From: Amphiscolops sp. MND2022
Taxonomy: Eukaryota
Assembly (NCBI GenBank): GCA_964187785.1
Contig: OZ076415.1
Coordinates: forward strand, 52,886,001-52,950,000
Direction: 5' to 3'
Length of the DNA stretch: 64,000 bases
Translations under genes and position numbers: made by a program
Shown here: positions 1-64,000 of the stretch, one piece after another
How the letters are laid out: each line of letters opens with the position of its first letter
How positions within the stretch are numbered: the stretch's first letter is position 1
The notes under the pieces: model-generated
What the model was told of the DNA's origin: nothing
The model's input: the letters and a program-made list of their open reading frames with translations, nothing else
Database searches by the model: none

Positions 1-153
1 CCAATCGAGCCAAAACAACAGACACGACCCATCGTCAGCACCAACAAATCGAAACCATGACATGCCAGTCCCCATGGAAGAAGGGGAAATCGACTCAGAA
101 ACGGATCAAGAACCCTTGGTCCTGGAAGTACCAGCAATAATTGGGCACGGTAT

Positions 154-1200
154 GTGGGAGCAAAAAGTGTCCAGAATGTAAAGATGGGACACGCCCCAAA
201 AATTGCAGCCGAGGAACAAAATACCTGGAACCTGGAACAGGCAGTGCGGGAGACGGAGAAAAATTTTTCTACCGACCTACAGCTGTTGTTGATGACAGAA
301 ACAACAAACAATGCCAATCTACTAAAAACTCTGGTGTGCCTGGAGAGACAACAACATGAGATGATACCAAAGGAATACCAAACACACAGGACGAAACTAT
401 CAATCAGGTTCGGTCTCGTCTTCATGGAGGACAGAAATATAGTCCCGAAGAATCTCCGAACCAAACTAATCAGCCTGCTACATAAAGGACATCCTGCTAT
501 CAACAAAATGACCTCAGCAGCTCAACACTTCTGGTGGCCGAAGATGACTGAAGCAATACAGAAGAATAGCAAAACTTGCACCCCCTGCAATATGTATGGT
601 AAAAGCGTTAAACCTAAAACACCTAGTACGAAAAAAAACTTTACCAAATGTTAGCAGTCCGATCGAAGAAATTCAATTGGGTTTCATCGGACCAATCACA
701 GAAAAACAGCCGCCGATTTTACATACTACTGTCATCGTCCGGTTTAGTAAATGGCTGGTAGCCAGTTTCTGTAAACACACTAAACGGCTATAAAGTTTCT
801 CGAACAGTACATCCAGCTGAACAGCATACCGAAAACAACCAGAACGGACAAGGCAACTGCGTTCTGGGGACGCCTCTTTCGTGATTTCTGTAAAACAAAC
901 GCTTCATTGAATTGATTTGCGGGAAACCAAAATCCATATATCCACAGGTTTGGTAGAACAAGAGTTAGAACACTGAAAGAAAGCCTCTTATCGAACATCG
1001 AAATGGCGAACGCTTCGGAAAAGCCCTAGACTTATCGTTCGTTGTAATGAGAAAAACACCGTATACAAAACTTGAAAAAGTCGGCATTCGAACTCCATTA
1101 CGGTCAAAAACCAAACACGGAAGCTCCTAACTTGCTAAATTTGGATAAACTGAAAAATCTAACTTAAAATCCTTTTCAGCGAAACCTGATACCTTACAGG
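154..1200 (+). pseudogene. Gypsy pol remnant (RNase H tail/connector plus integrase), frameshifted
   Basis: HHCC zinc finger and DDE-core fragments spread over three frames with stops. Confidence 0.8.
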
Positions 1201-2257
1201 TATATACTCAGCGGAGTTGGCGGTGTGTCTGACCAGCTACCGATGAAGGCAAAGAAAACCGATAAAAGAGTTAGTAATTACCTCTTCCTTTTCTTAGAGA
1301 AAAAACTGAACTCGAAAGTACTTATACTGACAAACCAATTATAGCAGTATCGGGAACAAAACATACCGTCACTACACCAAACGGTGGAATAATACATAGG
1401 AAATGTATTAGTAAACCTATTACTGATTTGGACCAAGACTGCAACAACAACAGAGGAACCGGACCGAGAGGACCAGGCGGCCGGTTTACAAAATCACCAT
1501 CAAGCAGAAGAAGGTGTATATAATCGAATCCGACAACGAACCCGAGACACCACCACCAGAGAGAAGCAGTCCAACGGTACTGGAACAACAAGACAACGCC
1601 ACGGTGAAAAAGAGCACATTCAGCCGAGGCAGACCGAAACTTATAAGAGACTGGCAGAGTTCAAGCTCCCCTAAAAATTCACCGGGAAACGCGAGCAACA
1701 CCGGCCCGCCTACTATAAAAACCGCCAACATGACAGACACGGAGATCGATCGTGCTATTGAGGGAGGACGCTAGACAAGCAAACGAAGAGCTTTTTATCA
1801 GAGACGACAACGATAAGGTGTTTAAAAATCTTATTTCCTTTCCCAACACGGGAGAAGGGAACAACTTTCGAAACTCTGATCTAGACCTGGCTAGCAACCT
1901 GAGCTCAAGTACTGAACTAGAAGCAGACATTGAACATGAAGAAGAAAAAATAGAACGCAGATCAAAAAAGCCAATAAAACCAGTGCAATTATTAGATATA
2001 ATAACCCAATGTCATGATTACAAGAAACACCATAGAAAGCATGAACTCGGGTCAAACGGATATGGAGACGAGCAGCCCCAACTAATCCAAACAACGGACA
2101 ACAGTTTGACATCACGGACAGACATCCACCGTGACAACCATAAATGCCAGGATCGGTTACCCGTCCACAAAGCAATGTACCATTGGAGGAATCACCTCCT
2201 TACAGAAATTAAACAGAACCCCATTGGCCAAACAACAGCGAACAGTGAGAGGGGGAA

Positions 2258-2456
2258 TGTAGAGGACTCAGACAGGACAATCCACAATAATTAGTCTGCT
2301 TTTGTTGTCATCTTATTCTATTTATATGATGTTCTTTTATTGAATACCTGACCAATTAGTGCAGATGATACTTTGACCACTTAGAGTCAGAACATGATAG
2401 ATAACAGTTGAGTTTGAATGAAACTATCTTTGTTACCAATAAACTAGAATATAACA
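2258..2456 (+). repeat. 3' LTR of the Gypsy element (~200 bp)
   Basis: Starts TGT right after the PPT, contains AATAAA (2438-2443), ends ATAACA; the partner LTR lies outside the window so it cannot be compared. Confidence 0.65.
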
Positions 2457-5065
2457 TTAGCAAAACGCAATTTTTTCGAATACAAAATCAAAAAAAGCGT
2501 GCTGGGGCAAATTGTACATTTTAAGATTGTACGATTTTGTAGATCTTTTGTGGAACTACTTTGGCCATTTTGAAAAAAGAAAAGCCGAATTGGATTGAAA
2601 AAAACCGACGAAAAGCCACTATGATAGTCGCGTTTTTTTCGATAATGTGCCGACTAATAATCAGGCCTTGTAATAATCAGACTTCATTTTTATATAATGC
2701 TGCCACCAAAAATGCTTCTTGTTTAGAAAGATACAGTGAATCAATAGTTCTGAGATGTTTTCGTTTTCGGCAGTAAGGTTTTTTCACACTTCTTATCTGA
2801 TAGCCTGTTGCAAAACAACTCCATTCGTTGCTCGCGACATTTTGTTCTTTTATTGGTGTTAGACACTATAGATTCACTAGAAAACGTTCCAGACTCAGTA
2901 TCACAAAAAGGCTTCATTGTCAAAAACGATTATTCTTATTCATGAACAAATCCAATAAAAAAAATCAATCCCCTAGGTTTCCATTTTTGTTCTCAGAAGA
3001 TGCAGGCTTTGACAAACAATTCGTAGCCAATGTACTTGTTTAGATCATTGGACTTTCTCAAAAAAACACGCAACAAAAGTGTTCGAATGAAAATCTTGAA
3101 TGCAAGGTCCAAGAATTGATGTATCTTTTGTATTTTTGATCATTCCATGCAAGTCGAAAATAGAGATAATAGAGACAAAGCTCTTAATATTTCAAAACTG
3201 CAAACTTGTTGAACATTTGTTCGAACATTTGTTAAAGTAATATGGGATTGGCTGCACTAGAGTGCCAGAAACTCAACTGGCATCTTCTTCAAACTTTTAC
3301 CACCGTCCTGCTTGGATCAAACGACAAACTACTCACAAAAATAGGTGCTGTGATTTTGGAAAAATTCAAACAAAAAGTCAATTTGTCAGTAAGTAAGTCA
3401 TACAGTTTTCGTGTGACACATTCTGACCCTTTTGGACAGCCAACACGCTTGATTTTGCACGCTTGATATCATTGGTGGTTCTCTCTTTTTTGTAAATTTG
3501 TGAATTTATAACGTTTGTGACATGTGAAAAAAATAACTTTCTTTCTTTGCATAGACAGAAACGTTTCTCTTTCTCAGTGGTATGTTGGGCATTGACGTAT
3601 TTTAGATGCAATTCCAAATTTTCGGTTCATGCTTCACAAAATTTATGAGGTTCAGTTCTTGGAGCCATTCATAGGAAGGAGTTCATCCAGGAACAAGCTA
3701 AGCACTTTTCAAAGTTCACAGTGTGAAAAACTACAGGTTCATTCATCTTGGACAATTACTAGTAAGATCCACTTGGTCTGTAATTGCATTGGTTTTTTGT
3801 TGACCCGAGGAAGATAAAAACGAACTCAGCGAAATAATCAGTACCTTCCTTGACGTAAAAAGCACAGCCAAACGAATTTGCCACTGGAATATTTTTTTCT
3901 AAACAAGAATAAGCAACAACTGCATACTTTTTGCCACCTAAATCAAACTTCATTCACTTTTTAGAAATCTTTTTACTTGTATTTTTAGTGTGTACGCTCA
4001 AGCAATGTGCTACTAAGACAGAAACAAATGAGCACACAGCACAATTATGAAGCCAGTTGAGAAGTGTTCAACTTCGCAGCTACAAGCACTCTTTGATGAA
4101 TCTCTTTAAACGTCGTTTTGAATTTTAATTGTTCTTGATAACCGATCATGTTCGGCTTCACATAGATTTTTTTGAGGTTTTTGATATTGAATACTCAATA
4201 TAGAAACTCTCGTAACACTATTGATATTTTTATTACCATGGCTTACCAGCCCCACGAAAGATTTTGGCCTGGTGACCCTTTTTTGCTGAAAGAATTGGTG
4301 GCGAAAGAGAACAGTATTAGTGCCCAGCATGCTCATTACTCTCGTAGAAAGGTTAGAAATCTCTAAATTTGATTAAAAAAGCAACTAGAAGCACAATCTA
4401 ACATTAACGCTAGGTTGTGATCCTTGTTTTTTTCGAATGGTGCCTTACCAGATTTTGCCTTACCAGGGAAAAACGTAGGATGTCAAATTTCAAAGTCTAC
4501 ACAACTTTTGTCTTGAAACAAAAAAAGACACCTACCTGTTGAGAAGAAAATCAAGACCCGTTCTTTTGCTGCATTCCTTGCAACATCGTTAGTAATTGTT
4601 AGTGAACGTGACCCGCGAACGAATTTCACTAGTGAATGCAATACTTGTACGATGTAATCTATTGAGAGATGCAATCTTTTTTATCAAAGCATCTGATAAC
4701 GATCTTTCTCGGACATCCAAGGGACATATAAAGATCTTGAATTATTAAGGTGAAACTTTTTCCCAACAATGGTATGTTTCTCTAGTAAGATAAAATTCTT
4801 GAAGGTTTTTCAACAGTACTGTTATCTATTGAGCCTGAGTGAATGGTTTCTCAATTGTTTCTCAGTTTCAGAACTTAGTCAAAACAATTTCATAAAGAAT
4901 CTTATACACAATCAACTACTGTAAGACCCCTTTTTTCTCGGATTTACCAGCCGAGACAGGCGAGACATTGCTTTAGAAATTGCATGCCCAATAAATTGAA
5001 CTTGATAGAAAAGTGTTGACTGACAAACTGAAACAATACCATTTTTCCACGCATTTGTTGTTGTT

Positions 5066-5960
5066 TTTTAGTCGGCGTTTTTTGTGATGCGAAAAATGCC
5101 TGAATCTTACAGTGACCCTCTTTTCTTTTCTTCTCCAGACCACAGACCCCACATTGAAAAGTTCACTTTTTTGTTCATTTGTTCAACTTGAACTACGCAT
5201 GTCCAAAACATACTGTATAAGTCAAAACAAAACAGACGTCCAAAACCTGGAAAACATACTAAGGATCCCCCCTTGGCAATCTTGGTGTTTTTAACTTCAG
5301 TTTTTTTTGGCACTAGGTGACTTTTTTCGAAAATTTTTTTATTGCACCAAAGGACCCCCCTTCAATTTTTTTATATTTTGAAACAAAACAGATGTTGTTA
5401 AATCCCAAATGGTCCCTTTTACATTTTTCGGCACTATTAGACTTCAAAAGTCTCATTTTTTGATTTCAAAAAAATTCAATGTCTCCGAATACCCCCTTCA
5501 TTTTTTTCGATATTTTGTAACAAATTGGAGATTTTCAAAAACCCAAAGGTTCAACCCTTTCACAATTTTCGACATTGTAAGATTTTTCAAAATGATTTCT
5601 TTTTCAAAATTTGGTTTTCTCAGTGGGCCAGTACGCTATTTTGTTTTTTGAGGCCGTCATTTTTTCGGCAGTATGCGACTTTTTTTCCAATTTGCTTTCA
5701 TCGAAGCCCTCGACTTCTAAAAACGAAACGTTTTGCGAGGACTGCTTAGGGTTTTCGGCACTATGCGACATTTCCCGAAAAAAACTGTTTTCTTTTCCAG
5801 TTAGTGAAAAAGTGGTTTCCGAGTCTTATCGAGCATGAAGGGCACCCTTTGGCTGTGTCGAAACTGTTTTCTGAGCTTTTCATTAATAGGTACTGGGCAT
5901 ATTTCAAAAACTGCTCTTGAGCCTTAAATGATTCGCCGACTTAAGATGTTGCCCTCTTGT
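5066..5960 (+). mobile_element. Non-autonomous Helentron-like element (HINE), family A
   Basis: 5' tttttagtcggcg, 3' cgccgactt followed by a degenerate hairpin and cttgt; internal ggaccccc/gggg blocks shared with copies at 19.7, 42.3, 47.4, 52.0 and 63 kb. Confidence 0.65.
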
Positions 5961-6543
5961 AAATGTGAATAATTAGTAATAACTAGTACTAACTATAATG
6001 AGAATCATTAAAAATGATTCTCCATATTCATCCTTATTGTTTTTAATCGAGAATGAAATACCCAGCAAGGACACAGACGGCTTTAGATTTTCATTCTAAA
6101 ATCTTCAAAAAAATCTCGAGATTACATGCATACCTTGGTTCAAAAAAATGGCCGCGGGAATATTTTTGAAAAGTGCATATAGCTTGAAGGCGGCAATTTT
6201 TGGAACCAAGGTATATTTAAATACCATTCTGAATTTCATCAAACTAAAACAAGCTCATATCTATACATTTTACAGCTACGAGAAAAAAATTATATTGTCA
6301 GATTCGAAAAATATTTACGTCAAAATTATTTTGAAATCAACAAAGAGTAAGTGGGTCAAAACGTTGTTCCGCGTGCTATATTGCGTTTTCTAGAATAACT
6401 ACTGTATTTTCGTAGAAAACATGGCGCTCAGAAAATAGTTTGAGTCTCAAGTTGTCAAAGGTCATATGAAAATTGTAACAATGCTCATACCATTCATGAT
6501 ATTGCTCACTGTGGGAAAGTACCTCACTGTGGGTTTTTTCTAG

Positions 6544-7955
6544 GGAGATAGGAAGGATGAAATAGCAACTAATCAGTACAACAGACTGGAACAAGAATAC
6601 AAGAAGAAAAGGAACCCTTTTTCAGAAGACCACGTGTTCGGGGCAATATCCAAACCTCTCTCTAGGGAGGGCAAGAGATCAATTTCTGTGGAAGATATCA
6701 TTAGTGGGAAGTTCCAGGCCATAACGGAAACAGATCATCGTAGAAGAGCTCAGCGAAGACTGGAAGAAATTAAACCCAGCAGACAACAATCTTACAACGA
6801 GTTATTTTCAGGTAACCGCTTTTTAAATGATCACTTATATTGGATAATATTTCTAAAATTTAGTTGAGTTTGATTATGTAATTCCAGTCCTAATTTTGTT
6901 CGCCTGATATAAGTCTCTTTAGCTTTACCAAAATCTACGTCGACAAAGTCTCTTGATACAGATAACAATTTTGATGAGGGAATAACAGATCCATTGCGGG
7001 ACGGATGACTGATTGTAAATGTCCAAAAATTCTAGCTGCTCGTTGACAAACAATGAAGGTTTGAGACTGAAATTATCTCACGCGTTCATTTTTCTAAGAC
7101 GCCTACTTCTAAGTGAAGCAAAAAAACGAACCACATTAAAATTTTATTCAAAGTCGTAAAAATTGTAAACATGGCACTGGAAATTTTTCATATTCACTTT
7201 TCTGGATCTACAATTACGTGATCAATTATATCGATAACATAATCATCAAGATAGCGTCTCGGAACAAAGCGTGAGTTTGAACTGAGCTATCAATCAAAAA
7301 GCGCGAAGCGTGTTTACAAACTGCTTGCGTTTGAAAAAAAATTAACGGCTCTTTCTGATTGAGTTCTGATTGATTTAAGTTCGAAGTACTTGCCAAAACA
7401 GTTTGATGCTGTAAAAAATGGATGTTTGTCTGAATCATTGACAATCTAAATATGAAAGCTAAAGCTAGCAAACGTTCGATATCTTGTTGACAAATGTCTA
7501 CGTTGTCAAATGTTTGAAACCTTTACGTTTTTTGCCGGTCATCTGGCAGTAGCACCATTATGCTATGATCACGTCATGATAAATTGTTCTATTAACGATG
7601 AATTGTTTTATTAATGATGAATTGTTTAGTAAGCATGAAAAACTCACGCATCTTTGAAGCTCCCCTTCTACTACAAAATGAACTTTGAGATCTCTGCTTC
7701 TCTCTAGGCAGCAAAGATGACGATATGTTCAAGAGCCCCAGATTTGTCAAAATGGATTGGACAGAGATGCTAACAATTCCAGAAGAAGTTCAGGCAACAA
7801 ACAACGGAAGCAGAAGACCTGGACTCAGCAGTCGTAGTGTTAACACCGGAAGTACTATGCGGTCTCGTGGTTTAGAGTTTGCTCCAAAGAAACACTTCTC
7901 ACCCAATAATAGACGAAATTTCAGTCCTGCTAAAACAATATCCACCTTCCGCTAA
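6544..7955 (+). CDS. Last two exons (6544-6811, 7708-7955) of an unidentified host gene encoding a charged, probably disordered protein
   Basis: ttttttctag acceptor, open frame GDRKDEIATNQ...YNELFS, g|gtaacc donor; ctctctag acceptor gives an in-frame join to GSKDDDMFKSPRF...TFR*. Confidence 0.55.
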
Positions 7956-8558
7956 AGTTTTCATACATTTTTAAAACTTGTAGGTAAAAACACGTTTATG
8001 ATTTTCTAATTTTAACATTTTTCATTTTATGTTGCATTTTTTACAAGATGCCCGCTGAGCAGCAGGATAGTTTCTTTCCTCAATTTTTTAACGTGTACTA
8101 CAGGCAAAAGCGCCCCAATGCAAAGTGCCTCACTAATTTTCGAACGTAACTTTCGCCTCTAATTGAACGTAATTGACGGTACTGAATGAAACTAATACAT
8201 AAAACGTCAATGGTAATACCCAATTTAGTCTTTTCACACATACCAAATCACAATTAAAAACCAGTTAAAATACTAATTTCTGCACTTCTGAAAAATGCTA
8301 TTTGAATGTCTCAATGGTCCAACTTGATGCGTCGGGTTAGAAAACATAATTATTCAATCGGAGCGACGAAATTCAATATGGTTGTGGGAAAAGAGTTATC
8401 AAACCGCCAGTCTTCTTTGATTGGTGCGCTTATGACTGGGACGCCTTGTCTGTTAACCATATTTTAGAAACAAAATATTGCTAGGGCTCGGCAAACCTTA
8501 CACCTAAACTTTGTTACCATGATCCATCGGGAAATAAGTAAGTAAATGCTAGGTTCAA

Positions 8559-9950
8559 TTGGTTTTACTGCTTGTCGATGCACTTGTACCCGTGGCCTCC
8601 GGAACGAGAAGTACCTCTGTTCGAGAAGTACCTCTGTTCGATTCTTTAGATGGGGATTGCGTCATGTGTTTCAAGAACGGTGAGACTAATGCATTTGAAG
8701 AACTTCGTCCAGCTGTTTTATTTTCGTTTGATGTTGAAACCTACGTAACGATGAACTTCACAATTTCGACTCCAGCTCTAATTCATTTGTCAGTCTACTA
8801 TCTTCAGCCTTACCTGACTTACATGGTAAGATTACATGTCAATCAGATTATTGACGAACACCTATGTCATCTGAAGGAGGGAAGATATCTAATGCAGTCA
8901 AAGCTTTCGAATCCTGTTCGTGCCAAAAAATTTGACGTAATGGTTAGGATTCGAGTTTGTTTTGGAAGCAGGGAAAATGGCTCAGATGATTACATTTTGT
9001 ACTCTACTGAATTTTTCCGATGAACCCGATGAAGGTAGTTCGCACAGTAGGTTGCTCACTTATCCCTGATGGTTCGTAGTCAGTGAGCTCTCGAGGAGTT
9101 AGCATGAAACTTTCAAGGCCCACGTGAAAAGTCCAGGTTGGTTCAAACTTGAACAATTTGCTCATCTTATCATTGCACCAAGTGTCAATGTCAGAAGGCA
9201 TGGGTCATGTATGCAGGAAGACAACTGCTCATATTACATGGGCCCTGACTACTCAAGACCAGAAAACAAGCGTTATGACGGGCACACCATCAAGAGGCAT
9301 GTTGGATTTTGCTCCATGAAAATAACCCTTGATTTGGTGCGTTGAGATATGCTGTTTTTTTGTGCTTCTGGATGATTTGCATACTCCACTTGACCCGGAA
9401 GCCAATACAAATCTGGGTGTAGAATTTTGAAGTCAAAGCATTGCGTCGCAGCGAAAACGCGTGCCACGAGGGAACAATGTATTTTCCTTGTCTAGTTTGT
9501 GCGCAAAAGCCACTTCCAACTGATCATGATCTTTACATGTTGTGGCCTGACCAGTTCTTAAACTCCACTGTCTTCGATCAATTAGAACTGCTTGTTAATC
9601 TTTTTTTCCCATGTGGGTATCTGCTACTTTGCTTGGCAAATCACTTGAAATGTCCTCCAATTGCCATACTCTTTGGGTCATCTAGTCACTGACGTGTTTG
9701 GGTGCCCGTCGCCCTCTTGCCGAGCATCTGGTTTTAGTTTGTGTGACTACATGGTCTACTGCTGTTGTATCGTTCGGAGTGCGGATAGCTCTTTTTCCAG
9801 GTTTCACCTGGTCACCAGCGTTATTGTTCAGAGGAAGTTTCTTCAATGGCATTCTCTCGGGTTGTTCGTCAGGATCAGACACTAGTAAGTCTTTTTCCGG
9901 TTAATAATCTAACTCATCCTCATTCTCCTCGGTTTGCCTTTTGCTTGGTT
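8559..9950. other. Degenerate coding-like island of unknown origin
   Basis: Higher GC than flanks, 154-codon + ORF at 8559-9023, several broken frames on both strands, 17-bp tandem duplication gagaagtacctctgttc near 8607-8640. Confidence 0.25.
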
Positions 9951-10949
9951 TTCATGCAACTCAGTTATTTGAGAATTGGACGTTTTCCACGGTTTTGGAC
10001 GTCATTCCACTTCATTTGTTAATTTTTGGATAAGTTTGCTTCCTCAGTTTTATCTTTCGGTGCTATTTTTTGCTGAAGTCGTTCAACTTCGTTATTGGTT
10101 TCAAGTTGTCATTAAGCTTTTCTGAAAAATTCTATTTTTATACATCAAGGCTAGCACCTACAGAGGTGGAAATCACTGAATGCAACTATTTATTAATTAA
10201 ATCAATAATAATACCTGAATCTAGAAAAACTGAGAAGACTAATCAAGAAGAAGGATCTTTTTACAATCAAACCTATACTTAACATCCCACAGATGGGACA
10301 CGGCAAACCTGTAACCCTCGTGTCAATCTTGGGTCAACAAAACAAAAGGTCAAAAAGAGTAATGAAATTAAAAATAGCCTTTCCTTCCATTTATCCTATA
10401 AAAGAAATAACTTATTCAAGCACTCTTTAGTATCCATTTTAAATTCAATACATCGGAGGAGGTTAGGTGTTTTTCACAAATTTTTTTTTTGAAAAAATGC
10501 TTCTGCTTCGACTCGTTGTCTCGTAAAGCTAGTGACAAATTTGAAAACAGCGACAAAATTGAAAAGAAGAGTTCAAGTGAAATTGTCTAATTTATACAGA
10601 ACAGCTCTAACGAGTGTGTTCCCTGGTATAAAAGTTGAACGCCTTGTCAAAAGTGATTGTAAATTACATCAAACAGTCGAAATGATATTTCCCACAATGT
10701 TCATTTTGACAAGCAACAATCGAAGGGAATATATTGGATTGTCTGTACTGCCGACAAGTCGAAGTTGTACGACGAGGAATACCAGCAGTCTGCTGTTATC
10801 GATGACAGAAACTCGTACACATTAGTTTCAATTGCCATTTGAAAGTGACATGCAAACATTGCTCCGGGCACTTTTTTGACAGCTGCAGAGACAATTTTGG
10901 TGGTAACCACGAGGCTGACTCGCTGGATTGCCCAACTTAAAGCGAGCAA

Positions 10950-11809
10950 CCCAGGTTTTCGATCTTTGCGAATCTGTGCAGATCTGCAGGATTTTTTCTG
11001 CAGGGTTCTGCAAAGATCGTTGCACTGAATCTTGAAGATCCATACAGATCTGCAAGATCCTTGCAGAAGTGTGCAGATTTTCTTTAAAAATTTTTGCAGA
11101 AACATGTTTTTCTGCAGCTTTTAAGGAACAAATATACTGCATTCTTGGACTTTTTCAACTACTTTTTCGAGTATTTTATCTGACCTAGGGTCAGTCAGTA
11201 GAATCTCTCCATCACTCAAAATTCATGAGAAGGAAACATTGTCCCCATCACGGTAATTTTGGTTTCTAGGGAATATTTGGTACAGGTCATACACTAATTT
11301 ATGTATATCACTCGAACTTTCCATAAGCGGTTGTTCAACTTTGAGAGGCTCCTTTGCCATATTGACTTCGTTTTGGCAGATAAACCTTGACATGTGGCAA
11401 TTTTCTGGGTTGGTCGATGTGTTGATAAAGTGTTGTTGTTATAATATTTCCGCAACATAGTTTGCTGGAGTATTTTTAGTAACTGCTGTTAACTCGGAAT
11501 ACGTTATAGTAATTTATTTTTCATTGTTTGGCTCTGTAAAGATCTGTAATCTCTACAGATCTTTACAGATTGCTACAGAAAAATGTTTATCATTTCGACG
11601 TAAATGAGACTTCTCTCCAGTTTTAAACATTTTCATTATTCGTTTGACATCGCTGTGGGGTTTTATTTTGTTTCTGAGTACGTCAATTTTTTTTCGAATC
11701 GGCACAGATCTGGAAAGATCTGCAAAAATTCTGCAGATCTGCACATATCTGCAAAGATCTGCAAAAATCCTGCAGATCTGCACAGATTCGCAAAGACCGA
11801 AAACCTGGG
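10950..11809. mobile_element. Non-autonomous TIR (foldback/MITE-like) element with gcagatct sub-repeats
   Basis: Left end cccaggttttcgatctttgcgaatctgtgcagatctgcaggattttt; right end is its reverse complement (1 mismatch over ~45 nt); no clear TSD. Confidence 0.75.
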
Positions 11810-12229
11810 AAGTACAGAGTCACGTGGTCTACAAAAACCGATGTCAGAAAACCTTCATCTCAAAATGGTGGTTGTCGGAGGCTTGACAATCAATAAAGGC
11901 CTAGTCACATGGCATGGCAAAATGGCACAGAAAACCTACAACTAACCAAAACCGTTATTGATTCTCTTTATGAAACCAAAACATATATGCTCGCAAAAGT
12001 AAGAAATTTTCACGATGAACGTTTAATTCACTACGCAAGCAATAACGTTTAAAATTTCCTGTATCACAGTTCAAAACTGAATCGAATCGAAGACACTAAT
12101 GTCGACAATTTTGTTTCAACAGTTAGGTTTGACGGAGTGAACCTGCATATGTCAAACTTTAGGATGTCGGTGGCTCGAATGAATTGAATTTACTATCAAT
12201 GTACTCCAAAAATGCAAAGCACTTCTAGA

Positions 12230-12420
12230 GCAAATGTTTAGAAGACAGGCCTACTTGTTGTGATGAACTTGATAAATAGCTTCAGAGGTGGCAATAATTT
12301 AAATTTGAGACATTTGGACGACATCTCTGACGCTGTTTCATTGGTTTTTCTCTGCACTTGGGCTGAAAGAACTATCACAACCAAGTTAGATAGTTCCATT
12401 TGGTTTTGGTTTTATCTTTT
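12230..12420. repeat. Dispersed repeat, second copy at ~25170-25350
   Basis: Shared ttgttgtgat...ggcaat...ttgagaca(t/a)(t/c)tggac(g/a)acatctctgacgctgttt...tgggctg block. Confidence 0.7.
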
Positions 12421-12539
12421 CAAGGATTTCTTCTTTTACTGATTGCTTCACTGTGGTGGTTGATTTTTTAGGAGATTGGCACACACCCAAATGAGATATT
12501 CCTGCAATTGGTTAGTTTTTGAGGTTGAGTTGTAATCAA

Positions 12540-14480
12540 AAACAACGAAACCTGTAACGCTCTAGAATGTCCGAAGCCCTCGGAGCTAGCCGAATTCAAA
12601 TGTTGTACATTGCTGTTGGACAAGATTGCAGATTTCACGGTCGACAACTACGCGGACCTAAAGCATTACAAATGCAGATAGAAATTTGCCTCCTCCGGAC
12701 CCCACAGACCTCGATTGTTTCTCAACCACGGAGGTCTTCGTCCACAAGGCCCTCATGTCCTTCCCAATGACTCTTGTGCAGGTTTGAATGGCATTTCGCA
12801 CCAAGTTTTGAAAGATTTGACTGCCAAGTTGAACGCGCAAACTGGACTGAATTTCCTCAGAGCCCTAAAAACAACTTGTGAATGTGATTCTTGAAGGACA
12901 ATTTCGACTCAACAGCTCTAAAAAAACCCAATGGGGGACTTTGACCTATCGCTGAAGGCAATACTTTTCGTCGCTTGTCCCTAAATTGTGCCGAATACCA
13001 TGTCTATGAATCAGGTAAATCTACGGAATTCGACGATAATGTGGGCACTGAATTGGCGTCACATGATTGCCGTTGTCTGAGAGAAAACTCCCAGCCCAAA
13101 GAGAAGATAATATTGAAAATTGACTTTGAAAACGCTTTCGCTTCGATGAAACGACAGTCCATGCTCGAGATTACTTTTCAATTACACTTGAAGTTTATGT
13201 TATCACACTCGGCGTACAAACAAGCAAGTTTTGTTTTCACGATGACTCAAGAATCAAATTTTGTGAAGGGACCCAGCAAGGAGATGCTAAGTCTCTAGCT
13301 TTTATTTCGGATTCCTATTCATAATCTGATTGACAGTTTGGTGTCGAAAATAAACTTATGGTACCTCGACGATGGAAATTTTGGTGATGAATATAGAACC
13401 GTTCTCAAAAGATCTCATGAAAATTGTTGAGGCGGCAAAAATGCTGGGTCCCAAAATCAAACCCAGGAAATGTGAAGTTTTTCTTTGGTGACCTCACTGA
13501 AAAAAAGGCGATCGACAAATTTATCATTTTTCAAAAAAATCTACCCAGGGATCAAACTCCAATATCTTGTGCCTGAAACTGCAGGCAGATTTATTAGAAA
13601 AGAAAATTATTGAGCCATAAAACCTAATTATTGGAATTGTTGTAGAAGTGGATGCTCATTATGGTTTTTCTAATTGAAAATTGCTTCAGTCTTCCGAAAT
13701 TGCTGTACTTCTTGAAAACCAGTACATTATTCACTCATCCAGCTCTCTTCGGAAAGTTTGACGAAACCGTACGCGACGGGCTTTCCAAGGTGTGTAACGT
13801 TTACTTCGACAATATTTCTAGTACTCAGCTGGCTCTGCTTGCTGAAATGTGTGCTCTGGGGGTTTCATCTCATCAATATTAGCACTTCCCGCCTTTTTGG
13901 CCTCAGCTTGTGAAGCGAGTGACTTTCTCACGACCGTTTTCTCGGAAACCTTCGCACATGTCTTGTTCATTAAAGCGCTTGAGAAATGGCTGAGTTCGAC
14001 GAAATAACAGGGAAGTCCTCTTGATGGAACCCAGAAAAAATGGACCCAACCTGTCTACGCCAAAACCGCTCAATATTTGATTTCTAGAATGGATGACAAT
14101 GTTCGGAAGTTTTAATTGCTCATGAAGTTGAATTCGGGTCTCAGTGGCTTAACGATGATCCTTGTAAGAACATAGGCCTGACACTTGATGATCAGCAGCT
14201 CCGGATGTCGATTGGTTTACGTCTCGAAACCAACATCTTTTCTGCGAATACGTGCCACTGTGGTGAAAGAATTGAACGGGAAGGTCTCCACGGTATGTCT
14301 TGCACCAAGAGTGTTGTTCGCTTCTCGTTTCATGCTACTCTCAATTCTCTCATAAACGAGCCGCGTGGACTGTAACGAACTGACGGCAAACGCACAGATG
14401 GTTTCACCATGTTTCTTTGGGGAATGGGTAATCAGCTTGTGTGTCATGTCACAGTTGTGTATGCTTGGAACTGTGCGCGA
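12540..14480 (+). mobile_element. CRE-clade non-LTR retrotransposon remnant (RT plus RLE endonuclease), 5'-truncated and heavily mutated
   Basis: KIDFENAF, WYLDDGNFG, CHCG..GLHGMSC, GKRTDG and LVCHVTV motifs in broken frames; colinear with the copy at 30.5-35.4 kb. Confidence 0.8.
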
Positions 14481-14519
14481 CAGTAACGAGCAAAGCTGCA
14501 GGACTTGATGGGATTCCAT

Positions 14520-15990
14520 TTATTATATTCAATAAATCTGCCAAGAGTCTCAGTTAATCACTGCGCTAAATCTTTGGAAAAATCAAGCAAACAGTAGTTT
14601 ATCCCACGGTGTGGAAGCAAGCGACTGTGATACCTAAATTAAAAAATGGATCAAAGTCTGACGTAGAAAACTACAGGCAGGTCTCCTTACTATGCCTTGT
14701 GTCCAAAATATTCGAACATATCTTTTTCAACGTCCTATGCGAATATCTGCAGCCTATCTTCAGTTCCTTTCAATTTGGTTGCCGAAAAGAACGATCATGC
14801 ATTATTCAGATGGTCATTTATATGGAACTCCTTTACAATGCCTACGAATCCGGTGAACATATCAACGTCATTTACACAGATTATAAGAAAGCATTCGACA
14901 AAGTGGACCACAGGTTACGGTTACGAAAACTACGCAAAATTGGTATCAGAGGCCAATTTTTGAAACTAATCCAATCGTTTTTGAATGTAAAATAGTAGCT
15001 AGTTCGCTTTTTTTAAATCCATACCAATGACCTTCCCGACTTATGTAAATCAGTTTTTCCACTTTTGTGCGCAGATAATGCTTAATTCGTTGCTATAAAC
15101 AAACTCAATTTTGCGGTACAAATCGACATATATCTCAGGTCAAAAAGTGGAGTGGATTTCATGGTCTTCCATTGAATACTAGAAAATGTCACGACCTGTC
15201 CCTTTCTATCAAGAAACACCGAATATTGGTTCGCAAACTCACTTATTCTGAAAAAAAAACTAACAGAGAGACCTTGGAATTCTAGTCAGTAAAGACCTGA
15301 CAAAGGACCATCATTTTGAAATAGCATGTAACAAAGCGCTTGGGGTGTTTCTCATGTTGGAAAGAAGTTCGCAGAAATTGTCTTTCGCCATCAAATACAA
15401 CTTGTATAAGTCTATTGTGGTGCCAACTCTGATTTATGGTAGTGGTTGCTGATTCAACAATGTTACGAATACCAAATCTCTGGAAAATGTACAAAAACGC
15501 TGTACCAAATGGATCAGTAGTGATTGGAAGAGTAATTACAAGCAGTTGCTACTGAAATGTTGAATATTACCATTATTTCTCTACCTACAGCTACAAGATA
15601 TACTTTTTCTGACAAAATGTTTGAATGGTGGATTTGATTACAATTTTGACCAATATCTTTGTTTCAGAGATCATCCTCGCCCATTAAGATCCGATAATTG
15701 CATAAAATATGAACACAGAAAAGACGTTCGACAATCTGCAAATAAAACTTCTCCACCCGGACGATATCTCTAATCAATCGACTACCTAAAAACTTGAATT
15801 TTGAAGATCCCCAAGGTCTGAAAGAACGACTTTTGAAATGACTCTGGTCGCATTTTGAGAACAACTATAATGAACTTGTCGGTGACACTTGGAAATTATA
15901 GCGGTATCCACAGAATCTTTTGATTTAGGGAGTTTTTCCTGTTCCTGCCGTCTAACAGCGGATGGACGAATCCACAAAGCTACTACTTTT
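14520..15990 (+). mobile_element. CR1/L2-type LINE fragment (RT domain to 3' UTR)
   Basis: WKQATVIPKLKNG..NYRQVSLL..SKIFE, QFGCRKERSC, YTDYKKAFDKVDH; downstream YKSIVVPTLIYG and LENVQKRCTKWI. Confidence 0.85.
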
Positions 15991-16604
15991 GGAAAAACAC
16001 CAGGCGGGTACAATTTTTGCATCAGTCAAAACACTTGTCTGCGTTTTGAAATTGGAACACCATCTCACACAGAGTATCAAGTTTTGTGCGGATGTAGTTC
16101 ATAGTGTCAGCCTGTGACTCATCGCATTTTCGCTGATTTTTCAACTAGTCGTTGCCGAACTAAATATGTGAAATCAATTTGTTAGCCAAAGATAGCGCCT
16201 CCGATCCACGAGAGGACTAGCGGTACGAAACAACATCAATCAACATTCATCCAGTATTCGTGAATTTTGTTTCAACTGTTGAAGATTTTCGTGATATTTG
16301 TACGGATCGTTGAGCTTTTTAGAGGTTTTGGCTAATGAATTGAAAAATTTGGCAAGAAAAACATCTTGGATCACGGAATTCATCTGCTTTTACGTCTGAT
16401 CAAGATTCGTTTTCAGCATGGAAATGTTGAAAATCTGGTCTTTTAACTGCTGAGAAGTCTATTTGATTTCAAGGACGGATCAAGTTAAAACAGGTGTTTT
16501 TGGGTGAACTGGTTTAGGAAATGAAACAATTTTGTGTACGTTGGGTTCGCATCTGATCAAAATTGGATCATCTTCATCAATTAGCGTATTTTAAAAAACG
16601 CTTC

Positions 16605-18097
16605 TGTCGCATTTAATAATCTGAATAAGTTTCTAAATGATTCCCCAAAAAAGTGGAAAGACTTAATGACTTCGTTTGCGGACCACGAGCTGTGCAATTT
16701 GAAACAACATCAATTGAAAGACTTTTGAAGAAGTGTGTTTTTGTGTTTTGTTTATTTATAAAACTTCAAAGCGACCCTCATCTTAGAAAAACCTGGACCG
16801 TTTTCCCCCTACTTCTCCTTTGAGAACCTGGCTGTCTTATTGCACGCCTCACTCCTTGAGGGTAATATTGCGCCCCCAGGCGTTGAACATGCTCATCCTC
16901 AGCCTCCTCGACCTTCAGTGAAGTGGTCATCCCGTCAATACACAGTGTGCGGTCAAGAAGGAGAACAAGACCACATCACCGGGCTCCTGCATGCAGTACA
17001 CTATGTGTTCCCGGAACTACAGCAAGTCATCCCGGAGCGTACTAGGCAGGGAACGAAGCCTTTCCAACGGAGGCACGATCTTTTCCTGCAGAGGGTCTTC
17101 ATCTCGCATGTGCGATGGGTGAAGAACCACAAGTTCGTCCCCCTTTCCAGCTGGCTGACAACGCTTCCTACCGGGTTGGAGTCTATGTGCCAACCACTCC
17201 ATGCCCAACCACCACTTGCAAGGAGTGAGACGTGCTCAATGGAGTTCCCACTAATATCTTGGACAATCTGTACATATTGCTCGTCTAACGGGTCTGCGTA
17301 GAGGGCCTCATATCGCCAGCGAGCTCCTGGAAGACCATCGAAAGCAGCGTTCTTCGTCCGTGTACCCTTGATGATTGCCAGAAGCTGCTTCTCACTACGG
17401 AAACAAACAGCAACACACTTCGCTGCTCCGAAACACAGCACAGGATTGCCACGTATAATAATGGGATGTTCCGTTTCCTCAAGAAATCCGTTATGACCCC
17501 TCCCTCGCCCGAGTCAAAGGAAGCCTCCCTGACTCTAGGTCCATTGTCAGGCTTAATAGAGCCTCAAGCTCGTTCATCCTTAAAATAGCACAACTTTACT
17601 TTTTCTTCATGTATATTTGTGGTTTAAATTATGATTTACAAAATTTAGTTGAAAACGAATTTTTCAGTTCATACAAGTTCACTGTGGCAACGCGTTGAAT
17701 GCTATCTTTGTTTGATTGACCTTTCCCAATCCCATTCTCATTGCTCTTGCCCCAATACATGTTTTACGTTGCGTATTTGTTGTCTAGACCGAATTGGACA
17801 ATGTGTCTTGTCTTGCCAATGCATACAACAGATTTGTTAGCCAGTACGCGTGCAGTTACATAGTTCCAAATTACATAAACTTGTAATTTTTATGTCGATT
17901 GACTGGTATATGAATTCTAAACATTGTGCTTCATTGTCAAAAATCCCACCACAGGATGAGAGCTGTCAACCGCATTGCACTGCAAACACACGCAAAAGCA
18001 ATAACCTTTTAGTTTGTTAAAGCTATTAAGGCTTCCACTCCGTTTTGTTCGAGTCTCTTCAGCAAAAAATCAAAGACGTTTTTATAGATAGTGATCA
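16605..18097 (+). repeat. Inferred long (~1.5 kb) 5' LTR of BEL-1
   Basis: Begins TGTCGCATTTA like the post-PPT copy at 23734; ~250 bp clearly homologous; ends ...TGATCA just before a TGG primer-binding-like site; the right boundary is inferred. Confidence 0.6.
16775..17577 (-). pseudogene. JmjC-domain (cupin-fold Fe(II)/2-oxoglutarate dioxygenase) ORF, intronless, about 3 frameshifts and a stop
   Basis: ATG at 17577; HPIIIRG; SGWHIDSNPVGSVVSQLERGTNLWFF (HxD at ~17181-17190, GxKxW-like); after a frameshift IVYCMQEPGDVVLFSFLTAHCVLT (distal His at ~16945). Confidence 0.8.
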
Positions 18098-18099
18098 AG

Positions 18100-18117
18100 T
18101 GGTTCGCCATTCCAGAA
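18100..18117 (+). promoter_or_regulatory. Putative primer-binding site of BEL-1
   Basis: tggttcgccattccagaa, 2 nt after ...CA and ~110 nt before the gag ATG; loosely tRNA-Glu-like, cognate tRNA uncertain. Confidence 0.45.
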
Positions 18118-18210
18118 CCGAGGGCGAGTCAACTTCATAAGTTACAAGCAAGGCATTCTCGCAACCAATAGAGGGACTTCGACGCGAACATTTGGTCCGC
18201 CGACCCGGAT

Positions 18211-21200
18211 ATGGCTGAAGCAGATCCAAACAACTGGGAGGAAGATGTTCGCAAATTTGTGCGTGTGAGGGCAGGACACAAGGCGGCCTTCACAAAGTAC
18301 GAGAACAGCGTTGATGACCTCGTAGCAGATCACGCAGTTACTAGTGAGAAGCTGTGTGAAGCAGAAGCGCTACTATCTACATTGCAGAACAAGTACAAAA
18401 CAATCTTTTTTCGATGGGACGCAGAGATCGAGCTGAAAATTGAGGACGATGCCAAGTTGTCAAAAGAACAGGAGGTATCCTCAGACTACGAGGCAAGGAT
18501 GAACATTGCAATTGCCAGTCTCTGTGCCCTAATCGACAATATCAAGACCCAGTTGAAAACGGGGCTCAAGGCAGCCGCATCAACCTCTTCAAGTCCGTCG
18601 ACTGCAGGACGCATGCGTTTACCAAAGCTCCAAGTGCCATTCTTCACCGGCGCCTACACGGATTGAGTATCCTTCGGTTACTTTTTTAGGCAGCAGTGGG
18701 TTCAAGCAGTTTTTTATCGGATTCTGAGAGACTAAACTACCTAAAGGCCTGCAAGATGCGATGCAGTGAAAATTGACAGCTCTCTTAGAATCACGGATGC
18801 CAACTACCCCATTGCGTGGCAGCTATTGGAGAACGGATACGGCAACACACGCAGTGTAGTGCACGCCATCTACAAGCTATTTGGTCCCAGTCTTCCATGA
18901 AGATAATGTTTGGTTCTGGCCTCAGGAAACTTTACGAAAACTTCAATGAGCATTTTAGGGCACTAGAAGTTTTTGGTCAACCAGTAAACCAATGGAGTGC
19001 TGTATTGGTTTTCTGCATCGCTGACTAGCTCGATGCAGAGCCAAGGAAGCAATAGCAACTCAAACATCCTGTTAAAAATGTCCTTGCCTGGAATGATTTA
19101 TCCAAATTCCTTGATGAACGAAGCAGGACATTAGAGAGCGGTGCAATCAAAATGATTACCCAAGCCAACAAGATGAGCGATCAAGGTGAGTTGCGGCATC
19201 AGTCTTACACAGCCTCAATGACGTGTAGTGAAAGATGTGACGTTAAACATAAACTTCATGCTTGCCCAGAATTCAAGAAGATGTCAGTTTCCCAGAAGTA
19301 CGCCTTAGTGACGAAGAAGCGTGCCTGTTTCAATTGTTTGCAGACTGGGCACAGTGTGAGCGAATATGGTTCTAAATTCAACTGTAGGGAGTGCAAAGCC
19401 AAACACCACACACTATTTCACCGGGCGAAGCCTTTGACAACATCGCTCGAGGGGTCTAACAAACCAACGACGAGGGTGTCAACTTCTGGCAATACAACAA
19501 TTGCAAGTTGAGCAGGTCAGCAAGCCGATGCGTCCGTTTTGACTGGGCATTGCGGGTCTGCATCTCCAAACGCTGATGCTCTACTTTCAACGGCAATGGT
19601 ACCCATCTATAATAAAGCAGGTGAAAAAATACATCTAAGAGTCTTGTTAGAATCCGGTCTGCGGTTAGTTTCATTACTGAGGCAAAAACGAAGGCACTAA
19701 TGATGAAAGTGCAAACAAGACGGGAACTTCTAAAGTCGGCGCTTAATCTAAGGCTCAAAAAGCGCAAAAATTTTTTCGAATATTGAATATTTTTCTTTCA
19801 GAAGTGCCACAAAATGTAAAAAGGGGGCCCTTTGGGCTTTATCAACATATATTCTGTTGCAAAGTATCAAAAAACTCGAAAGGGGGACTCTTTTGATACA
19901 TTAAAAATTTTTTGAAAAAAAGTCGCACAATGCCGAAAACAAAATTGAAAGGGGGGACCCTTTAGTCTCGTCCGGTTTTGTAGGCTACGGTAAAACAGTA
20001 AATAATGAAAGGGGGACCCTTTTGCACTAATTTCCGCTGACCGGACTTGGCCTTATCCTAATAGTTTTAGTAGCTTCGATTGTAAGAAAAGTGGCCCAAT
20101 CAGAGTGAGATTGTAGTCTGACGAAAAAGAAGAAAAAAACTAGCCACTGTAAGTGTCGGTCACTTTTCACTAGAAAAGCGCCGACTAAAAAGACCGTCAA
20201 CTATCATAGCCCTGGGTGTTTCCAGCTCACAAAGGACGTACGGCGTGTTACCTGCTTCCATCGCAGGGTTGATAGACGTTAACTTTCACGTGATTCCGAA
20301 GATTACTGGGTCCCTACTTAACGCAAATGTAGATGTCTCCCAGATGAGTCACGTAGATCATCTGAATCTGGCGGATCCCATTTTCAGCGTGCCTGGGAAG
20401 ATCGACACGCTTCTGGCAGCCGACATCATTGCGGATCTAATGCTGAACAATCGAATCAGGGACAACGGTCTCATACTTCGAGAGTCCCTCCTGAGCTGGA
20501 CTGATTCGGGTCCAATACTGTAGAGAATAGTGGCAATAAATGTGGTGTCACACAAGTTACTATCAAGATTCTTGGAACTCGAGAGTGTACCAAAAAAGAA
20601 GCATCGCATCATAGAAGAGGCTCATTGCGAAGAACATTTCGTTGCAACAACCACAAGAGAATCAACAGGAACGTTCAATGTGAGATTACCGTTCAAGGCA
20701 GACAGTCATTCGCTGGGCCAGAGTCGTGCCTCTGCAATGAGACGATTCATCAATCTTGAAAACAAGCTGAAACGTGAAAACTTGCTGAAAGACAGGTATT
20801 CAGAATTTATCAATGAATTTCTGAAATGGGGTAATCTAGAGAAGGTGCATGATGGCAAGTTGGACAATGCAAACCACTACTACATGCCTCACCACTGTGT
20901 AAATAAGGATTCTAGTACAACTACGAATTTGCGGGAGGTCTTTGATGCAACTGCCAAGACAATAACAGGCTTCTCGCTAAATGACTGGTTAATGGTGGGC
21001 CCGAAGCAGCAAGACGAAAAATTCAGCATATTGATACGGTTCCGATTCTTCAAGGTTGCATTGTCGGCAGACGTTGCTAAAATTCCGTCAGATTGGTCTA
21101 GACCCCAGAGACAGGGACATCATGCGACTGCTCTGGCGCTTCAGTGAAATTGAGCCTGTACAGACGTTTCGCCTGACACGTGTGATTTATGGGGTAGCAA

Positions 21201-23600
21201 GTTCTTCTTATCACTCAATCAGGTGCTTGAGGGAAGCAGCCCAGCTTGAGGGTGTACCGAAGGCTGCCAAAGAAGCAATCTTACGTGACTTTTATGTAGA
21301 CGACATCCTGACAGGGGCTAGAAGTATTGAGGCAGCTAAGCAGCTTCTCAAAGACTTGACGCAAACTCTTGAACGAGTTCAATTTGATCTTAGAAAGTAG
21401 ATCAGCAATGTCCTCCCTCTTGTTTTAGCACTTCCCGCAGAGTATAGGGAAGCAAACGAAAACCTGAAGTTTCTTGAGCCAACTCATATAAAAAACATTG
21501 GGTTTCACTTGGAACCCTTTTGATGATTTGTTCTCGTTTGAGGTAGCTCACATCTCTGATGACATCAATGACGAAGGAATGACAAGAAGACAAATGCTTA
21601 GTGACATCGCCAAAGTTTTTCATCCTTTGGGCTGGTTGTCTCCGGTGATAATTCTACCGAAGAGCATGATGCAAAAAGCCCGGCAAACAAATGTCGATTG
21701 GGATCAGAAACTGCCAACCAAGAATGTTGTGAGTTATCGGACCTGGCGGAAGAATCTACACAGTTTGAAAGAGATCAAGTTGCAACCCTTTGTTTTGATC
21801 GAAGAACAGCAAGACCCTTTCGCGTTACATGTCTTCTGTGATACCTCAGAGAAGGCATATGAAGCCTGTGTATACGTGGTCTCAACCAATAGTCGAGGTG
21901 AGAGAAGTTCTAATCTGCTTGTGGTAAAATGCAAAGCCTCTCCACTGAAAACACAATCTATTCTTCGCTTGGGATTGTGTGCTGTGCTTCTCGGATCCCG
22001 TGTAGTGTCATTGGTCATTCAGGCACTTGGGAGAATTTCTGTCAATATACATGCAACAACGGGCTGGAGCGATTTCACAATTGTTCTCTGTTGGCTTTCT
22101 CAAGAACCAAGAAACTGGACAACGTTTGTCGCCAACAGAGTTGCCGAAATACAGCGCAATGACCAAGTTCATTGGCAACACGAACCCACAGAGGACAATC
22201 CAGCTCATGCAGCGTCTCGTGGTGTTGAGCCAAGTGCACTGAATAGCCGGGAAGTTTGGTGGAAGGGACCAACTTGGTCACGCAATGGAGTGCAACCGTC
22301 ACAACCGAAACAAAACTTCACTGATGAAGCAAAAAGTACCCTTTTTTAGTTCAATTTTTTTAACGGTGCACCCATTTCCGCCTTTTTGTTGGCGGACGTC
22401 TTCCTCACGCCAATTTACCAGACGAGGCTAAGTATCAGCGATTAGTTGCGAAGGAAGCAGACTCGTTACGCTTGTCATTAAAAAACCTCATCTGGATACA
22501 CTACACGGCTGCCCTATTCAAGTGATGGCTCAGATCAGATCAAACTACTGGATACCCAACATCCGTAGTGTAGTGAGACAAGAACTTCAGCAGTGCGTGA
22601 AATGCAGCAGGTTCACAGCCAAGTCGAGTGAACATGGGTGACCTTCCCAAAGAACGCGTTGACGTCCAACCAAAGCCTTCGGAAACGTGGGGATAGACTT
22701 CGCAGGAACTTTTCTATGCAAACCAAGCAGCAAGGCCAGAAGTCAGGACAAAGCCTACATGGCTTTGTTTGTTTGTTTGCCAGTAGGGCTGTCCACGTTG
22801 AGTGTGTATCCGATATGACCACTTTAGTGTGTATGGCAGCAAAACAACGTTTTTTTATCTCGAAGAGGTTGATCCAGTCAAGTATTCTCTGACAACGAAA
22901 CTAACCCTGTTGGCGCCGCCAATGAGATCCAGCAATTGCAAGAGGTTCTATCTAGCAAGCATGACAACTCGCAGCAATCCCTAGCTAATGCTATCGGTAT
23001 CCGATGGAACTTCATACCCCAAGGGCTCCTCATTTCGGAGGTTTATGGGAAGCGGCAGTGAAAAGTGCTGAAAACATTTGCGCAGAACGATGGGCAACAG
23101 TGTCTTGACATTTGAGGAGTTGATTACTCTTTTTTGTAGGATTGGAGCAGTGCTAAACTCGCGCCCAATCAGTGTAATGTCAGATGATCTCAATGAAGTC
23201 GAACCACTTACAACTGCACATCTTTCAATTGGACAGGGAACAGTAGTGTTACCTTCTTTTTCACTGAACCAAGCCCACAACGTGGACAACTGTAATCCCT
23301 CGAAAAGCTAATTATACATTCAAAACATTCTGTTGCATTTCTGGAACCGACGGACAAAATAATACGTACCACATTACAAGAGAGAAGCAAATGAAGACAA
23401 GAAACAAGCAATTTGAGAGTGGGCGACATAGTTTTCATCATCGATGACGATTCAGCACCTCTACAAAGGCCAATTGGTCGCATCCATTATGTCTACTGTG
23501 GTCCCGACAGTGCAGTCAGAGTATTCAATGTGAAAACTTCAACTTCAATATACAATCGTCCTGATCACTAGCTGAAAAACTACCTATTGATACATAAACT
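18211..23600 (+). pseudogene. BEL-1 gag-pol polyprotein (many stops and frameshifts; interrupted at 19715-20190)
   Basis: ORFs 18211-18666, 19152-19511, 20245-20523, 20530-21147, 21056-21400, 21498-22349, 23078-23311 give Pao-type gag, PR, RT, RH, IN in order. Confidence 0.9.
19715..20190 (-). mobile_element. Helentron-like HINE family A inserted in BEL-1 protease region
   Basis: Sub-TIRs agtcggcgc/gcgccgact; removal restores the frame ALMMKVQ-RPSTIIALGVSSSQRTYGVLPAS; insertion between A|A (T|T) with no TSD. Confidence 0.85.
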
Positions 23601-23720
23601 CGTCAATCGTTAGTGAAACACCCTGTACATAGTTGTTTATCAATGCTCATTTTCTTTGAACTCTTCTGATGCTATATTTGTACGTCACGTGACTTTTTGT
23701 TGATTATGCCACGCAAAATC

Positions 23721-23984
23721 AAGGCGGGCGGTATGTCGCATTTATTAATCTGAATAAATTCCGAAAAGATTCCCCAAAAAAAGTGGAGAGATTTTTCGAA
23801 TTTTTTGCAGACCACGAGCTGTGCAATTTGAAACAACCTCAAGTGAATTACTTTTGAACAAGTGCGTTTTTGTATTTTGTATATTTATGAAACTTCAAAG
23901 CGACCCTCACCTTAGAAAAACCTGGACCGTCTTTTCCCCCTACTTCTCCCTCGTAAAACTGGCTGTCTTATTGCACGCCCCACT
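23721..23984 (+). repeat. BEL-1 polypurine tract (23721-23733) and truncated 3' LTR (23734-23984)
   Basis: aaggcgggcggta then TGTCGCATTTA...; homology to 16605-16853 stops where hAT sequence starts. Confidence 0.8.
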
Positions 23985-23989
23985 TATCC

Positions 23990-24570
23990 TACATTATCCT
24001 ACAGTTTCCTAAGATGGATCCAAACATGAAATACATCCACAAAAACGCCCAAATTGTGAAAAGTCACCATTTTGAGAATGGCTTGGTCAAAATAATTGAT
24101 GGGACAGAAGCTGCCCTGACTGTATCTGAGAGAATTGTGTGCAACAAATTGCGGAAAAGGGACTGTATCCGGGATGTGCCGGAAGCAGATAACACTGATT
24201 TTGCGACTGGAGTGTTGGCGAAGCCTAAGAAAGTTGACATGAGCAATGACCAATTTGTTGATTGTCGGTTTCTTGCACCAACATCCATTTTTCTCGAGCG
24301 TTTTTTTAGTGAAGCAGGGTACGCTCTGACAAAATATCGGGAGAATTTGTCACCTCTGCATTTTAAGGAGCAATTGTTTTTGTATGCTATTTCTTAATTG
24401 TGGTCAGTTGATACTGTAAAGGGGATAACTCAAAAGCAGTGATTTGTTCTGAATTTACATTTGTTGCAAATAGTTGCCAATCAATTGGGAGACATTCGCA
24501 ATTAAAATCAACTAAATTGTTTTCGTTTTCTCAGAAAGTTATAATTGCAATTATTAATTTCCAGTCCCTG
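23990..24570 (+). mobile_element. hAT-superfamily DNA transposon 3' fragment (C-terminal dimerisation region and right TIR)
   Basis: LAPTSIFLERFFSEAGYALT..RENLSP..F..QLFL motif (ORF 24014-24397); right end reads CAGGGACTGGAAAT on the minus strand at 24570. Confidence 0.75.
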
Positions 24571-26260
24571 AGGAGCGAAACGAAGCGGAGCGACCTTTCA
24601 TATGGCCTTGTCTCAATGTTGCTACTTGGTGAAGGGAGAGAAGCGATCGAGCCATGCAACAAATATGGCAAATATTTAGTAAGATTTTTTGTTTCTTAAA
24701 CATTCAGTTTAAAAACATTGGTCGTTTAGCCTAACAATATTACGCCAAATGACTCGGGGAAAACGACCTTAAGCCTAGTGACTTGTAACCGGACTTGTTT
24801 CATCTGTTCAACTAGACAATCAGCTATCGTTGTTTTTTCGTTGTTTTGGTTCCCTCGTTCTACTGGGATAGTGACTAGCATTAGAAGTGGTAGTAGTGCT
24901 TCTGTCGTTCGTTTTGACTGCAGAACTCGAGTGCGTGCCATCTCCCCCTACATGATAACCTACATAGCACCAGATTGGCGACAACAATCTTTGTCGTCTG
25001 AGACTTCTAAAATAAGTAATTGCTATACGTTTATTTACAATGAAAACCCCTAGGAAGAGGTTTCCGGGTATTTGGCTTTTCCTGTTTGAATGCAGGATCT
25101 CATTAGACTGGCCTTTAAACGTCCATTGTTTAAAGACTCACGTCCGCCAGACTGCCATCCGCTGTTAGACGTCAGAACAAGCCTAATTGTTGTGATAGGC
25201 TTGTTGAATTGCTACAGAGATGGCAATTATTTGATTTTGAGACAACTGGACAACATCTCTGACGCTGTTTTGTTGGTTTGTTGCTGCATTTGGGCTGGAA
25301 ATCTATCACAACCCGGTGAGATGATTCCATTTGTGTTTCATTTTATCAATTTAAGGATTTGCGTTTCTACCGGTCTACTGGGATAGTGACTGGTATGAGT
25401 AGTTTGTTGGCGTTTTTTTGTGTTATATTTCATTGATTTTAATTTCAATTTATCTTTTCAATTTTAATTTATTCTTTTAATGAATCAAGTCTCCAGATTT
25501 TTCGATGGCTTTAGAAACCCCCAGCCCTGTTTTCCCTTGTTTTTCCCCATCCTCGTTTTTGGTCGTTCGGTCTTCTCTTTGAAAATGAGCATTGTAACTA
25601 GTGTCGTGTGCAGTGCCTGAACCATGAATCGTGGGCTCTGAAGCTCTCAAGCTACAACGGGGGAACTCAAGACGGAGTTTGAACTAGAGATTGAAGGAAC
25701 TCAATAATAAAGTTCAAGCTTCTGATGATTTGGGTCTTGTCTCAAACGAGAAGTCTATTTTTGATAACGTTTTTTGAGTGTAACGGTAACGGTATGAGAG
25801 TAAAATATTGATGCAAAGAAGTGAGAATTTAATGACTGGGTATTAACAAGTTGTTGATTATCAATCGAAGAATTTACAACCAAAGAGCAACAAATGGACT
25901 TTTTCAGGTTGTTAACATATATGTTCATGTACGTATACATAAATGAGCAACAATAGGTAAATATTATGTGTGCGAAACAACTGTCAGATAATATGATTGA
26001 TTCATAAAACATTTCAGTGGTACAAAGATCAAAAGGAAGCGCCGTCAAAGTTTCGAACTGGCGCAGACTGGTTCAAAGGCAATGATTGACCCACTATGCT
26101 AAGTGGACTAATAATTACTGCGCGATCATTGTGATGTCATGCGCCAACATCCCAGCGGCCATGAAGGATCAGCTTCATTGAATAAATATGGTTAAAACAC
26201 GTGCTGATACAAAGATCACATTAACATGAGTTTGAGTTTGAAGTGACAAAATCAATTTTT

Positions 26261-26327
26261 GATCTTCGGGGATTCGAACTTCAGAACTTCTTATAGGGGG
26301 TTATTAAGTTTACCACTGTACCATCAT
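26261..26327 (-). pseudogene. tRNA-derived sequence (pseudo-tRNA or SINE head)
   Basis: A-box-like tggtacagtggt and B-box gttcgaatc at tRNA-like spacing; stems degenerate. Confidence 0.35.
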
Positions 26328-29300
26328 CTTACATAAGGGGATTGAGTTTACTTTAGGTAATTGAGTTGAGTGTGTGTGGCTGCAGTTGAAATGTTAAAAA
26401 TGTTGGCTGGCTTCTTCTCTTTACGCACTAAACCTCCTCCCTCGGCCCCCCTTGCATCCCCCGTGGGGACGGAAACCAGATCTGAGCTGTCAAGGATTTG
26501 ACTTTTGGCGGGCATTCTCCTTTGTGAGGAAAGTCTGGGGTTGGTCAGGAAATGATGATCCCAACTACGTGGGTCCTTGGAACCAGAACTTCTGTTGAGC
26601 CACCAACTGCGTTGCTAGCAATCCGCGTGAGCACAGATCTGCTGGGTTCTCTACTGACGGCACGTGAAGGAATCCAGTTGTTGGCAACATTGATTGAATT
26701 TTAGAGACACGGTTGGAGTAAAATGTTTACCATCGAGAGGGATCCGCCTTGATCCATGAGAGTGCGATTGTTGAGTCTGAGTATAACAAACACTGAGACG
26801 TGCTTCGATTTTGAAAGTGCCCCTTGACCGCTGTTGCAAGTTTGGCACCAGTGTGTTTTGCTAGGAGCTCGAGACGAGGGAGACTTGAGGGCTTGATTGG
26901 TGCCACTTGCATTTGGAAGAAATGAAGGTTGATGAGACAATGTCACCTTTGATTGACACCAGATAGACACAAGCACTGTAGGCTTTTTTTGGAAGCATCA
27001 CAGAAGACTTGCAATGAGGTTTCATCGTTCAAGTGGGTTGGTAGCACCTTCTTGGTTGTCTGGAGTTGTGATAGCGTGCCCATGCTATCTTTCCAGTTTG
27101 TGTATGGACGTGACACATCGTCTGGAACTGCATTGTTCCACTCAAGATCCAGCTTCCAGCACGACTGATTGATGACCTTGGAGACTATGAGAACTGGAGG
27201 TATGAGGCCAATTTGTTCAAAACGCCCTGGAACATTACTGAGTAAATTTCGTTGTGTAATGTTTGAAACATACTGACTACTACTTATATACACGAAGTGA
27301 TCCTCTAGAGAATGCCACATCAATCCCAAGTTTTTGATTTGATGGGCTTTGTTGATTTCGTAAGCCTTGTCGGACTTTTGAAGGTCTTTTGGAGACGAGT
27401 CACCAGTTGGGGTTCGTTGCTGCTCCACTTGCGTTTTGGGAGACAGTTCTTGTTCAGGGCTTCAATCAAATCGTCTTGAAGCACGCATGCTTCCACCAGG
27501 GTATCGGCTCCACTAACTAGATCGTCAACCCGGAAGTCATTGAGAATCACACTCACTGTGTCGGGAATGGGCCCGTTTGTTTTACCACTCTCTTGAAGTG
27601 CTCGGGTTGAATGGTAGGAGGCGCTGGCAACACCGTACGTTACTCGAGTCATACGCAATTCCCGGATCTTGTCTGTCACGAAATCACGCCACAGAATTCG
27701 GTGAAAGTCACGATCTGATTCGTCTAAAGCCACTTGTCGGTACATCTTTGCCACATCTGCCGACAAGGCATATTGGTGTAGGCGATAGCAAATGAGGATG
27801 TCAAACACATCGTCTTGTAAACGGGGTCCAATCAGCAAGCAATCATTCAGAGAATAGCCATTCGGAGACTTGCTACTGGCATCGAACACGACCCGAAGCT
27901 TGGCCGTCGTACTATCCTTTAAGACACAGTGATGGGGCAAGTAATAGCATGAGCTTGAAGCTTGAGGAGCTTCTTCCAAGTGGCCCATGAATACACGATA
28001 CTGCTGCTTCACATCGTCGTGATCCTTGAGTTTTCGTTCCAAAGCGAATAATCTCTGCTTGACTGTTTAAAAATTGTTTGAGGGAGGTGCCTCAGACCTG
28101 AGAGGGAGACGAACTGTGATGCGGCCGTCATCTGCCATATAGTTTGTCGTATCGTAATGTTCCGCACCTTGCCGATTTCTTTGGACATCGACTTCACTCG
28201 AAAAATCTACTCAACTTCTCAGAAGCGAGCAAGTTCCAGTTCCACTGCAACTTGGAACGATTGACATTGGTCGCACATGACACAACACTCCAATGACCAC
28301 CCAGCAGAAGACTGATTTGCGATAGTGAAGCCCATGATCCTTCTTCCTCTCGTCCAGAAAAAGACTCTCACACTCATTCGCGCCCAACTGCAATTGAACG
28401 GGGCCAGGTTGATGGATGATTTTGTCAGCTTGTGCTACACGTTTCATTCACTTTAATTGTTTCAAGTTAATGGATTGAGAAAGTATATTACCTGCGATTG
28501 AGTTCAGCACTAGTGCTGTAACAGGCAATTTGTGAGGACCAACTAAGAGACTGACTGACTCCTATGCTGCTTGTTGCCGTCCACCAATCCCAGAGATCTT
28601 CACGTCTGCTGTTGAATGTGCAAGGTTGAATTTTGATGCAGCATCCGCTGTGATGAAGGATGTTAGAGACCCAGAGTCCAGCAAGGCTCGAAACATCAAT
28701 GTCTTTCCAGCTGTATCATCAATGCCAACTATTGCTATTGATAAGACAGAAGGACCGCTGAATGTTGCACAAATGGTCACCCCACTTCAATGTTCGACTG
28801 GACAATCAAAATGCAGTGATGTATGATGCCTCTTGTTGCAAGTGCGGCAGCTGAACTTCGATGGACAATCAGCCATGAAATGCCGCCCCAGACAGTTCAA
28901 GCACAGTTTGAGCTTCCTCGCCACTGCCACTTTCTCACGCGTGCCCAACTGCTTGTAGCGATCACACTGAGCGGTTGAATGGGACCCACTGCATTCTTTC
29001 ATCTGACAACTTTCGGGGTGCTCAACAGTTGAGGAGTAGGATTTTTGATGCACCTTCTTAGGAGTCGTCTTTGGAACGGAAGCTTCAGGCTGGTCACCAC
29101 TGGCTTCCATTGCGTGACTTCGTCTATCCATGAATGTAGTTAACTCTTTGAATGTTAACACATCTGTGCCAGGATGAGCAAATTCAAAATGCTTCCTCGA
29201 CTCGGCTTCCAATTTCTCCAGCAGCCAGTACACCAGTATTGCATCCCAATGATCGACTGGCAATATCAATGCTTCTAGTGCTTGCACATGTTCGTTCGTC

Positions 29301-30000
29301 GACTCCAATAACTTGCGCAGCTCGGCACTTGACTCCTTCTTGACGGCTGGTAGGGCATGAATTGCCGCTAAATGCGCCTTCACAATTGAACGCTTGTTGT
29401 TGTAGTGCTCCTCTAGCTTTCGCTTCGCGTTGTCGTAGTTTGCATCAGTGTCCAACAGGTATGAAACTATCTGAGCTGCATCACCCTTCAGTGACAACTT
29501 GGGGTAGGATAGCTTCTCAATGTTGGTCATGTCACGCTTGCTGTCAACCAGAGTTGTGAATTGGTCCCAGAGAGAGACCCACTGCGAGTATTCACCACTG
29601 AATGAAGGAAGAGTCAGCTTGGGAAGCTTCGTGGTCGGACTGCCACTTGATGGTGCCGCTTGGACTTGGAGGCTGCAACTCTTTGATCGTGCTCTGACGC
29701 CACTTCACTGCCGTTTCTGCTGCCATGGAAACATCAGCCGCTTCCTCCATATCTACTATTAGTTCATCGTTGTCTTCAATGAGTTGTTGGATCTGCGAAT
29801 CCAACTCTGTCAGCATCTTGCGACAATCGATCAGGAACTCCAATGTGGCTTCGACATCCTCAAGTGCTCCACCGGCTTGCAGGATTGCTGCTACCCGTCT
29901 TGTGAGAATGCCGCGATGAGCCCCTTTTGATCGCTTTAGTTGAGGGAACTTCTGCACACCACCAGAGCTGTCTAAACTTCCTGAACCTTCTGCTGTTTAC

Positions 30001-30018
30001 ATCACGTCGAGGTCACCA
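30001..30018 (-). promoter_or_regulatory. PBS of BEL-2 complementary to tRNA-Trp
   Basis: TGGTGACCTCGACGTGAT, one mismatch to the usual animal tRNA-Trp PBS TGGTGACCCCGACGTGAT (recalled, not searched). Confidence 0.85.
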
Positions 30019-32962
30019 AAGTTTAGGGGTAGCTCTCAAGGTGCAACGGGGGAACTCAACACAGAGTTCGAACCAGAAATTGAGGGAACTCAAAGATAGA
30101 AATCAAGCTTCTGATGATTTGGGTCCTGTCTCAAACGAGAAGACTATATTTGATAACGTTTTTTGACTGTAACGGTTATGGTATGAGAGTACAAATTTGA
30201 TGCAAAGAAATAAGAATTTCATGACAGGGTATTAACAAGTTGTTGACTATCAAATGAAGAATTTACAAAGAGGCAAAGAGCAACAGAAGGGCCTATTCAG
30301 GTTGTTTACATTGATGTTCATGTACGTATACATAAATGAGCAACGATAGGTGAATATTAAAAGTGCCAAACAACTGTCAGATAATATGATTGATTCATAA
30401 AACAGTTCAGTAGTATACAGATCAAAAAGGAACGCCGTCAAAGATTCGAACTCACGCGGACCGGTTCGAAGGCAATGATTGATCCACTATGCTAAGTGGC
30501 CTTATAATTACTGCGCGATCATTGTGATGTCATGCGCCAACAATAAATTCTGCTCCGCCCAAAAATGTTGTAAAACCTCTGGCAGATTTTTCTGGGTAGG
30601 ATGTTCAAAATGCCGTAAATGGTTCCATATCAAGTGTGTGGGTATTACAAAAAAGCAGTCGAAGGAGGAAGATTTTTTCGGCAGACTTTGCCAAGTTGTG
30701 GATACGGGTGCTCCAATGCCCCTTACCGTTGATACTCTAATAGCTTTCACTAAAACAAACCCCACCATTCTGAAACGAGTACCCAAACACGCACGTATTC
30801 CACTAGCGAAGCTTCTCAATGAAGCGTTTGATAGCATAGTAGCAAAGCCATATAATGAATTGTGCTGGGTGAGTTTCTTTCTTCGATTTTGCGCCATTAT
30901 GACACAGCCATAACGATCTGGCAAACGACAGAAATCTGATCTGGGGAGTTTCATATGCGAGAGAATCAACAAAGGTGCAGCCCTTGGCGATCTTAATGTC
31001 TCGCGTGAAATGAAGGACTCTAAACTCGAGCAAGAATGCGAAAAAAGTATCAAATTGATCTCGGTCAAGCTCGATGAGAGGAACGTCCGAGCGGGAATAA
31101 CACTAGCAGCGTCTGACGACTCAGTAGCTCCCTTTGACAACAACTCTTACAAAAAACTTGAGTCAAAACTTCCCCGTCGAGTCGCAAATCATTCCCAACA
31201 AGTTGTCGAAGATAGCTCAATTACGTTTGAACCCATCGTAGCGAAGGCAATCAACTCCTTCCCCTCTGGGTCGTCGGGAGGACCAAGCCTACTTGTGCCC
31301 CAGTTGTACAAAGACCTTATCGCGAAGAGCAACGGGTCCGTAGGCAATGAGTTCCTCCAGAAGCTAACAAGTGTACTAAATATTGTCTTAGAAGGCAAAG
31401 TCTCTGTATGTTTGAGACCTTTTTTCTTTGGTGCTCAACTTTTTGGTCTTCGGAAAAAAGACGGCGGAATTCGACCGATTGATGTTGGAAATACCCTGCG
31501 TCGAATATGCTCGAAATGTGTGAGCTCCTTCGCGACTGACCAACGACGAATTGATTTCCATGGTACTCAGTTCGTCCGCGGAACAAGCCGTAGAGCAGAA
31601 ATTGCAGCACATGTTTTTCGAAACCTCACTGAGAACGAGCAGAATCCTGAAAACGTTATTCTGAAGGTGGACTTCAAAAATGCTTTAAACTCGCTGAAAC
31701 GTGACAAAATTTTTGGACACCGTTTTCCGAAAGCGACGCCAGATTCTCAATTATACGCACTTTGCATATAGCGAATCCTCTCAATTTTTCTTCGGAGAGA
31801 AAGTTATTCAATCGAAAGAGGACCCCGAAGGTCCAGCTCTCTTCTTCGACACCTCGTATTAAAGACCTCGTTAACCAAATGGTTTCACAATATAGTGTTT
31901 GGTACCTCGACGACGGGAATCTTCCGGATGACTATCGGACGGTTCTTGAGGACCTCAAACGAATCATTGCTACCGCCGACGAGTATGGATTATCACTCGA
32001 GAAAACTAAATGTTACTTGATTTTCCTCAAATATTGTACCGAAAGCTCAAAAAATAGAAGCGCTTTTTGACGAAAATTGGTATTAAAGTGGAGGATCGTG
32101 AAAATTTGGGAATTTTAGCGTCGCCAATGGGCGCAAGTGCTCGTCGAGACCTGTTGAACAAAAAAATAATTGAATTGGAAAGTCTCTCTGAAGTCGTTAC
32201 GAATCAAGACGCCCACTATGGTTTCTACCCGTTGAACAACTGCTTCAGTCTACTTCAACCCCCATGCTATGATCGTACCAGCCCTTGCTTTGAAGAGTTG
32301 GACATCCTACAGCGGTATGATTCCATTATTCGCAAATCATTGTCCAAAATCTGCAATGTGAGTTTTATTGAAAGCAGCTATACTCAAGCTATTCTTCCAG
32401 TCTCCAAAGGGGGCATCGGCATTGCATCGACTTCCCAAATTGCTTTTCTTGCTTTTTTAGCATCAGCAAAGGGCGCCAAATGTGTCTGTCGTGTATCCTC
32501 CTGAAGGCTAATTCGATGCATCGTTTGAAAAGGCTCTGAATTTGTGGTTGACGAAGGCGAACCTAACAGAAGCACCGCCGGACTTCATCCAAAATTATTG
32601 GACGTCTCCTTTGAGCGATGCTACTTTTCATCAACTCATAACACACCTTGATGCGGAAAATGTCGAAAGGCTGAGTGCTTACCAAGACCCCTTTGGTTCA
32701 GCTTGGCTGAATGTTGTATCAAACAAAAATCTCGGTTCGACGTTGACAGATCAGCAACTGCGCATCTCCTTATCCCTCCGCCTAGGTGCGAAAATTTGCG
32801 AGAAACACACTTGCCGCTGTGGTAAACGTGTCGAAGAGAACGGACACCATAGTCTTTCCTGTGCCAGAAGCGCGGGACGTTTCTCGAGGCACCACAACCT
32901 CAATACTCTCATGAAACAGTCGCTGAGTTCCATCAAGGTTCCCTCAATTTTAGTACCATATA

Positions 32963-33199
32963 TTATTTATAAATTCCAGGAAAGAATGCCTCTATTTGCA
33001 GGCCATGATTATACAAATGAAATTTACAAATGATCATGATTTCTTTGCATCAGGTGAGTTTTAGTTCTCACAAATTACAGAAACGGGACGATTTTTTGAT
33101 AAAGTCCAACAGGTTAATCTTATCATTATGGCTTCTTTTTCTTATTAGTTCTTCAAATGAACCAAATTTTATGTGCTCCTTTCTCCTTAGTACCATATA
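32963..33199. other. 237-bp AT-rich insertion with a 13-nt direct repeat
   Basis: ttagtaccatata at 32950-32962 and 33187-33199; removal restores PSILVPYSLTRTDKKRPDG. Confidence 0.85.
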
Positions 33200-33299
33200 G
33201 TCTGACCCGAACAGACAAAAAGCGCCCAGATGGAATTACCCTAGGGCCCTGGGAGCCTTCCAGTGGGAGGAAGGCAAGCAATTAGTCTGGGATGTTACT

Positions 33300-34596
33300 G
33301 GGTACAAGACATATTGCTTAATTCCATATTGCTTAATGCCATATTGCTTAATTTTGTGGACATATTGCTTAATAATTTTTAAGCAATATGGATAATGCCA
33401 TATTGCCTAATTTTGTGGACATATTGCTTAATAATTTTTAAGCAATATGGATGTGTTTTCACATTGAGTAATGAGTGATGAATCGAAAAATGCGTCGGAT
33501 CTAAGTGACACTTATAACACGTGCCTCGGATATGTCCCCATTTCCTCTAATGGCCCGCGGCCCTTGGGGCCGCTTATATTCCCATCTTGCTAAGCGAGGT
33601 CGAACAGGAGCAAAGACCTAGCGGGAACGGAGATCGCGAAGCGATCGTAGTGGGAGCTGGTCTTTGCGACGGTGAGGGCGACCGTGCATACATCGCATAG
33701 GCCCCACATTATATTTTCGCTTTCAGAACACATATTAGATCATAAAGGCGTTAGACCTAAGTATTTTAGATAAAATTAGATCTGAAAGTTAGACCTACCG
33801 TTAAATCGGTAAATGGTCACTTGGCTTAATGCCATTTGGCTTAAAGTCACTTGGCTTAATACAATTGGTCACTTGGCTTAATTTTTTTAAGCTAAGTGTC
33901 TCGGGTTTTGGTCACTTGGCTTAAGAAGTCATTTGACTTAAAACCACTTAGTTGAAAACACGTGGCAGATTTTGTCGAATTTATCTTTATAACGTAGTCA
34001 GCGTATTATTATAACATGTCATATCAAGTACCCCTCGGGTATGTCCCCATTTCCTCTAGTGCCATGCGGCCCCTTGGGGCCGCTTATATTTCCATCTTGC
34101 TAAGCGAGGTCGAACAGGAGCAAAGACCTAGCGGGAACGAAGATCGCGAAGCGATCGTAGTGGGAGCTGGTCTTTGCGACGGTGAGGGCGAGCGTGCATA
34201 CACCGCATATGCCCCACATTATGATATTTCCGGGAGTTGACATATTTATTCCTTGAGTTGGAATGGAGTTGGCTTAATTTTGTGGTCACTTGGCTTAAAA
34301 TTTTTAAGCCAAATGACTCGACGAAAAAGTTAAGCCAAATGGTATTAAGCCAAGTGACTGGTAACCGTTAAATCTGATTCCATACGACACATATCATACT
34401 CAGAACACATATTAGATCATAAGACCTATTAGATCATTTAAGACCTAAGGTCCATATTGTACTGTACTAGGTCCATATTGCTTAAAATGATGTCCATATT
34501 GCTTAAAATGATGTCCATATTGCTTCAAAAATTTTAAGCAATTCGTACAAGGTCGATTTTTAGGCAATATGGCATTAAGCAATATGACTTGAAGCC
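33300..34596. mobile_element. Mutator-like non-autonomous foldback element with catattgcttaa sub-repeats
   Basis: 9-bp TSD gatgttact (33291-33299, 34597-34605); imperfect TIRs gg(g/c)t(a/t)caag(a/t)catattgcttaat. Confidence 0.85.
33808..34366. mobile_element. Nested TIR element with ggtcacttggcttaa sub-repeats
   Basis: Flanked by the direct repeat (c)gttaaatc (8-9 nt); TIRs ggt(a/t)a..gtcacttggcttaat.ccatttggctta. Confidence 0.8.
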
Positions 34597-34899
34597 GATG
34601 TTACTTGTGTCGATCTCGCCTCCAGCAGAATAGAGAACGAGTCTATTGCCATCCTAGGCACAGCAGCGGAAGATGCAGAGGAATTGAAAATGGCTAAGTA
34701 CGTTTGTTTGACTGACAAAGGATGCATCTTCAACGCTTAGCCTTTGAAATTCAGGGAGGAGTCGGACCTTCCACGTCTACTTTCTTGAAAAACCTGTGTA
34801 AAAAATTGCGTGTGCAATCAGGAAATTAGAGCCATGTCGTTTTTCAGGCAGAGACTCTCTCGCATTCCAGGCAGGCAATGCGGCCAGTGTAGTTGGAAC

Positions 34900-35302
34900 G
34901 GGAACAGGACGTTTCGGCAAAAAAAATTCGAGGCGTTTCGGCAAATTTTTTTTGCCGAAACGTCCGCCGCCATGTTTTTGCCGAAACGTCTTTTGCCGAA
35001 ACGTCCTGTTCCCCTCTCGGATATGTGCCCATTTCCTCTAGTGCCCCACGGCCCCTTGGGGCCGCTTATATGCCCATCTTGCTAAGCGAGGTCGAACAGG
35101 AGCAAAGACCTAGCGGGAACGGAGATCGCGAAGCGATCGTAGTGGGAGCTGGTCTTTGCGACGGTGAGGGCGAGCGTGCATACATCGCATATATCATGCG
35201 AGACGTTTCGGCAAATTTTTTAGCCTGAGACGTTTCGGCATATTTTTTTTTGCCGAAACGTCCGCCGCCATGTTTTTGCCGAAACGTCTTTTGCCTAAAT
35301 TC
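34900..35302. mobile_element. TIR-type insertion with cgtttcggcaaaa sub-repeats
   Basis: Flanked by gttggaac direct repeats; gggaacaggacgtttcggc/gccgaaacgtcctgttccc inverted pair; removal restores SVVGTVRDEDHVSELYYL*. Confidence 0.8.
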
Positions 35303-37907
35303 GTTGGAACGGTCCGTGACGAAGACCACGTAAGCGAACTTTACTACTTGTAAATCTGAGTTCAATGTCCGTTTTGTTTAATCAAGAAACTTATGTGTTC
35401 TTTGCTTCATAATCGTTACCTTTTCACCAGCCTCATTGAGTTTCTGAATTGAAATGTCCTCGATCCATTGAACTCTCTGGTTGCATGATCTGTTTCTTAG
35501 TTTTTTTTGTGTTATGTTACTGACATGTTCATTATAGTTGTGAGACCACGGGTGTGTGTCTTCTCCCCCCAACATGATGATACACATGGCACTTGATTGA
35601 TGACGAAGATCCATGATATCTGATAGAGAATTAAAAAAACTATAGTTGTTCTCAAAATGCGCCCAGATGTTCAGACCGTTGCTGAAATAAGGGCACATGT
35701 CTGTGAGTATTTTTTTGAGAATCTTCATGTTGTTTTGGGCAAGCTGTATAATCTTGGGTATAATTTGCTAATGGCATTCAAGCAACTTGTTCCCTATCCA
35801 TCGTAGCTAAATTTTGTTTGCAAACTGCCTCATCTTCAAGTCCAAGAACATTGAATGTGTGTTTGATATTTATGTATCATCTCGTCGCATGCTCCACCAT
35901 CCAATGTGATCCCGTGTTAATTAAAATATCTTCTGATCACTTGTTCCTGCTAATCCTGAGAAAATTGTGATTTTCATTGTTCTTTCAGACTGTTTTGTTG
36001 AGGAAATTCCGACTTCGGAAATGAGGTCAGCTGACTTCTCTATCCCACAGAAAGGTTTGTAAATTCGCCATTATTTTTTCCGCACATGTAACGAAAAATA
36101 CTCACATCCGTGTTTTTTAAAATGTGGCATATTCTGATGTCATACCAAAATTGAATGGGTCCTTCCGAAGAATTTAACTGACATAACCTCTGTTTCGTGT
36201 GATATGTATTTTTAGAGTTTTCGGACTTTTTTGGTTGAACAATATGAAGAACAATTTTTCAGTTTCTGCAATTTTTGTTATTTTCCAGTTTCTTGCAGAC
36301 CAGACTATGTATATGAAATACACACATACCCAGGATGTCCGGACCTGCGTTATTTATCTTAGATTTACAATGCACCTTTTTTCAGTTCACCTATAACTTT
36401 ATTCAATTCCCTTTTTAATGTAACGGAGTATATAGTTTTTATATACCCGATTAAACAAAAAAGAACTTGAACTAACTAAGTTGAGTAAAAATCCAACTAG
36501 ATCTGGGATGGAATATCTGACAAATTCGTATTCAAGCATTATATTTGGCCGGTTAAACTAATTAACATATTTTCTTTTACAGTATTTCCGTGGGTTAGAA
36601 TATCCAAGTTCCCGGACGCTTTTTTGAAGCAGAATCCGAATGTTTCTGATGTGCCGTTTTTTGATCTCAAGTTAACCCTAAAATTTTTTGGTCGATCCCG
36701 AAGGAAATGCGGCTAATTTAGTTCGGGGCGGGAAAAGTCCATCTATTTAGCGGGCGTCGTGTTCTACACAATTTTATGGCTTTTCAACTTTTTCCGACTT
36801 GCCCTCCTTTTAACAACGGGCTCCTTTCATATTCGTCCCAACATGGTTTTCAGTACGCACGGTCCTCACTTTTCGAAAGCGAAAGCGTCAAATTTGGATT
36901 TTATAATTGGGAGAACGGAAATTTTAAAATGTGATTTTTCTTGTCGGTGGAATGAATGTCTTGAGAGAACATTTAACAGCTTTTTAGATGAACTATTGTG
37001 GTTCTTTCGATGTCAGTCTCGGTTCTTGTTTCAGTTCCCGGTGCTTTCACGCGGTCTTTGCAGCGGATATCAGAACAGATTTCTTCATCGGAGAAAACCC
37101 AATATAATCAAGAAGTTTTAGCTCTTTTCCATGACTTGGAAAGTTTAATCGTTAGTACTCACAGGATATCTTTGTGTAAAAAAAGGTCGGTTTTCGAAAT
37201 ATGTTTGAAAAGAGCTTGTTTAGTGGTTAATATTTTCAAGATCAAGAACACTATTATCGAGTACCTGAGATAAGTGTCCCCAATCTATATACCCTTCCTC
37301 GTTTTATCTGAACCCAACAGCAAGTCTCAATTTAGTCCCAATGTAATGTTTCAGTCATGGTGCACCAGAATCATGTCGCAAATGCAGAGTTTAGTTGAAC
37401 CCAATCCTGCTTACCGCTTCTCCAATAATTTCAAGACGCTCGTCACCAAGGTAAGCGAATCCTTCGTGAAATCGAGCCATTTCTTAATTGAGGTGACGGA
37501 AAAGTGAACGTTATTGAATGTATGTTAAATTTTAAGCTGACCTATCTGGATCGTGTATGCCATGGTTATGGTGAGTTGATTGTTTGTGAAAATCCATTGT
37601 CGCGTTTTGTTCATTTTCTCGTTGCATGTGGGGATCAGTCAATCTTCAAATAAGAGAAATATTCGATTTTAAATATTCACTTTACTGGAGACCAAGTAAA
37701 CCTGATGAAACCGTCTTGTTTGCAATCAACTGTTTACTTTTGCTCGATATCGTCTTTCAAGTAGTACTTAAACCTACCTTTTTCAATTTCTGATTCCTTT
37801 TGCCAGCAGCCCATATTCTCTAGCACAGTTTTTTCAACAATTCAATGGTTCCTAGATTGATTTGAATGGCACAAGCATTAAAAAAAGTTGCACAAGAAAT
37901 GGTTATA

Positions 37908-38059
37908 CACTCAACTCATAACGATTGCCCGGGGACCGGCGTTTTTTAATCACTATATCCGAATATCGTTATTGGCGAAAATCGTTATATACTAGCATCG
38001 TGGCCGGGACCGTGAAACTATATCTATACCCGGAATATCGTTATAAACGGAGTTGAGTG
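37908..38059. mobile_element. Small MITE (Tc1/mariner-like)
   Basis: cactcaactc...gagttgagtg TIR, TA on the left flank, internal ttatatcc-type motifs. Confidence 0.55.
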
Positions 38060-38991
38060 CATCTTTCAAAATTCAGTTTTTGGCAGAATCCAGCTCAAAA
38101 GTTCTTGACCCATACCCTTCCACAATAAGTCCTTGTGCAACAAACCCCAATAATATCTTGTTGTTACTGTTACCGCACGCGTGGCGACAGCGGCTCACCT
38201 GACCAAAATCAAAGCCCAATACCAGACTTCTCAAACGCGCTATAGTTCGTTTCTCTGGCATGCGTAGTTGTGGAGATTTTAATAGTTTTTATCCCACTTT
38301 TTGAAAATTTGCAAAAACGCCCAGATTAATTGGGATTAAGAATGCATAGAATCTTCCGTTATAACTTCTTCGATATCACGACATCATTTCGAGCGGCCCA
38401 ATGTCGCCATGATATCCGGATTACACTGTATCTCGAATCAACATCGTAATCTATTTGGCCGTAATTGAGTTCTCGGTAGATCCTGACCACAAGGATCACA
38501 TTTCTCTTCAATTTTTCTTCGACTGAGAAAGCCAGATCTATCATATAACAAACCCATAGTGCATGTTACTCATGCATGAATCGTGCTAACCTTTAGAAGT
38601 GGTTTTCCATTATCCTAAATTTCAGCATCTCGTACTTTTTAAACTTTTTTAAAGTTTATTCTCAAAACAGTTTAAACTTATCATGCTTAGTTACCCAATT
38701 AACATTGGATGTATCTTCTTTTCAGCTAGTCAAAGTAATTTTTCTTCTCGTTTTTCACACTATTCAACTTTCTGTTATGTACATTTTGCATGCATGTTAT
38801 CTAAGTATCGATATTGAATCGCGGTTTTTTATATGTGACTGCGCTCAAGAAATACCAATTGGCGATGTAATGAGAATCTCATTTTTGGCAAGTGTATCAA
38901 AAATTTGAAGGTGATACAAATTGGCGAGTTTCGTGGTAGATAGGAAAAACATCATGATCTCAGTCTAGTTTTACGATGGTGTGTGTTACAG

Positions 38992-40188
38992 AACAAAGAT
39001 TCAAAAGAGGAGAAAATAGAGCAGAGTCCCGAGTATCAGTTCAGTTTGGCCCTGGAGCGAGGCCTCAGTCTGATCGCCTTGAGTGACAGCGGCAGCTCCA
39101 ACGATCTACAGGAGATATCTACGTTGCAGTCGGAGCTAGCCAAGTTGCGATACAACTTTAAACACGGTTCGTCTTGTTCATATGGTATTGCATTATGTTT
39201 TTGATGTGTGAATTATGAGGTATGAATAGAGCACCCATGTTTGAGATTTGACCAGATTCAAATTTTCACAAATTTTCAGTCTTACTGATGTTACAACTAT
39301 TATTATAGTCCTATTTTTAAAAAACTTGTGTCTGTCGTCCAGCTATATCATTGGAAGGCTGTGGTTATCTTTTGCTTGTCTCGAGTGTTATCGGTGCTTG
39401 AAATTTCTAAGAATTTCACAAACATTGCATGTTTTCAGCCGTCGAGGTATCGATAATAACTGACATACGGAGAGTACTATCAGAACTTGACAGGTTGACA
39501 GATATGCGCAAAGACTTGGAGACCAAGAGACTGGACTTAGATTTTGCCAAACGGCGATCAAGAAACGCTTCGAATGACCAGTCCTGTGCAGCCGCATCTA
39601 TTAGTCAAGGTAATAAACCTACTAAACGGTGTCGAATTTTAGCAATAAGTAATTTTGTTACCATTTCATTCACAATCTCATCTTTTTCCAATTGACCCTT
39701 GTGGCATTGTTGAGTACCATCAGTTCGACTATCTTCGTTTTCGTTGTAACTGAAGTTTAAGATTTTCCGCCCATATTTCACAAATGACATAGCAGAGAAT
39801 TTAACCTCTCATTCGCGTTTTATAGAACTTTTTTGGTGGGCGCCTTTTGTAAGAATATTAGAAATAACCGCCGTGACTTTCTACTTGTAGCGGTGTTGAA
39901 GTCAGAACTTGAACTTCATAAAATTATGTTGTCTGTTTAGAAGATGCACAGAGATTGTTCGATGCCTCAGTTCAGCAATTCATTGACCAAGCTCGGAAAC
40001 AGATTTCTGTGCACAAATGCGATCTCGGTGACTTATCAAAAAAACTGGCTTCGTTGCAGAAGCAGAGCAGCAAGGATTGTTTATCTGCTTGTCAATCTGC
40101 CTTACGAGCATGTGTGGATGATCCTACATATTCCGGCGTGAATGGCCATTCAAAGGTAGCTGTCAACTCAAATTCATTCGTTATTTGA
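38992..40188 (+). CDS. BAR-domain (endophilin-like) protein, three exons: 38992-39166, 39439-39609, 39941-~40157/40188
   Basis: AG/GT sites give in-frame joins NFKH-A-VEV and SISQ-E-DAQ; MRKDLETKRLDLDFAKRR resembles the endophilin BAR helix-2 motif; upstream exons not identified. Confidence 0.7.
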
Positions 40189-40666
40189 ATATCGAAATGA
40201 AAATTAATTTATATATGTTGCAATTGGCTTTAATTTTATGTAGAAATAGATTGAATGTGGATTCTTGAATTGAACGTTTTTTGTCTTCAAAGGCGAGATG
40301 CGAGCAATAGAGATATGCTGGAGCCCAAGTAAGATGCTATCCAAAATTTAATTGATTGTTGTTGCTTGTCCGTTGTACTGTTTTTGCTCGATTGCAAACT
40401 TGACATGATCTGTTTGTTGGCCGCTGGCTTCGATTTTTAACTCAATGTCTGTTCCATGAGACTGAAACAAAGTTTTTTATTGCGTAATCTTTTGAGGCCT
40501 GATTGAAGTGAAGATGAAAATCAAGACTTCGCGTGGAATCAATAAACTGATTTGAACGATCACTTCGACGCAGAAAGAGGGCCTTTGAAAAAAGAATTGA
40601 AAGTTATTTCACATGGAATGCATTTGGTGTTGATTATCCCGGTTACCATTTCGTTCATACTTCGAA

Positions 40667-41341
40667 TTTTTAGGAGTCGGAAAAAATTTTCGACTACTTA
40701 TGCAATCGTGCTGTTTTTTTTCTCCCGACCTTTTCATGAAAATTTCAAATTTCTCAAAAACTGTCCATACTATTTTCACGAAATTTTGCACAGTCATTCT
40801 ACACCCAAAGGGGCCCCTGCGTGTGCAAAGGCATTAAAATCGTATGGCCTGGATGTGAGAAACATAGCCAAAATTAGCCCAAAAATGGCCAAAAAACAGC
40901 CATTTTTCGACTTTTTTCGATTTTCTCAAAAACTGTCCATACGATTCGAACGAAATTTTCTACAGTTATTCTACACCATATTAGAGTCCTATATGTGCAG
41001 TGGCATCAAAATCGTATGGCTGGGATGTGAGAAACATAGCCAAAATTGGCCAAAAAACAGTCATTTTTCGATTTTTTTTTCGATTTTCTCAAAAACTGTC
41101 CATACGATTCGAACGAAATTTTCTTCAGTCATTCTACACCATATTATGGTCCTTTATGTGCAATTTCATTAAATTCGTATGGCTGAGATGTGAGAAACAT
41201 AGCCAAATTTAGCCCAAAGATGGCCAAAAAACAGTCATTTTTCGATTTTCTCTTACAAGCTGTTCATACGATTCGAACGAAAGCGAGTCAGAAGGAAAAA
41301 GACTTAAGCCGACTCCTTTACCGCATATGCGGCTCTGGTTT
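40667..41341 (+). mobile_element. Helentron-like HINE family C with internal ~170-bp tandem repeats
   Basis: 5' tttttaggagtcgg, 3' ccgactcct, then hairpin ccgcatatgcgg and ctctggttt. Confidence 0.7.
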
Positions 41342-42094
41342 GAAATACAACGTATTTTTCTTTCATGCATTAGCATTCTATCTTCTAAGATATGTGCAAA
41401 TTTAGTAGACTAATAGCGCGACGTTTCAATTCTAAAGATGCGTATTGGCTTTTACACTTTATTAGCTCTGTTAAATCATTTTTTTCTGTCTCTTTAAAAT
41501 AATAATGACCGCGCGTACTGAAACCGTGATATGGTGTAAAGAGATAAAACCTTTTGCCCTTAGTACATGGAGGGCGTGTCAGTGAAAAGAGTTTGGGTGT
41601 CAGTACGCTGCAAGCTGCAGAGCCTCCTTACAGTGTCAAAAACGTTCCTATAAAATGAATTTGGAAGTCATCGGTAAGTGGAGGGTAATTTATAAATTAG
41701 GACAATGTATCTCAACTTTTATTGATCGTCGGAAATTATATGGTTTCATGGTAAACACCCGAGTTGGTGCAGAATGGTGACGTGTTTTGAAAGCACAGTA
41801 CTATGAAAAGCAAAAGGCAACTAAAGCAGCGGAATCCTACCTGCCATGCAAATTTTTGAGCAATATCCCCTTTTTTCCTGACCCAAGTTTTCTTAGTTTC
41901 ATTGGAAATGTTTTTCTTAATTTTTGTTGCTCCTATGAAGCCTTTTTAGTCGGCGCACTTGCCCAGCAACTACAGTCAGTGATGTATGTTTAAATATTGA
42001 AGTCAAAATGACTTTAAATTATTATTGCGAATTTAAATATAGGAGGTTTTGATAAAAGCCAGTTAGAAAAAAGTAACATGGCAACAAAATTCGA

Positions 42095-42155
42095 ATACAG
42101 TCTAGGTGGAACTCAACGGTCGCGGGTTCGAGTCCCTGCATCAGCCAGAATCTTT
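42095..42155 (+). pseudogene. tRNA-derived fragment
   Basis: gggttcgagtcc B-box followed by a T-run; no complete cloverleaf. Confidence 0.25.
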
Positions 42156-42290
42156 TTCGTGCATTTGCAAAACCGGACGTCCTAAAGGCTTCACGCATTT
42201 GATTTTTTTTGCTTTGAGACTTGAAAATTTTCATCATCTCTTTTAAGTTAGATTTACAGATTTTAACATGAAGCAGTAGCAAGATTCAAT

Positions 42291-43021
42291 TTTTAGTCGA
42301 CGCTTAATGAAGTGAAACGCGACTATAGTAGTGACTCTTTTTAGACGGCGCTTCATGAAGTGAAACGCGACTATTATAGTGACTCTTTTTCTATCCGCAC
42401 GAACTGACCAAAATAGTTCTTAAAAGTTCTACAAAATATTATTGCACCATTTGACCTAGCGAACTGAACCAAAAAGGTTTTTCCGCGTAACATACCATAC
42501 CGGGCGAGACCAAACGGTCCCCCCTTTCAATTTTTTTCGGCACTGCGAGACTTTTTTTCGGAAAAGTTTTTTCCCCAAAGGGGCCCCCTTCAATTTTTTT
42601 GCTGTTTTGCGTCAGAATGGATGCTGGAAAACCCCAAAAGGTCCCCCCTAACAGTTTTTTTGGCACTGAGATTTTTTTCGAAAATAAAAATTTTCCCCCT
42701 TCAATTTTTTGATGTTTTGCGACAGAATGGATGTTGAAAAACCCCAAAGGGTCCCCCCTTTCAGTTTTTTGGCTTTGTGAGACTTTTTTCCTGAAATGTT
42801 TTTCTCTCCAAAGTGTCCCCCCTTCAATTTCTTTGATATTTGACAACAGATTGGGTTTTTAAAATCCCAAAGCGTCCCCCCTTTCAGTTTTTTGGCATTG
42901 TGAGATTTTTTTCAAAAAAAAATTTTTAGTGCTGTAGAAGAGAATACTTTGAAACTTTGATGTCCTTTTGCTATTTTTGAGCCTTGGATATGGTGCCGAC
43001 TTGGGCCGGTCCCGGCTTGTT
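42291..43021 (+). mobile_element. Helentron-like HINE family A (complete ends, duplicated 5' block)
   Basis: ttttagtcgacgc...gactatagtagtg twice; 3' ggtgccgacttgggccggtcccggcttgtt. Confidence 0.8.
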
Positions 43022-44209
43022 CAAATACAATTGAGATTTTGTCAATTTTGCTGCCATTTTAATGCAAATCACATTTAGTCTGCGTAGAAGTTTCAGACGC
43101 TACGATTGGCAGAAGTTACAAGTTAGTAAGCAACAACTTGTAAAGGTTATAAAATCAGTCAGTTCGTTGGTCTTGAAAAAAAGTCCCTACTATAGTCTGC
43201 TTTTTCTACGAAAGCGCCGACGAAAAATAAGGTCTCACAATACCGAATAAAAATGGGGCCCTTTAGCTTCAAATGATTTTGTATCAACTCTTGGTATCCT
43301 AAAAATTGAAAGAGGTGACTCTTTTGAGATTTGAAAAATTTTCCAAGAAACGTTACATCCGGTATACGTTGTATCCAGAATTCGTTATGTTCGAGAGGAG
43401 TGTAATGGTCTAGGAACATAAGTCTTTCCGAATTTCTACAATGGGACGTAAAGGCAACAGTAACGTGTCAATTGCTGCTGTGTTCAATCATCCTCCGACG
43501 AAGCAGCATAATTCAGCAAGAAATGCGGTAGTTTCGAAACTTGGGCTCACTGTGAGGTGACGTCATTTTTGGACTCCATTACCACGTTTCTTTGCCCTTT
43601 TTCCTCTGGAATTGAATACGGATTTTTAGTCTGCGCTCATTACCATGCCAAAGTGGTATATTTGTGATTTGTGTGGAATCCACAAAAAATGGTTTTGTGG
43701 ATTCTACAAAATTTGAACATCAAAGAAATGGCGGCATGGAAGTTTGGATTTTATGGAATCCGGATAATAATATTGCTAATGTATAAGCGCAAGGTGATGT
43801 GGAATCTAGAAAAAAATTATGTGGAACCCACAGAATAATGTTCGTATGTTTAAAGGCTGCTTTTGTGGAATCCACGACTATAGCAGTGGTTTTTTGAAGA
43901 CCGGTGAACTGACAGGTTTCTATAAGCTTCTGTATTTTATATCGTATATCCGAGTCTTTGCCGTTAGTTATATCCGAAGTAAGTTGCGTTTCACTAAAGA
44001 GGAAACGGAGGCTCAAAAAAGCGTTCTCATTTGCACCGGCACGATATATCCAGACTTTTGGCGTTATTTCCGAAATAAATTGTAAAACGCAATTCACTTC
44101 GCATAACAAAATTTCTTTCGAACTTCGGCATCCTCCTTAGTAAGTGTTATGCGAAGTGAATTGCGTTTTACTAAGGAGGAGGTTCGAATCTTATGTTTTC
44201 GTCACTGTG

Positions 44210-44770
44210 ACTTTTCAGAACTCTCTCAAACGGAGTGCCCCGTTTTGATTTTTATCATGAATAAATCGTTTTGCGAGCATAGAGGGCCATTTTACGTTTT
44301 TTTTGTCACATTGTGACTTACCGAAGCTTCTGTGGAAAAAAATTTCCCAATTATTTTTTTCGATGAGATCCTTTTCCGAGTCCAAAGTGTCCTCGTTGAT
44401 TATTTTTCGGTCTAGTGGATTGTTTGAGAGTTCTCTCAAAAATTGTGGAATTGACCTACGGTATTTGTCGTCTCTGTGCGAAGAATTTTTGTTTGGTCAA
44501 AGTGTGCCCCCTTCACTTTCATGAACGTTTTCGGCTTGAAAAGAGCGTTTTGCGAGCCGAAAGATGCATTTTCAGCATCATGAGACTTTTCCCGAGGAAA
44601 AAAATCGAAAAGTTATATTTCAAAATGATTTTCGAGTCTTGTGCGTATCTTTTCGGATGATTTTCGTCACAGTAATATTGATGAAATTTTGGCAACAGTT
44701 TCCTTTGGATTTTGAACGTGGTTTTCTGAAACTTGAGCGGGGCACCGGCCTGGGCCATTCCCGGCTTGTC
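44210..44770 (+). mobile_element. HINE family A-related copy (3' end retained)
   Basis: Ends ggcaccggcctgggccattcccggcttgt. Confidence 0.55.
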
Positions 44771-46989
44771 TATAATGACAAAAAACTATGATCTTACTGA
44801 AACAGTTCTGACGAACTTAGTAGCTGCTGAATGAAAAACAGAGACGAACGCGTTAAAGCTCAGAAACTTGAATAGTACCAATACTTCGAGAATAATCTGA
44901 ATATGTTCTCCGTAGTGGTTTGAAGTATTTGATGAGATGTTCGTCGAAGGACGAAGTTTGTAACTCTGCGAATTCGTTATGACGTTATCACCACCGTACG
45001 TTGTCTCCTGAAGATAGTTGACGATTTTGTCATCATTTCAATGGTTTGTCCGCTAAGCGTAATCCAGCTACCGCTAATGATTTGGAAATCCTACGAAGGA
45101 AGATTTGATTGATAGGAGCTTCTCCAATTGGTCGAAAGCCATGAAGGGCCCAAGTCGGAGACGCTAGGGTTTTGAAGCGTGCTAATGTTCGTATTATATC
45201 GAAATAATGAAACGGAAACCCTTCTGATGGTAATCAAGATTCATGAAATCGTTCGACAGTGGCAAAAAGTCCTCTGAATTCCGTCACTTTCCTGTAATGT
45301 GAGTCGTCTGGAGATCTGCAATAATGTTGGACGAAACATGGATTTCTGAAAAGTCTACCTTTCGTGTCAAACTGAAAAAAACTGTCACATCGCCTGTTTG
45401 AATGTTTCACAGATGCCATTCACAAGGAGCCTACAATGTATTTGGGTCTTGTAGTTAGTACATGTAAGAATATTGTAAGAAAAGAATCCCCCAAAGCTTT
45501 TGATCAGTTTGATGACTAGCAATTTTGGCTCCGATGGCGAATATATCTGCTTTAGTTTCCCCATAGTGTTGACTTTCAATCACATAGGAAGTGGGAATAC
45601 CTATGCTGAGGTAAATTCTTCAAAAAGTTTTCCGAGACTCAAAAATTCTGTTGAATGAAGGAAATTTTAACAATGATATCTAAATTTTAAATATCTATTC
45701 ATTGTTAAACTGCTAAGTTTTCAGATGGTCGATATCTTTATATTTTGTGTCTGTAATTTCTAAAAGATTCAAGATATGCGGTGAAGGAAATAATTACTAT
45801 CGGTTCTTTTTGTAAATAAATATATATTTTTTCAATCAACTTGAACTTCGCAGTTTTATTGATGTTGATAATTGAATCTTAATTAGAATCTTTATTTTAA
45901 ATAAGACTGCAAAGCATTGAGTACCCCAATAAAGTAACTTTTTCGGCGTCTCTTTCGGGGGCGAGGAAATTATTCATCTATAATTTATAGTATTAAAACA
46001 CTCATTCACTTTTTTCAAGTCGCCAACAAGTAGAAGTCATTTGGTCAGTTCCAATTAAATTCTATGGTCCCATTTCGTTGTCAATTGCGGTAGCAGTGAA
46101 TCAGCGCTACCCCAAGTCTTTAGCAGCTAGTTTACAGTGTAGGGCGTTGAAAATTTGCAAAACGCCATTCGAAATTCCTGAACCACTCAGATGAAAGATT
46201 AAGTTTTCTGAAAAGGCATTCAAAATTCCCAAATCGTCATTTCAGTAATCCCTCTGCAGACCATTGCTCGCATACAGCTGGTGATTGAGATTGAAAGTTT
46301 AGGCCGTTATGCGAAGCAGCAATTTCATTCTTTTTACCTCTCCAGTAGCATGATAGTAACGTATGTTAATTTTGAATTTCTGTTTTGTTAATTTCGATTG
46401 TCTAATTTTTGAAATTAGCCAATTGGAATCGAGATTATTGATAAAGCAGACTGGTTTTGGAAACAAATTTGAATGTCGTTTTGTAACTTTTCAACGTCTT
46501 ACACTGTATTTAATACTCTTAGCGCCGGGGCAGCGCTATTATTGAGATGTCTGACGCAAACGAGTGATATTTATTCGTACTGCGAGTGCTCAACCGGCAT
46601 TTGAATAAGGATGCCAAACGTATTGTCGTTGTATTTTCTCTTGTTAAAGTAGAAAAGCGTAGAGTCCGAGAAGAATCAAAGGCGCTGTAAACTGGTATAG
46701 TGATTCACTGTGTATACATGTATATACACGTGATATGAATTAACAGGAGGGTATAGTCGTTTCAGGTAAATAGCTAATTTGAGAATCATTGCGGGCTTTC
46801 TGCCTACTTTAAATTTCGAAAATCCAAAAATGTCTGAAAACCTGACCATAAAGTTTTAAAGTGGACGCAATTTATGTCAAATTTTGGGGGAAAAGTCGAT
46901 AACGTAATACGAGAAATGAAAACGTTTTTATCCGAATTCAAGTACGTGTTAGATGTTACGAGAAACTTTTTACGTAACTCTTTTTAGAG

Positions 46990-47260
46990 CTTTGAAAAAT
47001 TCTCTAAGAAACGTTATATCCGGTGTACGTTATATCCGGAATTCGTTATATCCGGTATAAGTTGTGTCGTTATATCCGGTATATGTTGTATCGGGTACTC
47101 GTTATATCCGGTTTGCATTAAATCCGGTATGGATTGTTATTGTTGAAGGGGACTGCTTAGCACTTATTACAGCTTTGGAAAGTTCTCCGAGAAACGTTAA
47201 ATCCGGCATACGTTTTATTCGGAATTCGTTAGGGTTAAATCATGTATGGGTTGCGTTTTT
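46990..47260. repeat. cgttatatccgg sub-repeat MITE-like sequence (duplicate at ~50115-50385; relatives at ~43340 and ~55050)
   Basis: Multiple tatatccgg units; relative at 55050-55220 ends gatccactgTA. Confidence 0.55.
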
Positions 47261-47385
47261 GTCGAAAGGGACTCCTTAGCACTTTTTACAGCTCAAATGT
47301 AGTATGTAGATTGTTTAGAAGGGACATCGCCAACAGCCTATAAAGTTAATAACATCTGCCACTTCGTCGGTCTTATAAGTATAAT

Positions 47386-47958
47386 AAACAAGCCGGAAGC
47401 GGCCCAAGTCGGTGCCATATCTAAGGCTCAAAAATAGCAAAAGGACTTCAAAGTGTCAATTATTCTCTTCTACAGTGCCCGAATGGGGAAAATTTCCAAA
47501 ATTTTTCTCGAAATTTTTTTGAAGTATCCGGTAAGTCGCATAGTGCTGAAAATTGTAAAAGGGTGGACTCTTTGTGATTTTTTCAACGTCCTTCTGTTGC
47601 AAAAAATTAAGGGGGGATCCTTTGGAGACATTAAAAAAATGCAAAAAATTGTCTCACAAAGCCGAAATAACATGCACAAAAAAATTTTGGTCAAGGGTAA
47701 GACTCGAACCCATGTCCTTCTGCTTGGCAGACCTCAAAAATTATTATAAACCTCTATGCCAAGTGGCAGTAGAAGTTGCGGTTACAAGCTTAGTGTGGCA
47801 GTTAGTGGAAGCAATAACTTCAGCTTATAAAGCCTATAAAATCTGTCACGTCATTGGTCCTAAAAAAGCCAGTGCTATAGTCTGCGTTTTCTACGAAAAG
47901 CGCCTACTTAAAAACCCACTACTATAGTCTGCATTTTTTAAGAAAGCGCCGACTACAA
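47386..47958 (-). mobile_element. HINE family A (duplicated at ~50510-51082)
   Basis: aaacaagccggaagcggcccaagtcggtgcc at the left; gaaagcgccgacta with duplicated terminal block at the right. Confidence 0.75.
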
Positions 47959-50900
47959 ATATGCTCAGGTTGTTTTCAAGTAAAGTTTTTCAGAGATAGG
48001 AGTACCAAAAAATACCCAAAGGAAGCTTTTCGTGCTCAGAAACTACAACAGAAGAAAAACCAGATTGATGAAAAAATTTTCTCGGAAAATACCGCACTGG
48101 AAGACCTGAAGGCCCTAATTGAAAACGAAAAAATTAAAGGAATAATTTGGCGTCTTTAGAGACCCTTTACAACTTAGAGGTAAGTTGACCATTCAGTGTC
48201 ATGGTCTGACAAAAGCAAGCCATGAACAACCCGAACCGGTGCCCTGCTCAGTGTCCAAAAAGAGCAAATGGCTTGGAATGTACTATTGTGGAAAATTTTT
48301 AAATTTACATCGCCAAAAAGTCCTGAAGTGATACCCATAAAACCCGAAATTCGCTTTTCCGTTAACTCGAAGCATCGAAAGTAAAAAAATGTAGAAAAAT
48401 TGACCATATTTGCACACTTTTACCGAATAAAAAATTTTCAAATAGTCGCACAGTGCCGGAAAGACTTGTTGAAGCAACTCTCATCAATCCCATATGACCG
48501 GAAAATGATCAAAGAGATCACCCTGAAGACTCAGAAAACGGTTCTCCCCTAACGAAAACTTAGTTTCCAAAAATTGTTTTAGAAAATTTTCCTAAATTGT
48601 CTTAGATATATCGCATGGTGTCGAAAAACCTAAAGAGTCCTCCATGCTCGCAAAATGTTTCGTTTCTAGTAAAAAGTGAGTGGGGGTTTCAATAAAAACA
48701 AATATGATAAAGTCGCATGGAAGAAACGCCGGTCTTTTTTTAAAAAAAATAACAGTTTTCGGATATAGCTTGCTGAGAAAACCTAATTTCAAGAAAAATC
48801 AATGCCGGAAATTGTGAAGGGGTGAGGGGCTTTGGGGTTTTTGAAAATCCAATTTGATGCGAAATATTAAACTTTTTGTAAATAAATATATATTTTTTCA
48901 ATCAACTTGAACTTCGCAGTTTTATTGAACTTTTTGTAAATAAATATATATTTTTTCAATCAACTTGAACTTCGCAGTTTTATTGATGTTGATAATTGAA
49001 TCTTAATTAGAATCTTTATTTTAAATAAGACTGCAAAGCATTGAGTACCCCAATAAAGTAACTTTTTCGGCGTCTCTTTCGGGGGCGAGGAAATTATTCA
49101 TCTATAATTTATAGTATTAAAACACTCATTCACTTTTTTCAAGTCGCCAACAAGTAGAAGTCATTTGGTCACTTCCAATTAAATTCTATGGTCCCATTTC
49201 GTTGTCAATTGCGGTAGCAGTGAATCAGCGCTACCCCAAGTCTTTAGCAGCTAGTTTACAGTGTAGGGCGTTGAAAATTTGCAAAACGCCATTCGAAATT
49301 CCTGAACCACTCAGATGAAAGATTAAGTTTTCTGAAAAGGCATTCAAAATTCCCAAATCGTCATTTCAGTAATCCCTCTGCAGACCATTGCTCGCATACA
49401 GCTGGTGATTGAGATTGAAAGTTTAGGCCGTTATGCGAAGCAGCAATTTCATTCTTTTTACCTCTCCAGTAGCATGATAGTAACGTATGTTAATTTTGAA
49501 TTTCTGTTTTGTTAATTTCGATTGTCTAATTTTTGAAATTAGCCAATTGGAATCGAGATTATTGATAAAGCAGACTGGTTTTGGAAACAAATTTGAATGT
49601 CGTTTTGTAACTTTTCAACGTCTTACACTGTATTTAATACTCTTAGCGCCGGGGCAGCGCTATTATTGAGATGTCTGACGCAAACGAGTGATATTTATTC
49701 GTACTGCGAGTGCTCAACCGGCATTTGAATAAGGATGCCAAACGTATTGTCGTTGTATTTTCTCTTGTTAAAGTAGAAAAGCGTAGAGTCCGAGAAGAAT
49801 CAAAGGCGCTGTAAACTGGTATAGTGATTCACTGTGTATACATGTATATACACGTGATATGAATTAACAGGAGGGTATAGTCGTTTCAGGTAAATAGCTA
49901 ATTTGAGAATCATTGCGGGCTTTCTGCCTACTTTAAATTTCGAAAATCCAAAAATGTCTGAAAACCTGACCATAAAGTTTTAAAGTGGACGCAATTTATG
50001 TCAAATTTTGGGGGAAAAGTCGATAACGTAATACGAGAAATGAAAACGTTTTTATCCGAATTCAAGTACGTGTTAGATGTTACGAGAAACTTTTTACGTA
50101 ACTCTTTTTAGAGCTTTGAAAAATTCTCTAAGAAACGTTATATCCGGTGTACGTTATATCCGGAATTCGTTATATCCGGTATAAGTTGTGTCGTTATATC
50201 CGGTATATGTTGTATCGGGTACTCGTTATATCCGGTTTGCATTAAATCCGGTATGGATTGTTATTGTTGAAGGGGACTGCTTAGCACTTATTACAGCTTT
50301 GGAAAGTTCTCCGAGAAACGTTAAATCCGGCATACGTTTTATTCGGAATTCGTTAGGGTTAAATCATGTATGGGTTGCGTTTTTGTCGAAAGGGACTCCT
50401 TAGCACTTTTTACAGCTCAAATGTAGTATGTAGATTGTTTAGAAGGGACATCGCCAACAGCCTATAAAGTTAATAACATCTGCCACTTCGTCGGTCTTAT
50501 AAGTATAATAAACAAGCCGGAAGCGGCCCAAGTCGGTGCCATATCTAAGGCTCAAAAATAGCAAAAGGACTTCAAAGTGTCAATTATTCTCTTCTACAGT
50601 GCCCGAATGGGGAAAATTTCCAAAATTTTTCTCGAAATTTTTTTGAAGTATCCGGTAAGTCGCATAGTGCTGAAAATTGTAAAAGGGTGGACTCTTTGTG
50701 ATTTTTTCAACGTCCTTCTGTTGCAAAAAATTAAGGGGGGATCCTTTGGAGACATTAAAAAAATGCAAAAAATTGTCTCACAAAGCCGAAATAACATGCA
50801 CAAAAAAATTTTGGTCAAGGGTAAGACTCGAACCCATGTCCTTCTGCTTGGCAGACCTCAAAAATTATTATAAACCTCTATGCCAAGTGGCAGTAGAAGT

Positions 50901-51994
50901 TGCGGTTACAAGCTTAGTGTGGCAGTTAGTGGAAGCAATAACTTCAGCTTATAAAGCCTATAAAATCTGTCACGTCATTGGTCCTAAAAAAGCCAGTGCT
51001 ATAGTCTGCGTTTTCTACGAAAAGCGCCTACTTAAAAACCCACTACTATAGTCTGCATTTTTTAAGAAAGCGCCGACTACAAATATGCTCAGGTTGTTTT
51101 CAAGTAAAGTTTTTCAGAGATAGGAGTACCAAAAAATACCCAAAGGAAGCTTTTCGTGCTCAGAAACTACAACAGAAGAAAAACCAGATTGATGAAAAAA
51201 TTTTCTCGGAAAATACCGCACTGGAAGACCTGAAGGCCCTAACTGAAAACGAAAAAATTAAAGGGGGAATAATTTGGCGTCTTTAGAGACCCTTTACAAC
51301 TTAGAGGTAAGTTGACCATTCAGTGTCATGGTCTGACAAAAGCAAGCCATGAACAACCCGAACCGGTGCCCTGCTCAGTGTCCAAAAAGAGCAAATGGCT
51401 TGGAATGTACTATTGTGGAAAATTTTTAAATTTACATCGCCAAAAAGTCCTGAAGTGATACCCATAAAACCCGAAATTCGCTTTTCCGTTAACTCGAAGC
51501 ATCGAAAGTAAAAAAATGTAGAAAAATTGACCATATTTGCACACTTTTACCGAATAAAAATTTTCAAATAGTCGCACAGTGCCGGAAAGACTTGTTGAAG
51601 CAACTCTCATCAATCCCATATGACCGGAAAATGATCAAAGAGATCACCCTGAAGACTCAGAAAACGGTTCTCCCCTAACGAAAACTTAGTTTCCAAAAAT
51701 TGTTTTAGAAAATTTTCCTAAATTGTCTTAGATATATCGCATGGTGCCGAAAAACCTAAAGAGTCCTCCATGCTCGCAAAATGTTTCGTTTCTAGTAAAA
51801 AGTGAGTGGGGGTTTCAATAAAAACAAATATGATAAAGTCGCATGGAAGAAACGCCGGTCTTTTTTTAAAAAAAATAACAGTTTTCGGATATAGCTTGCT
51901 GAGAAAACCTAATTTCAAGAAAAATCAATGCCGGAAATTGTGAAGGGGTGAGGGGCTTTGGGGTTTTTGAAAATCCAATTTGATGCGAAATATT

Positions 51995-52630
51995 AAACAA
52001 GCCGAGAACGGCCCAAGTCGGCGCCATATCCAAGGCTCAAAAATAGCAAAAGGACTTCAAAATTTCCTAGTATTGGTGAATTGGGAACACTTTTATGAAA
52101 AATTTTCGAAAAAAAAGTCCCACAATGCCGCAAAAATCTAAAGTGTAGGTTTGGTCTCGTCCGGTATTGTATGTTACGCGGGAAACCTTTTTGGTTTAGA
52201 TCCTTGGGCCAACAGGTAAATTTTGGCGTCTTCTATAAATTTTGTAGAACTTTTGGTAGAACTATTTTGGTCAGTTCAGGTGGTCTTAACAAAACTGACG
52301 AAAAGCCATGACTATAGTCGACTCTTGTCTTAAGAAAAGCGCCGACTAAAAATGAAGGGGTCCCTTTGGAGACAAAAATCTCACAAATCCGAAATAACAA
52401 TGGCAATTTTTTCGGTCAAGTTCGAGAATCGATCCCACGTCTTTCTGCTTCGCTGTCTCCAAAAATTCCTGATTAACCTCTGTCCCAAGTGGCAGTGATG
52501 TTACAAGTTTAATGCGGCAGTAGACAGTGAAGCAGCAGCTTATAAAACTTAAAAAATCTGTAACTTTGAAGGTCTTAAAAAAGAAGGCCACTACTATAGT
52601 CTGCTCTTTCTGCGAAAGCGCCGACTAAAA
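51995..52630 (-). mobile_element. HINE family A, with two 5'-type termini (~52352 and ~52630)
   Basis: aaacaagccgagaacggcccaagtcggcgcc; aagcgccgactaaaa twice. Confidence 0.75.
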
Positions 52631-53451
52631 ACTTGGAGCGATGCCACGTCCTCCTGCTTCTCAGGTCCCATCTTCCGGTCTGGAAATCCGCGTTAATCAC
52701 TGGGCCAAAAGACGGTCCCCCTTCCGTTGAAAACTTATATAATTCCATTAAAAATTATTAAAAGTGGACGTCTCAGGGTGACTGAAAATCTTGCCACTCT
52801 GAATGCGCACTTTTTGTAAAAAGCGCCGATTGAAAAGACTGCCTCTGTAACTTTCGGGCACTTTTTGTGTTTCATAAAGCGCCGACTGAAAAGTCATTTG
52901 AACTTCCCCAACTTGTGGAACTGTACGGCTTCACATTATCAAAAAGTCCGTTAGCTTGAATATTGTTGTAACGCTGTCTACGCGACTTTTCTCTGCAAAA
53001 TCTCGACATATTTGTGTCGGTAATCGGCCTCAGAGCTTCTACTTTCTTACAATGCAATGGTAATTATCACTTACTATTGTAGTAAAATGCCCATAGTCAA
53101 AGATAGTCATAGTAGGCTGCTTTCAGACACAATTATAAAATTTGCACTTCCGCGACTTCAAAAGTGTTTCTGACAAATGTTTGAAATTAGATTTACTCCC
53201 GGAGCTTTGATTTTTTGGAGACGCAGCAATATTGCACTCCGAAGGGTTCGATTTCAGTAGAATTGATGGCAGATCCTAATATTCAATTTTTGTTTTCTGC
53301 ATCAAAATCAAGAGTCAGGAACATCTTATTCGATGCAGTCATTTCAAGTTGAATTCCTGAGATGAAAGTCTTGTCGGTTATCTTGTTTAACCTTTTAATA
53401 TTTTAGAGTTGATTAAATTGTTGAATGCAGTTCTTAAACTAATTTGAAAGA

Positions 53452-54043
53452 ATGGCGAAAAGGAAACTCGGGGACACTAACGGCGATCCGTCGAAAGTTC
53501 TGGCCCTGGAGATGGATATCATATCGGCTTTATCCCACGCAGGTGTCGGGGAAGTTGTGGAAAACGTTTTCTCTTATCTGGATGATGTCTCGTTGCTGGA
53601 AGCAGAAAAAGTTTGCCGAAAATGGTCGCAAATAATTGACGAAGGTGATGAATTTTTGTGGCGTAATGTTTTGCAGGAGAAACTTGAGAGGGATCCACTT
53701 TGGAGACAACTAAGCGCCAGAAAAACTTGGATGAAAGAAGTGTTGAATGTATTTCCCGCTCTTCCATGTTCATTTGAGAAATACCGCGACATTTATTTTG
53801 CCGCGTTTAAAGACCTACGGCGTTTGAACCAAAACTGGGAGTCAGGAAATTGTGAAAGATTTTCTATACCAGTTACGCAAGTGGAGAAATTGATGCTGAA
53901 CGGGAGCAAAATTGTCGGTGTTGTCACTACCCCTGAAAAAATTAAAGTTTGGGATAGAGAGAATTACCGATGCATTTGGAGTGCTGATGTTCCTAGTGGA
54001 ATAGTATCCGCGCAGTTGAATGAAAACATATTGATAGCCAGTA
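53452..54043 (+). CDS. Divergent beta-TrCP-like F-box/WD40 protein, exon with F-box and first WD repeats
   Basis: DIISAL...VENVFSYLDDVSLLEAEKVCRKW...LWR...RDPLWRQLSARKTW...NWESG...KIKVWDR parallels beta-TrCP; candidate donor gtatgc at 54044 (or gtagta at 54041). Confidence 0.8.
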
Positions 54044-54639
54044 GTATGCGAATTTCCGTTCTCGACCAAGCTAGCAATAAAACTAATCAGCAAGATCCCA
54101 GGCTAGCAACACAATCAACTTTTTACGCCTGGCTAGCAACAAAATTTATTCTAGTGAATACGTTATCAATCAACAAACAACGTACTTTTTCAAAGACGGA
54201 AATTGCATGTGGAAACACGAGTGTTGTAAAAATTCATCAGTCGCAATTTTCAACGTACTGAGCTTTCAGTTTATAGAAAAATTTTAATTGTCTCAAATTT
54301 CCGCCTCATTTTTCACTTCATTTTTTTGTTGAATTTTATAAAAGAGAATTTTGAAATATGTCAATCGGATTATAAGAATCTACGGTGTCATTTCAAGAGC
54401 GCAGTTTTTGTTTAGGGAGCTCGATCAAACATCTTTCGGTGGAGTGTACTTTGTGTAGTGGGATCCTTGCATCTGTTTTCTTAGTTTTTCATTGACAAGG
54501 TGATTTTTTCTGCGAATTAAAAGTGGCGCGATACCACTCAAATTGTAGAGGTTTTTAGTGCTTGTGTTCCTCATACAGCCTTCAGAGATTTTCATTATGA
54601 TAGCGGTGGTGTCAGGGTTGGCTGTTGTTGCCCAGGGTT

Positions 54640-55010
54640 CGCGACGGGGTTGCACATAGACATGAACCCAATTTCATAAATAACCATTCTAAACGAACTG
54701 ATATCCACTACCAACTGATGCAACCAGTGGATGATGAACATTTAGAAGGACCAGGTTGGCAATTGCGAAACAGAAGTTTTACCCTAAGTTTATATAAAGT
54801 AAACGATATTCAAGCATCATCTTGGGTAGAACCTCTAAAATATAAGAATAATTTAACAATACTAAGCATTCAGACTAATGATAAATATTGTTTATTGTGC
54901 ATTTTGGGACATTTTGTATCCAGTTGATGGTCATAAGTACAGAGTATCAAATTTTCCAATACATTCCAAGGAACTTAATTCGGAAGGATTAGAATTTTTC
55001 ATGTCAAAGT
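54640..55010 (+). pseudogene. Polinton/Maverick protein-primed DNA polymerase B, N-terminal fragment
   Basis: IQASSWVEP..YKNN..ILSIQTNDKYCL..ILGH..P...RVSNF..ELN.EGLEF pattern typical of Polinton pPolB N-region. Confidence 0.6.
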
Positions 55011-55938
55011 AGAAATAATTCATTTTCCGAAAATAATTCTTACGAAATAACTTTAATACTGAGGATGCCGGATATAATCAACGTCTTGCGTTTCTGATAA
55101 TCGAACTTTCTTATATCCAGGTTTTGAAAGGAACGAAATTGACAGTCGGGGCCAAGAAACGCATTGACTATAAACGGGTATTTCTTATAAGCGAGTTTCT
55201 TATATCCGGGATCCACTGTATAAATATATTTTAACTGGGTGGTTCTGTAATTTTCTTATGACAGTTTATATAAAGAAAAAAGTTATCAACCGTAATTAGT
55301 TCTGCAGTATTATATACGGCACTGTCAAGAAACATTCATTTTCGTCCTACTTGTAGACGTTCAACATGTATTAGTTGAGAACATGCACTAAACAGCTGCC
55401 TAGAAGATGTATTTATCAACAGCCTTAAATCAAGTTGGAAAAGTGAAAACACGAGATACACACAAACTTGTATTCATAAAACCCCACCTGAAATGGGTGA
55501 CGACTAATTAATTAACAACATAATCTAATTAACATAATCACTTGACAAGGCAACAGTAGTCGTATCAACACTCCCTTCACTTTATGGTCGTGTTAGCCTG
55601 TGTAATGGCTCGTGAAGGTAAAGGTGAAGGCAAGGACTAGTTAAGGCAAGAATAGGCTGGTTGGCTAGTGAATGCGGAGGCAAACATAGATAAAGCATAC
55701 GGCGTAATAAAATGAAAACATTATCACATGTATGTGCGCTACAAAATGAATAAATTATCGATCCAGAAATTATATATTGCGTGCTGACACAGCAGGCAAG
55801 TAGGGGAGGTTAAAATTAATACATTATAGAGTTAGGATTAACAGCATGCGCGCTACAAAATGAAGGCATTACCAAGTGAGGGATGTGATTAATTAGTATA
55901 TGCGCTACAAAAAGAATACAATGTCGAAACAAAGGCCA

Positions 55939-58900
55939 TCACAAGGCTAATTGTACCTCACGAAACACAGATTCTAGAGACATTTGTGACATAGCATTGA
56001 GTAGCAGCTGGGAGCTTGAACTTTTGGGTTTTGTTAAACAATCCGCTAACTGTGCTTTTGTTGGTATCCAGACTAATTTCTCAACTTTCTTGTTTTGTAT
56101 AAATTCACGAATGTACGCGATATCAACGCGTAGTCTCTTGTCCGAAATTGAGTTGGACGTATAAATAGCATCGACTAGGGATTTGTTATCGCTGTGGTGC
56201 TTTCCCATGATATTCTGCAGCAAGTTTTGCATAGAGACACTACAATTTAAACCGTCGATACATCCAATCCGCCGATACATTCGGCCGCCAATGTGCTCCT
56301 AGCTACTCTGCGCAATTTACTACTTTTCCAGGCAAGAACAGAGAATTGCAGTGGTCCGGTTGACCAAAAAAATTATATAGCCGGCATGAGTGGTTCCATC
56401 GGTATTGTTGTTGAATGATGCATCCGTAAAACAGCAAATTGACCATTATTGCGGGTTCTGTAGATCTGGAAACCGAAAGATTATCGGAGGCCCACTCGCC
56501 AATGTGTGCACTAGTTTGTTGGCTTGATTAACGGTACCGACAGTCGCCATATGGTTCTAAGCCATAAGCAGCGATACTTTATGACAGATGTCAGGTCTGA
56601 CTTGCATTGCATGCCATAGAGTTTTTCCAAGGAGAGCACGTAATACAGAGCGCTCTTCAGGATCAAGTGGTGAATTAGCGTTTCTTCTAGCTGATTCCAA
56701 TTTCAGCTCAGTCATTTCTTGTCTGTATGTGTCAGGATTGCACTCAACCGCGCCGCCAGACTTGGCAATTTGAACACCGAGATAGGTAGCCGGCAAATCC
56801 GTTACAGTGCCGGCAACAAAAAGAGTTTTTAATTCGGCAACAATGTGGTCAACTTCGCGGTCTTCGCCACATATCCAGAAGTCATCCACATGCACAGATA
56901 TAAGACATCTGATACTTCCACTAGTTTCGACGAATACACATGGGTCTTCCTCGGACTTTTCAAATCCATAGTTTGATAATTCGAATTCCACTCGTCGGTA
57001 CCACTGTCTAGATACATCAACAAGACCATATACACACACTTATTCAACTTCCAAAGACAACTGGGCTGTGCGAAATCACGGGGAGGACGAACAAAAACGT
57101 CTCACTCAATGGGATAACCTTGCAGAAATGCCGATTTGACATCAATAACCACACATTTCCACTTGTTTTTCGAGACGAAAATTGATATTATGGTCCTGAA
57201 TGCTTCTTTACTACAAGTCGGCGACCTTTTTACTAAGTTGTCATAATCAGGATCCTGAAACCCTTTTGCCACTAGTCTAGCTCTAGTTTCTCCGGTTTTC
57301 TTCATTGAGAAGACCCAACGAGTATCTATGGAAAATTGTCCTGTGTATTCAACGGGCTCAAAAACTCTGAACCGCTTCCTGTTGCCGTCCTGTACTCTAG
57401 GTACGGGAGCTTCCTCGGGGGTTTCTGACGGTGAACAATCCGACTTGGCCTGGAGCTGAGTTTTAGTAACGGGTGGGATTGTCCGTACAGGATCAGCTGA
57501 TGTGTCTTCTTCGTCGCCCTCGACATCACTGCATACGGGATAGTCTTCCGATGGCTCTAGAGGTTGATTTTGGCCACGTACTGTTTCTGAAGTTTCTGGA
57601 TGACTTTTTTGAGCTGGTGTCAGTTGCTTAGCAGTTTCATCGTCAAACCGGTGTCTAAGATGAGTCTTGTGGACTTTTATTGGTTTTCCTGAGTGGCGCA
57701 TGAATACCACAGATCCATCAACGCCCAGGACAACACCACGGCCTCTCCACCTACCATTTTGGTGATAGTATACTTGGTCGCCAATCTGGAAATGACGCTC
57801 GTCATAGCGTACAATTGATCGGAGAGCCCGTTTGATCTTCCCTGACGCTTCAGCCATCGTGTACTCCCGTCGAGCAACCGTCAACGTGTTCAAATGGTTA
57901 GACACTACCGAGTGCATGTCACCTTCGTTCGCAGGTGGCTCATTAATCGTAACATTTGGCAGTCGTGGAAGACGGCCATAAACGAGTTGGTACGGCGAGA
58001 ATCCTTGTGTCGCAGAGAGGCAATTCTTTGCAAATACAGCCTGTTGCAAACAGTGAATCATCTGATTGATCTGAATCTGCTCTCGTTTTTAGATAACATT
58101 CGGTGAGGACCTGATTGTGCCATTCGCAACATCCATTGGACCAAGAACTATTGGCAGCAGTGCTCATCAACATGATATTAAAGCATTCAGCGTTCTGTCT
58201 AAAAATGTCATTATCGAACTCACCGCCATTGTCAGATAAAATAGCATCAAGTACTCCAAATACAAAGTCCATACTTTGTTGAACATTGCAACGATCGTTT
58301 CGGCTCTCTTATCTGTAATTAAAATTGCTTGACTGAATCTGGTGAATACATCTATAATGTGAAGATAATAGTAATTTTCTGCTAATTGGTGTAAATCTAA
58401 AGCGACAACGCCGTTGAAATGGGTAGATAGCGGCATGGTGACAACTGGTCGTGGCTTTGCTCGTCCAAATTTCACACAAACTCCACATGCCGAGACAACT
58501 GATGCCACTAGTTTAGTCAGTTTCTTTCCTTCTTGTCCAGCAGATTTCAAGAGGTTCAGCAACCGTTTCTCATGACAATGGGCGAACTGCCTATACAGTT
58601 TCAATACTTGCTTTTCTGATATTTCTCCATCGTTCGCAATCAAGGCAAGGTGATCAGTCCCCTGATGTGGCGGTATTAAGGATACCGTGAGATGCCCAGT
58701 TGAAGTCTGCTCGAGTTTCAATGGTGCTTCTGATCCAGGTAGCGTCAGTGTGTTATCTTTCAGATTTGAGATAATCGATGCTCTTTTCATTGACTCAATG
58801 CTAAGTAGGTTGCCCGGTAGCACTTCGACTTTCAATGTACACACCAGATCGGCTAATTGAATAGGCACAGTCACGCATTCTAAGCTCTTAACAGTTGAGC

Positions 58901-59909
58901 CATCACCAAACATAATTCGTGATCGTGTTGTCGATCGATTAACCATTTTCTGACAAAATTTTGCTATTTTATGGAGATAACGCAGCATCCGAACTTCTCC
59001 ACATACAAATTTTGTGCACGCTGTGTCAAGAATGCCTCTTCCAGTGCATTCATTTAGCATCGACGGTGATAGGCTGGCCAGTGAAAGAAAAGCTTTTTCT
59101 TTGTCTTCTTCGCGCTTTTCCTTGTCAGGACAATCACGTACCCAATGGTTTCGCGAACCACAGGATCGACAAGTCGTGACTGCACCATCTGGACCCCGAG
59201 GGTTTCTTCCACTGTCATTCTGATAAAACTTCTTGTTCGACGACCGAAACAGCTTTTCCACTGCCACTTCTTTGTGGGTATGGCCTCTTCAATCGGCTGG
59301 AATTCCAGAAAGCGACGTCGTCACTTCCATGGTCCGATATTTCTGTGGCTTTGAAAACGGGTTCTGCCTTTACGATAAGTGGATTGGATTCTGCGGTAAC
59401 TGTGTCACAAAACACGCGCTTCAAAGTGCTCTGCATTGATGAGGGAGTCAAAGTAGCTGTTGAAGCAAGAACCATCTGTCGCTCAGATTGGCTCAGTCCA
59501 GCGCTGTACATTTTACAGGCCACGACTGCATCGGGAAGGACCATTTTCAGCGTCTTCATGCGCTCATAAATTCTATCGAACGCTAAAATATAATCGGTCA
59601 TCGACTGAGTTTCGTATTTTTGAGATTTTCGAAGATCACGAAGATTTCATACATGGTGTCAACTTCGTTTTTCGCGAAGCAGTTCAGTTTTTCCCTCAGT
59701 TTCGTAACCCCGTCGTCGTGATTCAATTCAGATAGTGGTATTTCACGCGCAAGTTCTCGCTTTCGCCCAGTCAGTGATAGGGCCAGAGCAGGTGCTTGCT
59801 TCGCCTTAGGCAAGTCTGTTATCACCAACCACATAACAACTTCACTGCTCCAGCACTCGAAGCTTTTGTCTTCCGACCACATAGGCGGAGTTTTGTATCC
59901 AGTAGCCAC
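55939..59909 (-). pseudogene. Copia gag-pol polyprotein, fragmented
   Basis: ORFs 59598-59909, 59215-59601, 58167-59267, 57943-58272, 57102-58061, 56557-57039, 55939-56280. Confidence 0.9.
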
Positions 59910-59919
59910 CGTGTCTTCT

Positions 59920-59930
59920 CTCTGCTACCA
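59920..59930 (-). promoter_or_regulatory. Copia PBS complementary to initiator tRNA-Met
   Basis: TGGTAGCAGAG directly after LTR end ...TTTTCACA. Confidence 0.9.
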
Positions 59931-60003
59931 TGTGAAAACACGAGATACACACAAAGTTGTAATCATAAAACCCCACCTGAAATGGGTGACGACTAATTAA
60001 TTA

Positions 60004-60470
60004 ACAAGACGCCCGCTGAGGAGCGGGATATTTTCCGCCCCGAACTGTTCTACAACTACATAAATTTGAGGCTCAAGAATAACTAATGCACTATAAAAAC
60101 GCTGAGAAGTTCGAAGAAAAGAAAGCTTCGATTCATCTTGTCCATTTTTCTAATTCGCGGTGTCTCAAAAAATGGCAAAAATTGCATAAAAATGTTTAAA
60201 AATGAGAAATTTGGGAATTTTTGTCATTTTCGGGGTCATTTTGTCATTAAGGGGTCATTTTCGTCATTTTCGTCATTTTTTAAAAAAACTTCAAAAATCT
60301 CTACAAATACATATCGCACGAAGCTAAATTTATGTGGGTTGAATTCTATGGGTAACACCCTTAAATTTAAATATAAATAAAATCTTGGCAAATTTTGTAA
60401 AAAAAAAAAAAAAAAAAAACCGTTTGATTTAAATATTTTCCTTTCCCATATGAAATATGGGCGGAAAATA
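60004..60470 (-). mobile_element. Helentron-like HINE family B inserted in the Copia LTR
   Basis: Sub-TIR tattttccgccc/gggcggaaaata, hairpin cccgct-cctc-agcggg, ends cttgt; comparison with the intact LTR shows T|T insertion without TSD. Confidence 0.85.
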
Positions 60471-60526
60471 ACAACATAATCTAATTAACATAATCACTTG
60501 ACTAGGCAACAGTAGTCGTATCAACA

Positions 60527-60938
60527 CTCCCTTCACTTTATGGTCGTGTTAGCCTGTGTAATGGCTCGTGAAGGTAAAGGTGAAGGCAAGGACTAGTTAA
60601 GGCAAGAATAGGCTGGTTGGCTAGTGAATGCGGAGGCAAACATAGATAAAGCATACGGCGTAATAAAATGAAAACATTATCACATGTATGTGCGCTACAA
60701 AATGAATAAATTATCGATCCAGAAATTATATATTGCGTGCTGACACAGCAGGCAAGTAGGGGAGGTTAAAATTAATACATTATAGAGTTAGGATTAACAG
60801 CATGCGCGCTACAAAATGAAGGCATTACCAAGTGAGGGATGTGATTAATTAGCATATGCGCTACAAAAAGAATACAAAGTCGAAACAAAGGCCATCACAA
60901 GGCTAATTGTACCTCACGAAACACAGATTCTAGAGACG
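60527..60938 (-). repeat. Second copy of Copia RNase H tail, 3' UTR and PPT, upstream of the 5' LTR
   Basis: Near-identical to 55571-55981. Confidence 0.9.
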
Positions 60939-60944
60939 CTCCTA

Positions 60945-61790
60945 CAATAATTCCAAAGTCAGTGGAAAACCGTTTCAGTACAAAGAGGGTGTTTAAGATT
61001 TTTAGATTCCTAAGTTTAAGCATACATAAGTTAATAGTATCTCTAGAAGGGTTTCCTAAACTCGATTCAAATCAAATAAATGATCTTCCATTAAAAAAAC
61101 TCGCTCATCGATATAAAAAAATTTATATAGAAAACTTAGCATTGCCACTCGAACTGACTAGAGAAGAATATTGGTCAATCTTCAATCAAGGTTTTTCATA
61201 TGAAGATTATATAGAAAGACTACAAACGCTAGTTGATAAATTTAACATGAAAAGAGGAAGAGAATGAACTGAATTTTATCTAAAATTTGATGTTGTTCAA
61301 CTCGCAGATATGTTTGAGAACTTTAAAACATCTACAACGGAATATGGAATTACAAGATATCATGGAAGGCCTTAGTCACTTCAGCGATGATTTCGGTTTA
61401 TTTAATTGAATAAAGGTCATGAATTGTATTCAGAAATAAACAAGATATAATGAGAATAGAAACTTAACCTATTTTGGAATTAGATACGTTTCCAGGATTA
61501 ACGTCAAAGTTTGATTCATTTTTACGCAGAAGCTAAGAAATTAAAACAAAAAGGAAAACAAAAGCTCAAAATCTTGAAAAATATTTGACATGAATTTTTA
61601 TAATCATACAACAAATCCAACAAGTTATTCTGTACGATCAAATCAACACGAACTTACAATCCAACAGCAAGATTATTTAACCATAAACCCCTTCGGTGAT
61701 AAACGTACGTTTATAAACTCAATACAAAGTTTACCTTGGATTAAACATGTTCTGTCCACGACATGTACATGTATATTTGTGTAAAATGCA
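60945..61790 (+). pseudogene. Polinton/Maverick pPolB fragments (central and C-terminal)
   Basis: EDY..LQTLVDKFNMK...FYLKFDVVQLADMFENFK; C-terminal VRSNQHELTIQQ..TINPFGDKR....SLPW. Confidence 0.7.
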
Positions 61791-62280
61791 CACAGCTATG
61801 TCTTCAAGAACTACTAGTATCCGAAGGGAAAACAGCTGAACGAATTTATCGTAACTTATGATATTAGAAAGAAAAAATTCGGATATTTTTTTCGGCAGTG
61901 AGTATGAGCGTGAGAGGTAATTTTCTCAAGCTGCCGATGACAATTCGTTTCTTGTGCGATGAAACGAGCGAGTGGTAATTATGCTTTCGTACGCCGAGTT
62001 TTTGAAATGAAGCGAAAGAGTATTAATTATTCGTTCGCCGAGAGCTTCGCCTGCATTCAAATGCGAATACGAAACATCGTCTACGCTTAGTAGTAGTAAT
62101 ATTTTCTTTAGTCCGAGGAGAATTAAGGGCGGTGTGAACTGGTAGAGTGAATAATTGTGCGCTATATGAAGGATTAAGATATGCTTCTATTATTGAACCT
62201 AAAATCCGAAATAGTGCTGCACCCCGCAGGGGCCCATTTTAGCTCTTTTGGCTCCGAACGGAAATCGGATACTACTGTAG

Positions 62281-62675
62281 CAAGGAGCGGTATGGGTACT
62301 ATGCTCAAAATTTGGGATCCTAATACCGGGGTAGTTCTTTATAACTTTGTTCTACCTGTTGATGACCCACAGCATGGTGAAAGTCCTTTAAAACTAGCCT
62401 TGAACCAAAACTTGTTGGTGACTTATGGAGGTCGATTTTCGGATGCCTCCGATGTCGCAGTTCGAAACGTTCTCAGTCCTATCAATATTCGTCTTAGAGG
62501 AGTTCTCGGTTACTCGACTACTGGGGGACGTGAGGTCGAAGTAGATCAAAACTTTCTAATCTGTGCCAATACTTGGAGTAACCAACACGCCAGTTCCATT
62601 GACATTTGGTCCGTCTCAACTTTGGAGATTCTTCGACGTATAGAACAACCTAGCAATGTTATAAAGGACTTGAAG
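62281..62675 (+). CDS. Continuation of the F-box/WD40 gene (further WD repeats)
   Basis: LKIWDPNTG...LALNQNLLVT...SPINIRLRGVLG...VDQNFLI...IDIWSVSTLEILRRI matches the beta-TrCP WD3-WD4 pattern; ctgtag acceptor joins in phase 1 to give LIAS-T-RSGMGTMLKIWD. Confidence 0.7.
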
Positions 62676-63051
62676 GTCATAGTGATGTCCATTTAGAAGT
62701 TTGTTGAATTAAACGGAATGATTTTGGCTATCCCCAGTTTTTTTTAAATTAATTTAGTAAATTTAATTGTTTGCCCTTCGCTGCGCAAATTGTATTGCCA
62801 GGCACAAGTTTATGATCAAACTGTTTATGTTTGATTGTGATTCGTTTGTGGGCGGTTTTTAGTTGGTGCTTTCCAGGAAAAAGTGCATGACTCTTACAGT
62901 GGCAAGCTTTCTTAGTCACCCTGAAGCGTTCCCTTTTTGTAAATTTCAAATGGGAGGGGTCCTGTTATTTGGCCCTGTGGCTAACAAGGAATTCCAGGCC
63001 TGGCGACGGGCCCTGAGAAGCAGGAGTATGTAAGTTCTACACTAAATAACT

Positions 63052-63971
63052 TTTAGTCGGCGCTTTCTTAGAAAGTGCAGACAATTGTATTGCATTTCCT
63101 TTTCTTTCAGGACCGACGAAGTGACAGATTTTATCAATTTTGTTCAACTTGCACACAACTTTCTCAGAACATGCATAACATCTAACACGTACATAAATTC
63201 GGATAAAACGTTTTAATATTCCGCCCACATAAATATGGGAGAAAAATCATGATCTGTGGTGCGTTTTTTTGTTACAAATTCTGCCAAAACTCAACTTTAT
63301 CTCCACTCCATGGAGTAAAGTGCACGTCACTTAGTTATTTGACTTTTTTACTAGTTTACTAGCGATAGGTACAACTGAGGTACGTCAATTATGGTGGCTC
63401 AGTCAGGTTGTAGGTCCTGGGTTCGAACCCGGGCTGGTACTTGAAATTTTGTTGTTTCCCAGCCGTCGTGGGTTCGAACCTCTCCTTCGCCATACTTTTT
63501 TTGCAATAAGCGTGACGCGGAAAATATCCCGGTGTTTAGCGGGCTTCTTGTCATAGTTCGGATGTAACGTTTTCCAACTTTCTTTTAAACGTTTTCATTT
63601 CTCGTACAACGTTATGTATTTTCCCCCCAGAATTTCAAATAATTTGCGTCCAATGCAAAGCTTTAGGGTCAGCTTTTAAGTACTATAAGACCTTTTTGGA
63701 TTTTCGAAAAATCTTTATTCAACAAATGATACTAAAAGCACGTCCCTCGTGTACACTTTTGTGCCTTGTTTCGTCTTTCTGAGACTTTTTCCCTAAAAAT
63801 TTTTAGAGCAGGCAACAGAATGGATGTTAAAAAATCCGAAAGGGTGCGCCAATTCGGTCCAACTTTTGAGTTTTTGGGGTTTTGTAAAAGGGAATACTTG
63901 ACAATTTGAAGTCCCTTTGCTGTTTTTAAGCCTTAGATATGGCGCTGACTTGGACCGTTCCCGGCCTGTTT
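63052..63971 (+). mobile_element. HINE family A containing a nested family B copy (~63216-63553) that carries tRNA-like boxes
   Basis: ttttagtcggcgc ... ggcgctgacttggaccgttcccggcctgttt; inner attccgcccac ... gcggaaaatatcccggtgtttagcgggcttcttg; ggtggctcagt and gggttcgaaccc at 63393-63430. Confidence 0.65.
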
Positions 63972-64000
63972 AGGCTTGCAATAGTAGAGGAAAGACAAAA

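Follow-up and report, generated by a model that had tools for sequence, protein, structure and literature searches.

An antisense JmjC oxygenase gene inside the long terminal repeats of a BEL/Pao retrotransposon family

Can the long terminal repeat (LTR) of a retrotransposon house an enzyme gene of its own, and what would such a gene do for the element? The locus considered here raises this question. In a window of 64,000 nucleotides (the whole stretch of DNA that was analyzed), a reading made from the letters alone (here, the sequence-only reading) had proposed a BEL/Pao element whose long LTR appears to encode a JmjC dioxygenase on the opposite strand. Our analysis shows that the window element is an old and defunct member of a family of BEL/Pao LTR retrotransposons and that the LTR of this family carries a complete, intronless JmjC gene antisense to gag-pol.

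The 5' LTR of the degraded window element spans 16605 to 18190 on the plus strand (1586 bp, TG...CA, with the termini TGTCGC...GCGAACA). The proposed LTR start at 16605 holds, given that 16605 to 16853 matches 23734 to 23984 at 87%. As had also been proposed, a polypurine tract (PPT), AAAATCAAGGCGGGCGG (23715 to 23731, plus strand), followed by TA, lies directly before the 3' LTR; each 3' LTR in the family has this sequence in front of it. The window's 3' LTR is cut down to its first 251 bp (23734 to 23984, plus strand; 87% identity to 16605 to 16853), and therefore the JmjC gene and the target duplication are missing on that side. No second copy of the rest of the LTR exists elsewhere within the window. 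Positions 1 to 1586 of the 5' LTR are matched at 83 to 86% by at least 40 genomic copies, so that LTRs of about 250 bp without JmjC, which had been considered for other members, are not what the family shows. At the right edge, the 3' and solo copies end at position 1586, whereas the 5' copies continue into the primer binding site (PBS) and gag.

Of the earlier proposal of an LTR of about 1.5 kb with a PBS at 18100, the long LTR thus stands and the PBS does not. The site CA-ag-TGG at about 18100 is not the PBS because other copies show the LTR reaching 18190 (...GCGAACA). This PBS-like remnant (CA-ag-TGGTTCGCC, 18096 to 18108, plus strand) has 8 or 9 nt in common with the true PBS; it was rejected as a candidate, since it falls within the LTR in all 3' and solo copies. 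The true PBS, TGGTCCGCCGACCCGG (18193 to 18208, plus strand), begins 2 nt past the LTR end and directly precedes the gag ATG at 18211. It is kept in all 5' LTR copies as well as in two divergent BEL lineages, and its complement was counted 424 times in the genome in a T-loop context, some of these sites forming a tandem array with a period of about 212 bp. The fragmented gag-pol that follows (18211 to 23714, plus strand) contains many stops and frameshifts, the open reading frame (ORF) list giving pieces of 92 to 283 amino acids. Its pol is of the Pao type, with a Pfam match to Peptidase_A17 (Pao retrotransposon peptidase) at 21498 to 22346 (E = 1.8e-37), and a weak match to RVT_1 is present at 21056 to 21397.

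Within the 5' LTR, the stretch from 16854 to 17580 has a G+C content of 0.50 to 0.55, compared with about 0.36 in the surroundings, in agreement with the GC-richer antisense ORF described earlier. The JmjC frame of the window copy is a pseudogene: it has broken into four pieces that fall in three frames, it contains an in-frame stop and a gap of roughly six codons, and it bears the replacement K151N. The frameshift that had been noted is present, and the copy is more broken than claimed. All four pieces were located by tblastn and lie on the minus strand. Piece 1 (17497 to 17577; codons 1 to 27, 89% identity to P0001) starts at the ATG at 17577. Piece 2 (17079 to 17513; approximately codons 28 to 169, second frame, likewise found with P0001) contains HPIIIRG, WHID (the His and Asp metal ligands), and GTNLWFF, in which the Lys that binds 2-oxoglutarate (2OG) has become Asn. 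Piece 3 (16930 to 17088; codons 167 to 219, 79% identity) lies in the third frame, includes the in-frame stop, and contains QEPGDVVLF and AHCVLTG, the His of the latter being the third metal ligand. The motifs are therefore distributed as had been read: HPIIIRG, WHID, and GTNLWFF share a frame, and QEPGDVVLF..AHCV lies in a different one. Piece 4 (16802 to 16930; codons 226 to 268, 81% identity) encodes the basic C-terminal tail, and its frame (ORF 16778 to 16930) stops at 16778 to 16780, within the block common to the 3' LTR, just where the last ORF piece had been said to run. All three metal ligands are still readable in the window copy, but they are spread over different frames, and the 2OG-binding Lys is lost.

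Across the genome, the family occurs as 5'/3' LTR pairs about 7 kb apart and as solo LTRs (at least 40 full LTR copies). The 5' copies are followed by the PBS and gag, the 3' copies are preceded by the PPT and pol, and the two LTRs of a pair are 95.2 to 99.4% identical. Matching 5-bp target duplications were found for four full elements and five solo LTRs. The JmjC ORF occupies LTR positions 182 to 1003 of 1612, the whole frame lying between the LTR termini. A tblastn search of the genome with the JmjC protein gave 144 matches, about 26 of which span the whole protein without a stop (a 274-codon frame), and frames complete from ATG to stop were found in 21 of 49 copies examined. The ORF is present in the LTRs at both ends of elements and in solo LTRs, where it is sometimes open, which bears out the earlier suggestion that the gene is doubled with each insertion and left behind in solo LTRs. 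In three elements, the same premature stops exist in both LTRs; these elements were therefore inserted with JmjC already broken, and the gene is dispensable in cis.

A sense AATAAA is found near LTR position 1440 in 27 of 29 main-family copies, which places R/U5 at the 3' end of the LTR. R/U5 would thus be the last 150 to 400 bp of the LTR, and the JmjC gene would be in U3; the latter placement is the most likely one because the gene begins about 180 bp past the PPT and upstream of the sense poly(A) signal. A candidate antisense promoter region lies at 17578 to 17700 (minus strand), where the main family has TATAAA 57 nt upstream of the JmjC ATG. Minus-strand TATAAA exists at an offset of 55 to 57 in 18 of the 22 copies in which the ATG anchor was found, and its window counterpart is mutated to TGTAAA. 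This region may function as an antisense promoter. Downstream of the JmjC stop, no canonical antisense poly(A) hexamer (AATAAA or ATTAAA) is conserved among the family copies. A search of sequencing-run records for this organism returned no RNA run, and the contigs of the four runs compared with the LTR behave as DNA would, their flanks varying at both edges of the LTR.

The protein is a compact JmjC Fe(II)/2OG oxygenase nearest to KDM2/KDM7/PHF8, as judged by Pfam, the family profile, and the conserved ligands. Of its 274 residues, nearly all belong to a catalytic domain of the KDM2/KDM7/PHF8 type or to the basic tail at the C terminus. Every search and every fold was run on natural copies or on fragments of the broken window copy. 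The Pfam JmjC (PF02373) score is marginal in single sequences and clear for the family: one natural full-length copy reached 24.2 bits (E = 5e-5; gathering cutoff, 24), P0001 reached 18.4 bits, and piece 2 of the window copy alone gave E = 0.098, whereas 20 of 28 relatives matched at E <= 0.01 (best, 3.6e-7). A single-sequence search of PDB sequences gave no meaningful match, while the family profile ranked ceKDM7A (2e-5), PHF8 (1e-4), and KIAA1718 at the top, with H-x-D, G-x-K, and H-x-V-L paired in the alignment to ceKDM7A/PHF8. An AlphaFold model built on a 35-sequence alignment (pLDDT, 87; pTM, 0.83) shows one domain with a tail that is basic and disordered; a run on 10 near-identical sequences was discarded (pLDDT, 34.6). 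The Foldseek top 50 in PDB and top 30 in AFDB-SwissProt are all JmjC enzymes, an Atlas shape search gave TM values of 0.59 to 0.65 to JmjC clusters, and ranks 1 to 17 of VIA-align are held by PHF2, PHF8, KDM7A, and KDM2A. Profile and structure searches thus uphold the JmjC fold that had been read from a few motifs, and the HxD...H triad, the Lys, and the Thr/Ser are conserved: among 35 relatives, the metal ligands H133, D/E135, and H214 are kept in 35, 33, and 34, respectively, and the 2OG ligands K151 and T/S130 in 31 and 30. The family protein is probably a catalytically competent oxygenase. In the 274- to 293-amino-acid product and its relatives, Pfam identifies only JmjC and no accessory PHD, CXXC, F-box, or JHD module. 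The family protein thus resembles the KDM2/KDM7 enzymes but, being without reader modules, is no canonical member.

The dN/dS ratio across copies is about 0.34 (105 pairs at dS 0.1 to 0.2), a moderate value that is slightly biased by the choice of open frames only and that points to purifying selection; for the 5' and 3' LTRs of the same element, the pooled ratio is about 0.70. Third codon positions differ two to three times more often in 10 of 10 lineage comparisons (p from 0.02 to 7e-13). Two BEL lineages whose pol is only about 50% identical have the gene in both LTRs and share the same PBS, and when LTR DNA is aligned between lineages, the JmjC core alone is still alignable. These patterns indicate that purifying selection has maintained the gene in several BEL/Pao lineages. 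Furthermore, env-bearing Ty3/gypsy elements have an antisense relative, 28 to 30% identical, between pol and env. A set of 1.84 billion representative proteins yielded only 73 relatives, none of them a close host gene. For one relative, P0046 (L035), no retrotransposon gene was found within 9.6 kb and the neighboring ORFs had no Pfam match; therefore, transposon carriage is not shown for every family member. We hold the LTR anatomy and the selection as described here with high confidence.

Taken overall, the best explanation, and one that we consider reasonably probable, is an LTR-borne antisense JmjC gene under selection, for which counter-silencing is proposed as the most likely mechanism. 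By virtue of its place in U3, the gene would be copied by reverse transcription into both LTRs at each insertion, and solo LTRs would retain it as a stand-alone gene. It would be transcribed leftward from a TATA promoter within the LTR, and the basic tail would bring the enzyme into the nucleus. The enzyme would then strip repressive lysine methylation (of the H3K9me2, H3K27me2, or H4K20me1 type) from chromatin and, acting in trans, allow elements of its family to go on being transcribed; the transposon would thus encode its own factor against silencing. That the protein is a histone demethylase used against silencing is a tentative proposal, and the full version, in which an LTR-built histone lysine demethylase erases H3K9/H3K27-type marks in trans and has been exchanged between BEL/Pao and Ty3/gypsy, is doubtful. 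Points against the best explanation are the lack of a conserved antisense poly(A) hexamer, the three elements that were inserted with JmjC already broken, the moderate dN/dS ratio, the missing reader domains, and a U3 placement read from sequence signals. The enzyme might instead be a protein or RNA hydroxylase or demethylase that aids replication directly. We regard this as unlikely, although the structural searches also matched JMJD5, FIH, TYW5, JMJD6, and JMJD7 strongly, the family protein is without a chromatin reader domain, and the AlkB of an orchid Gypsy lineage, a 2OG oxygenase and m6A RNA demethylase, provides a precedent for an RNA target (PMC9289625). The targets, named with as little assurance, might be a restriction factor or a translation factor of the host, Gag/Pol or the RNA of the element itself, or the primer tRNA. 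It is improbable that anti-silencing is noncatalytic, with the protein as a scaffold or decoy or with the antisense RNA itself as the active agent. Fission-yeast Epe1, which is a JmjC protein and falls in the same broad clade, is reported to counter heterochromatin in a proposed nonenzymatic role (PMC7192584), and elements with broken frames were still inserted. However, between 86 and 100% of the 35 diverse relatives retain each of the five residues that bind metal or 2OG, which disfavors a scaffold because such a role would not need them, and the excess of third-position changes reveals selection at the level of the protein and not of the RNA alone.

Two further explanations concern whose interest the gene serves. 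An ancestral LTR may have received, in a single event, a JmjC gene from the host or some other mobile sequence, which has hitchhiked as a neutral passenger ever since. The three elements whose JmjC frame was broken before they inserted fit this history, as does a hint in the contigs of a rare LTR variant without the ORF (joint 1541 to 2634 of L012). A passenger, however, would not be expected to show a dN/dS ratio well below 1 with changes enriched at third positions, about 26 open frames, conservation in BEL lineages that cannot otherwise be aligned in the LTR, and a relative in a second retrotransposon superfamily; nor do the only 73 relatives from the 1.84 billion representative proteins include a close host gene. 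This reading is already largely refuted, and we give it very little probability. Co-option by the host, in which the dispersed copies, especially open solo LTRs, serve as a multicopy host gene under host-level selection, seems to us just as remote. It draws on the open frames in solo LTRs with 5-bp duplications (two of six examined), but the copies are young, numerous, and polymorphic in state, the selection is seen between element lineages, the same gene is found in both LTRs of recent insertions, and an orthologous fixed locus is not known.

The accessory genes and domains known from LTR retrotransposons include env, chromodomains, AlkB, and DNA methyltransferases. In the literature searched, which covered few subscription journals, we came across neither a JmjC gene reported from an LTR retrotransposon nor a published description of a complete JmjC oxygenase gene that lies inside an LTR, is conserved between lineages, and is common to a second superfamily. 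The placement in the LTR doubles the gene dosage with each insertion, and solo LTRs, commonly counted as dead remnants, would remain protein-coding. If histone demethylation is indeed the function, this would be the first case of an animal transposon encoding an anti-silencing enzyme, a mobile enzymatic counterdefense against piRNA- or heterochromatin-based transposon control, and the way in which elements escape such guided repression would become directly testable. Dozens of dispersed JmjC copies could also affect host chromatin.

The LTR protein shares the T/S-x-x-H-x-D ... G-x-K ... H-x-V-L ligand pattern with the KDM2/KDM7 enzymes (JHDM1, PHF8, PHF2, and ceKDM7A). PHD, CXXC, and JHD reader domains target those enzymes to chromatin, whereas the LTR protein is only 9 to 13% identical to them, has 274 residues without PHD, CXXC, F-box, or JHD, and is encoded by an intronless gene within a retrotransposon LTR. 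For a gene in such a place, a known parallel is sag of MMTV, which lies in U3 of a retroviral LTR, is expressed in sense from viral promoters, and encodes a superantigen. Both are complete coding frames inside an LTR, so that a provirus has two copies and a solo LTR keeps one; they differ in that sag is a sense-oriented superantigen gene and the BEL/Pao gene is antisense and enzyme-like. Retroviral antisense genes, driven from the 3' end or the LTR, include HBZ of HTLV-1 and ASP of HIV-1. Antisense ORFs are also carried by plant Ty3/gypsy elements (PMC1654176, PMC11963269). All of these share a protein gene on the strand opposite to gag-pol, but they are mostly internal, beside the 3' LTR, and none of them is a JmjC gene or is known to encode an enzymatic fold. 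VANC of the Arabidopsis VANDAL transposons is an experimentally supported factor that is reported to counter silencing of its own family in trans (PMC5735166, PMC10398659). It is a sequence-specific DNA-binding protein of a DNA transposon and is not known to have an oxygenase fold; the likeness is that of a transposon-encoded factor undoing epigenetic silencing, a role that for the LTR JmjC protein is inferred only. The orchid Ty3/Gypsy lineage has fixed an extra ORF for an AlkB-type Fe(II)/2OG oxygenase that removes methyl groups, with RNA m6A demonstrated as its substrate in vitro and a proposed role in countering host surveillance (PMC9289625). That enzyme is AlkB rather than JmjC and is encoded in a plant by an internal ORF of 25-kb elements, not in the LTR (PMC9289625), but like the family described here, it represents an LTR retrotransposon that carries an Fe(II)/2OG oxygenase as an additional gene.

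Our analysis shows that the antisense JmjC gene is situated wholly inside the LTR of a BEL/Pao family, so that it is doubled with each insertion and persists in solo LTRs. In the window, the direct repeats at 16605-16853 and 23734-23984 are 87% identical, and a polypurine tract (AAAATCAAGGCGGGCGG followed by TA) directly precedes the block at 23734; the sequence-only reading had correctly placed both the LTR start and this tract. A search of the 1.07-Gb assembly, in which the window is C7:52886001-52950000, with 16605-18210 as query returned at least 40 LTR matches at 83 to 86% identity, spanning query positions 1 to 1586 or 1 to 1606, many of them paired about 7 kb apart; the long LTR proposed earlier is thereby borne out. 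Where a copy ends at 1586, the pol 3' end and the polypurine tract come before it; copies extending past 1586 lead into TTTGGTCCGCCGACCCGGAT-ATG, the primer binding site (PBS) and gag start. Thus, the 5' LTR (TGTCGC...GCGAACA) occupies 16605-18190, with the PBS (18193-18208) between its end and the gag ATG (18211).

The CA-ag-TGG site near 18100, previously taken for the PBS, is rejected, because this 9-mer falls inside the LTR and the genomic copies show the PBS at 18193-18208. The PBS-like site (18096-18108) consists of CA, 2 nucleotides, and then TGGTCCGCC in the genomic stretch L012 (LTR positions about 1517-1531) or TGGTTCGCC in the window; it is situated some 90 bp before the true LTR end, has 9 nucleotides in common with the real PBS, and may be left over from an older LTR/PBS junction or from a duplicated PBS region. 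The PBS complement (GAATCCGGGTCGGCGGA, a tRNA 3' end) has 424 genome matches, versus 0 to 2 for a control. These include a tandem array with a period of about 212 bp (C6:56171530-56194415 of the assembly), presumably a tRNA gene array.

The window copy is old and damaged. G+C content is 0.50 to 0.55 from 16854 to about 17580 and about 0.36 on both sides, and the minus strand of this stretch encodes HPIIIRG, WHID, and GTNLWFF in a common frame and QEPGDVVLF...AHCVLTG in a second, in line with the G+C-richer antisense block described before. The earlier description of an open reading frame (ORF) with a frameshift holds for the motifs in two frames and understates the damage: tblastn with an intact relative recovers four minus-strand pieces spread over three frames (17577-17497, 17513-17079, 17088-16930 with an in-frame stop, and 16930-16802), with about six codons missing. 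Asn replaces the 2-oxoglutarate (2OG)-binding Lys. Because of the split frames, the stop, the codon gap, and this substitution, the copy is a pseudogene. Likewise, gag-pol survives as ORF fragments of 92 to 283 amino acids, one of which is unambiguously a Pao peptidase (Peptidase_A17, E = 1.8e-37). Only 251 bp of the 3' LTR is left, and no further LTR sequence was found within the window. The 13% divergence of the LTR remnants indicates an old insertion, and the element is a member of an older subfamily than the main family. A 127-codon ORF at 24014-24397 (plus strand), beginning 30 bp past the shortened 3' LTR, had no Pfam match at E ≤ 0.01.

Main-family LTRs carry a minus-strand frame of 274 codons open from the ATG (293 codons from stop to stop), spanning LTR positions 182 to 1003 of 1612. 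A protein search of the genome yielded at least 144 JmjC matches from 617 candidates, about 26 of which cover the protein without a stop; the ATG-to-stop frame is complete in 21 of the 49 copies cut out, and it is present in all three kinds of LTR (5', 3', and solo). Low-depth contigs (runs X1 and X2) join LTR positions of about 41 and 1134 (L012, 1541 to 2634), omitting the whole frame; judged from contigs only, this may be a rare LTR deletion variant lacking the gene. Five LTR pairs are 95.2 to 99.4% identical between partners, indicating recent activity, and 5-bp target duplications match at four full elements (CCATG, ACGTT, CCAGT, and CCCTG) and five solo LTRs (CATCG, TACTG, AAAAC, AAGTT, and CGAGA). 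Searches for RNA runs returned none. In four sequencing runs containing the sequence, with contigs behaving like DNA, LTR depth is 5 to 7 times that of gag and both LTR edges meet many different flanks, consistent with many solo LTRs. At C6:38940343-38958392 (L015), a single LTR has the pol 3' end before it and PBS and gag after it, with more copies 6 to 11 kb away on both sides, an arrangement suggestive of tandemly arrayed elements with common LTRs.

By the Nei-Gojobori method on 21 open copies, dN/dS is 0.34 over 105 pairs at dS 0.1 to 0.2, about 0.6 among the closest pairs, and about 0.70 for four pooled same-element 5'/3' pairs (Sd 13.5, Nd 29.5). The two LTRs of one element diverge after insertion; the pattern is as expected if the frame is constrained in active lineages and drifts once inserted. 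In codon-position counts against an intact reference, with frames left unrepaired, third positions are 2 to 3 times more divergent in ten of ten comparisons (p from 0.02 to 7e-13), including the dead window copy (9.1, 8.8, and 17.5%; p = 7e-4).

The suspected JmjC fold is supported by several searches. One natural copy matches Pfam JmjC at 24.2 bits (cutoff 24; E = 5e-5), and 20 of 28 diverse members individually match it at E ≤ 0.01 (best 3.6e-7). A 35-member profile matches the structures of Caenorhabditis elegans KDM7A (2e-5), PHF8 (1e-4), and KIAA1718, with the T-x-x-H-x-D, G-x-K-(L/I)-(W/F), and H-x-V-L columns lined up. The AlphaFold model from the same alignment (pLDDT 87, pTM 0.83) is disordered only in the basic C-terminal tail, and its best 50 PDB and best 30 AFDB-SwissProt Foldseek matches are all JmjC enzymes. 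Since ligand residues are also kept (T/S130 in 30, H133 in 35, D/E135 in 33, K151 in 31, and H214 in 34 of 35), the family looks catalytically competent. It is small and unnamed: when 1.84 billion representative proteins were searched exhaustively, no more than 73 relatives emerged.

Two further BEL/Pao lineages in the same genome, with pol about 50% identical to that of the window and the same PBS, have an antisense JmjC frame (45 to 47% identical) in both LTRs; between lineages, LTR DNA alignment survives only at 534-659, the catalytic core. A more distant branch (28 to 30% identical; E about 1e-11 to 1e-13) is encoded on the antisense strand, with pol on one side and an env-like gene (Baculo_F, E = 5e-6) on the other, in Ty3/gypsy-type elements (RVT_1, RNase H, Integrase_H2C2, and rve), an arrangement found in the Amphiscolops genome and one related assembly. 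Thus, the gene is a recurrent and always antisense passenger of two LTR superfamilies. Two such Ty3/gypsy-type loci (C7:47984000-48003000 and C1:34799000-34818000) have an env-like F-protein ORF and a 300-codon antisense JmjC relative; one has identical 444-bp LTRs, and the other is flanked by long blocks of internal repeats with a unit of about 100 bp. A transposon context is not apparent for every member, as no retrotransposon genes were found within 9.6 kb of the relative P0046 (stretch L035). An ORF 3.6 kb upstream on the same strand (L035:3164-3634, plus), containing …GEEITVCYSENYF…CRC, resembles on visual inspection the C terminus of a SET domain; this is only a lead, as Pfam gave no match.

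A minus-strand TATAAA is located 57 nucleotides upstream of the JmjC ATG in 18 of 22 copies, and 27 of 29 have a sense-strand AATAAA around LTR position 1440, suggesting that R/U5 make up the last 150 to 400 bp and that U3 contains the gene; canonical poly(A) signals are not conserved on the antisense strand. From the JmjC ATG to the LTR end, an AT-rich stretch of 600 bp may serve as a divergent promoter that drives JmjC to the left and gag-pol to the right. The conserved basic tail (RGRSRGKRRSRFS, with similar tails in other lineages) may mediate nuclear import or nucleic-acid binding. By analogy with KDM2/7, a function as a demethylase of repressive marks is plausible, in which the enzyme would strip repressive lysine methylation in trans for its own family. 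Three elements (L016/L048 at C7:33.56 Mb, L006/L049 at C9:44.16 Mb, and L025/L050 at C1:6.9 Mb) have identical premature JmjC stops in both LTRs, at codon 36 in one element, codons 87 and 102 in another, and codons 93 and 96 in another, so the frame was broken before reverse transcription or the LTRs were later homogenized by gene conversion. Insertion with a dead copy fits action in trans, and the same elements are equally compatible with an inessential gene. Taken together, the anatomy proposed in the sequence-only reading is supported, and its observation holds in part, given the misplaced PBS and a copy more heavily damaged than it had stated.

The closest enzymes in fold and ligands are KDM2, KDM7, and PHF8. 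However, the LTR-encoded protein lacks the reader modules of canonical KDM2/7 enzymes and is therefore not a canonical member. Among retroviral genes, MMTV sag lies within U3 in the sense orientation, and HBZ and ASP are encoded on the antisense strand. Another kind of transposon anti-silencing protein is VANC. No report of a JmjC gene in an LTR retrotransposon was found in the full-text literature searched; the nearest published case is a Gypsy lineage of orchids in which an ORF encodes a functional AlkB m6A demethylase (PMC9289625). The gene belongs to the known class of LTR retrotransposon accessory genes, here represented by a JmjC oxygenase encoded antisense within the LTR itself.
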